From Rhodosorus marinus CCMP1338 (lineage: Eukaryota; Plantae; Rhodophyta), in NCBI GenBank assembly GCA_029953675.1, contig JAMWBK010000005.1:2356001-2420000 (forward strand): a DNA stretch of 64,000 nt, written 5' to 3'. A model generated the notes under the pieces. That model searched no databases and was not told the origin of the DNA. It was given only the letters and a program-made list of their open reading frames with translations. The position numbers and the translations under genes were made by a program. Shown here piece after piece: positions 1 through 64,000 of the stretch (positions are counted from its first letter, which is position 1; each line of letters starts with the position of its first letter).

Positions 1-1
1 G

Positions 2-987
2 ATGTCAGACCGTGAGATGGTGAGACGTTGACTTCTATTTAGGAAAACAAAAGAGTGCGCGCTGAAGCGGATCATCTTCTTTCGTGGTTTTGTGTGGACC
101 CATAGGAAGACGATGATGAGCATGACAGAGCCAATCGGAGGGGTAGAGGGCAAAAGGATGCCGCTATGGATACGGAGAGGTACCAGGGTCAAGGTATTAC
201 ACTACTCCAACCCCGCCGTTCAGCTGAACGGTTTGCTCTTATTTGGATCTGAAGCATACTGCGATTCGCGTCGGAATATGGAATAGGAGGTGTATTCGAT
301 CGACTTGGAGACAAAGAATCCGGAACTGGACCGGCGAAATGTAAGTTTGCGCGCTTCATAATCCGAAGCTTTCTGGTAAGCTCCTGACATCCCTTGTTTC
401 CCCATAATTTTGTTTCGACCGCTCCAGCTGTCGAAGGATATGTGATCTTCATCACAAATGTCCACGAGGAAGCAGCTGAGGAGGACATTTACGACGTCTT
501 CGCGGTACGTTGTCAAGAAAAGGGGAGAATTCTAGCTGCGGAGCGTCTCTAAACTACTCCTCCTACTAACTTTGCAGGAGTACGGGGACATCAAAAACGT
601 GCATCTTAACTTGGACCGGAGAACTGGTCTTGTAAAAGGCTACTGCCTAATTGAGTACGAAGGGTACAAAGAAGCACAACAGGCAATCGAGAAAATGAAC
701 GGTAAGCTTTCGCAAACATTGAGCCGATGTGCATGCTCGCAAAGATCTTAAGCCAACCGAGTCTCCCAACGTTCGGGTTTGCCTGGTGCTTCAGGTGCTG
801 ACTTTCATGGGAAGAACTTGGCTGTGTCATGGGCCTTTAGCAAAGGTCCTGTTTTGGGTATGCGCATTTGCACCGCTCTCATCAGAATGACTACGAGTGC
901 CTAGCCCGTTTTGATGTTGATGTCTTTTGATCCTACAACTCTGCAGGGAGAGCTGCGACACGAAGAAGAACTGCTGCGAGTCGATAA
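2..987 (+). CDS. RBM8A: RNA-binding protein 8A / Y14 (exon junction complex), multi-exon
   Basis: Spliced translation MSDREM|EDDEHDR...GPAK|[26 protein letters not shown]|[27 protein letters not shown]...MN|[15 protein letters not shown]; GT-AG introns keep the frame; typical Y14 RRM. Confidence 0.93.
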
Positions 988-1507
988 TCAGAAGATCGGT
1001 GTATTTGATAGTCTTTTCCCTTTTCACCGGGACTTCATCCCAGAATTCCAATACGCCAAGCAGGTCTCGAGCGCTTGGAGGTTCTTCTCGGCCCGTATCC
1101 ATTTCGATTCTATTAACAGATGCACTGTGTAGGTTTCAACAACACGATCGCACTCCCTTCCGAATGCATGCGATCATTGAGTTCGTAAAATATGAACTGC
1201 TACGGTCGAGGACGAATGAACCAACTACTCCGTTTTCAGTAAATAGGTTTTGGTCTTCGCTCCCATTCGGTTGCGATGATAATCGTCTGGAATCCTCAAT
1301 AGACACAACTGATGACTAGATCGTCTCTCTTCACTGCTTCGGGGGCCTTCCAATTGAGGTGAGGACGAGAAAGGGGCGGTCAGGTTCCCATTCTACTTGC
1401 TCAGTACATCGGATGCGCAGCCTCAACAGGTCGGAAGTAGGCCTGAGGAAGGCTCGCCTATAAGCAGCTCCTCTTGACATCCACCTCTGCGGATTTTTAG
1501 TCAGCTG

Positions 1508-2847
<1,340 letters not shown>

Positions 2848-3921
2848 CTAGTGCAAATCCACATTCAACCCTTACATAAGAACCAGTCTCCCTTTCTCAT
2901 TCAGTCAGATCCAAACGCCCTGCTCAAATAATCCTCCCCAACTTCTGAGAAAACCCCAAACACTCCTTCAACCCCTCTTGCGCCATTCCCAACCACTTCA
3001 CCTCAAAACTTCTTCCCAAGCACTCATCCTCGTCAATATTCTCACCCGACGACCTCAGTCTCCAACTCGGCATCGCAAAGCCTAGTCTCTGCCCATATCT
3101 CTCCTATAAATGTTCCCATACACGCCTGCAAATGATCTCAATCTCCAAACGTGCTTTCGCCAGTCCCGCTCAGTAGGAGAGGCCGCCCTCTGACCAGTCA
3201 ATGACTATTCCCCTAAAATGCATTTGCTCTAGACGCATTATATGTGTGCATGATATTACTAACGGAGCAGGTGGGAGCAATCCCAAGCGCTACTGCATGA
3301 GGCTCTAGCTCGATGCGGAGTCCCTCCCGAGATGGATACAGTCAAGGCGTTAGGCATCCCTTACAAAAGCGACGGACTCCTGAATTCTGGTCTAGTCGTT
3401 CCTCTTATCGCCTCCGTCCACATCTCTTCCTCCAACGTGGTCGGTCAAGTTTAATAAGAGTTGGCGCATTGCCCCGTCCGGAAGGACCATCAGAGAATCC
3501 GTTGATGGGAATTTCATGTAGAGGTCTAGTCAAAAGCAATTGTTTCGAATAAGTTCCATCGTCAGCGCACTCGCACCCGCTACAGGAGGTGCCGAAAGCA
3601 CAAACTGCAGATGAGCACAGACGTAGATGGCTTTGGGCGATCAAGTCCCAGGAGCGCTGAAGGCTGTTTTCGAACCTAATCATCAAAAAGCGCAAGCGCT
3701 CGATCGTACAGCTGTTCTTGGTCAAAGGGGGGGTTGACCTTTTACGAGCAGCGCGTAGAGGATATATCTTTATAGTAGGTCGTTCTGTCTACGAGTTGGA
3801 GTTTTGCTTTTTTGGTGCCTCGTGGGAGGTGCTGAACGAGGGGATGGAATATGACCAACTGGATTGAGTCATTTGTATTCAAGTCCGAAAAAGGAAATGC
3901 TTTCACAGTCGTGGTGGAACG

Positions 3922-5157
3922 ATGTCCAAAGTGCAAGCATGGCATGTGAGAACGCGTGTGACGCGTGGCCAGCTCGGGATTGAAGGCAATGAGGAGTTCG
4001 CCGCCAAGTGGACCAAGTCTCAGGAGAAAAAGAATCGATACAAAGGATGGCTTGTTCGGAATCCAAAAACTTATTCGATGAGCGAACTCATAGAAGCGGA
4101 TGGCCCACAGAGAAAGCGTCTGATCCTGCAGTACTCGCTTGATGGCCGCTTCAAAGACGCTCGTCTAGTGTTTGACAGACTCTACGACGAAAGCTTGTTC
4201 TCTGACGAAGACGAGGAGAAAATCGCTTTTTATTCTATTTTGAAGCATATGGCAGACTATCCAGTGGAGCTCAAATCCCAGCTCTTGGAGACCTACCGGA
4301 GATATCAGGAGCTCTTTGGACTGGATGGTCGTGCTGTCGGTTCCATGTTGAAGTCGACCGTTCTGAAGGGTCTCCATGACAAACCAGAGGAGCGGGAACC
4401 GTATTTTCAAGATATGAAACTACTGGAAGCTCCAGAGCAGACGATTGCGATGGGCATCTACGTCCGGAAGATCGTAAAGAAACTGCAGGATTATGATTTT
4501 GCATTGGAGGTGGCTCCGAAATTCAAGGGATGGAGTCCACTGACGGTCAACTACGTGCTGGACAATTGTATAAAGAATGAGCACGTGCATGAGGGATTGA
4601 GGATCTATGACGCGCTGAGGGCCGCAGGAGGAACTGGGAACGACGAAACGTTTAGTCTGCTGGTTCGTGCCTACTCAAAGCTCAAGCAGTACAAGGTTGT
4701 TGAACGTCTAATGGATCTGTGCAAACGGAAGAAAATACCACTTGATGACCGCGCGTTGCATGCCGCTGCGATAAATATGGAGGAAAGTGCCAATATGGTG
4801 TGGGCAGAATATGCTCTTGAAGAGCTGACGCAGAGGACTAGAGTAGTAGGGAGCCATAAGCTTTTCCGCGCATCGCTTCGGACGTATTTGGACATGGGAA
4901 AACATCAAGCAGTGATCGACATCTTCGAAGATTGGATCCAGGCGAAGCAGAAGGAAAAACCAGGACGTCTAGAATACTCTATGTACATCGCCGCGCTCCA
5001 CGCAGTAGGAAGGCATGAAAAGGCTGTAGCTACGAACTACTCAATACGCTTGCGGCAAAGACCACCGCTGCCGGAGAAAGCTAATCAAATCCTTCGACGA
5101 AGCATTGACAATATGGACAACGAGGAACTCTTTTTCACAGAGGACGAAGACCGCTAG
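3922..5157 (+). CDS. PPR-like helical repeat protein (411 aa, intronless)
   Basis: Long ORF with about 35-aa helical repeats, e.g. LTVNYVLDNCIKNEHVHEGLRIYDALRAAG, DETFSLLVRAYSKLKQYKVVERLMDLCKRKKIPLD, RLEYSMYIAALHAVG. Confidence 0.65.
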   Translation: MSKVQAWHVRTRVTRGQLGIEGNEEFAAKWTKSQEKKNRYKGWLVRNPKTYSMSELIEADGPQRKRLILQYSLDGRFKDARLVFDRLYDESLFSDEDEEKIAFYSILKHMADYPVELKSQLLETYRRYQELFGLDGRAVGSMLKSTVLKGLHDKPEEREPYFQDMKLLEAPEQTIAMGIYVRKIVKKLQDYDFALEVAPKFKGWSPLTVNYVLDNCIKNEHVHEGLRIYDALRAAGGTGNDETFSLLVRAYSKLKQYKVVERLMDLCKRKKIPLDDRALHAAAINMEESANMVWAEYALEELTQRTRVVGSHKLFRASLRTYLDMGKHQAVIDIFEDWIQAKQKEKPGRLEYSMYIAALHAVGRHEKAVATNYSIRLRQRPPLPEKANQILRRSIDNMDNEELFFTEDEDR

Positions 5158-5706
5158 TGGTAATGCGCGGGGTAGTGCTTCGGGCGGGGAAACACACCCG
5201 TGTTTTTGTGTGCGATCAGGACGGATCAGCCCCACTGTACAACGATACAGTTTCGATAAGAAGCATCAGTTCCCGAACATACGCTTGTGAGAAAATCGTC
5301 ACATGTATACGCGCTTGGACACCAGGAACGGCGCCGTGGTCCACTGGACCTCTTTTCGAGAGGTTCTCCCTGGATGTGGGAGATATTGGTGTGCCAGTGA
5401 CCTAAGCAACAACTGGAACACTGCATTTATGCAAAAGCGAGACCGAAAGTGTCCTGGAGTGTTGCTATTTTGTATATGATTCGATAGTGCCCTGTACAAA
5501 TCTGATAGCGGCGCGGTAAAGACTTTCTAGTTGAGCGGGAACGCCTCATACAATGGTCAACACGTCTTTACAAAACAGAAATCTTCGAATTGAACGGAGA
5601 AAGCTATATCCGGGAAACCATATGACGGGAAAGAAGCAAAAGAAAACAGAAACAGTACTATCCTGCGCGCTGAAGCTCTAGGCGTCCTTCTTTGGTCATC
5701 CTATTG

Positions 5707-7559
5707 TCATTGACGTTCTACGTCAATTGCAAGCGAACATGATCGTTCCCTTGAAGACTTCCCTGCTTGAAACAGTCTGTCGTTCCTGGCTATGCTCCCC
5801 GCGCACCCAAGAGGCCCTTGCGATTGTTCGAGCGGTATTCGCGCACGCCCTTGCGCCTCGAAAACCGCAAGAGCCTCGAAAGCAAAGCCTGCACCGTGAA
5901 GCCTTTTTTGATCGAGAAGGGAACGGAAGTTTCCTCGGGACACTACTCCACACCAAGAAAACCGTTCCTTTCCTTACCTAGAAATCGATTCAGTAGTCTT
6001 GGCGTCCACTTTTGTCCGTGACTTCCCACCCAAGATGCTCTTGGTTGCCTCCTTCTCTCCCTCGAGAACCAGTCCTTGAATCAACTCCCAGAGGTGATCA
6101 CTCTGGCAATCCTGTAACAGAAAAAGGTCAAGCAACCGCACCGCATGAGCACCATACGGAAGAACCACCACTAAGAAGGCATGGAACATCCATGAAAAGG
6201 GCGCAAACACACCTCATCTCGCAGCGCGTCAATCTTGTTCTTCAGCGCGTGCCAGGCTCTATGCAACGCGTCGCTTTCTTTCTGCAGAGAGGCGCGTTCC
6301 GATGTGAGGCTCCGGCATAGCTTTTCCAGTTTGTCTCGCTTTTCTTTCTCGCGTTTCTCGGCCTTGACTGCATCTTCCAGGTCCGCCTTGATCGATACCA
6401 ACTGATACATCGCAGCATTGCTCTTCTTGTTTAAGTTTGTGTTCTCCTCGCGCAGTGAAGCATTTGCCTTTTGAAGCTGCTTGACCGTTTTCGACATTTT
6501 CTCCATTTCCACCGTATAAGCACTGAAAACCTGGTTATTCTGATCCAAAGTCTCCTAAGGGCCGGTTTCACCGATGTTTGAACGCGTACGTACCAAGCTG
6601 AGTCTCAACTGTGCAAAGTATCTAAAGAACTTTTGTCGTGGGAGGAGCTTACCTGAAAGCTGTCAAATTTGTTTCCATATTCTGTGAGTTGTTTTCGAAG
6701 GTTAGTTTCTGTTTTGCTCTGAGTCTTTGTTAGTGCCTCGAGATGAGCGACCTTGGCCTTCAGTTCCTCCGTCGACGCCCCTTGCTCTCGAGCCCTGGCT
6801 TCAGCGAGCTCGAGCTCTAGTTCCTTTGTACGAAGCTGAAGACCAAAGTGCTCTTCTCGTACTTCGTATCTAGTATCAAGATCCTTCAGTTGTTCTTTCA
6901 AAATTCGAACTTCCTCAGTGTGTCGTTCGTCAGTTTTCGCCTTCAACTCGGCATTCCTCTCGGTCTCAGTCATTGTCTCTCTCAATTGAGCCAAGAGCTT
7001 CTCCTTCAGTGCCCCGTCCTCAGCTAGCTTCTTTCCGGTTTGCTCACTCAGTTCGCGGTTCTGTCTCGAGAGCTCACGGCTCAACGCCTCCAACTTGCTT
7101 TTGGCAGATTTTGTTCTATTTAAATCAACCTTCATGGAGTCTGCGTCGTGCTCTGCACTACGTCGCAGTCTTCTCTCGTTGCCAATCTCATACGCCAGAG
7201 TCCTCATCTCGTTGACTCTCTGCAACAGCTTGGATTGAAGGTTTTTCAGCTTCACTTCTGTCGGAGTATGCGTCGAGCTCACTAGAGCCATGACCTCTGA
7301 TGTCGCTTTCCTATGGGCCTCATCTGCATCCAGCACGGAGACAAGACAATCAATCCCCCTGAAGCTCGCTATATGGAACAGCTGTACCGGCAGAACCCAA
7401 AAACCAGCACTTACCTGCTCTCTTTTCATCTTCATTCTTGTGTTGAGGGGCCTTTTCTAGCTCCTCAATCCTCCTCCAAAGCAGCTTGTGTAATTCCCCA
7501 TTCTCAGAGGAACTGACCTGCTTTTTGTCCATCCCTGCAAGCGGTTTGTGTTTTCCCAC
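5707..7559 (-). CDS. Taxilin-family coiled-coil protein, multi-exon; both ends uncertain
   Basis: KSKLEALSRELSRQN, YEVREEHF, LRKQLTEYGNKFDSFQ, VFSAYTVEMEKMSK, KLEKLCRSL follow the taxilin pattern; further 5' exons may lie at 7600-8000. Confidence 0.8.
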
Positions 7560-9518
7560 GACTAAGACCCTATCGCATTGTCAGCGTACTCACTGGTGGC
7601 CTCTAAAATTATCACATCACCACTGGACGTTCAAGTTGCGCTCGATCCGTCGCTACCTTTGCGAAAACCACTCCGTAGTTGAGAACCCAGGGACAAGCAG
7701 CGTCAAGCCCACCACAGCTGAACCTACCCAAATAAATTAACAGCCTCGACCGGACCTCATTCATTCATAGAAAGTGCACACCCCATACGCGACCGTCCCG
7801 AACCGAGCAGGTCTAAACAACCTGACGTCCGAGCTTACCAAGAGCAAATCTCATTCATCTCCCGGTACCTTCCGAGCATCCCCCCTGTCCTCAGTATGTA
7901 CACCAGCTCTCTGCCTGTCCCCTGAAGTCCACTCAGTACCTCCCAACCCGCTCGTCAATCTCGTTTTCTTAGAAATGGTGCTGGCGTCGCACAAACCCAC
8001 CCTGCCCACCTCGTAACTCAATGCAAAAATGAATCTGGTTGAAAAAGCATGGTCGTATACCCCCCCCCCCCAACCAACCCCCTCGCTCTAAAACCGCTCA
8101 ACTGCGCGACATGATCGGATGACCCTTTTTGGGGGACAAAGCTGACCATACGAACTGGCAGTGCTCTCACTTGCTACTACGGAGAAGTCCAAAGGTCAAT
8201 AGATGAGTCTGGCTAATCTGAGTACAAGTGATTCTGTCTGCTGACCTAATTTATTACGGTGGAATCGATGTCACTATTGATCATGCGCAGCAGGAATGAT
8301 GTCTGGCGCTCCGTCGAGGTTTTAGAACGTTGAGCGCTTCAAGTGTTCCTTGAGTTCTTTCCTCTCTTTTGTTCGGTACGTCTGCACTTGTTTCGAGCTG
8401 AGGAGAGGGCTGTGGGTCAGGTGCAAACAACTCTAACTACTGAAGGCTAGTGACTTCTGGCGGCTGCTGGATCATTGAGTTCTGTTTATAAAAGGGTCCT
8501 AGGCAGTTTTCGTTAAGTCTCATCAACGGCTATGGATGGGATGACTAGCAGGTGGTGGCAATGGTTTCCAGTCCCAGTTTCTGGCCTGGCTTACGAGTTT
8601 TTCTGAGTTTGAAAGTCTGACTCTTCCATGGGAGTTAATGAAGACACATTTTCGTAGGTTCTGGGTCATCCTTTAACACTAGGCATGTGGGATGATTTAA
8701 TCCGATGTGCTACTGCTAGTTTCTGCAGGCGAGGGGTTCCGTCAGTAGCTGCTTCGACGAAGACACTGTGTGGGGATGCACAGGTTCGACCGTTCGGCCA
8801 CAGATCAGCTTTTAGAGGGATTCAGTTGTGCGTTCAGTTTCGTAGTACGTATATCTCCATCCATGGTGTATTTTTTTCAAGACGTATTCACTGAGAAGTA
8901 GGTCGGCGTAGAGCGTTCACGGTTACACGAGAGTTGATCCATCGAAGCATACCCCTTGCACGTCCCTGACAAAGACAGATTACCTTAAAGACTGAGCTAC
9001 TATCTTAATCTATCTTTCATATCCGCTCGAGTATGCTTTCGGCAGCCAACATCCCAACGGAAAAGTCCAGCTTCGGTCACTGCTTGGTTCAAACGATCGA
9101 ACCCCCAAAAGTAGCATGTTGACCTTAGATCAGGTTCAATTCAATATGGGATAATATAAATTTATACGAAACAATGTCTACATTTGTCTCTAAATCCAAA
9201 ATCTGGTCATTATTTAGACTTTTCAACCAACTCGAACATCAATCACCGCAAGAGACAACAAAATGGATGGTCACTTCGATCGAACACAAGACAGGGGGTA
9301 TGGATGGTACAATTATTAATAGTTTCGAAGATTTTAAAGCTATCCTGTATTTCTAAGGGGTTCAAAGGGGGGTTAAGAATGGGCTTGTGGATGCCCTAGA
9401 CACCGGGCGTTTACTGGCTGCAGTAGCTTGCTTACGCAGGTATCGATGCTAACCGTGCTGGGGCACGACGTGTGGGTAGGCAAGGATCAACTAGCGGGTG
9501 GAAAAGGAAGGGTGAGTT

Positions 9519-9544
9519 GGGAGGGAGGGAGGGAGGGAGGAGGG
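9519..9544 (+). repeat. (GGGA)5 microsatellite with a G-quadruplex-type motif
   Basis: gggagggagggagggagggaggaggg, about 55 nt upstream of the FKBP ATG. Confidence 0.85.
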
Positions 9545-9597
9545 TTGATGAGACCCTGGTAGTATTCTAGATACTAGAACGAGAAAATTTTTGAACC

Positions 9598-10544
9598 ATG
9601 GAAGCGTTTGTAAGTGGTGCCGTGATCGGAGGGACCAGCGTGCAGCGGCGTAGCTTGTCAGCTCGATGCAGTACTGGAAACAACAGGGAGAATGGAGAGT
9701 CTCTGATCTCTCGAAGGGAGCTTCTGAACCTCGTGGCTGTCGCCCCACTAGCTTTCGGGGCTCCTCAGGTGCTTGCAGAGGATGCTGCAGGGTATTCAAC
9801 GACTGAGTCAGGTGTGCAGTACAAACTGATCAAAAAGGGTACTGGCAAAACTAAGGCAAAGATCGGGTAGGTAGAGCGTTGGCAGAACGGATTTCGCAGG
9901 CCGGTTTTTCTCCTCGACGTTCCCTGGATGGACTACCAGCTGACAAAAAAAGCTAAACGTGTTTCTACCGTGATCACTTACGCTGTTCGTAGTGACTTGG
10001 TTGGAGTCCGGTTCACCGGATCTTTTAATGGTAGAGTGTTCGACGATCTGTTCAAGACTGAACAGGCCTTTTATATCCGTGTAGGCAACGGCTCTCTTCT
10101 CTCAGTAAGTGTTTATTAATGCTCGCAGTGCCGGAACGTTTCTCCGCAGATACCTGACTTTGGAGTTGATTTACCACTTGGCATAGGGCCTCGAAGAGAT
10201 TCTCCAGATGATGTATCGGGGTGACAGGTACAAGATTATTCTTCCTGGCAACTTGGGATTCGGGCCCCAGGGTAGAAGAGCCTCACCAGGCAAGCCAAGC
10301 ATACCTGGCAACGCCGTCCTAGAGGTAAATTTCTCACGAACGCTGTTTCGAGCATCTATACCGAGCAGGTGCTAGCTCCGAATTGGATCCTCCGGCTCGA
10401 GGCACTTTTGATTCAGAACGTGCAAGGGCTCAGGCGCATGAACTAACTTGATTCTTCCCATTTCGTGCACTGCAGTACGAGCTCGAGCTGTCAGACTTTC
10501 CGGGATCCGAGGAGGAGCTTCTGGAGCTCAGCGATGACGTGTAG
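9598..10544 (+). CDS. FKBP20-2: Thylakoid-lumen FKBP-type peptidyl-prolyl isomerase (FKBP20-2-like), 4 exons
   Basis: Transit peptide MEAFVSG, twin-arginine SRRELL, STTESGVQY, DLVGVRFTG...RVGNG, GLEEILQMM, GFGPQGRRASPGKPSIPGNAVLEYELEL...FPGSEEE. The subfamily assignment is tentative. Confidence 0.85.
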
Positions 10545-12550
10545 GAGGACGAAAACCTCCAAACTTATGAAAACTGATTGGATAGAATTTTCTTCGCAAT
10601 ATCACACGTGTACCAAATGACATTCACCCCGCGATCTGCTCCAACCCCCGGGGTGGGCTAAGTTGGACTAGAACCCTTTGGGAAGACGCGTGCTAAGAAC
10701 AGGCATTGAAGAATGAATACTTTTCCTAGAGACGCTGCTGCTGTGTTTCGTTTCCGACCTCACAGCCAGTCCTCGCTATCCTATGCGAGCACATCACAGC
10801 CGAAAGCGAGGTCCCTTTGAAAAAGGATACTCCGCTTGAATACGAAAAAAAGCTCGGAGTCACATAGCCCCTCCGGGAACTAAGCAGGTTGAATTATAAG
10901 CAGACGAAACTTTTCTGAAGAAGTTTTGAAGAGATCATGACCTAGAGACTGCATAGAGACTCCCTGCTTGCCACCACGAAGCACTGTTCGATTATGGGGG
11001 GGAGGGGAGTTGGTACGTCGGTTGCTACATTTTGCCAGCTTGCACACTGCTGTCCGAGACACTGACGAAGGATCCATTTGAGATGGGCATTCAAGTTAAG
11101 TGCTACGTACAGTCCACCAGGAGTGTGTGCCTCGACCGATCTAAATGGAAGCCTTAAGCCTACCGACTCAGGGTTCTTACCCTCGCATCGCGCGTATTCA
11201 AATCCTGATCGACAGCATGAAAGTCAAAAGAAACCCTGACTTTTTGTATGACTAGTCCAGTAGGCCTCAGATTCATACTGACGAAGAACAGCTTGGCTCC
11301 ACCATTGTACCCATCCATATGCCAAATTTCTACAATTGCGTTGATGCTACCCAACTAAAACCCTATCCTAGGGAACCGTGAGGAGCCCATCACAAGACCA
11401 TCTCATGCGTGAGAATGTTGTCTTCGATAATCTGTTCACCAATGATCTCAGCTTGCTGGTCAAAACAAACGCGTTGAGTCCCAAACATCAATAGTACCGC
11501 TGGACTCCCCCCCTCTTCCCCCCCTGAGCATCGCCACCTCCACCAATGTGCGAAGCAGGTTGGGTTTCGGCTTTCCAATCTCCCACTAAGAGATAAATCG
11601 AACTATCCAATCATACGAAACAAAACCGTTCTGATAGGGATATTGAAATATAAGCAGCTAATTGGTTAGAACGGAGAAACAAAATGGATAAAATGATAAT
11701 TTAATATTAAAAAAAGAATATTTCCAGCAGCTCGAAAATTCATCGCCTTTAACCACGAGGGTCAAGTTCTAAGCCACAAGAAACTTTACAAGTGTCCAAA
11801 ACAATATCCTATTCCACTAATAATAACGAGATCATTTTCTATACTAAACCATTACCCACTACTACCCTTTTTTCCAATCAATACGCCTCTCCATATAAGG
11901 AAAATTCGAAATATTTTTGAACGACAACGATAAGCGGGGGTTATTTGAAAAAACTACTTTGGTGACTCATAAAATAGAATTTCTGAAAATACTACACCAG
12001 CCAGCCCTCTCCGTTGCGGACAAAAATTTACAGGTCGAGGTGCTCCTCGTATATCGTAAAGTCTTTCTAAGTGTCACAGACGTGCTTCCTGTTTTGACCT
12101 GGTTTGCCGTGCGAGGGGGGGGCAGGGCGGGTTCCTATATTCTAGTATTTTCTTTGGATATATAGAATTGTGTGAATTCCTGTTATAGAAGTTGGTTTTT
12201 GGGGGATGACGATTATTTGCAGCTCAACAATCTGAGAAGTAGGCGGTTCGCGACAACGGGCGCGCTTTTTGGTTGAAAAGGAGCTCAAAGCTGCTGCACG
12301 GGTGACGGGAAGGTAGAGGCTGTGTCTGTTGCAAGTGGAGCTGTTGGGCTTACCTCATGTATTGGAGAAGGGTAGCGGTTCAAACGGTATTGACGCTGGA
12401 ATTGGTTTGAGTTTATTGATTAGGGTTCCTATGATGAAACAGCCATCTATGTTGTTTTTGAGAGTATAGGATCGGTTTTGAGGTTGTATAGATGCTGCGG
12501 TTCGTAGTTGCAGCGGAGTGGGATTGTAGGTGTGAGTTTTTTTGTTTTGG

Positions 12551-14121
12551 ATGAGGCTGTGTGTAGCAGCTGGAGATCTGAATAGGAAAATGTTTGAACC
12601 AGTCCGAGTTGAGAGGCCAGACCCGGATGGATCGGGTTTGCTTTCTGCGCGGGCGGTGCAGAAATTGTTGGAGAGGCACGGTTCAAGAATCGTGCTCCCC
12701 TCGTGGAGTGAGATAACCAGCCTAAAGGTTTGTTTGATGCTCATGTCTGCTTTATCACGTGCACATACGCCGTGAGGAAAGACCGCCTCATGCGTAAACA
12801 ATGTTCCTTTTCTGTTTCCCCCTGCAGAGTTTCTCCATCGAAAGCCCGGTCCCGGAGAAACCGAAACATGCTATCATACTGGTCCATGGCCTTCAGGGGA
12901 AACCAGAAGACCTCGATTATCTGCAAAAGGTGTTGTGGGATGCAAACGTTGATCATTCCGCCCGGGTTGTTGTACACGCGACGAAGGTTAACAGCGGGAA
13001 AACTAAGGATGGAATTCAAGCCGGCGGAACCAGAGTGGCGAACGATATTATGAACTTCGTGAGAGATCATCCAGAGCTCGAGGAAATATCAGTTGTCGGC
13101 TTCTCTCTGGGTAAGCTGTACTACTTGTGTTTTCCTAGTTTTGTTAATACAGCGGCTAACTAGCGCGCAATATTTTGTCTTGCTTCTCGTGGTTATGTTT
13201 CAATGGTTGGCGTAGGTGGAATCTATGCGCGCTATGCTGTGGGGCTGCTGTACAACACGCAAAATAACCGCGTTGCCAACCTCTCCCCAAGGACGTTTAT
13301 TACTGTTGCGTCACCGAACCTGGGAGTCCGTGGGTTTGGAGTATATCGTTTCTTCCACGAAAACATACAATCGGTATGCTACCAAGAGGGACTAAGGAGG
13401 AAAGACGCTGAATTCGACCCCCGCTCACCCTACATCTTCTTTTTGTTTCCTTTTGAACAAAAGACGCTTTCTAAAGTGTTTGCTGGGAGAACCGGAAGCG
13501 AGCTATTTATGGCCGATTCAAGTAGGCCCCTGCTTGTGCAAATGAGCGAGGACCAACCAGGATTGCCATTTATATCAGCCCTCAAGAGCTTCCAAAAGAG
13601 AGTTCTTTACGGGAACGTGCAAAACGATTTCATGGTATCGTTTGGAACTGCCGTACTGGATCCAAATATTGTTGGATTGAAGGCCAATGTCACACCTCCC
13701 GCCGATGCTGAGATTATAGACCATGAGGAGGATAACCTCGGCTGTCGTGTCTGGTTCTCGTCAAAGCCCACGACTGGTAAGTTGAAGACGTTTCCTTGCG
13801 CCGAACGCCAATTGAAACCGATCTCGGGAAAGTTTCCTCGTTCTAATGGTGTGCTATCGTTTTGTATGGGTTACGTTAGATGACGCTCTGGCAATTGGGC
13901 ACGGCGACTCTTTTGAAGAGGTAATGTCTAGGAGACTGCGAAGCATAGGCTGGGAAACTGTGGGAGTACATTTCGATGGGATTTTCCCAGCTGCTCACAA
14001 TCTTATTATTGCGAAGATGAGGCACGAGTTTGAGTGGGTACTGTTCACCCGATGCGGTTCTCGGTCTGTGCACCACATCGTGCAAAGGATTCTTCACCAA
14101 GAGCTTGATGGGACGCCTTGA
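12551..14121 (+). CDS. DUF676 putative serine esterase/lipase (alpha/beta hydrolase), multi-exon; start uncertain
   Basis: HAIILVHGLQG, ISVVGFSLGGIYARYAVG (GxSxG across an intron), FITVASPNLG, GRTGSELF, LKSFQKRVLYGNVQNDFMV. Confidence 0.88.
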
Positions 14122-14688
14122 AAGAACTCTTCGTGTTGCAAGGTCGATGGATATTGGTCTGCTTTACTATTTGCCTATTTGCTACGGAGAAGAAACATTA
14201 ACTCTAACATGGACAACTCGCTACAGTAGATCACGCGGGCCTCTTTAAAGTATGTATATGCCAAAGGCATTGCGCTGACACTGATCCTTATCAAAGAAAG
14301 TGAGCCGAGTTTCGGCGCAGAGGGGATAGTTAGGAACCGACGAGTTTGAAATGTACCGGCTCCTGTCGGGGAGGCATGCACCGTGGGTTTTCTTTAATTC
14401 AGAGCGGGAACCATGACGGACCAAAAAAAAATCACGAGTAGACTAATCAAAAAAAATTTGGAGGGAGCTCAGGTGCATCATCGGAGTCAGAGAGGACCCC
14501 TCACAACCCTCCGAACAAAATACCGAAACCAACGGAACAAAGTTCCCGCTGGCTTGAGATGTTTCGAACGGTTCACGAGACCAACATCGGCTTCACACTG
14601 TTCTCGCATGCTGTAGTCCAACTTTGATACTGGGAACCGATCTCCCCTTGTTCACTCCAAACGCAAAAAAATCCACTCACTTGCAAGC

Positions 14689-15415
14689 CTAGAGGTTGCT
14701 TTCCAAGAGGTAATCGCAAAGCTTTCCCATCTCCGTGTTAGCCTGTGGGGTAAACCAAACGCAAGGATCCGTATTAAGGCTTAGCCAGCAATAAATTAAA
14801 ATCGACCATTCTCATGTGTCCAATACCGTGCCGAGTGAGATGCCGTTTGAATATTCGGGATCGTGGACCGCGACGACGAGGCACTTTGCCGTGCGCATGC
14901 ATAGCACAGCCTGCGTAGACTTCTCCTTGTTGTTCCCCTGTACGTATGGAACGAGGATCGTGCCCTCATCATCCTCAAGCTCTCCACGGACGAACGCATA
15001 CTTTTGTCCCGAGATCTTGAATCCCTCCTGGGTGATGGAGTCCAGCGACTCGGAGCTAAGCAGATCGCTGATTAGCTTTGCCTCCTCAGGGAGAACCTTG
15101 CATAAAAGCAAATAGAAACACCATCGCCCGATCAGGAAACGGATTCCTACACTCAAGCCAACCCACTGCTCAAACTCACCACGTATCCAGGGGTAGACGC
15201 ATACGGCGCTCCATCCAAGCCAACGATCGCGGCGTAGCAGAAGCCTGCACCGCGCAGATTCTTATTAACGTACTATAAAATCCGCAAACGACCCATCCGA
15301 CGCATCAAAGGTAAAGAAACCATCACAAGTCAGCTAAAAACCAAGCAGAACTCAACCTAGCGAAACACCACGAAATACAAGATGACAAGTAGCAACTTAC
15401 ATCGTCCCAGGACAT
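14689..15415 (-). CDS. PFN: Profilin, 4 exons
   Basis: MSWDD|YVNKNLRGAGFCYAAIVGLDG...|...GFKISGQKYAFVRG...CLVVAVHD...|ANTEMGKLCDYLLESNL*; profilin N- and C-terminal signatures. Confidence 0.88.
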
Positions 15416-17285
15416 GATATTCGCTCAACAATGTAACGACAATTCGCCCTCTAATGCCGTGAAATTCCTAAACAGCCCACAACCCTTCTCAAGCAAGCGC
15501 GTCCACCAGCTACAGATGTCTACAGGCTCCACCACCTCATATATTCCCGTTTTACCGCTCTCAATATAAGACTTCAATACAATACAATGCTCTGCGACTT
15601 CGCGCCCAGCTCGAGGCTTCAATCAAACGCGCACTCCGCCGTAATTCAAACAAAAAATTAAAAATACACACACAGCGAAAAACTCTTTAAAAAGCTGACT
15701 GCTATCGAGCACTTGGTGTGTAGCGTTTTCCTCTTACCCTTAACCTCTGAGCAATAAGCATATATCTCAATCTTGGATAGTGCCTACCCCTCCGATATCT
15801 TTCGCTCCAACAACGTTGGCGTATCCAAGTATCCCCTGTGCCAATCCCGAACTATTAGGAAATACCATCTTGAGCCCCATGAACGAGGAAAATCTGGAAT
15901 TTTCTTCATTATCAAACTAGGGGGTATGGGGTATTTTGGTTGCAGCTTTTAAGGGCTTGGATTTCTTCACTCATTCCTTTTCGTTTCTTGAAGCCGGTCC
16001 CCTCCCCCCTGGTAGTTGTCTTGAATTAGTCCTCGATCGGAATCTAATCCATCCATTTAATCGATAGAGGTATCCATCATGGAAAAAGGGGTGGGTGCAC
16101 CTGCCAGGGAATATCAATCGCCAAATTTTAACTTGTTTTTTTGTGAACCTCCTAGCCAATCGAGGAAATTGAAAAACCTTCAAAAAATCTTGCATTCGGC
16201 TCCTTGAATAGTAGAATAAAATATTCAAATAAGGGGTAGTACAGGTACAAGCTGTTCTCGTTCATTGTAAGAGGCGGGGGCGGGGAGGGGGGATATGTTC
16301 CGGCAGCTTTTCAAAGTTTCTAGCGTGTCTTCAAGTATACACTCGGGTGGAAGAATTCCTCAGAGATTTTTTAACAATTGAAAATGACGTGGTTTCCATA
16401 TATGCCCTTTGCGAGTAGAATGCAAGCTGGTCTTCAAGAAGGAAGCCCGATCCCAAACATGAAGCATTGACTTAAGGTTTTTATTCGTCTATTCATTAAA
16501 ACCTCTAACTTGAAAATTTGTAGCCGTTCCCTCCCTAATCTAGGAAATCAAGGAACTCCGCACCGAGTTGATATCGAGGTAACTTTATTGATTGAATTAC
16601 GGAGCTTTCTTCCAATCACAGTTCATATGTGATGGTAGCCTGCCAGTGATGAGGGAGTATTCCACCGGATAGTAGGGATGTGTACTTTTTGGAAGAGTAG
16701 TGTCAGGCGTTGCAATCAATCTTGATGGGAGTCATGGGTGGACTGATGAACTGACTTCTGCTCTCCTGCGAGCAGGGTTCTATGAATTTCCTTCGTAGAA
16801 CTTCGCAGCAAAGCCTGAACTGAAGTTCAGCATAGGGGCGACGATGGAGTAAGCAATTTCTGGACAATACAGGTTCGCGGGAGGCACCCATGTTTTTCAT
16901 CGAAGCATCATTCGAACTACGAATCGGCGGTTGGGATGTTCTCGTGCCTACTGAGCACACCGGGTGGTTTGTGGCTGTTTCTGGTTTAGTACAGCACACC
17001 ATTTCGTCGAATATGTTAGGTCTTTAATACTCTGTCAAGTCTGCTGTCCATGTTTTAAAGATACGCTCGAGTTGGCCAATCGACGCGACTGGGGCGACGA
17101 GTGTCGTACGGCCTAACAGGCACAAAAGACTTTGATTCGGACCACCTCGGTCGCGAAACGAATCGATGTGGCTGCTGCTAAGCATACGTTTCATACTAGA
17201 AGCAGGGCTCTTCCGCCGGACAAAGCGCACGGAGCATATTGACAGTCCACGTTCTCAATGAGCCGCCCTCCCCTCCCCCCTCCCC

Positions 17286-19799
17286 CTACGCTACCTTCCC
17301 GATGTACCTAGAAAGTACTCTGACCCTCGCAGGTCCGAGTTCGTCCGCATAAGAATTCTCCGGCAACTTGTCTCCTAGTCGACTCTTCCCGTATGCCAGA
17401 AGCTCCATTGAAGCTAGGCGGACGTCGACTCTCCCGTGATTTATCAGTTTCAGGATCCTGGCCAGATGCTTCTCAAAGAGTCTCAAAACGACGTCCCCAG
17501 CTACTCGCTTCAGCGACAAACGTGAGGCAACCGCTGCGAGCCTCGAGCTGTTCCAGTGGTCAGCACTTGGGTTGTCGAGAAGTTCCATCATCGCACTGGC
17601 GACGAGTTCACCTTCGAGATACCTGCAGACTGCTAGGCTTCGCACAGCGTACTCCAAAGACTCCGCGGCTTCGGACGATCGTCTGAAACGACTGGCAGCA
17701 GATATCAACTTGAAGCACAAACGTTTAACGTCAGACCCGTCCATCGTATGCATTTCCCGATTTCTAAGAAGCTGGTCGATATGCTGCCACGAGATTTGAG
17801 CAGAGCCCTCGTCTCCGTTTATTCCAATGTCAAGGATCCCATCCCAATAGCCTTTTGTCTGCCTCCCAACTGCGGCTCCTACGCCCTTCGGCTTATTACT
17901 ATTCACATCTTCTGCTACAATCTCGGAGTTATCGTTGCCCGAATTCTCCTTGTCTGCGTCGCTTCTATCCATCTCCTGCGGTACGGGTGGTGCAACTGGA
18001 TTTTCCTGCTCAAGCTGCAACTTCATAGCCGATTCTATTTCCCCACGTGCACGGGCAGGAGCTTCGAAACTGGAGACGGGAAGTTTGGGGGGAGAGGAGG
18101 GCGAAGAAGAGCCGACCTCCTTGTCCCCAATAAGCTCAAGAACGGTTCTACGATCTGTCATCTCCAACGTTTCAGCAGTAAGCACCAGAGCTCCTGGCGG
18201 TGCGAGAGCAGCTGTATCACTTAACACCATCGCTGCTCCTTTCCTGACCTCAGCACTCCGACCACGGGCCAGAGGAGCTAAGATTCTTGCCGCGCCCTCT
18301 AGGAGCGAAGCTCGCCACTGAATCGAGTACTCGTCGGCTCCAGCCAGACATTCGCTAAGGTATTCAAGCAACGATGTAGTGGATTTCTCACTACTCAGTT
18401 CAGATCCATACTTGCCAGACACCGTTCCACTTAGAACCTTCAACTGAATCGAAAACAATGCGTGAACGTCAAGACGAGATTCAAACGCCCGAACAACAAG
18501 AATGACTCCGTTTCGAACACTCCGATGCGGATGATTCTTCCTCGTCAGAATTCTAGCCACCGCTGCAGGGTTTCTTTCCACTACGACTTGAACTTCTGTT
18601 GCTTCCCGAATAATCTCCGCCATAGCGTTCAACGCTGCGGCAACAACTCTGACATGCGGGTCAGACAAGCTATCCGAGATCGCTCGAAAGGCTACCTCAA
18701 CAGAGGTTGTGTCTGAAAACGTCAGTCTCAAGACGCGTTTCTCCAGCGTAGATATCCTAGCTCCCCAATCCGTCGCCTCCTTCGAGCCTGAGGAACTCGA
18801 AGGCTTCAACGGCGCTAGCTTTGCGATTCTTCCTGGTCGAGCAGGAGTCACATCAGATACGGCGCTGGCACCTGCTGCTGTAAAGTTTGGTGCTTGGCCG
18901 GATGTGGTAACCCTGCGCGCTTTTAATCTCGTAGTTGTCCTAGCGGCGAGTTTGTTACCATTCGTCAAGGGCTCCGCTTGCGTAGACGGCATTATAGAAC
19001 GTCGACGAGCCGATTCTCGAACTTTCTGAGGTGATGGTGCGATATCTCCCTCGCCTTTCTCTTCCGCTATCGCCCTCTGAGTAATTTCATCCAAGCCCCT
19101 CATTAAAGCTGCAGCCCGGTCCACATACATAATCTCAAATATGCAGAAGTTTTTTCTGCTCCGTCTCCTAACCTCTGCTAGTTGATCGATCAGCCCCAAG
19201 TGCACAGCGTGCTCAAGAAGTCCAACGCTCTTGTCCAGCTCCGAACGAGGATGGCGATCCAGAATAATGCCAATGTATTCTGCTACCGCTGACCTGGTCG
19301 CGTTAGCATTCTTTCTTCCTGCGCAATGCACAAGACTGACGATGACAGCAGGTGGCATTCGCGAACTGTTCAGCACACGCCTCATGGCCTCAGCCCCAGA
19401 TTCCGATATGACCTGAATCGTGACTGCAGATGTCTTTAGCAGAGCTGGGATAATCGCCTCTCCTAAACACTCGCCAAATTGATCGCCGAGGCATTCTGCC
19501 ATTGACGCCAGATTTTCGCAGGCTTCACGGACGACAGCCGAACGGAGGTCACCAACCTGTGCGGCTATCTGTGTCCGAAGCCCCCGTAATCCATTGATAA
19601 ATACCAACAAAAGACTCTGGTCCTCTGCGCCCGCTACGAACACTGCGATCTCCTTGCATTTGCGTAGAGCGCGAACCCGTTTATCCCATTCCGCTCCCTT
19701 CACGTCTCCAAGCAACCGCTTAATGTTCTCCAACTCACAACTAACATCCCGAACACTGTGAATCTCCACAGCTGGGCCCACTTCCGATCTCCGAGCCAT
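17286..19799 (-). CDS. CLASP: CLASP (CLIP-associating microtubule protein, TOG/HEAT), intronless 837 aa
   Basis: EWDKRVRAL, VGDLRSAVVREACENL, LLKTSAVTIQVISESG (CLASP_N/TOG), S/R/P-rich linker, further HEAT repeats. Confidence 0.88.
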   Translation of the reverse strand: MARRSEVGPAVEIHSVRDVSCELENIKRLLGDVKGAEWDKRVRALRKCKEIAVFVAGAEDQSLLLVFINGLRGLRTQIAAQVGDLRSAVVREACENLASMAECLGDQFGECLGEAIIPALLKTSAVTIQVISESGAEAMRRVLNSSRMPPAVIVSLVHCAGRKNANATRSAVAEYIGIILDRHPRSELDKSVGLLEHAVHLGLIDQLAEVRRRSRKNFCIFEIMYVDRAAALMRGLDEITQRAIAEEKGEGDIAPSPQKVRESARRRSIMPSTQAEPLTNGNKLAARTTTRLKARRVTTSGQAPNFTAAGASAVSDVTPARPGRIAKLAPLKPSSSSGSKEATDWGARISTLEKRVLRLTFSDTTSVEVAFRAISDSLSDPHVRVVAAALNAMAEIIREATEVQVVVERNPAAVARILTRKNHPHRSVRNGVILVVRAFESRLDVHALFSIQLKVLSGTVSGKYGSELSSEKSTTSLLEYLSECLAGADEYSIQWRASLLEGAARILAPLARGRSAEVRKGAAMVLSDTAALAPPGALVLTAETLEMTDRRTVLELIGDKEVGSSSPSSPPKLPVSSFEAPARARGEIESAMKLQLEQENPVAPPVPQEMDRSDADKENSGNDNSEIVAEDVNSNKPKGVGAAVGRQTKGYWDGILDIGINGDEGSAQISWQHIDQLLRNREMHTMDGSDVKRLCFKLISAASRFRRSSEAAESLEYAVRSLAVCRYLEGELVASAMMELLDNPSADHWNSSRLAAVASRLSLKRVAGDVVLRLFEKHLARILKLINHGRVDVRLASMELLAYGKSRLGDKLPENSYADELGPARVRVLSRYIGKVA

Positions 19800-21125
19800 G
19801 CTAGAATAAGACTTTTCAAGCTCCTCGGCTTAGCCGGGAGCGAGTCAAGAAGCCCAAAGGCCGAAAAAAACCAAGACGCGAAAATGTCCTCCCAACCCGC
19901 ACACTTATCTAGGGGTGAAGCCGCATAGCTCACATCCTGCACTCCTAGTCGGGTTCTCCATTTTCTGAAGCTCTCCAGCTGGCCCCTTAATCCAGCTTAA
20001 ACAGAATAATGAAGCGTGAAGATCTCTCCATCATCGCCAACTCAACTCCAGACAATCCAGCTGGAGCAGCAGCACCAACTCGTTTCACCGTCTTCCGCTG
20101 GTTGATTTACGTCATTCAATCACTAAATCTATCTTATGACATAATTGGTTGTCAAAAAGGAAAACGTTGCTATAAATTTCATCTCTCCCCAATTATTAAT
20201 GGAATATTCATAACTATGCCGATACTTAATTGGATACTAATCAAACTCTCGTATTAATAGATTGCCATTTTTCCATTTTTTCAACGGAAAATATGTTTTT
20301 TAGCCGTTTTTAAAATTTGAATTCCTCGGCCGTTTTTTTTTTCTTCCGTTATGAAAATGGCAAGACTGGACTGGTTCCTGTGAGGGTCATCCTGCAGGGG
20401 AGGTCACAGTTCCTTTATATTCTGTCTTTTCTCGTTGGTTTGGGCACCTCTCAGCTTGCAGGAATGGGAAGGATCGAGAAGGAACTCTCTTCCAGGAAGA
20501 TGCCAGGTGGTTTTGTAGATACTGATATCATCGGTGACAACAAAAAGGGGGCATTTCTCACTGTCCACAAGCCAGCTTTTAGCTCAGCCCCCATAATGAG
20601 GTGGACCCATGCGTCTAGGAACGAAAAACATTGACAAGCGCCCTGGCAAATCTTTCTGCAAAGAAGTTCAGGCCTACTAGGTTACTTGCTCCTGCCCAGC
20701 ACCACTGAAGATTATGTCGGACGGCGTGTTCCATGTCAGTGAGGCAATGTTCAGAAAAATCTGGCTTCACATCCTGGGAAAACACCCGCATGGCGACGGG
20801 TCGGAGCATCTTGGCGGATAGCTGCAGGTTCCATGAATTCTTTCAACCATGGGTGAAACGCCAGTGATCCGGAGGCCGGGCAGGACTCGCAGGGAGTGAG
20901 TTGAATCATCAACAGCAAAAATAGGCTGATACGGAGGCCCGCTCACAATCCTTGGCTATGTTTCACTTTTCAACCCCTCCCCCACCACCCCCCCGGCCCA
21001 AAGGAAAAAAAAGGACGAAGGGCACGGCTTCTTATCAATTCAACGCAGGCAGGCAGCCACAAGACTGGCGCGGCCGTTGCTCTCCGATTAGGTGACAGCC
21101 TGTCAGAATAAATCCGTACACTTTA

Positions 21126-22685
<1,560 letters not shown>

Positions 22686-24835
22686 TGCTTCCAAGTCGGA
22701 GTAAGGCACAAAACAATGTATACCTCAAACTATGCTCTACTCGATCCGCCACACCACGAACCACCCCAACCACCTCCGCTCCCGAAAAACGAAACGCAAA
22801 ATCCCAGTCCCAGTCCACACGCGGGATTTTACCCTCACTCCTCGCCCTAGCCCTAATTCCCCGCAAAGACCTTCAGAAGCTCGACACCATTAACTGGAGC
22901 GAAGTTTACCCCTTCCCCACTCTCGCAGGCTATAACCGTTTGCGATTGCTAACCGCAGCCCGCAGGTCAGACCAAGAATCGCCGCCACTGAAGCAAGTCG
23001 GCAGCTATTGATATTGCGTTGACACCTACCTCCTCATTTTCCCCTACTGTTCAGTACACACCCCAAGTGAAGCTGAAGAGACGAAAGTTTCACCTGCACA
23101 TTCCCATGACCAAATCTTTGAAAACCAAATCACCCCAACAACCCCCGGTTCCCCCGGTCACAAAAACTAGAATAATTTTAGAAGAAAAAAATTCTCAGCA
23201 ATCACCTCCCAACTGTCACCAGCCCCACCATCCAGGAAGCGAATCGATCAACCCCATGGAGAAACCCTCAGAACTCCAATCATTCCAAATCTACAACAAA
23301 ATCTTATACTAGAATAATAGTTCTCTAAATTAAGTCAAATCCAGCAAACTATCTGAAACAGGGAAAATATTTATTCCCATTTGGAAATCGTCTGAAATTA
23401 ATCAAGGGATCACCGAATTGTTTACTCAGTAGCACATGGCATTGCCACCCCCCTCTATAAATTGTGCCGAACACATATTCATCTCAGCATAGATTGTGAC
23501 TCTTGCTCCCCGATCTCGTCGTGGAAAAGCCAGAAATATCGAAAATAATAAATTTGAACAATTTAGTTGGTCATTTTTGACTTGTTGGAGGTACTGTTGA
23601 GTTGGGTACGTTTGGAGACTCTTTTGGGTGGGGTGACAAACAGAAGGAAGAAAGTGAGTGGTTAGGAAAATATTGTGTTCTGAGGACAAAACGAGCAAAG
23701 CGGCCGCACCAATACTTCGGGACACCCCCTTATCATGTTGGACAAAAATTTCGAAGCCTTAGCGCGTTGTACTACTATTATTGGAACTAGTGGATTCACT
23801 TGCCAATTGACCAGCCTATTCTGAAGATTTCATTTCTGCTTAGTATGAGCCACTAAGCGATACTATGATAGTCTTGAGGATTGCGAAGTTGCTTTGGTCA
23901 TGTACTTCGCACAATAGCTTGATCGTTTAGAAGTCTGGGGTTACGCGTTCAGGAGAGCTTGGTTTCCCCGTCGGCTGGATGCCTCAATCGTCACTTTAGA
24001 AATTTTGGCGCTTGTGCCGATCGCGGATGCGCGTGGACCCGGCACTTCATTTGCTCTGGACACAATAGCTCTGAAAATGCACTCTTCTCCCGCTGTCGCC
24101 CACTGGGTATTCCCAATAATTTGTGAAAAGGTTGCTTCTTGCCGCCTTGACGAAATCCGTTGGCGAAGGAAAAGGATTGCTGGTCGGGAACGCTTTTCCG
24201 ACGCTTTTCCGGTGCAAGGCGAAGTGCAAAATATCAGTCGTCATTGCGATATTGACTCACGACTCCACGGACTCGTAAAATCTTAAACGATCCTCTGCAA
24301 GCTACTGATGAAATCTTGTCCTAGACCCCAATAGCAACTACGTAATCTCTTGTCCCCCAGAATGATCTCACCTTTCTCCTAGCACTGTGTCCATATCTAA
24401 ACTAAACTTCCGAAAAGCTTGCATTCAAGTGAATATACAAACAGCTTCCATCCTCTCGAACCTGTCCCATAATTCACTTCGTGATCAACCGACCCTCAAT
24501 TGCCCATCCGAAATCCGTGAGCAAATGTGGACAAACTAATCCACCATGGGACAGAGGAGCTTTCAAATATTGATTGCACTAGTTGGCTTGGAGTTGTTGC
24601 AGGACTTCCGATTGCAGTGTTTTGGAGTGTGGCAAATACTTGTGAGCGGCTGAGTCTTTCGGAGGAGAGGAGGCGATCTGTTGTAATAGCAGACTGGAGA
24701 GACAAAAGGTAATACGCTAGCCTTTCTGAGGTGACGGACTTTTTAGAAGATGGAGCTCGAGGATCATCGGTGTTGAACCATGCCAAGCGGACGTTGGGGG
24801 TTTGATAGGTGAGGGCTGTTGAACGAGAACACGCC

Positions 24836-26673
24836 ATGAAAAGCCTCCGGAAAAGCTGGAATCGTGATCAGGTGGAGGTAGCGAGGAGTGAAACTGGCTA
24901 TTCTGGAAGACAGTTCACCGGAAAGCGACGGATCAGATTGCGAAAACAAGTGAAATGGCTTGCAATTGTTGTGGCCGCGATCTTCTTCGTCGGCGTCCAG
25001 CTACAGTTGGCATCGGTTCACAACTCACAAAACGAAGTGATTGGCAGTCAACCGTCTGGAGATCCCTCAGTGCCAGACGCGGTCGAGCTTGGTCTCGCCT
25101 CGCCGCTGGACTTGAAGAGAGCTGTCCGATACATTGTATATGACCATCGATACGGTCAGCTGAACAACCAAGTTTCCAGCTTTATAGATACCTCAGTTAT
25201 CGCCAAAATGATCGAGGAACTCACCAACACACGATGCATCATTGTCGCGCCGAAAGTCAGCCTCGGATATGAGTCGCAGTACAGTAAAGCAAGCAAGAAG
25301 GCGCATCAGTACACACTTTTTGGTAAGTCTGGGCATCGTGGCTCGAAGGAGAAAAGGAATCCGCCGGTCGCACAATCTACATGCTCACGAATAGGCATGG
25401 CTTCATGTTAAATAGGTGATTACTTCGACATTGCAGAGATGAATAAGACAGTTCCAATGATCACGTTGGATGACTTTCTCTCAAGCGAGGCCGCAAGTTT
25501 AACGAAATCCCTGCATCTGAAGACTGTACCAACAACTGAGAAGGAGGTCGAAGCTGGGCATGAGATTTACGATGCACTTGGCATTGTTCAAGGTGATCTT
25601 GAGACGGTCATAAGGATTGTCCAGAACAACAAGAGGAAGTTTCACCGCTGCTCTCAGTTCAAGGCGATAGCGTATACAGCAGTGAGGTGGATGTTGGACA
25701 ATCCACAGTCCCCAACAATACCGCTTGGAAAGGTGGGCGTTTTAGCTTGATTCCTACCAACAAACCTGCCCTTGGAGGACTGCTTATGACGCCCGATACG
25801 GCAAAGGCCTTGTCTGCAGTGTTTTTGTCAAACGCGCGGACTGATCCAAGCATATTCTATATCCATCGTTAAGATGTTCCTTCCTCAATATGATTGCTGG
25901 AACAAGCATTTGGAGTTTCAACATGCATATAGATCGCTGCGACCCCGGTCCCCGTATGTGAGCTCCGTTGAGAAGACACTGAAGGACGTTGATAGGCCCG
26001 TAGTTGCCCTTCATCTTCGACATTTGTTCTCCGACGAATCTATTGATCGGGACGCACTCAAAACACTTGTGACTGAAGGGATGAAGCAATTCAAGGTTTC
26101 CCTGGATTCAGTAAGTTCACCTCGTTCTGGTGTGCCCTATTTTTTGTAACTGAAAATTGGTTGATGTCGAATGTACTGCCTTTTAACCACTGAAGGTGAA
26201 GACGCTTTACGTTGCGTATGGGCTCAGAGAGATTGACATGCTCCAGGAAAGCGGAAGTCTAGTGGACTTCAAGCAGTCGTTTCCTGATCTCCACATGCGG
26301 GAGTGTTCAACCAGTTTCGATTGTGCTATCCCGGGCAGTCGGGAGCTCGAGATTCTGTAAGTGCACAGACGAGATTTGACTTCCAAAAGAAGCCATCCTT
26401 ATGACCTTAATCCTTCGCTCTATATGTACGCGGATTAGAAAGAAAAGCCCTGAGTTCGAGTCATGGGAGGATGAGGAGTACGACATGACATTCAGAAGCA
26501 GCTACTCGTCCGCCATCTTGGATTTCTGGATGTGCGTGCAAAGTGATTATTTTATCGGTCGGGATACGTCAACGTTTTCCAGGAATATTAACTTTATCCG
26601 GCGATATATTGGCAAAAGCCCGAGTCACCTCTACGACGGCACGAAGACATTTCACCACAATACTAATATGTGA
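24836..26673 (+). CDS. O-fucosyltransferase-family (GT-B) type II membrane glycosyltransferase, multi-exon
   Basis: TM segment WLAIVVAAIFFVGV; motifs GQLNNQ, VVALHLR, DFWMCVQSDYFIGRDTSTFSRNI. Confidence 0.82.
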
Positions 26674-26869
26674 TCTCACTGAACAGCATGACTTGCAATT
26701 AATCTAGTGTGTACTAAACGCGTATAGCAAGACTGACAATTGTGAGACCGTCCCGAGGAACACCAGCCCTTTGAAACTTGCTTTCGGCAGGTCAGCAGTT
26801 TAGCCTAAGCCCTAGAAGGTACCAGAAAAGTATTAGCAATTCATTACATCTTAGTGGCTAGAATATATC

Positions 26870-26899
26870 GAATATAGTAGGTTAGCATCTACTATATTC
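26870..26899. repeat. Perfect 11-bp hairpin (gaatatagtag / ctactatattc, 8-nt loop)
   Basis: Read directly; lies about 90 nt left of the retroelement mosaic. Confidence 0.85.
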
Positions 26900-26984
26900 T
26901 ACGAATATACTCGCCAAAATGGACCAGTATGGAGTTCGAAGAACCAGATTAGAGTCGCTCAATTTCGTAGCCTTAGTAGGTTGG

Positions 26985-27240
26985 ACGGTGATGATATCAG
27001 TTTCTCGAACGCCGTGCACACCTCGACCGTGATATCGAAGGGCTTCCCATCCTTGAGCAACTCTGTTAGGGGAGCCGCTAAGGTTGAGAAGTTTCGTATG
27101 AGTTGTCGAAAGTACGCAAGTAAGCCCATGATCGAACGGACCCCCTTAACTGATTGGGGGACCGCGTTAGCTTCCTTATCGCATCCACCTTAGTCTCGTC
27201 GATCGAGGTGCGGCCGTTTTCGATCCGGAAGCCCAGATAT
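26985..27240 (-). mobile_element. Ty3/gypsy reverse transcriptase C-terminal/connection fragment, frameshifted
   Basis: YLGFRIENGRTSIDETKVDAI / PQSVKGVRSIMGLLAYFRQLIRNFSTLAAPLTELLKDGKPF...CTAFEKL. Confidence 0.85.
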
Positions 27241-27298
27241 GTCACCGCGTCAAGAAATAGCTCTGTCTTTACCGGACGTAGGTATAGGTGATGCCGCC

Positions 27299-28083
27299 TC
27301 AGCTCCAGGAGGACCTGTCGGAGGTGTTCTTTGTGTTCTTCCTTATTACGGGAGTAATATCTGCCTTCTCCGCTTTCTCAGCTTTCTCAGGCTTCTCGGA
27401 CCTGACACTTCTGGATTGTCTGGTCTTGTACAATCCTTCCTGGTCCCTGCAAGGGCTGTTCCATGTGATGTTCCTATCCTTGTACGAATAGTAAAGGAAT
27501 TTGCGGTACTCCTCTTTTTCCCCCATTATCTTACGGGGTAGTCGCCGTTTTTCCTCGTCAGAGGGTGGTACTCCGGTGATCTCTCGGATTTCCGAGAACT
27601 CGGACTCGAGCCAGTTGGTGAGGGATTCTGACATGAGAAGCTTCCGTCTATATGACCGGGCCCAGATGCTGTCAGCCGGCTCATGGCTGGGGGGGTCGTA
27701 TCGCTCGCGTAGCACTGCCCACACCTCGTGTGGGGCTCCCTCTTTCGACGAGGATAGCGCTATATCCAGTGCTGGTCCCTCCAGCACCCGCGAGAATACC
27801 GCCGCGACATATCGTCTCTCGGCGACGGCGGCCTCTCCAGGATTGTCTAGTACCTCCCTGAGATTTTTCAAGTCGAAGAAAGTCTCTACCTGGAAGCGCC
27901 AGTGCCTAAAGGACAGGTACGACTCCTTCTCCCCTCTGAACACTGAGGGTAGCCTGAAATCCTTCAGGCGGCCGTCCGCGGCCGAGGCACTCCCCCTCGT
28001 CCCTACAACCATCTCACCTTCCCGTCCCTTCTCTCACACTATGGACTCTCCTTTCTCTAAATCGCACCGAGCGATGAGACCAT
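27299..28083 (-). mobile_element. Ty1/copia-type gag fragment with upstream PBS-like site and LTR-end remnant
   Basis: ORF 27299-28012 with FRHWRFQVETFFDLKNL and HEVWAVLRERY (UBN2-like gag); upstream ...ttctaaca|TGGTCTCATCGCTCGG. Confidence 0.7.
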
Positions 28084-28104
28084 GTTAGAAATAGTAGCAC
28101 AAGG

Positions 28105-28150
28105 ATAAATTCATCCTTGATTCAGGTGCAACCGACCAAGTCTGCGTGGA
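28105..28150 (+). mobile_element. Copia-type aspartic protease motif fragment
   Basis: Plus-strand frame KFILDSGATDQVC (W/FILDSGAT signature), opposite in orientation to the flanking gag pieces. Confidence 0.65.
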
Positions 28151-28166
28151 ATTTTCTCGTTGGCGT

Positions 28167-28366
28167 TTACTCCTCGGACTTCGCCTTGCCCTGCTCCTCA
28201 GGGCAATCCACACGGACGTGACCGGGTTTGCAGCATCCGGAGCATATGATGCCTCTACCACCCTCTGCCAAGTGGGTCAGGTTTTCTCTGTATTCCCCTC
28301 TAAACCCCCCTGTTTTTGTTGAAACGGTCAATCGTGGCCATGCGCTCTCAACACGTAGAAGGGCAT
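28167..28366 (-). mobile_element. Retroelement gag zinc-knuckle fragment (outer inverted-repeat arm A)
   Basis: CSGCCKPGHVRVDC = CX2CX4HX4C; 28210-28366 matches the reverse complement of 30165-30321 with 5 mismatches. Confidence 0.8.
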
Positions 28367-28519
28367 TGTGTGAATTCTGATTCCCACACACATGTTGGCG
28401 CACGGTTGTAGCCGGACAGAACGACAGCATCAGGCCTGGCTGATAACGGAGATAGCCGGGGAGAGGTCACGCTAGGCCAGAGCAAGGGGTAACTGTAGCC
28501 AACTACGACACCAAAAATA

Positions 28520-29679
28520 GAACATAGATGGCTACCAAAAAATAGCACTGTGTCTAGATGAGAGAAATGTAGAGGCCTAGGCTGAGGGTATAAATAGGCT
28601 AGGACGGAGTAGAATATGATAGGGCTTAGTAAAGAGAAGCCAGGGGGAAAAATTCTTTGGATTTATCAAGCGACTCTTCGGGAAGGGGTTACTTAGACGA
28701 AAATATCCAATATTTGGTGGATTTCCGGGTCTGAAGCCGCTGGAACCTGGTGATTTAAGAAAAATGGAACCCGAACCTCCTCCGGGTACGTGGATGCCCG
28801 CGGTTGCTCAACTACTAGAGCAACAACAGCGGATGACGGAGCAGCTTGTGCAAGCGTTGCAGGAACAGCAACAGCTACAACAACAGCAAGGAGCTCGATC
28901 GGGACGACTACCAAAGAAATCTGAGTCCCGACTTTCGACGGTACTTCAGACGTCGAGACATTCATAAGCGAGCTCGAGCACCTGACGGCCGTTTATGTCC
29001 TCGAGGAGGACAGTGACTTGCTTTTCATCGCGGTTTGAGGGCTTGCAAAAACCGTTACCGAATGGTACCTCACCCTCCCCGTGACACAACGGGCAACGTG
29101 GGCAGTGTTGCAAATTGCCCTGCGAACGCGATTCGCGAGCCACAACCAGGATGTAGAACTGACAGTGAAACTGACGAGGATACGCCAACGTGAAGGGGCA
29201 ACGGTTAATGAGTATGCCACGGAGTTTGAATCCACATTGGATCATCTTCGTAGGTATGACCCTGAGTGTCTTAGCGAGTTCATGCAGACTCAGTTGTTTG
29301 TGGCGGGGTTGCGGACTCATCAACAAACCTACGTCCAAAGACACTGCAACACGCCATAGAATTGGCAGTGTCAATTCCCGGGGACACATCCGGACCCAGG
29401 TGGAAGATGACGAAGACGCGAGGTAGAAACGAACGGACGGCCCGGCCAAGTCATGACCAGCACGAGATCGTCTCCCAACCGCCACCTCACCTGGATGCAC
29501 CAGTACCAATGGCAGTTGGAACGGTGCGCGGGCGGCGGCAACGACGTCAGAGCCAGAAAAGTAGGGTGAACATCGTGGAGGCGCCGTCTGGCAAGAAAGA
29601 TGGGATTGAAGACCCGGCAACCCGGGTATTGACCATCTTGCAGGAAGCTGACATCCCACGACCAACGGCAACCGTTGTT
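28520..29679 (+). mobile_element. Degenerate Ty3/gypsy 5' region: LTR-like segment, PBS-like site and pseudogenised gag
   Basis: TATA-like gggtataaatagg near 28590; TGGTGGATTTCCGGG at 28715; ATG 28764; PTFDGTSDVETFI, TWAVLQIALRTRF, KLTRIRQREGATVNEYATEFE, LFVAGL, PKTLQHAIELA, PVPMAVG, interrupted by frameshifts and a stop. Confidence 0.85.
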
Positions 29680-30086
29680 ACATCTTCGCGGCTGCCGCGG
29701 TCGTCATCAGGTTCACCTGTGCTCCGCTGTCCACGATCGCGTTGACCTTGACGCCGCCTACTTCTGCCGGGATCCGCAACAACGGTTGCCGTTGGTCGGG
29801 GATGTCAGCTTCCTGCAAGATGGTCAATACCCGGGTTGCCGGGTCTTCAATCCCATCTTTCTTGCCGGACGGCGCCTCCACGATGTTCACCCTACTTTTC
29901 TGGCTCTGACGTCGTTGCGCCGCCCGCGCACCGTTCCAACTGCCATTGGTACTGGTGCATCCAGGTGAGGTGGCGGTTGGGAGACGATCTCGTGCTGGTC
30001 ATGACTTGGCCGGGCCGTCCGTTCGTTTCTACCTCGCGCCTTCGTCATCTTCCGCCTGGGTCCGGATGTGTCCTCGGGAATTGACA
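29369..30086. repeat. Fold-back inverted repeat: about 310-bp arms (29369-29679, 29778-30086) with a 98-bp spacer
   Basis: Direct comparison gives 4 substitutions and 2 single-base indels; the spacer encodes gypsy protease RIPAEVGGVKVNAIVDSGAQVNLM on the minus strand. Confidence 0.95.
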
Positions 30087-30164
30087 AATCACGTCGAAAA
30101 GATCCAATAGATACATCGTAATACATACGGTAAGACCGATACGCACATGGCATTCGATGGGTGG

Positions 30165-30321
30165 ATGCCCATCTACGTGTTGAGAGCGCATGGCCACGAT
30201 TGACCGTTTCAACAGAAACAGGGGGGTTTAGAGGGGTATACAGAGAAAACCCGACCCACTTGGCAGAGGGTGGTAGAGGCATCATATGCTCCGGATGCCG
30301 CAAACCCGGTCACGTCCGTGT
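30165..30321 (+). repeat. Outer inverted-repeat arm B (truncated zinc-knuckle fragment)
   Basis: LRVESAWPRLTVST...CSGCRKPGHVRV; about 97% identical to the reverse complement of 28210-28366. Confidence 0.92.
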
Positions 30322-30832
30322 CATACCGTTACTGTTTCAAATGGAGGAAACAGTTTGAACAGTACAAGATGTCGATCATCTTCACATATAGTAGAGTACT
30401 TAAGTGGAACATATCGGCCCATTAGTCAGTGGAACAATAAAGAAGGCACCGAAGTTTGGAGGATGAAACTGAGGTCAAGGTCAGGAATCCTTGAAAATTC
30501 CAACAGTTTTCGCGGGTTTAACCACTTCTGGGTCGTAAACAGGGAAAAGCCAGACCAACTTGGCACGTCCCTAGTCTTAGAGTAAAAGAAATGTCTTTGA
30601 TTTAGCTTTTGGGATGTACTTAGAATTAAATAAATGCGAGCAAGTAGAACAATTAGAGTACGGGTTTCCCACAGGGAGCAAACATTCCAGACGCGAACAT
30701 AGAGCCCCACATGATCATCGAACTTTCAGAGAACCGCGCAATGGTAGCAAGCGTTCAGAGGGGATGGAACTGCTTGACATAGTGTCTTTAAACTGTGGTA
30801 AGGTGGTTGATGGTGCTTTGTAGGTGAGAGGC

Positions 30833-31306
30833 ATGTTAAGAACCGTATTTGTCATTCGGCGTTTCAGAGAACGCTGCAGGCGGAATCTATGGACAGATCC
30901 GTATTTATTTCTTGGGGTTGAAAAAGGTGTTGAAAGGAATGAGTTGAGGAGACGGTATTTGGAGTTGGCGCGGGTAGAGCATCCTGATGTCAATGCAGGG
31001 AGCAATGAGGCGCACGAGAGGTTCATTGCGCTCTCGAACGCGTTGAAAGTAGTAGAAAAGGAACTCAAGGACGCCCAAGGCCTTCCAGGGTTATTTTCGC
31101 ATGCAGCTCCTGTGGACGTCTTCAAGCATGTCAGTGAAGCTCTGAAACCGGAGGTGAAGAAGGTCGCTGAAGAAATTGAAGCCTCAGGACCCGATTGGGG
31201 AGGCATGTGGCAGATGGTTGAACTTATGAAGGCTACAGAAGCGGCAGAGCGCCCTCGGACCCCCAAAATGATTCAAAATGCGAGTGAAAAGGCAACGGAT
31301 AGTTAG
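30833..31306 (+). CDS. Small J-domain (DnaJ) protein
   Basis: DPYLFLGVEKGVERNELRRRYLELARVEHPDVNAG...AHERFIALSNA with an intact HPD; C-terminal GPDWGGMW. Confidence 0.88.
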   Translation: MLRTVFVIRRFRERCRRNLWTDPYLFLGVEKGVERNELRRRYLELARVEHPDVNAGSNEAHERFIALSNALKVVEKELKDAQGLPGLFSHAAPVDVFKHVSEALKPEVKKVAEEIEASGPDWGGMWQMVELMKATEAAERPRTPKMIQNASEKATDS

Positions 31307-32542
31307 TAAGCGATGTCAAGTGTGCAGCGATATGTCACGCACCAGATTGTTCGCAGGCCAATGTAACGTAGGGTTAATACATCGGTTGAAGTATTTCATT
31401 CCACACCCAAGAAAAAGTTCAATTTGTTGCGAACGGGATCCGATGCGCTTCTTGTGAGATTCACGTCAGCAGCCGGATCAAGCGAACGCCTTTCCGCAGC
31501 ACGATACTGGGCCTCCAGTTGACCTCGCACCTGACTCTGCGTCGAGGTAGTCCGGATGAACGTAGTTCTGATAGTACCTGACCGTGTTCTGCTCTAGATC
31601 TTTATAATACAGGCAGCAGAGAACACTTTAGAATGTGGCTTCTCGTTAAGTGCTTGTCTCCTATTCGTACAAAAAAATGAAAATAAAAAATAGAAAATAG
31701 AAAATTAACCATTACTTGATTGTATCGACATTACAGTACCTTGCGTCCCTCTCCGAAGGGTTGGGACGAGGAGAAGTAGGCAAGGGACTTTCGCACGGGA
31801 TTGGATGCGCAGGGAGTTGTATCATTGGGAATTTTACGTTTGATAGGTTTGAATGTTCGGGTGCGTGGATTGCTGAATATCGCCTCTCGGCTTTTGCTAT
31901 TTGGCCTGCTTCGATGAGGGGATACTGCTTGGCATTCGCAAGGCTTTCCAGCGTTTGTCCTCTGGAGTTGCGACGAGTGTGCCTGATCACATTGGTAATT
32001 TTCGGAAGAATATCTAGAAAGACTCGTCTTTCTAAATTCATGGTAACCTGCTTGTATTATTTTCAGTCCTCCTCAACTCTACGACAAAAGGGATGCTTGT
32101 GCTTGGCACAAGCAACCCAACGGATACTCAGATCACTGTCCGGCCGGAACAACTCCCTTTCGATATGCATCCAGAGCAGACCCGTAGATGCCGGTGACAG
32201 CTGCGATGCCTCAACCAAGCGAGTGCATTACTTTCACATCCGTCGTCAGTGCAGACCTCTTTTTTCTTCTGGCCTCACCTCCTGCGTAGTGACCTCAAAT
32301 CGGATTCTCCGAAGACCGATTCGTCAGCGGGTGATTTGAACCATGAAGGGAACTCAGCAGCTAGGAAAATGCAAAAGTTAGTGAAGTGTACACGAGCGTT
32401 CCATGGAGGACAAACGGCTTATGTCTTTCCTATTCCTCCGTCCAAAATGATCCGTGTTAGCCTTCAGACAGGTCATGCAGGGCGCGGCCCGACGGCCCGA
32501 GGCCGATTACGCATCATTACTAAGGTCATTTTAGCTCGACAA

Positions 32543-34900
32543 TCAAGGAGGCCGAGCTGGAGGAATCTTTGAGACCGTTGAGATTGTCTTCGGGTAAACT
32601 TCGGCAGCAGTCGCAGCCCCGGACGGCGTCGATGAAATGCTTTCCATCCATTTAACCCGCTCGATATCTACAGGTTCGAAACGAGCGAACACTGAAGAAC
32701 GAGCCATGTTCTCACCAATCGCAACTGGCACCTTTTGTCGTGGAACACCCGCATAGTCATATTTGCCCTGTTGCTTGTTGTATTCTGTGACGCCCCGGTA
32801 AACTCGAAGCTGCACGCCGCGCAACAGGACCCTCTCCCTAGCCCACTCATCTTGATTGAGGGGCGGTTTCCATACGTTGTAGTTGTTCTTCACCTTCAAG
32901 AAGTCAGGATCTTTGCGGGGACAAAGAATCCAGTCAAGTTCTTTGATATCGTGGTTGAGCTTATTGTTCAACCACCGAGCAGCGTCTGCAATAGTCCCGA
33001 ATGTTTTCATGATGTCGATCACATTCTGCATGCATTGCTTCCCGACCTCGAAGGCCCAGCTACTCAAATCATTGGTCTCGGGCTCTGTCGCGTTTTCCAC
33101 AATCCAAACGGACGTCGTCATCGCAACCAAGACTTCAGCCTGCAAGACTTGCTCTTCTCTCGTGCTGCATATGCGGTTGATCCATTTCGAGGCATCTACC
33201 TCGACTTCAAATGCAGGGCTCAACACGATATCCGTAGAGTCCAAAAGCTCTTCCCGCGCGGGGAGGGCACTGTCATTTGCCTTTGAGGCGGTCGAAGGGG
33301 TTGGCCCCTGGGAATTTCCAGTTTTCGAAGGCTTGTTGTTCGCCGCAGTAATACCGGCAGTGGCTGGATCTGCGTTTGCGACTGGTCCCTGTTTTCAATT
33401 CAAAAAAAGGTTCTGGTTTAGCAGGTGCGCACAGCCCACTCAAGCTTTTCCTGGAGGTTTCGCTTTACAGCTTTTGGTATAACCAATACCTCTCTTCTGT
33501 TTGTGGGCTTCTCAGGGTCTTCCTTCTTAGCACTGGCTGTTTTTCCAGGTCGGTGCGCGGATGTCAGCTTTTCCTCAAAGCTATTTTGCACCCCTCTTGT
33601 ACGCTCTTCTTGTGATCCCGTCTGATCCAAGTCGCGAGTCATTCATGACCGGTTGGTGAAGAACAATGTGTTCAGTTGGAGTGCAGAACTCTTCATAGGG
33701 CGTTCTCGCAACGTACCTTCCTACCCGGCGATGCTCGCACAATCGGGTCCTTGCTGACAGTAAAAGGGAGGCGGGCTGGTTCAGCCTGGTTTGGTGCCCG
33801 AGTCAAGATGGGTTGTGGAACCGGCGCTCGGGGGAGACCGATAGCTCCATTCGAGGCTGTAGGTTGCGGAGCTATTTTTTCAGGTGCGGTGCTCAAGAAC
33901 GTCTGGTTCTGGGGTGTAGCTAGAGGAACCTGCATCGGCTGAGGTACTGGAGTCTGAGCCTGGCCGATAAGTGCAGTAACTTCCCCCCTTAACTGACCGA
34001 TTTCAGCTTGTTGAATTGAGCTCTCCTGTTGCAGCAGAAACAGCTGTTCGCGGAGCATTCGCACTTCCGACCGTAACATGAGGGTACGGTTCAGTGCCTC
34101 GAGTTGCTCAACGACGTTCAATTCCGCTCCTTGCTTGACGTGATTCCCACTGAAACCACCCGCTCCAGCCGCACTTCCCAATCCTGGCACTTCTTCAGTG
34201 TCAGGGATACGGCTACCCCTGTGCCCGGGTGTCTGCTGTGATGACGGAGATGCCTCAGCTTGAACAGCGACGTTCCATTTCGCCATCGACATTGGCGGGT
34301 CGCTGTTATCCCTTACTGGTGTACTTGGTTTCTGTTGAGGGCTATCCATCCTCACAGTAGATCCGTTGATGGGAGTAGATCTCTTCGGAGAGCGTCTCGA
34401 ATTTCTCTTTGCAGGTGTATCCCCTGAGCGCTTGCGTCTCTCAGGACGCCGCTTCTGTTCGATTACCTATTCACAACGTTCGAGGAAGATGAGGGTGTGA
34501 GCTGCATTGGCGTCCTAATTGTGGATACAAAGATCTCCAAGGCCAGTTTGACTGCTCTAACGGTGGTTCAAACGTTACTCACATCCTCAGAAGCTGTCCG
34601 GGCGGCGGGCCGTTTTCTGTATGCTTCAAGGTCTGTCTGGTGATACGAATCCTTCGCCGGCTTCTTTTTCCCTGTTCGTAGAGGATCTTCATTGGTCTCC
34701 CCTTCCTCCAAGACCATTCTCCACTTTTCCCGCGACAGGTCCAAGTTCTCCTCATCCTGATCCTCATAGAACACCTTGTGTTTCCGAGTCCTATCGTTGT
34801 ACTTCAAAACTCTGCACGTATAAAACGCATCATCCAGCGGCCACCAAACTTGAATCCGCTTATTCTCAAGCTCTACGCCATAACTTTTCCTTGGCGCCAT
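32543..34900 (-). CDS. Tudor-domain protein (PDS5/MSH6-type Tudor) with coiled coil and unknown C-terminal domain, multi-exon; may extend by splicing to about 31712
   Basis: KRIQVWWPLDDAFYTCRVLKYNDRTRKHKVFYEDQDEENLDLSREKW; downstream ORFs 33693-34355, 33418-33642 and 32543-33244 can be joined by plausible GT-AG introns. Confidence 0.65.
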
Positions 34901-35589
34901 GCCTCTTCAGATCTTTTCTTTCGTCCCTTCTCAACCAGACCCTACCAAGACCCACTTAACACATTCCCCTCCCCAAAGTACAAACTTCTCCCCTCCACAG
35001 CATAAATAAAAGCACTAGTCTTTCGGTCTTTTTCAAATCCAAATCGCTTTTCCCAACTCTTCCTCAAAATGCTATTCCCACCTCCGACCACAAGGATCGT
35101 CAGCATAGGCCATGTTCCCCCTACTCGTCCACAAGGCATGCCCAAAACCCATCCTACAGCGATGAGCAAAATGATACCCCTTTCCACCACCCTCCTACCC
35201 GACCCCCGAAAGAACGAAGCTTTTTCCTGGCCGAACAATACTGGCTAATGATACTACACACACCTAAAACCCATCCGGATTTTATATATTCCAAATTAGC
35301 CAAAAAATCTCATCTCAGTTAATGACGCCAATGACATCTCCAATTTTCACGTAATTACTGATAAAAAATCAATATTCAAAACAAAACGAGGTGTTAATTA
35401 CGTCCTAATTGCGGTTGCTGAAAGCCCGCGGGAAATAATTCCAATAAGGTTAATTCTTGTTCGCTAGTTGGTGCGTGTTCCTTAAATTGAGCGCTTGCAG
35501 AATAAAAATCGACCAGAACTGGCGGGAAAGAGCACATTGTGTGGAGGAATCGTCCAGATTCCACTCTGGCTGAGATGTTCGCGTGTAGT

Positions 35590-35637
35590 TTAGCCTGGGG
35601 TTAGGTTAGTCTGGGGTTGCGTTAGTCTAGGGTCGAG
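35590..35637 (+). repeat. Three degenerate 16-bp tandem units (TTAG[C/T]CT[G/A]GGGT...)
   Basis: ttagcctggggttagg / ttagtctggggttgcg / ttagtctagggtcgag. Confidence 0.7.
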
Positions 35638-36232
35638 GACAACTGATGTAGTCCGGGCAGGATTACTTCCCAAGTTACTTCCCTGAATATTTCAGCGTTG
35701 TCATGGTAAGTCTGTCCCGCCAGCGCTCTGTATGGACTGTCGGAAATGCATTAAGTCGTCTGCATTCATTGATTGACTCTTAAACATAAAGCGCTTCGCG
35801 GCTTTCTTCTCAAGCAGCCCTGCGCAGGCAGACCGGGATGAAATTCGGGTGTGGATAGTGTAAACATTGTAGACGAACGGGATGCTTGTCGACCTGGGGC
35901 AGGCAGTGGACGAGCAATCACGTACTTGCTTAGCTACTGCTCGTTGCTAGCTTTTACTCTCAGTTACTACGTTATTGGAATAGACCGAGATAGGAGATTC
36001 GCCTAATTCGCAAGCTCGCCTCGTGCGGACGGCATGGATGGTTTGTTTCTAGCCAATTGGAGGAGGCGATAAACTCCCCAACTTATCAGTCGCCGAGATG
36101 TTACAAAACGGATTAAAGAATTTCTGAACAGGAGGGTGCATGTAAGCGCATCTCAGGTCTTTGAGAGGTACGTTGACGACCGAGAGCCCGTTAGTCACAC
36201 ATCAGGCTCGCTTCCTTGTCGCACCGGAAACC

Positions 36233-37445
36233 TTAAAACTTTTTGCTTCGCTTTCGGCCACTGTACTTGCTGTCTGGGCGGACCTCTTTCCCTTGCCGAC
36301 GTTGACGTTCTTTCTTCTTCAAAATCCAGGCCTTTGCGCCCATCTTCTCCCTTCCCTTCCTCTTTCGGGGCCGTTCACGTTTTGTGCTCTTTACCGCTTC
36401 TTCGCTGTCCAATGCCTGATTAAGAAATTCAATCAGATGCTTCAGAAAACTTGCGTGCAGCGGATGCAACCTTTCACAAATACCTTGGACATCGAAGAAA
36501 CCTGATAGAGAAACTTGTGGTGCGCAACAAAACCTACCAAAGGCGTCGCTGTGTTCGGGTCAGGAGGCCCAGCAGACAGGCAGAGAAAATATTTCTTAGC
36601 TTTCGCTGAGTTCGGAAAGTCAACAATCAACCCTCCTGAGAAGCCGGCGCGCATGGCACTCGCCGTGATCAGCTCCAATTGATTAGCATTTTCCGGGTAG
36701 AATTGAAGCGCCGCTCTGGCGCTTTTCCGCAGGCATCTATACAGCCCTTCGAAAAAGGTAAGCAGACGTTTTCTCGGATTGTGACCAGTCTATGGAACAG
36801 TTTGTCAAGAGTTCGTCAGTTCCTAGCAATTGCAGGCATGTCCCCAAACTCTGGCCACCGGGAAATATTTCGTGCCAGTGGAAAAGAAACCAGGATCCTC
36901 GTACCTGGTCCACGTTACAGAGCCACTGAATTGCAGATACGCTAATAGCGCCGTCGAAAGTATTAGCCTGAAAAGGAAGGTCTTCACCCGCGTCTCTCTC
37001 AACCAAATCTCCTTCAACATCACGTGCAGTTGCTACATGCAACATCGGTCCAGATATGTCCAGTCCAACCCATACATGTCCTTTATCCGTTAAGACGTCA
37101 CCACTCAGTCCAGTTCCACACCCAATATCCAATAAATACCGCTCCTCACCCTCCTCAAACTGTAAAAGCTGCAAACATCTGCCGGGAGGCACACAAGTCA
37201 TGAAGAAAATAAAACAAATACGACAACGTGAGTGACCTTGACCGAGAAGGGAAGCAAACAGCGGGGTTGCAAGAACAGCTTTCAATAGAGTTCAACGCAA
37301 ACAAACAGCGACGAGAACAAAGAAGAACCAACCGATCAGCTAACTGAGTCTGAACTTCAATCATCCGACTGCTAGTTAAGTACTTCTCAGCTTCTGCCTC
37401 ATTGTAGAACACCTCTGGCGGTGCTACATGCTCTGGTCGACTCAT
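36233..37445 (-). CDS. BUD23: 18S rRNA m7G methyltransferase BUD23/WBSCR22, multi-exon
   Basis: [94 protein letters not shown]. Confidence 0.97.
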
Positions 37446-37885
37446 ACTCCACTACTTAGTTCAAGATTAACCCTTCCTTCTCATCGTTCAAACATTATTA
37501 TACACCTCTAACCAAACTCATGTAAAACTCGGAGCTGTCTTCACTCCCCACTGCAGGACTAGCTTGCGTTTCCTGGTCGTCGTCCTGGTGAGGTCCACGT
37601 GAGCAGGGTTGCGAATCGGTTAGGGAAATGTTGAATGTCGGACACATCTCTATGCAGACATCCGTATTCGAGACGAGTTTGTTTGGAGAGACTTTTGATT
37701 GCGGTGGAAGAGCAACAGCTTGAGATTTAGAGAGCTGCTTTTTGGATCGGATTCGATCTGCTTCTTTTTTTATCCGGAGGTTTCTGGGAAGAGCTGCTCG
37801 ATGTACGGGAATGTGATAGAGGGATGAACCGTGATCGGTCTTGATTCGGTGTGTTTACGGTTTGCGATTTTTTTTTTGGTTAGAA

Positions 37886-40669
37886 ATGGATAAAATCGAG
37901 GCGGTCGAGAGAGCTAAAGATCGGGTTCTGGAAAGTTCCCGAATTATAAAGGACGAACTGGCGAGGCAAAAAGCTGGTGAAACAGATTCAACTCGAGTTG
38001 CCAACGCGATGTTGAACATGCGAGCAGCCCATCGAGATTCGCTTTTAATAGCTGAAGAGATAAAGAAGAAAGCTCTCGAGGCGAATGAAGCTCTTGTTGT
38101 TCCGAAGATAAAACTTGAGGGTCTTATTTATCTCGCGGCACAGCTCAGGAAGGAGATTCAGGTACGTTAGCCGGCAGATTTCACACGTGGAAAGAGCTTT
38201 GGAACCTCAACGCACTTTTGCTACGTTGATCACGTTAAACAAAACACGCAGGCTTGCAAGGCATATGAGGGAACGTACAAGAAGTTAGAGCTGTTGGAAG
38301 AGAGTGAGGCATTAGAACCAGAGAAGGCCAAGTTAATGAGTGAGCACGAAAAGACAATGGCCAGGCTGGATATGGAACTGAGCGAGCGGAAACGCCTGCA
38401 GACGAAAGCAGCTGAATTGCTGTCCAATCAACGACGTCAAGAACTGGAGAATATCTCTACACGCAAGTTCATTGCTGAGCTTCCAGCAAAGCTGGAAAAT
38501 ATCACCGCGGTCGCGAAACCTGTTAAAGACCAGTTCTTCTCAAGTAGAATTGGGAAATCTTCAATAGGAAAGGTAAGCTGATATCAAAGGCACTTCAAAA
38601 ACTCTCAATTCGAGAACAAAACGGCCAGTTACTAGCCAGGAATCTTTCAGGCAAAGAGAACAGCTGTGGGCAAGACAGTTTGTTCCATGTCCTGGTAGTT
38701 CATTCAAAACTTGAAACAGTTGAAACCAACAACGTTCTACAATCTGAACACCGAACAGGTCCCTTCATTCAGCACAACCGAGCTAGAAACGATTTCGTCA
38801 CTTCCGACCCCGCTCTACATTGCGTACAGAGAAGCTGCTGCGTACAGGGATGCCTTCGAGGAGAGTATGTTTGTCTCTGTCATTGAGGTACGTTTACTCG
38901 ATCCACGAGTCTTAACCTCCAGCGTGCTCGGGTCCCTCGCTCGGAAGGTGGATCCTGAAAGACAATCTGTCGCCGCCGTCAATACTTCTAGGATGAAGCG
39001 CAATCCGAAAAGCAGGCCGTGTCCTTGCGATTTCGAGATGAAAGTGAGAACAGCCGTAATATTGAATTGATCATCCGCTACAACTCGGAGATAGGAGTTT
39101 CCAGTTTGGAATCGAGATCTTCGTTTTTGAAGACAAAAAGGTAGCCTATTCGAGAAGGTTTCAATGTAAAGCGCACTAGACTGAATCACCCGATCTCCGA
39201 CGTCTGCACTGTCTCGACAGTCTTTGCTTGTTGTACCCAGCCGATGATGGATTGAAACTACCAAACCCTTCAGCGGCTCATAGTACTTCATCGGAGTCGA
39301 AAGTTGGGGAATTGTGCGGAGGCGGCCTTCCTTTCATGTTCGTTCAAGTTTTATGTGGTCTTTACTTTCCTGATCGAATTGAGAAGAAGAAGCGCTCATC
39401 TTCAGGGGGTAAGCTTTCAAAGCCCGCTTGCCAGGCTTCCTTTGTGAATATTCTGGGGCAATGGCTGTGTTTCCCCGTTCTCACACTGGGCGATTCTAAA
39501 ATGAAGGGTCGGCGGAGGATTTCAATCAATGGAAACGCGTTGCTGTTGAAGCCCCGCTACATGCTAGATTTGGAGCAGTCATTTCGGCGATTCGTAACCG
39601 CTCGAAGATGATCCACAGCGTTGAGTTGGTAGCCAACGCTTCAACACCTCCGACGGCTCCTCTCGACGTCTGCAAGCTTCCAGCTGTCCCGAAAACTATG
39701 TGCTCGCCATGGAAAGAACATAGCTCGGATGATGACTTCAGCAAGGTCTACACCTTCGAGCTGCGCTCCATTCGAAGCACACAGAAGTTGCAAAAGTTTA
39801 AGATCGAGGTCCGTGTTTTATAGGACCGCTTTATACGTTCTCGTCGCTATTTTATTCGTGAACGGCTTCCAACAACGCTGGGATTGTTCACCTCGTCGAA
39901 GCTGCTCTGTCTTACAGGTTCAGGTCAAGATTCGAGTGGATTTCCCGTACAAGCGACCAGACTGGTCGTTCTCTTCGTCAGTAAGCGCGATCACAAGCGA
40001 GGACTTTGATGCAATGAAGACTGTCCTAGCAAGTTACGCGGAGGAATACATACGCAATACGCAAAACCGACCTGGTGCGTCCCGTTCGCTTGCAAAAAGC
40101 GTTGTGGACTCGCGCTTCCTAGGAATCTGACCGCTCTCTTGTGTTTCCGTATGGCTTCCTCGCAGAGCTCCTACTCCAATGCCTTGTAATGAGACTCCGA
40201 GCAATGATTGACGTTATTGTTGAAACCGAGCTGGACGACTCAGGGGCTCCTGAGGAAATCGGAAGACGGTAGGATCCAATACAGCTTCTAATCCGCTGCA
40301 CGAGTATCGTATTGACGCCTAGCTTCGCCTTTTTCTAGACCACGCTGGTTGAACTCATTCGAAGGGCCACTCAGGCAGCGTCCCCTAAAGTACAACGAAG
40401 ACTCACAAATGTTCGAGCGGCCTACACTTGACAGCAGCGTCCACATTCCTGATCGAGAAGCAGAACCTTCAGAACGCGGTTCGCTGGAGAAGACCAAATC
40501 AGGATTGAAGAAAAAGGTTCGTGCGAAGGACGCTGAGACTGATAGAAAGAGGAGAAAGAGTTCGAAGTCAGCAAAGAAGAGCTCATCCTCATCAAAGTCT
40601 AAGAAAAAGCCGCATGAGGACGTCGACGAGGAGTTCGCGGAGGAGGTTGCTAAAGCTATGGATATGTAG
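37886..40669 (+). CDS. THOC5: THO complex subunit 5, multi-exon, with a K/S-rich C-terminal tail
   Basis: HEKTMARLDMELSERKRL, SLPTPLYIAY, LYPADDGLKLPNP...PFMFVQVLCGLYFP and GPLRQRPLKYN match conserved THOC5 blocks as recalled. Confidence 0.8.
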
Positions 40670-41270
40670 ACGTATCAGAGGCCCGCGATCTTGATAGTTC
40701 GTTGGTAGAGCATCAGCCTCGGACTCTCTGGTGAGATGTGAATTGGCAGCCAAGAGGGTACGACCGGTGCCCATGGCGAACCGTAGCGAGAGTAGACAAG
40801 TTCAAGCAGCTGACCCAGGAGGAGAACCTAATCTACGCCGCAAAGGTTGCCATTATTCTTTCTTACTCGGCCTCATCGTTCCTGGTTTCAACTCAGCTCG
40901 GGACCCGAGAAGTCGAAATTCGCGTTGTGTGGACCCAGTTGCGGTAAAAATTGAAGTGCCGCTTTTGCGTGAAGTTCAGCATGTTGAAGTCTTCCCCGAG
41001 GTAACGGTCAGAACCTCTCTGTGGGCCGGAGAACTACACGTAGGGAGCGCAGGGCAATCTCTATAACTTGTCAAAGCTTCGGTCTTTAGCCTTCCCTTCG
41101 AAGCACGAAGAGTTCCAAGCTATGTACATATACACATTCCTTGTTCGGGCAGGAGATGGATGGTCTTCTTCCCCGAAAACTCTTTTCAAAACCTATGCAC
41201 ATCCGAATCTATTTACAGGCTACGTTTTCGACCTCGCGAGCGGTCTTCGGGAGTCATATTGCGCCCCTCG

Positions 41271-44200
41271 TCAGGTATCCTTGGCGGATTTTGAGCTCTG
41301 ATCTGATTCAGCGGAGATAATCCCACTGTCCTTTTCTGCTGTTCCATCCGCATCGAGCGGGGTTTTCTCCGAAATTCTTAGACGCTCAATTCGTATTGTT
41401 TCGCTTTCTGATTTTCCACTGGAGTTAGTGGTCGGCTTCTCCGGATGCTCCAGCCTTTCTTCCTTTTGAATACCCTTGATATTCCAAGGAAGTCGTCCGG
41501 AGGGATGAGCACTGCTCGTGTCATCAGACTCGGCACCTGATTCAGGTTCAGATCCCGACTTCGATGTTGCATGAGGCGTACTGGTGCTTCCATTCATTTC
41601 CGTCGCCTATAGAATCGGAAAAGCGCATGCAATGAGAGCGTAAGCGATGGTTATCGAGAACAGAGTTTCTCGCTGACAATTAAAGCACGCACCTTCCCTC
41701 CATCGCTCACTGATCCATTGCTCTGGTTCTCAACGGTTTTTGAGCTCTTCGTATATCCATCCTCCGACGTCGCTTGCTTCTTGTCGACGGCATCAGGTGA
41801 CCCGTTTGTCTCCGACCTTATCACTCTCGTTTGTTGTCTCTCCAACAGATCTGTCAGAATTGACTTCATTATCTACGCAGCAATGGGCTTTTGCATCAGT
41901 GATCGGCCAAAGCCTTTGTGTACATGCTTAACGGGTTCGACCTGTTACCAAACTCACCTCTGTCTTCGCATTATCCGCCCCTTTTACCGGTTCTGCCGAT
42001 GTTTCGGCGGGTAAGTCAGTGTTGGTTTGGGCATCTGCATAGAGAAATGCGGCGTCACTGCGTCCCTCCTCAGTTGTTTCCTCCGCTAAGCCCTTGTCAT
42101 CTGCTTCATTATCGGCGACCTCCTGCTGCTTGCTGAAAAACGGAAACCATGAAAATTGCTTTTCAGGCTGCTGTTCTAAATCAGCCGAAGTCGGCTGCCC
42201 CGCTGGATCATTTTGCTTGCGAGTCTCGTTCTCCTGTATCTCGTCCTCGCTCTTCTTCTCCGCCTCCGTGCTGTTCCTCTTCTCGTCGTCGCTTTGCATC
42301 TGCTCATTGTTCTCCTTCTTATCCCCTCTCGGCCGTTTGAAGAAGTCTACCACCCCCGAGAAAATGTTCTGCGCCTGCTTGGCCACAATCGGTGGCTGCC
42401 CGCTGTTGGGCTGAAGGGGCTGTTCTTTATCCAAGCTCTTCGACGGCTCTATTTCAAGAGGCTGCCCTGTTTTATCTTCATCCGGAGACACGTCCTCCAC
42501 AGCTCGATTTGGTGGAACGATTCCGTCTCTTACGCTAGAGATCCAATTTGACAATTTGCCCAGGTCCGATCGCGTATCAGAACCGTTTTCGTCGACTCGC
42601 AGCTCCGCTTCTCTTAGCTTCTCGGGATTAGCCGGTACCTGAGTTTCACCCCACTCCCATCTCTCTCCGACTGGTTCCTCCCCGAAAATGGGACCTGTTC
42701 GACAGTTCAGTGCTGGTTAGTTACTTAAACTCGAAAAGGGTAGCTTCAACGTAGTGCTTTAAGCAACCGTAGTTTTTCGACAAGCACCATACCCTCCGGA
42801 AAACCAGCTGTATCAACGGTTTGTACTGCCTTGTCGGCATGGCCAACTTCCTTCGGAACAACCCTTTGCTTCTTCTCAATTTTCCTTCTGGTTTCGGCTC
42901 CTAAAACAAGTCGAGTAGTTTTTAGTAGTCGCAAGCGAGGCATCCCCGAGAAAGGACCTTTATCGCATCAAACTTACGAGTCTTGAAGTAGTGCTCGTTG
43001 TCGCTGTCATCAACAAACTTTCTGTAGTTGAGGTTAAGATGCAACCTAGCCTTGTCGCTCACACCTCCGCGAAGCGGTACCCACAGATCGGTCTTTTTAC
43101 CCTCTTGGAGGCTCCCAAGTCGCATACGGAAACTGCCAACAGGTCTACTCAATGCACCAAACCTTGTTTTCGCAAGAAGGTCGCAAGTCAGCGGTTAGGC
43201 TGTGTTCTAGGGTTGGCGAGGTCTCCCGAGTTGGTGTAAGAGAGTATCCTGATTACCTATTGTGAACCTCGATCTCAAGGACATCATTTTTGGGATCCCG
43301 CACGAGCAGCTCGAACTGCTGGTTCCAGATTGGCGCGGTCCCTCCTCCTTTTTCAGATGTGGTTGTGTCGTTCTTACTCTTGATGACTTTGTCGTTGAGG
43401 CGAATGTAGCAGAATGGATTCTTAAGCCCCATTGAAGTTTGCCCGCTAAGTTCTTTCGCTTCAATAAGAATAATTGCCAATAACCCCTTGTATTGCGCAT
43501 CTAGTCGCAAGAAGACAACAAGAAAACAGTTAGAAGCGGCACCAGAGGACAATGGGATACAAGCACTGCCGTTCATAGCTGTAAAAAATTCTGCAACTAT
43601 CCCGGAACTCGTTTTCTTTCAAACCGAATCGCACCCGTCTGGTCAAGATCCGCAGCGAAGGCATTGACATCGGCAATCGTGGGATCGAGGTACATGATGG
43701 ACTTCGCCGGGAGAATAAACTGGCTCGGAAGCTCGGTTGTGAGAAGATTTCTAAGGAACTTGCTCAATCCAGGCACAGTCATCAAGTTCACAGCCTACGG
43801 TTCAACGACGAGAGCCCATATTAGAGATGGCAAGGGCGACGACAATCGCCCCTTTACAGCTCGGGAAAACATCGCTCCCTTGACCCACCTTGAATGGCTT
43901 GATAACAACGTCGAGATTCGGCTTCTCTGCGAGAGCCCATGAGATCTCGTACAAGTACGGTGGCTCGCGTGTAAGCTTTGCCCGAACCCAGGCTTTGGCG
44001 TCAATATTCATGTCCCCCACGAGAACTGGCACATTGACACCAAAACGTCTAAAGGGTCCAGTCAAGCTGACTTTCATCACAAAATTTGCGTCTCCGGTGT
44101 ATCTGAGAACACGAGAGCGTACGCATGAAGTCTCCCTCAGCCTTTTGCTGTGTATAAACGTACTAACGCTAAGATCGCCACTGGTGAAGAACGCAACAAA

Positions 44201-45409
44201 CCTGAAATTGAAGTTGTAGGCCAGGTGTGAATCAATCCGTGTGGGTAATTTCTCCACATTTCTGACCCAGAACGGTCGTTCTCCCATTTCTACAGACTCC
44301 ACACTGATTTTGTCGACAAAAGGGGGCTTGTTCTCCAGCAAGTTCTCGTCAATTGACTCTTGCATCAACTCCTTGGCCATTTTACTCAGGTCCTTTGGAT
44401 ACAATCTCCATACCTGCATGTGCCACCATTGCTTTAGCTCAAAAACTATCAAGCAAGTTCTTCTTCGGGAGCGAATATCGGAATGTCGGAAACAATTCGT
44501 ACCTTTCTAACCGCGGCGTTAACCCATTCCGCGGGTTCTTGGTCAGTCATCTCTCGCGCACGAAAGTCCTATGCAAGTGCGCAGGAACGTATACAAAGAC
44601 AAGTTTTTGCAAATCAGCACTACTTGAAAGACGGCGTTTTTGTACGGTACGTTCATGGGAGGCAGATTCGTATATCTGTAGAGCCACTTACCCCTGAGTT
44701 CTGGAAAAGGGACTCGTTCTCTCCAGCTTGAACAAAAGTGGCACTGCTGAGCGGATTCACGACCTTTCTGAGAAAACGAAGCATGGGCCATTCATCTGAC
44801 AGAGATTGGACAGTTGACCAGAGAACGGCAAACCCGAACCGGACTAAATTGGTCAAGAAGGTTAAGAACCTATCCAAGGTTCGGGTTCGCGTACAAGTTC
44901 AGATATTGCTTTGAAGAGCAATCAATTCCAGTAGATAGATCCATCATTGAGATCTTCCCATTGCCGCGAGCACCAGCTTACCTAATTGCGACATATGTGC
45001 CTATGAACCAGATCAGCATGAGCTGAAGGCCAGTGGGAAACAGCTCCGGCCTGGCCGCCGCGGCAGGATCAACCGGTTGCAACCTCCTCAGTCGTTCAAG
45101 TTCATTCAGAAACGCCGTAGCGATACCAGCACCCGAGTCGAAGACATTAAGCATGTACTTGATTGCCTCCAGCATCATCCTCGGAATAGAGAGAGCAAAC
45201 TTCAACACCTTGACCCCCACAGTCTGTGCAGCACTCGCAACCACACCCACGTCTACATTCTCCAGTCCCATCACACCCATTGTCACAGCCTTTCTCCTTC
45301 TGACCTTCCACTGAACCCAATGCTTTCTCGATTTCCCAACACACAATCTGGTCGGTCGGCTCAAAACCCGACCGGTACCCTCAACGAAACTAATCTCAGA
45401 CTCTTCCAT
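41271..45409 (-). CDS. SMP-domain + C2 protein (synaptotagmin/NTMC2T-like) with a long acidic C-terminal region, multi-exon
   Basis: TM region, then SMP (KPPFVDKISVESVEMGERPF...NLMTVPGLSKFLRNLLTTELPSQFILP) and C2 (GLLAIILIEAKEL...NPFCYIRL...PIWNQQFELLVRDP). Confidence 0.82.
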
Positions 45410-46567
45410 ATCTCCTTACCTAGATAGGCTCCGCAATCATCCCTCGAACAAACAAAAAAAATGACAACAACGGAAAAAGAGAAAACCTCTTCCTCACCTT
45501 GAATGCCTTCGCAACTTCAATAGTACACTAAATATGAAGAAGCCACTAACTCCCTACTTATACTTATCAAAATCACAGGTGCTCAGCGTCCTCAATGAAA
45601 AGCCGGAGGTTCCCAATTTAGCGCACCCTGACATCAACACGGACGTTGAGATTGTAACGAATACACTTTCCAGTTACCGTTTATACTCTAAAATAAATGT
45701 TTTGAAACTTTTTACGGACCGTACACGAACGATAAAGCACCCATCACGTTGAATCTGCCCTACGCTCGGTGTTACCTAATTTATGATTGAATAAGCACCC
45801 AAATTATGACTTTTTGACCCCCCAACTTACAAAAACTCATTATAATTCATATCCATTATGATGCATCTCATATATTTTGGAAGTACTATGTCTAGATGCC
45901 TATTAGGGTTTTAACCAATCACCAAACGCGTTACCCAACTGAATGTCCCATGCGTCGAGGGAGGGTTTTGACTGAATGGTGGATGGATGAAAGCGGTCTA
46001 CCAATGATGTTGCATTGTGTATAAGATCGAAGTTGCTGAATCTCTCCTGTTGCCTTCGGAGTAACTGTCAATGGCATTCAGGTGCTGCTGAGTAAATGTA
46101 GAGAGTCTTGCGGACAAAATTTTTCCTAGGACACTAACCAATTTCGCACGATTTTCTGGGAGCTGGTGGTGCAAGGTACATTCAATTGAGACTGACAAAG
46201 TCAACGGATGTTTATGCTGACCCTTGTAACGTATGGTGTATCATCATCGGAGAACTTTCTTGATTTCTCTTCCTCTTCCCTCCAAAAGGCTCTCAAATGA
46301 GTAGAACAAGTGCACTGATTGGAAATGCAACGGTGTTGACAGCCTGTTATAGACGAGTGAATTAATTGTCCTGGTAACATTTATTTCTGCCATAAGGGTA
46401 CGAACCACAAGGTCCTGATGGCATGCTTCTTATCGAGGTGTCTTTGTGAGCTTGCTCACGTGCTTGAGTAGCAGTGTTACTAGCAGGCAAAATATGAAGC
46501 TGCCCAACAGCCAATATGATTAGATAGTTGAATCTGGTTCTTCGGATATCTCAGTTTCTCCGTCAGG

Positions 46568-47657
46568 TCACTCTTCGTCTTCATAGTCGTCCTCGTACTC
46601 ATCCTCTTCTGCTTCTTCTTCTTCATAGTCGTAGGAGTCGCCATTTATGAATGGATTATAGCCCTGCAGTTCTGGAAACCTGTGCGACCGAGAAGAACAA
46701 ACCCGATCAGAAACAAGTTTTCAGACCATGCTCGATGGAGATATTCAAGGAGCGAACTTACTCATCAACAACGCTGCAGGCGCTAGTATGTACCGACCCT
46801 GGGAAGCAATACTTCTTCTGGATCCATCGCGCAAGGATCTTCCTTGTTTCGTACAGCTCTTCTTCCTTAAGGTCTAGACCAAGTGCAAAGGCGTGCATGT
46901 AAATGGTTGCGATCTCTTTCTCGCGGTCGCCGAGGACATCCTTGTGCAGGACGCAACAAGGGCATGCGCCTATGGCGAATTCGTTGATATCGGCCTCCCA
47001 TTGCGGCTTGCGCTTGAAGGCAGTAAATTTCAGCGAACCAACTTCTTCGATCTCGTCAATCTTATGTTGAATCTTGTACAGTTTCCCAAACCCCGGCCCA
47101 TGTCCAAAATAGTGCCTGCTCACCTTCTTCGGTGTATAATTCTCGAGGCCAGGCCAATTCTCCCCTTCCTCCCTCATTATGTGATGAAGGGGCATGTAAA
47201 ACCCATGGGAATGTACCAAGTACGATATCACAAGCAACTGCCACGTTGATCCACAGTTGCCCACCGAGATCTCAAAAAGTACTCGGTCCAGGCTAGCCTT
47301 GGTCTGGTCAAACTTCTGCACCCTACACTTTTTCTTTGCTTCGGCGTACGAAATTTGACTGACCCTAAGTACTTCCTCATCAGGTACGGAGAGAACGTCC
47401 CCATCCTTGCCAAGTTCTGGAACCTTCATCATATTCGGAAGGAAAGGGATCATGCGGTTCGGCGAGTTGTTGAATGACATATTCTTGGTTTTTGCTGTGC
47501 TGCTCCCCGAGTGATGAAACACAAGGAAAATCAGAAGCAGAATAATGACAACCCCCCCGACAATCTTCAAGAGCCCTTGCCTTCTCAGGATCGACTTTAC
47601 ATCAGCCCCAGCTCTGCTGACGCTACCTCCTTCTATAAGAGAATAACCCCCGTCCAT
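46568..47657 (-). CDS. Type II membrane protein, paralog 1 (putative sulfotransferase-fold), 2 exons
   Basis: 299-codon ORF plus intron 46680-46761 and an acidic last exon; TM IVGGVVIILLLIFLVF; clear paralog of the 48356-49231 ORF. Confidence 0.75.
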
Positions 47658-48355
47658 CCTTTCTTTCTACAAAAGATTTACCTTCAACGCCTCAATAACA
47701 CACAATAATCTCCGTCTGAATACCTAGACCTCTCCATTAAATCCCCTCTCACCACCCCTCCCCTCCCCCTCACCCCCCCCTCCAGACCAGCCCGCCATCC
47801 CCTACAACCCGATCGCGTTTAGAAGACATCCCCACCTATCCACATTCAAAGCAACTCCAACCTCAAAAGAATCATTCTGGCCAGCAACATCCAACTCCCA
47901 TTTTGGCCCACAAAACGAAGGTGTGACAGCTTGGCAATGCCTTGCTAAAATTGAAACAAAATCACTCTAAGACTTTGACAGCCTGTCCCGTCGGAAAAGA
48001 TCAAATAAAACCTAAATCATGAATATGCGAAACATCAAGAAATGAGCAAAATAGTATCCCCCCCCAGCAAAAGACCAGGGTAGGCTTTTTAACAAATGGA
48101 ATCAATATTTTCGCCTTGGGCTAGGATCTTGACAAGGGGTTGATAGAATTGATAAAATGAGAACGGACACGTGGTGGTTTCTCAATCAGGGAAATTCGAA
48201 CATGAAATTTTATCATCACGTCATTATTTATTGATATAAGTGACAATAGGTTTTGTTGATGCTGAGAGAACGCAAGAGGAACCATCATTCCACAAACCAA
48301 TGACGGGAATAACCAGGCAGTGAGAGCGGTCGTCGCGGGGGAGCATAGGGGTGGG

Positions 48356-49231
48356 CTACTCTAAATCTTGATACACACTAGGATCAAAATCGAGATCTTT
48401 CAGCTCCGGGAACTCTTCCAGAACCTGACACGCGGATTGATGAGCGGAACCTGGGTAGCAGTAGTGAAGTTTGATCCACTCTGCCTGCTTCAACCGAATT
48501 TCACGCACTTGCTCTTCGTTCAGGTCGAAGCCAAGCGCAAACGCATGCATGTAAATCAGCGCAATTTCAGACTCTTCTTTCCCTAGGGCGTCTTTGACTA
48601 CAAAGCAGCAAGGGCACACGCCCTGCGCAAATTTGTTCGCGTCCGCTTCTTTTCCTTCCAGAAGCTTGAAAGCATTAAAAATCAGGATTGATGCGTTCAT
48701 TAGTTCAGGTACTTCATGCTGAGTCTTGAAGAGCCGCCCAAAAGTGGGCCCAGAGCCCCATTCCCTTTTCTCTTCGTAGTGCAAATTTTTTAGTCCCGGC
48801 CAATTTTGTGTGGTTCCCTTCTGCACGTGAACTACCGGCAACCGATAGCCGTGTTGCTGCACAAGGTTTGAAATCACTGTAAGTTGCCAAGTTGAGCCAC
48901 AATTTCCGATCGAAATCTCGTTCATTATTAATTCTTCTCCTCGTTTGGCTGAAGAGACTGCGGGCACCGAGCAGATCTGCTTCACCCTGTCATACGGCGT
49001 CTTTTCAACCTTGATCGCGTCCGTCACGTTCAACTCATACAAGTCTCCGTTCGATGCCAGCTCTGCCGCTCTTATCAACCCGGGCAGGAACGGAATCATG
49101 CGCTTTCCTCGCGGGACGTTGTCGACTTGCATGGGGGGCCCCCCCTGCGCGTGCCTACGTACAAACGAGGCAGCAAGAAAGCATGCTACGATTGTTACTA
49201 TAACATACCAATGAGATGTCTGCATTTTCAT
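48356..49231 (-). CDS. Type II membrane protein, paralog 2 (putative sulfotransferase-fold), intronless
   Basis: Probable start MKMQTSHWYVIVTIVACFLAASFV; shares RMIPFLP, EISxGNCGSTWQL, WPGL, KxQH, CPCC, IYMHAFALG and EFPEL with paralog 1. Confidence 0.75.
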   Translation of the reverse strand: MKMQTSHWYVIVTIVACFLAASFVRRHAQGGPPMQVDNVPRGKRMIPFLPGLIRAAELASNGDLYELNVTDAIKVEKTPYDRVKQICSVPAVSSAKRGEELIMNEISIGNCGSTWQLTVISNLVQQHGYRLPVVHVQKGTTQNWPGLKNLHYEEKREWGSGPTFGRLFKTQHEVPELMNASILIFNAFKLLEGKEADANKFAQGVCPCCFVVKDALGKEESEIALIYMHAFALGFDLNEEQVREIRLKQAEWIKLHYCYPGSAHQSACQVLEEFPELKDLDFDPSVYQDLE

Positions 49232-50437
49232 TGTGTAGCTCCCTCCCTCGAACTGTCGAGCGATCGCACACGCTACATACCTGCAGCCTATCGGAACATA
49301 TCCATATATGCAGCTTCCGCCTTGCAAGCACACTCAAGCTGTGTTATAATTCACAAGAGTTTCCATGAGTGCTGGTTCCCCACTACCTTCCCAATCACAC
49401 CAACGACACATCGCCCACGTTCAATTCATAGCCTCGGAATGTGCTCTTCCCCTTCCAAATGATATTGGACAAACCGAAAAAAACTCTCGTGTTCGAATGA
49501 AGTGTCAGGAATTTGTTTGAAGAAAACTTTTTGTAGCATTCTCGTTAAGTGTGGGAATCCGACCTTCGAGCTCTACCATTTCTTATCCCTGTTAACTGTG
49601 CAGATATTCTTCGGTTTTCAGCACGCTAGAAGACCAGCTAGGTCGATTGAGTTTTCTGAAAAAAACAAAGGAATGTAAAGGGTAGACTCGAGGTTCTGGC
49701 AGGTCTGCACCATCTACAGGAGGAGCACAGACTTAGATAGCGTACTTTGGTTTAGGTTGGACTTGGTATATATGAATCCCATTTATGTGATTCAGCAGGT
49801 ATCCACAAGATAGTCGACTCTGCCTCTGTCCAGCCCGTAGCCGGCTTTTTGATCAGGTTTTCAACTCGATGTCTAGTCTTGAGCTGGTTTTCGCAGCGGA
49901 AAGCCTCTCCACGCATGCGCATGTCATCGAAATAAGGCGATGGGAACGTCCTATTTCGCTGGGTATGCACGAGAACATCCCTAAAGATAGCTGAATAAAC
50001 CTTGATAGGCTCAATTACTGCTATTATTTCACTGTGAACACCATTCACGTCAACAAAGCTTTCCCGGAGCCCCAGAGTCATCAACTGCCATCTCCAAAAG
50101 AACTGCCGGAGCCGCCTGCTATTCAAAACCCCCCGAATCCAGAACAATTCGAAAAAACAACCGTGAAACGATTATCATCCAGAAACTTCCACGATTCCAC
50201 AAAAATATTGACTGAGGGAACTGATGTTATCCAATAAATGAATCTGAAAAAGACGTGAATCAAAATAAGAGCTAAATTGGTGCGAATGAAACTAGTTTTC
50301 GGAAATTATTGTGTGGAGTCAATCAATTGATTACAGTGCCTGTATATAATAGTGTCACACTAAGATGACAAGTCCGGGTAGGGGTGGTGCGATGGGAGTT
50401 GTGGAACTGGTGGATGGCTGGGAAGGTAAGAGATTGA

Positions 50438-51470
<1,033 letters not shown>

Positions 51471-51951
51471 CGCAACAATCCTCGAACTGCTCTGATTCGA
51501 GCTCCGCAGAAGGGTAAATCCGCTCAACGGGAGTGGCTCTATGCACTCTGATGGCTTCCCTTCGGGCTTTCCCGGGGGGGTGGCGGGCAGGAGAGAGAGG
51601 CTTCACAGCTGTTTGTGGAGAAACGGTTCGGCGCGAATGACGTGCTCGTTTGAGCTTGCTCCGTCAAGGACGTGCCATCACCAGGTTTCTGAAAGCTTGC
51701 GATAGTCCGCGGCAAATGATTTAATGATTAACTAATACAATCCCCTAAAGAAAGCATGAAAAGCTTGTCATAATCACAAAATTTGTTGCCATAGTCGACT
51801 GCTCCCCGGTCCGAGTGTACTGGAGAAAAACCACAAATCGTAGCGATACTCAATATTCGTGTACTAGCGAGGAATATCCACCAATACATGCAATGTTACA
51901 TAGGATTGAAGAAGAATTAGTCTTCACTCATGAGAGGGGCGCGCCACATGC

Positions 51952-52467
51952 TCAAAACTTGAACTTGACGCGTGGATCCCTATCGATGGCCGCATAGATG
52001 CTATATACTTGATCCGCGGTGTTGCAGGGAACATCTAGAGTAATGCTTCGGTAACTATAGAGAGGAATTCGTGGCACAATTTTAGTCAGCAGGCGAAAGC
52101 GAAGTGATGTGGTTGAGCCGAAAATCCCACGTGATTTCTTATCGCGGCCTCACCTCCCTTTGTCTCTGAACGAATGTTTCAGCTTCTCCTGCTGGATGTT
52201 CACGCAGGTGGATACGCTGTCCAAGATATCAGCTACAAACTCTCCCTCATTTTTACCAATAATTTTGAATGTAAAAACACACGGAAAGTCGACAAGTTCC
52301 CCTATCAAGCGCTCCCGACCCTCGGCGTTTGGACTGTTGTTAAATTCATTCGGAAATCCCCTAATCATGCTCGGTACCACTCTCTTGTTTCTCCTTCCCG
52401 ATAAGCACTTGTCCTCCACCCTTCGCGACAAGGCATTCCGACCGACACTGAAACCAAACGCAATCAT
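51952..52467 (-). CDS. DUF493 (YbeD-like) protein, probably plastid-targeted, 2 exons
   Basis: MIAFGFS... presequence; ELVDFPCVFTFKIIG...SFRDKG, then YRSITLDVPCNTADQVYSIYAAIDRDPRVKFKF*. Confidence 0.85.
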
Positions 52468-53940
52468 CCCTTCCAAAACCGAAAAATACAAACCCCACCC
52501 AAACTTGACCTGACAAAACCAAGTTCACCTCCGACTTAAAGGCTTTCTTCCACCGCTCACTATGACCACCTACCTCATAACATTCAACGAATGCTATTTT
52601 ATCCTATCCTCAATCCTTACCAGTCTAACTACGGAGTTTCAAACTCGTGCTCGATAGTATCCCTTTCAAAACTGTTGTAAACGCCAGCTGCTTCGTCAAA
52701 TCAAAGCGCAATCACTTATCCATCCACAACGTTGGGTTTCTTCAACGTTTGGGGGTAACCATTCTCAAGTAAAACGGCTGACCAGCATCCTTTCTACTGG
52801 CTGTTTATGTCTTTATGTCTGGATGATGTTCCACCTCTTTTCGCAACTGTTTGAACCTCGCTTCATCTCAACTTGGGGATTCTTCCCTCGGAGCGTACGT
52901 GATGCACCTTCGAATTTTTTACCCCGCTCAATTGAATCAAAAATTTTCATAAGCAAATATCATTATTTTCCTACCCCTCCTCTTAGGTTAAAATCATTTG
53001 TATTCTGTAAATTTAAGGGGTATTTCCAATTTTTCGCGAATTTCACTACCCAGCATCGGCGATGGACCACATTTCATATTGAAATGAACCGGCGGTCGCC
53101 CGGTATAACAGTAGTTCGGGCGTGGGTTTAAAGCGGAACAACTCTTCGTAGACTAACTCGCCTTGGAGCTGAATCAAATCTTGACGTATCAGTCTGTTTT
53201 CCTCTCAACCGGCGTCAGGCCATTGCCCAACAAGTAGCGGACGCCCCAGCTCGAATGGATGTCTGTCAGGTCGCCTGGGCTTCGGCTTTGGGCCATCTCG
53301 GATTGTGAAAATAGACGGTGCTGAAATAAACGAGACTAAATATGAGCGTAGTTTTGTCATTGAAACGTGAAAGGCTCCAGATCCCCTTCTCTACGTCGCA
53401 TTTCTAAGCCAGTCATCAGCCAGATGCTACCGCATCCGTCGTCAAACCCTATACACTCCAGTCAACTACATCTGCTAGAATTTCTTGCGAAACTGCGAAT
53501 TGCTTCGCAAAAGTTCTTAACACCCTGCATGCACCTCAAAGTCCCGTGAACGTTGAGAACACCAAGCTGCTTCCTCTGAAGCACTCTCAAGACCGATCTA
53601 GGTCGCTGAGCATATCAAAGACTGAGGTTTGAAGCCTCTTTTAAACTGAACAAAGAAGGGTAAAAGTAGAACTCACGAACGGTATGCACAAACTCTCCTG
53701 TGCAACCATGATGGCAAGAACACGACTGCTCCTTTGCTGAAACCAATCACTAGGCGGGCGCTCTGGATGTCATGGAGAGGATAGGAGATGTGAGGATACG
53801 GCTATGCTTTTACAAGGGTTTCAAGCCGTAAAAAGCGCATTGGATTGCACACGAGTAAAAGCTCAGACAGATCTCAGTGACGCCTTCGGAATGCGAGTGT
53901 TGAGCAGTTGACTAGTAACGGAAGTTGGTGCTTTTGAAGT

Positions 53941-54474
53941 ATGGTTTCTGAAGAGGAGGCATTCGACGACTTGCTGTATGCCGCCCGAAGTGGTGACCTT
54001 GAAGATGCAATCCATTGCCTGAAGGATAATCCGGATATTGCAAAGTACAAGTCAGAGAGCGGCTCAGGTGCTACGCCTCTTCATTATGCTGCTGCTAATG
54101 GTCATGTCGAAATTATGCGGTTATTGATTGGTCACGGGGCGGATTTGAACGCTGTTAATGAGTAATATGCGCAAGACGGATAGATGCCGATGCGAAAAAA
54201 AAAAAAAAAGGAGCAATCAAGGCCTGAACTTATCCAAATCCTTTCTTTTGGTAGGTACGGCAACACAGCTCTTCATTTTGCGGCAATCAACGAAAAGGTG
54301 GATGCCGTCGAGCTCCTCCTTAAGAATAAGGCGGACGCCGCATTGTCCAATGAGTTCAACAGAAACCCCTTCGACGAAGCCGTCGCCAAAAACAACGGTC
54401 GAATACGCCATTTGCTGATGACGCACGTTGAACAGAACCAAAAAGCTAATGTTGAGGACTTGGAAAAAGAATAG
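53941..54474 (+). CDS. YAR1: Small ankyrin-repeat protein, YAR1-like (Rps3 chaperone), 2 exons
   Basis: LLYAARSGDLE, GATPLHYAAANGHVEIMRLL, NE|YGNTALHFAAIN, NEFNRNPFDEA. Orthology is tentative; the ankyrin call is secure. Confidence 0.75.
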
Positions 54475-55248
54475 GATTCTGCTGGCAGCCAGTTGAGTTT
54501 GGACTTGTAATTCCGCCTCACAAAGATCTACGAGTTTCCTCCGTGGGAACGGAGAACGCTCAAGCTAACTAAAGTGTTCGCTTCGAGGTATCAATCCGTG
54601 TCCCAGGCACCGACCGCATCACCGGACGTGTCTTTTCTGACCGCGTGCATGTGAACATCTGTCCTTCATATCGTGAGTTTCTTTGGATCAACTCGGGTCT
54701 GGTCCTAATAAAAAAGCTCTAAGAAACTCTCCATTGGAAGCATCTTCACGTTTTGCTCTTCAGTTCTCTCGGTATCCTGGCCAACATCTGCTTAGAAAGG
54801 TCTCGTGGTGGTATGGCATCTTCCTGGAAGCAGATGGTTCCCATCAATGGGATCAGCAACGCACCCATCAGAACCTTACCCCGTGCCCATGCACGTCAAA
54901 CCTAGGAACAAGGATAAAAAACATAGCACAGCTGACCAGGTACATACGGTCGGTTCCAACGTCAGCATAGCTTAGCGTACAGCCGAGACGTGTCTTAACC
55001 TAGATGACCTGGTCACATTCATGTAGCTCCCCAAGTGTTTGCAGCGTGTGAAGGGCTTTGAGGGATCCCATTGTTCGAGCTCATTCTCTAACCAGAGTGG
55101 TCCCTTTGAAGGCTCTTGACTTGGCCGGCGGAGACGGTTTGGCAGAGGAGTGGTTAGTTCTCCAAGGGGAGCAAGGCATAGGATCTAGTTTTGGGACTTC
55201 CATTGAAGGATAGACTTGAGGGAAGTTGATGAAAAAATGAGGCCCTCG

Positions 55249-57322
55249 AATAGTGATGGATCTCCTTTGGAGGGATCAGACAAATTTGATGTTTCGCGGT
55301 ATCCTGAGATGCTGGTTCTTCAGGTCCAGGCGATGGGATTTCCGGCGAAGCTGATTCCCAACCTGCACAATAAGATTTCGGACTCTGTTTTCGATGCTGC
55401 AGAAGGCATGCCATTAGCTCATTTACTTTTGTGTTGATTGAATGCGTTGTCTGACAATTTGCTGCGTCATTCCTCTATCCTTGTGCTGGGTTGCGGTCCA
55501 AACGCCTCTTCCCACAACAAAAACAGGCTTCTCCGTAAACTTTTATCCAGGACAGGGTTTCAAAGTAGAGTCTAAGAAGGCAATGTTTGCGGAATCGGAT
55601 GTGTTTCTCGTCGACCACTCGCTTGAGTACGCAGAGCCAGTAGACTACGACGCTGAGTTTGGCAGCCACCCGGAGCTCATTTCGAGGTTGGCTTCGCTCT
55701 TGTCAGTAATAACCCCGGACATCGAACCACCACAGCTTAGTGGCATCGACTTGAACCACCAGGAGAAGAACCAATCCGACGAACCAGTTGGGTCCTCACC
55801 TCTGATACGCTTGCTCAGAGCTCTCGGCAATCCTCCACTGAACGAAATAGACAGGATGAAAATTGGGAATCTACTGGAGCAGGAAATCACGGACGACTGG
55901 CTCAGTTCGGCTCCAATTGGGAAGCTCTTTCCAAACATTGAAAGGTACGGAACTGCTCCTGCAGCTAGCTACACGGAGTGATCCAGCTCGGAAAGTGCTT
56001 CAAATCAGAATTGCACTGCACGGCTTCGGAAAAGATGATGGCCTTTTCTTAGTCGGCATGAGCCCCTTCGAGATTACGAGTCCCCTTCCAGCAGGGAAAT
56101 CGGTCAATACATGCCCTTATGGAAAGCGGCAGAACTAAATGGTTTATCTCTCTCCACGCACGCGCAGATTACATCTAGAACAGAATCTGATTGAGTCGAA
56201 AGAGACGATCCGTTCACTCTGTCTTGCTCTCCCGAACTTGAAGGCCATTCACTTGACCGGTAATTCGATCTGTTCTCAGCCGAGCTACTCGAACGATATG
56301 AAATCAGTGCTGCCTAAGAGCATCGAAGTCCTTGATGGAAAACTCACTGAAAACTATACGTCCTGGGCCCTTGAGGTGAGAGCGTTACGCCTTTCCTTTC
56401 TAGAGCATTACGCCTTTCCTTTCTAGTCAGTGACGCCGTTTAGAATCAGAGTGATTTTTTCTGAGCAAGCTTACAGTCTCTTCATCCGCTCCAATGATAA
56501 ATGCAAAAGGTCGCAAACGGAAGTGAAACCCCGAGCGTTTTGAGACTTGGGAATGCAGATATGTCGGAGTTGCGTACCAATGCTTTTAAATCTCTAAACC
56601 TTGAGAACCTTCATTGTATCGACCTTCGAGGGAACCCAAGGATGACAGCGGCTTCATGGAGGCCTCTGGCAGACATGGTCAAACAGGCAAACGCCAAGGT
56701 GGAAACAGTTTGGATAGATGACGACAGATTACTCAAGGACTACGCTGCCGTGTTTTCAACTAGTGCAAAAATCAACAATACCCCTCTATGGTGAGCATCA
56801 GGTGATACTCGAATACAGAAGTGTCGTTGTGCTCTATGGATGATTAATGATCAAATGCGATCGAAACGTAGGCTCTGCGAGGAAGGCGTCGCTGTTGAAG
56901 ACCCCCAAGCAAGCGAACTGATCAAGAAGAAGGTGATAGACAAGCTACCAACGACGGCGCTCAAGTATCAGATGGCGAAACCAGATTCTCCCGAAGATCG
57001 AATAACGGTCTCCTACGTGCTTGATGAACTGGGCAGCTATATCGGTCATAGCGCGAGAGCCAAGTAAGTTGTTAATCGCTCCCGGATAAATTGTTCAGCA
57101 TGAGGTTGGGTACAACTTAGCCGGTTGCTAAGCGGACATGATCTTTCATCTCCAAATAGCTTTAGACTGGGAATGATCTTCACCTCGTCTGGGACAATCT
57201 CGATTTTGTGGCCCGTCAAGAACGTTCTCGTAGACGACGCAGTGACACGAGATTACGCAGAGACCATCACTGACCCTGACGACCGAAAGCGACGACTTGA
57301 CGAATTGGGAGTTTCTGACTAA
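55249..57322 (+). CDS. TTLL12-like protein (N-terminal domain + LRR + SET-like) lacking the TTL domain, multi-exon
   Basis: AMGFPAKLIPNLHNKISDSVFDAAEG, DVFLVDH, LRRs (LHLEQNLI, LKAIHLTGNSI, LHCIDLRGNP), YVLDELGSYIGHS, SILWPVKNV...VTRDY, then stop. Confidence 0.72.
56385..56426 (+). repeat. 19-bp direct repeat (ttacgcctttcctttctag x2, 4-nt spacer) in an intron
   Basis: Copies at 56385-56403 and 56408-56426. Confidence 0.9.
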
Positions 57323-57988
57323 CTTTCGAGACGTTTTGGAATGGAGAACACACAAAAACAACTGACTCCCTCAGACAACCAAACTGAGTTGCTTGTCGCA
57401 ACTTAGTTTCTCACTTGCAACTAGTTATGAAGTACTATAGCTTTCATATCTGGGAGGAAAATACACAAACGAACACTGAAGTACTTAACTCCAACATGTG
57501 TTTCTGGTATACATCCCTTGGCTGGGCTGTGTCTGTAGAATTTGAAGACTTCTTGACTACCCGAGCAGCCGACACCGTCATGACTTGACTCGCATATACA
57601 GTCACCCACAAGGACGAGTCTCATTGCCCAAAAACTCCGGCGAGACACATTCCACTTGGCACTTGATATTGCCTTTCCACACCTGACTGGTCTGGAATTC
57701 GAATCCAACAACCGAAACTCCAGTAGGTACAATACTCGATCTTCATAATCATCTGAGGCATCATCATCTTCATTGACGTCATCCTGTGCACCGCATACAA
57801 TCTTTCTTCACCAATCCATCCACGGCGTTACACCTGAGATGAAACTCGGTGAACTTGGTCCTTGACATTGGGTCATCAGGCAACAAGGAAATTGGTATGG
57901 TCTTCGTATTGGGAATAGGTTTGTCCAAAGATGAGATCTACGGATGATTAGAGCTTGTAAGAAGTTTTGGAAAGGGATTTGAGGAAGG

Positions 57989-59148
57989 ATGAGCTTGTTC
58001 CACAGACTTTCAAGTCTTAGGAACATAGGGGTTATGGTCAGGACACCTGAAACTCGAATTGATCGAAGGTGGATGTCGAAGTTAGAATCTCGACGGAGAC
58101 GGGTGAAGGCGTTTCAGTCTCCGCGGAATAAGCCTAAATATATTACGCCATGGCAGAAGGAGCCTCAGATGAAGACTTTCGTCCAGTCGCGAATGTCGAA
58201 CAAGATGCGAGCGCTTCTCGAAAGACAGGTGGGCATTGGATATGCTTCGTGCCGCTCCTCGTTTGATGGCTTTGAACTGACTTGGGAGTTGTCCGTTGCC
58301 GGTCAACTGAATCGATCAGGGAGCGTTGAGCGATAAGCCAGACCCGGCAGATAGTTTTGAAAAAGGCTGGATCATAGCTTCCGCAACCGTACTCACGCGA
58401 GCTATGGTTCTGGAACCAGAGCTTCCGCAAAACATCAGAGAATACAGAGAAAAGAAATTCGCCAAAAAGAACGCTAAGAACAAACCACTTGACAGATCCG
58501 TACTGGAAGAAACTGGTGTACTAGGTAAGAATAGTTTCTCCATCGGGTATGGGGTCCATATGAAAGGATCAGCTCAGCTTTCTGATCTGCTCGTAAACTA
58601 GACACGGACAAGGACGTGTACTTCTACCCTGGAAGTAGGGAGACGGAGGCAGATAGGCGTCGAGATATGAGATCGGTTTGGAGGAAACTGGACAAGAAGC
58701 TGTTCTTCGTTTTCAAGGGGAGAGAAGCAGTGAAGCAGTACCAGTTTCCTCAGAGGGTCACACTTGCTGACGAAACAATGCGTGGAGTGAGTTCCATCTC
58801 TCTACCTAGGAGAACTATCTTTCTCAGCGTACTGAGCGACAGCTTCACACTCATTTTTGTTTACAGTCTGCGAAAAAAGCTCTGAAACTGGTTGCGGGTT
58901 CCTCGATCAAGCTAGCTCACTTCGCCGGACATGCTCCGCTGGCGGTTTACAAGCGAGTATTCAATGAAGAGCAGCAGCGGAAAACCAATGCCTACGGAGC
59001 GAAAGTGTTCTTCTACCCAGCCTACCTCGTCGACGGAGATATCCGAGGGCTGGATCAGGGCTATGATTTCCGCTGGCTCACGAAGGAAGAGCTGCAAAAC
59101 TTCCTCGCGAAGGACTACTTTCAAGCTGTGAAAAACATGCTTGCCTAG
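57989..59148 (+). CDS. MRPL46: Mitochondrial ribosomal protein mL46, multi-exon
   Basis: Arg-rich presequence; IIASATVLTR, SRETEADRRRDMRSVWRKLDKKLFFV, YQFP, GAKVFFY, DFRWLTKEEL. Confidence 0.88.
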
Positions 59149-59833
59149 GATGATCGAAGACTCAGTTGCACCATCGTTTTGGTATCGGATCTGCTGCCAT
59201 GTCTGGTTGTAACAGCCGCACGTACCTGATCCTTCAGGCGTATCTCATACAATATCTCTTATTCGACTTCCAACCCTGCTGGTCGCTTCCCAACTCCATC
59301 CCTGCCCTTCGATCGCGCGAAACGACGCTCATATGATTGGTGTTATATAACATGATTGGTTAACATAGGTAATTCGCACTCAAGTATTGCAAGGCAATTG
59401 GTATTAATTGGATAGTTAAGATTGAATATTTCCAATAAATTAACAGTATATTCATAATCAACCAATTAATGTGCTTAACACCATTTACGACGACAGTTGA
59501 AAAACTAAAAATATTGTTCAACAAACACCCCGCTGTGTAAAAATAAACCAATGATCTAGACTTCTCACTGTAAGATGATTACATATATCTATATTTCACA
59601 AAATATTATATATTTAGTCCAATAGAGATGTAGATTGTTTTATAATGATTGAACTAGTCCCAGCTCATGTCTGGTCGGCAATCTCCGACATTTAAGAAGT
59701 GCTCAGCAGGTGGTGGTTGGCACTAAAATGGGATGGAATGCATGCGGCATTCCGTTCTGTTCTAGGGGAGGTGCATAGGAAAAGGTTCTGAAAGTTTTGT
59801 TTGAAGATAAGCGCCGGTTTTCATTGGAGAAAA

Positions 59834-60546
59834 ATGCGCAACCTTTGCTCCTTCAACTCGCCAATGGATGTCTCCGCTGTGGGGAAGGAGGAGGACTGCC
59901 TGACGGATGTGTTTGGTGAGCTTCCGTTGTACTTATCTGTTGGTGTTTTGGATCATCTTCGGTCGGAAGATATTGTGCGACTGCCTGCGGTCTCCAGAAA
60001 GTGGAGAAATCTGTTCCAGGACCCTTCGAATGATTCCCTATGGATGCATTTGGCGAAAAAAAAGTTTTTACTGACGTCGCGGCGGGAAGAGTGGAAAGGA
60101 ATGAGCTGGGGAGAAATCTATCTGCTTCTGCACAAGCTTCCGTGCCATAATTGTGTGGCTTCGGCGAACCCAATCCACCCCGGATATTACATGATTTCCG
60201 CTCTCCTGACAGATGCGGACGGCCGTTACTACGGGTTTCCTGTATGCTCCAAATGCTTCAAGGGTAAGAAGTGAAACCCATCGACACGATATCGATTGAC
60301 CAACATTGGGAAGACACCGTGAACTCATGCCTTGTTTCTTTTCAACAAATGTCACGCTTAGATCCTAAAAGCGCCTCGATGCCACGCGCTGTCAGCCGCA
60401 AAATTCTGGCCGACCTTCATGGAGAAGCTTTCCTAGAGTCATTGGATGACTCCTCGTCTCTGACAATCATCAGCGTCGATACAACCTGGGAGAAAGCATT
60501 CGAAGCCTATCTTTACAGCGCTTTGTCGGAGGACGTCGCCATCTAA
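59834..60546 (+). CDS. F-box protein with CxxC...CxxC motif, probably 2 exons
   Basis: FGELPLYLSVGVLDHLRSEDIVRLPAVSRKWRNL (F-box), LWMHLAKKKF, CHNC...CSKC. Confidence 0.7.
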
Positions 60547-61542
60547 CCCACCTTGCAAATAGCACACCTAATCCTGAACCGCCCGAAACCAAAACTCTTC
60601 ACTAACTAGATATGCTGGTTATTGCTACAGTATCGCTAAATCAATTTAACTTGCAAACGAAGAGCCGAACTCTTCCATTCCAGTCCAAAAGCCGCTAGGC
60701 TCATCCGCGCAAGAATGCAAGAATGCGGAGCTGCAGACTCTGTTTAGCCGTTAACGATACGTTACGTAAACAAGGAAACGTTTTCAGCACAAAGTTCCAT
60801 GCCACCCCCCCCCCTTCCCCAGTCCGCCGGAGATTGGGGGCATAAATATTCCAAAAAACGATTGAATCCCAATGACTTGGTTGGTTTTATTCAAGGCAGG
60901 GGAAGGGGGAAATGACACCTCTGATCATTGACTCTCTAATTATGGAGCAGTCCTTTCAAGATCTTCGTAAACCAGAAATATGCTTGTTTCTAAGAAAAAA
61001 CCAAAATTTCTAAATTTACGTAAAATAGATAATTTAGCCATGCACGCCTAATCGTAACTGAACAACACAATCTCACCCTGAAATCTACTCATTTCTGTTC
61101 TGTTTTGTTTTTCATATATTTTTGATTAGGAGAGCTAGTTGTTGATGGAAAACGCGAATCTGGTATTGAAGACTTTTGTGGATGGGATGATGGCATGACT
61201 TATAACGCCACATAAAGAGTACGTTAACAGCGGACGCTATTGCTTTGTTCGTTTGTCTTTTTTGGGTTCAGGAGCATTAGACGACTTTTTCCGATTAGTT
61301 TCGAAGAATTGGGGATGACGTGAAACGCCGGGTCTGGAGAAACATAAAAAGGCGGCGTAGTTGTGCTTTGGATTCGTTGGCTTCGCCGTGGAGTGGAGGA
61401 GTTGGTTGGATAAGGGAACAACGAGGAGGGCTAGCTATTTTAGGGTGAGGCAAGTCGTGATTAGCTTTTTTGTGTTATTTGCGAGGGGTTCTGGCCTGAT
61501 TTGGGATTGCTTGATTGAAGTTTCAAGATCAGGTCTCCAAGA

Positions 61543-62621
61543 ATGAAGAGAATGGCCGGGAGGCCTGGGTTCCACTTGCTTTCGTGCTTGGTCCTGGTTC
61601 TGGTCCTCCTTGGATCAGTTTCTGGGGAAGCTGACATCGCCTCCAGATTGAAGGGTATGAAAGCGAGACACAAGGAGCTGAGCGAGAAGCGTCGGAATAC
61701 GGTCGACTCTTTTCGTGGCAAGGAGGTGAATTTTGCTACTGCACAAGACGAAGTCGGAGAAACAGAAGAGCATCTAGTAGAGGAGGAACCTGAAAATGCC
61801 AAGTTGGGCTTTAGAGAGAGTTTGAAAGTTCTACGGGAAGAGTTCAGCTCTGAATTGGCGAAGGGTGGTAACGAGGAGACCCTGTCTGCGATGCAGAACA
61901 TTGCTTTGCGACCAGATTTTGACGCGCCACTCCTAAGCAGCGTCATGGAGGCAAGAATTGAACGTAAAATGTTGAAGATGTTTGAGAATTTTCTGTCATC
62001 GTACGAACCCAAGAAATGCACAGGGTGCAATCAACATGATCCAGAAGAGCCAGAGGCTCCTGAAGAACTGGAAGACGAGGACATCGTGAAAACTACAACA
62101 CGGAAGCTTCGTCGAAAGCTTAAGAACGTTAAGCCTCAAGCGGAACCGGAGGCAGAACCAGAACCAGAGGAAGGAGACAGAATCGCCGTGGCCATTGAGG
62201 CGCGAAGGAAACTCAAGGAGAAAGCTGGGAAGAAGCTGGTGCCTGAAGTGGTGAGAGCGATCGCCAACTAAGCGGCCCTGATCTCGGAGTCTATTTTTTT
62301 CTTATGTTGCTAACAGGAACGTATTTTCTTCACGACCTTGACTTTCACCAGGAATCGGAAAGCGGCATAGACGCCAATGTTGGCGAGACTATAGCGGAGG
62401 CTGTAGAAGAGAACGATACAGATGCAGAGGCTGTTGAAGCAGAGGCCGATGATAATCTTGAGGAGCTGGGTGAACTAGCGAAGGATGCCCTCAACCTCAA
62501 GGATCTAAGCGTCGGGAAGCTCAAGCAGTTGTTCAAAGAGGGAGCGAGCGGCCAGACCCTGGCCTCGGTCAAGAAAAAAATAATCAACAGGTGGAGAGGA
62601 GTGATTGGAGTAGCAAAGTAG
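61543..62621 (+). CDS. Signal-peptide-bearing acidic coiled-coil protein of unknown function, probably 2 exons
   Basis: Hydrophobic N-terminus LLSCLVLVLVLLGSVSG|EA; E/K-rich ORFs 61543-62271 and 62304-62621. Confidence 0.65.
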
Positions 62622-63073
62622 TTGCGCCAGCGGGCCCTTTCATGGACTAGTTTATCAGCTCGCGCTTGCCCGTAAAAAAGGGAAAGGGTTTTGCAGTTCG
62701 GGCGGTCAGATAGCTAAGCGACCCTTGGCACCTTTTTCGGGGGGGGGGGGCGGGAGGAGGATGGCCGCACCTTGCCCTGTGTGTATGAAATCCGCTGAGA
62801 TTAATTCTCCCCACTGTGTGAGTTGCCCTTATCCAAATTTGGTCAGGAGCTTCCTGCCAGTTTGTAGGTATAATAACTCCAACAAAGCTCTCGTACTCGT
62901 CCGAAAGCATATCCGCTTGCCTTTTGAAACTTTGCGAATTGAGCAGCAACGAACGTCCTCTCGTGATCCTCTGCCTCGAGTCGAGAGAATATAATCGTCA
63001 GTGAGGTCTTTGTGCGACAGCCATCACGAGAGTCTCACACAACCAACAGCTTTGAGCATGTTTAGAGCGCATA

Positions 63074-63618
63074 TCAATAAGTACTGTAGATGTCTTCAAT
63101 CCCTTCTCCATGGTATAGACCCAACTCCTTCAGATCGGCCAGAGCTTTTCCTTCTGCTTCATGCATTTTTTCCTCTGAACCCGGGTGGTCATGGTCATGA
63201 CCGGCCAAATGGCAGAGGCTGTGAACCACGACAAGAGGCAGAACATGGGACACCGGAACTCTGTAATGCTCTGCTCGACGAGCAATGTACTGCACACCTA
63301 TTAAGACGTCCCCTAGATCTATTCAAAAATCGACCATAGGTTTCCACATGAGGTTCCTTGTACACAGACTAGATCCGCATCTGCCGAACCATGTGCGTCC
63401 TCACCATACGGAATGTCAGCTCGAAAAGAAAGAGCATCAGTAGGCTTATTGATGCCTCGGTATTCCTTGTTGAATCGTTGAAGAGTCCTGTCGGATGCAA
63501 GCCAGTACCCGACGCAATACTCATTACGGCCTAGCGTCCTCTTCACGGCACCAACCTGCTTGCGAAAAACGTCCAAATCAACGGAAATCTTCCGCTGCGT
63601 GTTTCTTACCTTGATCAT
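63074..63618 (-). CDS. YBEY: Endoribonuclease YbeY, 2 exons
   Basis: FNKEYRGINKPTDALSF, DLGDVLI, VVHSLCHLAGHDH (H3xH5xH zinc motif). Confidence 0.93.
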
Positions 63619-64000
63619 TCGGTCAAAACCACTTGGGTTTTCTCAAACCGTAAAAGACTGGGAGTGTACCCGAACGACATCAATCCAACGTCAATCGCGC
63701 TGAATACCATTCGGAATCGCCAATATTATGGCTTCACCGCCGGAACGGTACGAGTGTGCGAACACGGGGATGGGCGGATAAGTATCCGTCAGCGCTGGGG
63801 TTGCTACCTAGAAACTAAGAAATGTGTCACTATCAGTATCTGTCCACCATCAATCTCGAGTAACTTGGCCAGGAATACTCCATAGCGGCACTGGCGAAGA
63901 GGTCTTTTTCGGCGGAGTGTGAACAATGACAGAGACGGCGGGGATGGATACTCTTCAGGATTGTAGTAGCGGTCGATGAAGAAGGATTGGGGATAGATTC

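Follow-up and report, generated by a model that had tools for sequence, protein, structure and literature searches.

Two tandem genes of Rhodosorus marinus encode members of a small orphan family with a predicted P-loop-type fold resembling that of sulfotransferases

To our knowledge, a Lys or Arg is present in the 5′-PSB loop of every characterised PAPS sulfotransferase, and we know of no Golgi carbohydrate or tyrosylprotein sulfotransferase that has failed to retain it. The Golgi type II sulfotransferases (PF03567, PF06990, HS3ST/NDST of PF00685, and TPST) share a layout of short cytosolic N-terminus, signal anchor, stem and a lumenal domain of ~250 aa with conserved Cys, and sulfated glycans are made in the Golgi. 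SIMIBI GTPases (FtsY/SRP54, MeaB/ArgK) are cytosolic proteins with a P-loop strand-loop-helix and a parallel sheet, and carry GxxGxGK(T/S) with its Lys, a Walker B Asp and guanine-specificity motifs. Red algae possess canonical PF00685, PF03567 and PF06990 carbohydrate sulfotransferases (PMC4659905), such that no gap demands a new family and the premise from which the original prediction started, a poor definition of red-algal sulfotransferases, has to be qualified. Within the red algae, the Stylonematophyceae have sulfated polysaccharide that is cell-bound (PMC9031348).

We analyzed a pair of neighboring genes, both on the minus strand, within a 64,000-nucleotide stretch of R. marinus nuclear DNA (the window), whose coordinates are used throughout. 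Paralog 1 (46568-47657, minus strand, 335 aa) contains one 82-nt intron. Its exon 1 (46762..47657), defined by the ORF and the donor GATGA/GTAAGT, covers codons 1-298 plus 2 nt; the GT..AG intron spans 46680..46761; and exon 2 including the stop (46568..46679) encodes (E)FPEL and then an acidic, Tyr-rich C-terminal tail with 20 D/E and 5 Y within the last 40 aa. The EFPEL of this paralog is recovered only upon splicing, and the spliced product is identical to GenBank KAJ8905190.1 (‘hypothetical protein NDN08_001699 [Rhodosorus marinus]’). Between strains, 15 of the 82 intron bases differ, compared to ~7.6% in exon 1, and the intron is retained in two JGI contigs. Paralog 2 is a single-exon CDS of 291 aa (48356..49231, minus strand, ATG at 49231). 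The GenBank model of paralog 2 starts at Met34 and so omits the N-terminal anchor described below, while an orthologous MMETSP transcript starts at the Met equivalent to ours and includes it. Assembled MMETSP transcripts back both paralogs. A GTG-extended ORF upstream of paralog 2, reaching to 49333, was rejected as an artefact of ORF listing, and the antisense ORFs within both genes were rejected for lack of support. The genes flanking the pair are housekeeping genes and unrelated to it.

The two products are 42% identical over 266 aa (E 7e-79, BLASTP), and the genes are old paralogs. In an alignment of 8-9 family members, whose mean identity is ~50%, 51 columns are invariant, and the blocks RMIPFLP, EIS(V/I)GNCGSTWQL, WPGL, FG(K/R)L(Y/F)K(I/T)QH, CPCC, IYMHAFALG and YC(F/Y)PGSxHxSAC..EFPEL occur in both paralogs and are conserved across it, which bears out the description of two same-strand paralogs, each with one N-terminal anchor, that had been made from the letters of the DNA. 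Both paralogs are under purifying selection (dN/dS 0.14 and 0.22 against a second Rhodosorus strain). A word-indexed homolog search returned 6 clusters, and a profile search run exhaustively over 1.84 billion representative proteins turned up no relatives outside the family, whose members come only from Rhodosorus (3 paralogs), Bangiopsis (2) and one further sequencing run. The 3.8-kb contig carrying the relative from this last run holds no second member, and JGI metagenome contigs, scanned with a degenerate pattern, yielded no member. Pfam (E up to 10) and NCBIfam searches with both paralogs and all 8 aligned members gave no match to PF00685, PF03567, PF13469, PF06990 or any other sulfotransferase HMM, all matches being noise (ODV-E18, which lay over the TM helix; ZP-N; PsbU; and RimO at E 0.07-0.12); sequence and profile searches of the PDB gave no sulfotransferase and one chance match, to the flavivirus pr peptide (E 0.37). 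The family is thus a tiny, unnamed orphan and, judged by the sequences retrieved, is small and restricted to the red-algal class Stylonematophyceae.

A single hydrophobic 19-mer lies near the N-terminus of each of the 9 members (Kyte-Doolittle 1.6-3.1), and no second such segment was found elsewhere in any of the nine (Kyte-Doolittle at most 1.3). In paralog 1 the signal-anchor/TM spans residues 29-47 (47517..47573, minus strand; Kyte-Doolittle 3.08, N-flank net charge +3), and in paralog 2 the N-terminal hydrophobic segment spans residues 6-24 (49160..49216, minus strand; Kyte-Doolittle 1.86), which AF2 models as part of a helix covering residues 5-28. The net charge of the N-flank equals or exceeds that of the C-flank in 9/9 members, and the N-flank is positive in most. 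The single N-terminal anchor, the N-flank charge and six invariant Cys (C87, C206, C208, C209, C258 and C268) are features of type II (signal-anchor) proteins, and from them we infer single-pass proteins of N-in, C-out topology that enter the secretory pathway, with a probable lumenal location. In paralog 2 and its ortholog the N-flank is just 5 residues long and charge is equal on both sides, so that here the segment may be either a signal anchor or a cleavable signal peptide.

Structure prediction with AF2 yielded an alpha/beta fold in two models (pLDDT 81.6 with pTM 0.79; pLDDT 78.4 with pTM 0.82) that are confident for so shallow an alignment and share the same order of secondary-structure elements; across five models of paralog 1, pLDDT ranged from 37 to 78. 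Named neighbors among the top 50 in three Foldseek searches were almost all of the P-loop class, with no Rossmann or flavodoxin folds among them. With paralog 2 as query, cytosolic sulfotransferases took ranks 1 and 2 and 23 of the top 50 places (probability up to 0.97), and with paralog 1 they had the highest query TM-scores (0.35-0.39). These matches are marginal (E 1.8e-3 to 0.25, TM 0.27-0.39, rmsd 10-17 Å), as no match in the PDB had an E at or below 1e-3 or a TM above 0.39. The models suggest that the predicted lumenal domain (~245 aa) adopts an alpha/beta fold of P-loop type that has diverged strongly, and that the proteins are a secretory-pathway P-loop family resembling sulfotransferases; the functional claim rests on this weak structural similarity.

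The P-loop-like motif, located by alignment and AF2, is EISVGNCGSTWQL in paralog 1 (residues 129-141, 47235..47273, minus strand) and EISIGNCGSTWQL in paralog 2 (residues 105-117, 48881..48919, minus strand), where E105, I106, S107, G109, G112, S113, T114, W115 and Q116 are invariant. By DSSP, the paralog 2 model has a strand at 102-107, a loop at 108-112 and a helix at 113-126 (pLDDT ~86), and the paralog 1 model a strand at 67-71, a loop and a helix at 79-91 (model numbering), such that two independent models place GNCGSTW at the strand-loop-helix junction where it had been expected. The invariant G112, S113, T114 and W115 provide G-(S/T)-(S/T) hydroxyls and an aromatic residue at the helix N-terminus. 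At the position of the 5′-PSB Lys/Arg (K48 of SULT1A1), 7 of the 8 aligned sequences have Asn and the remaining one Ser. The absence of this defining catalytic residue from all members counts against the sulfotransferase reading. The Cys of GNCGSTW is specific to Rhodosorus, and the family-wide motif is G(N/S)xGSTWQ. A Walker-type NTPase was rejected because both Walker motifs are absent: where Walker A would read GxxxxGK(S/T), the motif here is S-I-G-N-C-G-S-T, and every member has Ser in place of the Lys, and for Walker B no invariant Asp/Glu follows strands 133-135, 166-170, 183-188 or 210-212, D214 varying among D, E and N.

Downstream conserved blocks lie on the minus strand in both genes. 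FGRLFKTQH of paralog 2 (48716..48742; aligned to 47064-47090 in paralog 1) places the invariant K169 and Q171 where strand 166-170 ends, and LIFNAFKLL (48659..48685) carries the conserved K/R189 just past strand 183-188. The Lys of KxQH, which had been equated with the KTH motif, does lie at the C-terminal end of its strand as in sulfotransferases, but H172 is present in 7/9 members and is L or F in the other 2, and the spacing is K-x-Q-H, not K-T-H. Similarly, KFTAFKRKP, the paralog 1 equivalent of LIFNAFKLL by alignment (47004-47030) and the proposed 3′-PB, supplies a Lys/Arg at a strand C-terminal end as in sulfotransferases, but its ‘RKP’ is variable and only (F/Y)(N/T)A(F/W)(K/R) forms a conserved core; the helix that follows lacks a conserved Ser and has N/D198 instead. 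CPCC and FVVKD (48590..48616; aligned to 46938-46964 in paralog 1) contain the invariant C206, C208 and C209, with K213 ending strand 210-212. By alignment and AF2, a helical C-terminal part runs from IYMHAFALG through YCYPGSAHQSAC (48428..48556; aligned to 46776-46904 in paralog 1) and contains the invariant H229, R246, C258, H264 and C268.

Compared to SULT1A1 (PDB 1LS6) and SULT2A8 (7EOV), which as PF00685-type enzymes are the best Foldseek neighbors of the family, G-S-T-W matches the PSB G-T-T-W at the loop-helix junction, the distance from G112 to K169 is 57 aa against 56 aa from G50 to K106 (‘KTH’) of SULT1A1, and K/R189 just past the next strand recalls R130; a Walker A Lys and a Walker B are absent from both. 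In contrast, the equivalent of Lys48 is Asn or Ser, the counterpart of His108 is shifted by one residue and is not invariant, and the family has neither the Ser138-type 3′-phosphate helix motif (RxxxxxxxS) nor the C-terminal RKGxxGDWK. The distance from the 3′-PB-like strand to the next strand is ~45 residues shorter, and the family has in addition an N-terminal subdomain, six conserved Cys, a membrane anchor and an acidic tail. HMM and profile-profile similarity to these enzymes is lacking, and TM is at most 0.39. The Golgi type II sulfotransferases resemble the family in their layout, if its domain is lumenal as predicted, and in biological setting, but they are absent from its top 50 structural neighbors and from the HMM scans.

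We also aligned the family profile with one built from a PF00685-type alignment of 14 sequences (mammalian, bird and four bacterial lineages, including three plasmid-borne bacterial sulfotransferases), for which the homolog searches had returned best 120 matches that were all at least 60-68% identical to the queries. The hhalign comparison was not significant (probability 0.4%, P 0.16), with a score of 18.2 that was reached after column shuffling by 12.5% of the profiles and after block shuffling by 30%, nor was a comparison with SULT1A1 alone; given the shallowness of the two profiles (Neff 2.3 and 3.3), the test has little power. Its best path, itself not significant, pairs GNCGSTW with PKSGTTW, RLFKTQH with RLLKTH, and ILIFNA with VVYVA. 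The proposal of a sulfotransferase-fold family is thus partly supported, by the predicted P-loop-type fold and its sulfotransferase neighbors, but not by the marginal scores of those neighbors, the HMM scans or the profile comparison. The analysis returned a predicted P-loop-type fold, the motif at its junction and no confident match to an unrelated family, so that none of the three outcomes named beforehand as refuting the original prediction occurred.

We infer a PAPS-dependent O-sulfotransferase as the most likely activity, with ligand, catalysis and substrate all conditional on the structural likeness, and we put the chance that the family consists of PAPS-dependent sulfotransferases at somewhat below even. 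In this scheme G(N/S)xGSTWQ, the most conserved motif, would form the strand-loop-helix that clamps phosphate or phosphosulfate in P-loop proteins, and K169, K/R189 and K213, each at the C-terminus of one of the three long parallel strands that follow, would complete one pocket with the loop. The loop Ser-Thr-Trp would bind the 5′-phosphosulfate and stack on adenine like T51, T52 and W53 of SULT1A1, K169 would be the counterpart of the ‘KTH’ lysine, and either K/R189 or K213 could stand in for the missing loop Lys and for the 3′-phosphate Arg, while the six invariant Cys probably form disulfides that staple the lumenal domain. Sulfate would go to the cell-bound galactose/xylose-rich sulfated polysaccharide of these algae, or to a glycoprotein, and the two tandem paralogs, being old, have probably diverged in acceptor or position specificity. 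The fuller version of this reading, an unrecognized sulfotransferase family confined to Stylonematophyceae that lost its loop Lys, draws charge from lysines on neighboring strands and is tied to the class-specific cell-bound sulfated polysaccharide, is rather doubtful as a whole.

The same fold could belong to a lumenal P-loop enzyme of NTPase-type rather than sulfotransferase-type ancestry, whose loop binds the phosphate of a nucleotide, nucleotide-sugar or phosphorylated glycan, as in a glycan or protein kinase, a phosphotransferase or a nucleotide phosphatase. We consider this unlikely, though it draws on several results: SIMIBI GTPases (Foldseek E 2e-3 to 4e-2 for this group) match about as well as sulfotransferases, with MeaB, FtsY, SRP54, a putative uridine kinase and designed P-loop ATPases reaching sulfotransferase scores and ranking first for paralog 1; the BFVD viral structure library gave generic P-loop ATPases and helicases only (TM at most 0.31); and sequence-profile similarity to sulfotransferases is not significant. 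However, a loop reading GSTW with a helix after it is the form seen in sulfotransferases, and these enzymes, which make up very few of the P-loop structures in the PDB, filled nearly half of the paralog 2 neighbor list. Moreover, the absence of the Walker A Lys and the Walker B Asp/Glu makes canonical NTP hydrolysis or transfer unlikely, and the diagnostic motifs of the SIMIBI GTPases, which are cytosolic whereas the family is predicted to be lumenal, are all missing.

Loss of the key loop Lys in all members and the variable candidate catalytic His would also be expected of a pseudoenzyme, a catalytically dead P-loop derivative acting as a lumenal binding, scaffolding or chaperone-like partner, for example of polysaccharide-synthesis enzymes or sulfated ligands, as would a fold far from every solved enzyme and a small, lineage-specific distribution. 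Against this, S113, T114, Q116, K169, Q171, K213, H229, R246 and H264 are invariant though the paralogs are only ~40% identical, and together with dN/dS of 0.14-0.22 such invariant polar residues are typical of a maintained active or ligand site, a pattern that fits binding and catalysis alike; we regard a dead enzyme as improbable. Less credence still is given to a Cys/His-dependent function in which CPCC, C87, C258, C268, H229 and H264 build a metal (Zn/Fe) or redox centre and the P-loop likeness is structural heritage. Metal sites show patterns of the kind seen here, with six invariant Cys and two His concentrated in CxCC and CxPGSxHxSAC, regions that are among the most conserved blocks, but conservation of the P-loop motif is no weaker, an even number of Cys in the lumenal domain is most simply read as three disulfides, and neither sequence nor fold matched a metal-binding or redox family, RimO being noise.

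Whichever reading holds, interest in the family is confined to one small algal class. It is an orphan, but a well-defined and expressed one under strong constraint, with a confidently predicted fold and a clear candidate for the ligand site, and is therefore a tractable target for function screens even if the sulfotransferase reading is wrong. If that reading is true, the pair would represent a new family among the enzymes that sulfate algal polysaccharides, in which a PAPS-binding loop works without its Lys, a new catalytic arrangement of the PAPS site that would bear on how sulfotransferases are recognized in genomes, and it would offer a way into how Stylonematophyceae construct the sulfated matrix bound to their cells.

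Rhodosorus marinus is a unicellular red alga of the class Stylonematophyceae. The window carries the two same-strand paralogs of the original prediction with every one of its motif blocks, both on the minus strand and sharing 42% identity across a 266-residue alignment (E 7e-79). One uninterrupted open reading frame (49231..48356, minus strand, 291 aa) encodes paralog 2. Paralog 1, on the same strand, consists of exon 1 (47657..46762), closed by a GTAAGT donor, and exon 2 (46679..46568), with a GT..AG intron of 82 nt (46761..46680) between them; through exon 2 the EFPEL block is regained together with an acidic, tyrosine-rich tail. Spliced paralog 1 (335 aa) is identical to KAJ8905190.1, ‘hypothetical protein NDN08_001699 [Rhodosorus marinus]’, carried on a 3.19-Mb contig, which makes the window nuclear DNA of R. 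marinus; a chromosome-level assembly has been described for this alga (PMC10250338). In GenBank, paralog 2 (P0007, 258 aa) begins only at Met34, leaving out the hydrophobic segment (within 49133-49231, minus strand). The MMETSP transcript of its ortholog (P0008) includes that segment, its start being the Met that corresponds to 49231, so the GenBank annotation has probably cut off the signal anchor. In contigs L006 and L007 (JGI 3300016967) of a second Rhodosorus strain the intron (46680-46761 in the window) is kept, at ~1000-1085, so gene callers stopped that paralog 1 protein (P0006) at 299 aa and split off exon 2 into a 53-aa ORF of its own; L006 and L007 are either transcripts that retained the intron or carried-over genomic DNA. 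Between strains, the paralog 1 intron (15/82 bases changed) diverged faster than the flanking exon, and dN/dS was 0.14 and 0.22 for paralogs 1 and 2, respectively. The MMETSP data include transcripts of two family genes, the paralog 2 ortholog and a third paralog. The tandem pair is genuine, conserved and expressed, and belongs to an orphan family.

Family members comprised three Rhodosorus paralogs, two of them inside the window and one on another contig, two proteins from Bangiopsis sp. CCMP1999 (P0002 and P0004) and one from run SRR22824290 (P0003). A word-indexed search of 5.8 billion proteins returned six clusters, and HMMER, run exhaustively with the family profile over 1.84 billion representative proteins, matched four only, all family members. 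Pfam, NCBIfam and PDB sequence scans at permissive thresholds yielded noise only, with a Pfam domain in no member, and no family member turned up in JGI metagenome contigs scanned by pattern. These searches make it an orphan family, known to date only from Stylonematophyceae. In a neighbor-joining tree, paralog 2 grouped with P0002 and P0003 (95% bootstrap), so on this tree the duplication behind the tandem pair predates the Rhodosorus-Bangiopsis split. The three Rhodosorus lineages and P0004 formed an unresolved basal polytomy. The third R. marinus paralog (P0010, KAJ8902642.1; 364 aa) is unlinked, on a 2.1 Mb contig, and ~40% identical to each window gene. The 3.8-kb contig of P0003 has no second family copy.

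Neighboring genes were ordinary eukaryotic ones unrelated to the pair and gave no functional clue. Among their exons, Pfam matched PPR repeats (weakly; 3922-5157, plus strand), taxilin (6605-7435, minus), a DUF676 putative serine esterase (13203-13883, plus), a CLASP N-terminal domain (17286-19799, minus) and a MUG190-like SMP domain (43802-44452, minus). An ORF at 50447-50857 (plus) contains a basic and acidic low-complexity stretch, and its end looks like the first part of a Cwc24/RNF113-type splicing factor's CCCH zinc finger, interrupted by an intron; Pfam gave no match on this truncated ORF. The window has many short ORFs, consistent with the ~3 introns per gene of the R. marinus genome (PMC10250338).

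In line with the predicted single N-terminal anchor, each of nine sequences has just one strongly hydrophobic segment, 19 residues long and close to the N-terminus. Its N-flank was more positive than the C-flank in 7/9 sequences; in paralog 2 and its ortholog only five residues precede the segment and flank charges are equal, and these two may carry a cleavable signal peptide in place of an anchor. Six cysteines are invariant (C87, C206, C208, C209, C258 and C268; paralog 2 numbering). From the single anchor, positive N-flank and invariant cysteines we infer a type II orientation, which would place the conserved ~245-residue domain in the secretory-pathway lumen. Every full-length member has an acidic C-terminal tail (46568-46679 in paralog 1, 48359-48400 in paralog 2) in which one or more Tyr are flanked by Asp/Glu; the last 40 residues of paralog 1 include 20 D/E and 5 Y, and the third paralog’s tail is ~60 aa. 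These tails resemble tyrosine-O-sulfation sites and would lie lumenal.

We modeled paralog 2 and the lumenal domain of paralog 1 with AlphaFold2 on an eight-sequence alignment (mean pLDDT 81.6, pTM 0.79 and pLDDT 78.4, pTM 0.82, respectively). The five paralog 1 models ranged from 37 to 78 in pLDDT, making that prediction less stable than that of paralog 2, and helix and strand order was identical in both paralogs’ models. GNCGSTW, which no other family motif exceeds in conservation, lies at a strand-loop-helix junction in both, as a sulfotransferase loop should; in paralog 2, strand 102-107 (..NEIS) leads into loop 108-112 (IGNCG) and helix 113-126, starting from S113-T114-W115. Invariant K169 and Q171 sit at the end of strand 166-170, conserved K/R189 follows strand 183-188 and invariant K213 follows strand 210-212. 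Phosphate- or sulfate-binding active sites of P-loop-type folds are usually recognized by invariant basic and polar residues at successive parallel-strand C-ends, adjacent to a glycine-rich loop where a helix starts.

Foldseek against the PDB placed mouse SULT2A8 (E 1.8e-3) and SULT1A1 (E 2.0e-3, probability 0.97) best for paralog 2, and PAPS sulfotransferases were 23/50 of its best matches, the rest being FtsY/SRP54, MeaB, a putative uridine kinase, designed P-loop ATPases and a primase-helicase. Paralog 1 matches were weaker (E >= 0.036), with MeaB and FtsY first by E-value and sulfotransferases highest in query TM-score (0.35-0.39). A viral structure library returned generic P-loop ATPases only. 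A P-loop-type fold is well supported in these models, as the structural matches listed include neither Rossmann nor flavodoxin folds nor any further alpha/beta class. Among the matches listed, none in the PDB reached E <= 1e-3 or a TM-score of 0.4 (rmsd 10-17 Å), and by the usual criteria the modeled lumenal domain is not the same in fold as any solved protein. The comparison yielded no confident unrelated family, with the similarity to sulfotransferases marginal; whether to call it sulfotransferase-like or GTPase-like is a question of enrichment and motifs.

Sequence profiles were compared using human SULT1A1 (verified over its full length against PDB 1Z28; 685 bits), its relatives from mammals and birds and four bacterial ‘sulfotransferase domain-containing protein’ lineages, all PF00685/PF13469. 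With hhalign, the family profile scored a probability of 0.4% (P 0.16) against this alignment, and the real score was reached in 12.5% of shuffles permuting single family columns and 30% permuting blocks of 12, so sequence-profile similarity to sulfotransferases is not significant. The best path was colinear with the original prediction (GNCGSTW/PKSGTTW, RLFKTQH/RLLKTH, ILIFNA/VVYVA), and loop glycine to strand lysine spans 57 residues in the family and 56 in SULT1A1, which is a lead, not evidence.

Family proteins share the architecture of Golgi sulfotransferases, and Stylonematophyceae have cell-bound sulfated polysaccharide, rich in galactose and/or xylose where measured (PMC9031348); canonical PF00685, PF03567 and PF06990 carbohydrate sulfotransferases are already present in red algae (PMC4659905). 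The family loop takes the PAPS sulfotransferase form, G-(S/T)-T-W without the Walker lysine, unlike the NTPase form, and Walker B is likewise absent; another P-loop enzyme activity, which the FtsY and MeaB matches would suit, is an unlikely explanation. As predicted, the loop lacks the usual PSB Lys/Arg, with Asn or Ser there in all members, a residue that to our knowledge is present and catalytically important in all characterized PAPS sulfotransferases. KxQH has its lysine where the KTH lysine would be, and two members have L or F in place of the candidate catalytic His; a lysine occupies the 3′-phosphate arginine position, and no recognizable Arg..Ser 3′-phosphate motif was found in the family.

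These substitutions would suit a non-catalytic binding protein, which we rate somewhat lower still, and lowest a Cys/His metal or redox function, for which the invariant cysteines speak and the P-loop signature does not. The sulfotransferase reading survived attempts at refutation, and its support consists of marginal structural similarity and motif resemblance, with no HMM or profile similarity to sulfotransferases and one defining-residue test failed; that the family are sulfotransferases by mechanism is a tentative proposal, a little short of an even chance. As modeled, the pair has a strongly diverged, confidently predicted P-loop fold and would be a P-loop/sulfotransferase-like variant of unproven function, and the family probably comprises lumenal P-loop-type proteins whose GNxGSTW loop forms a ligand site for phosphate or sulfate.
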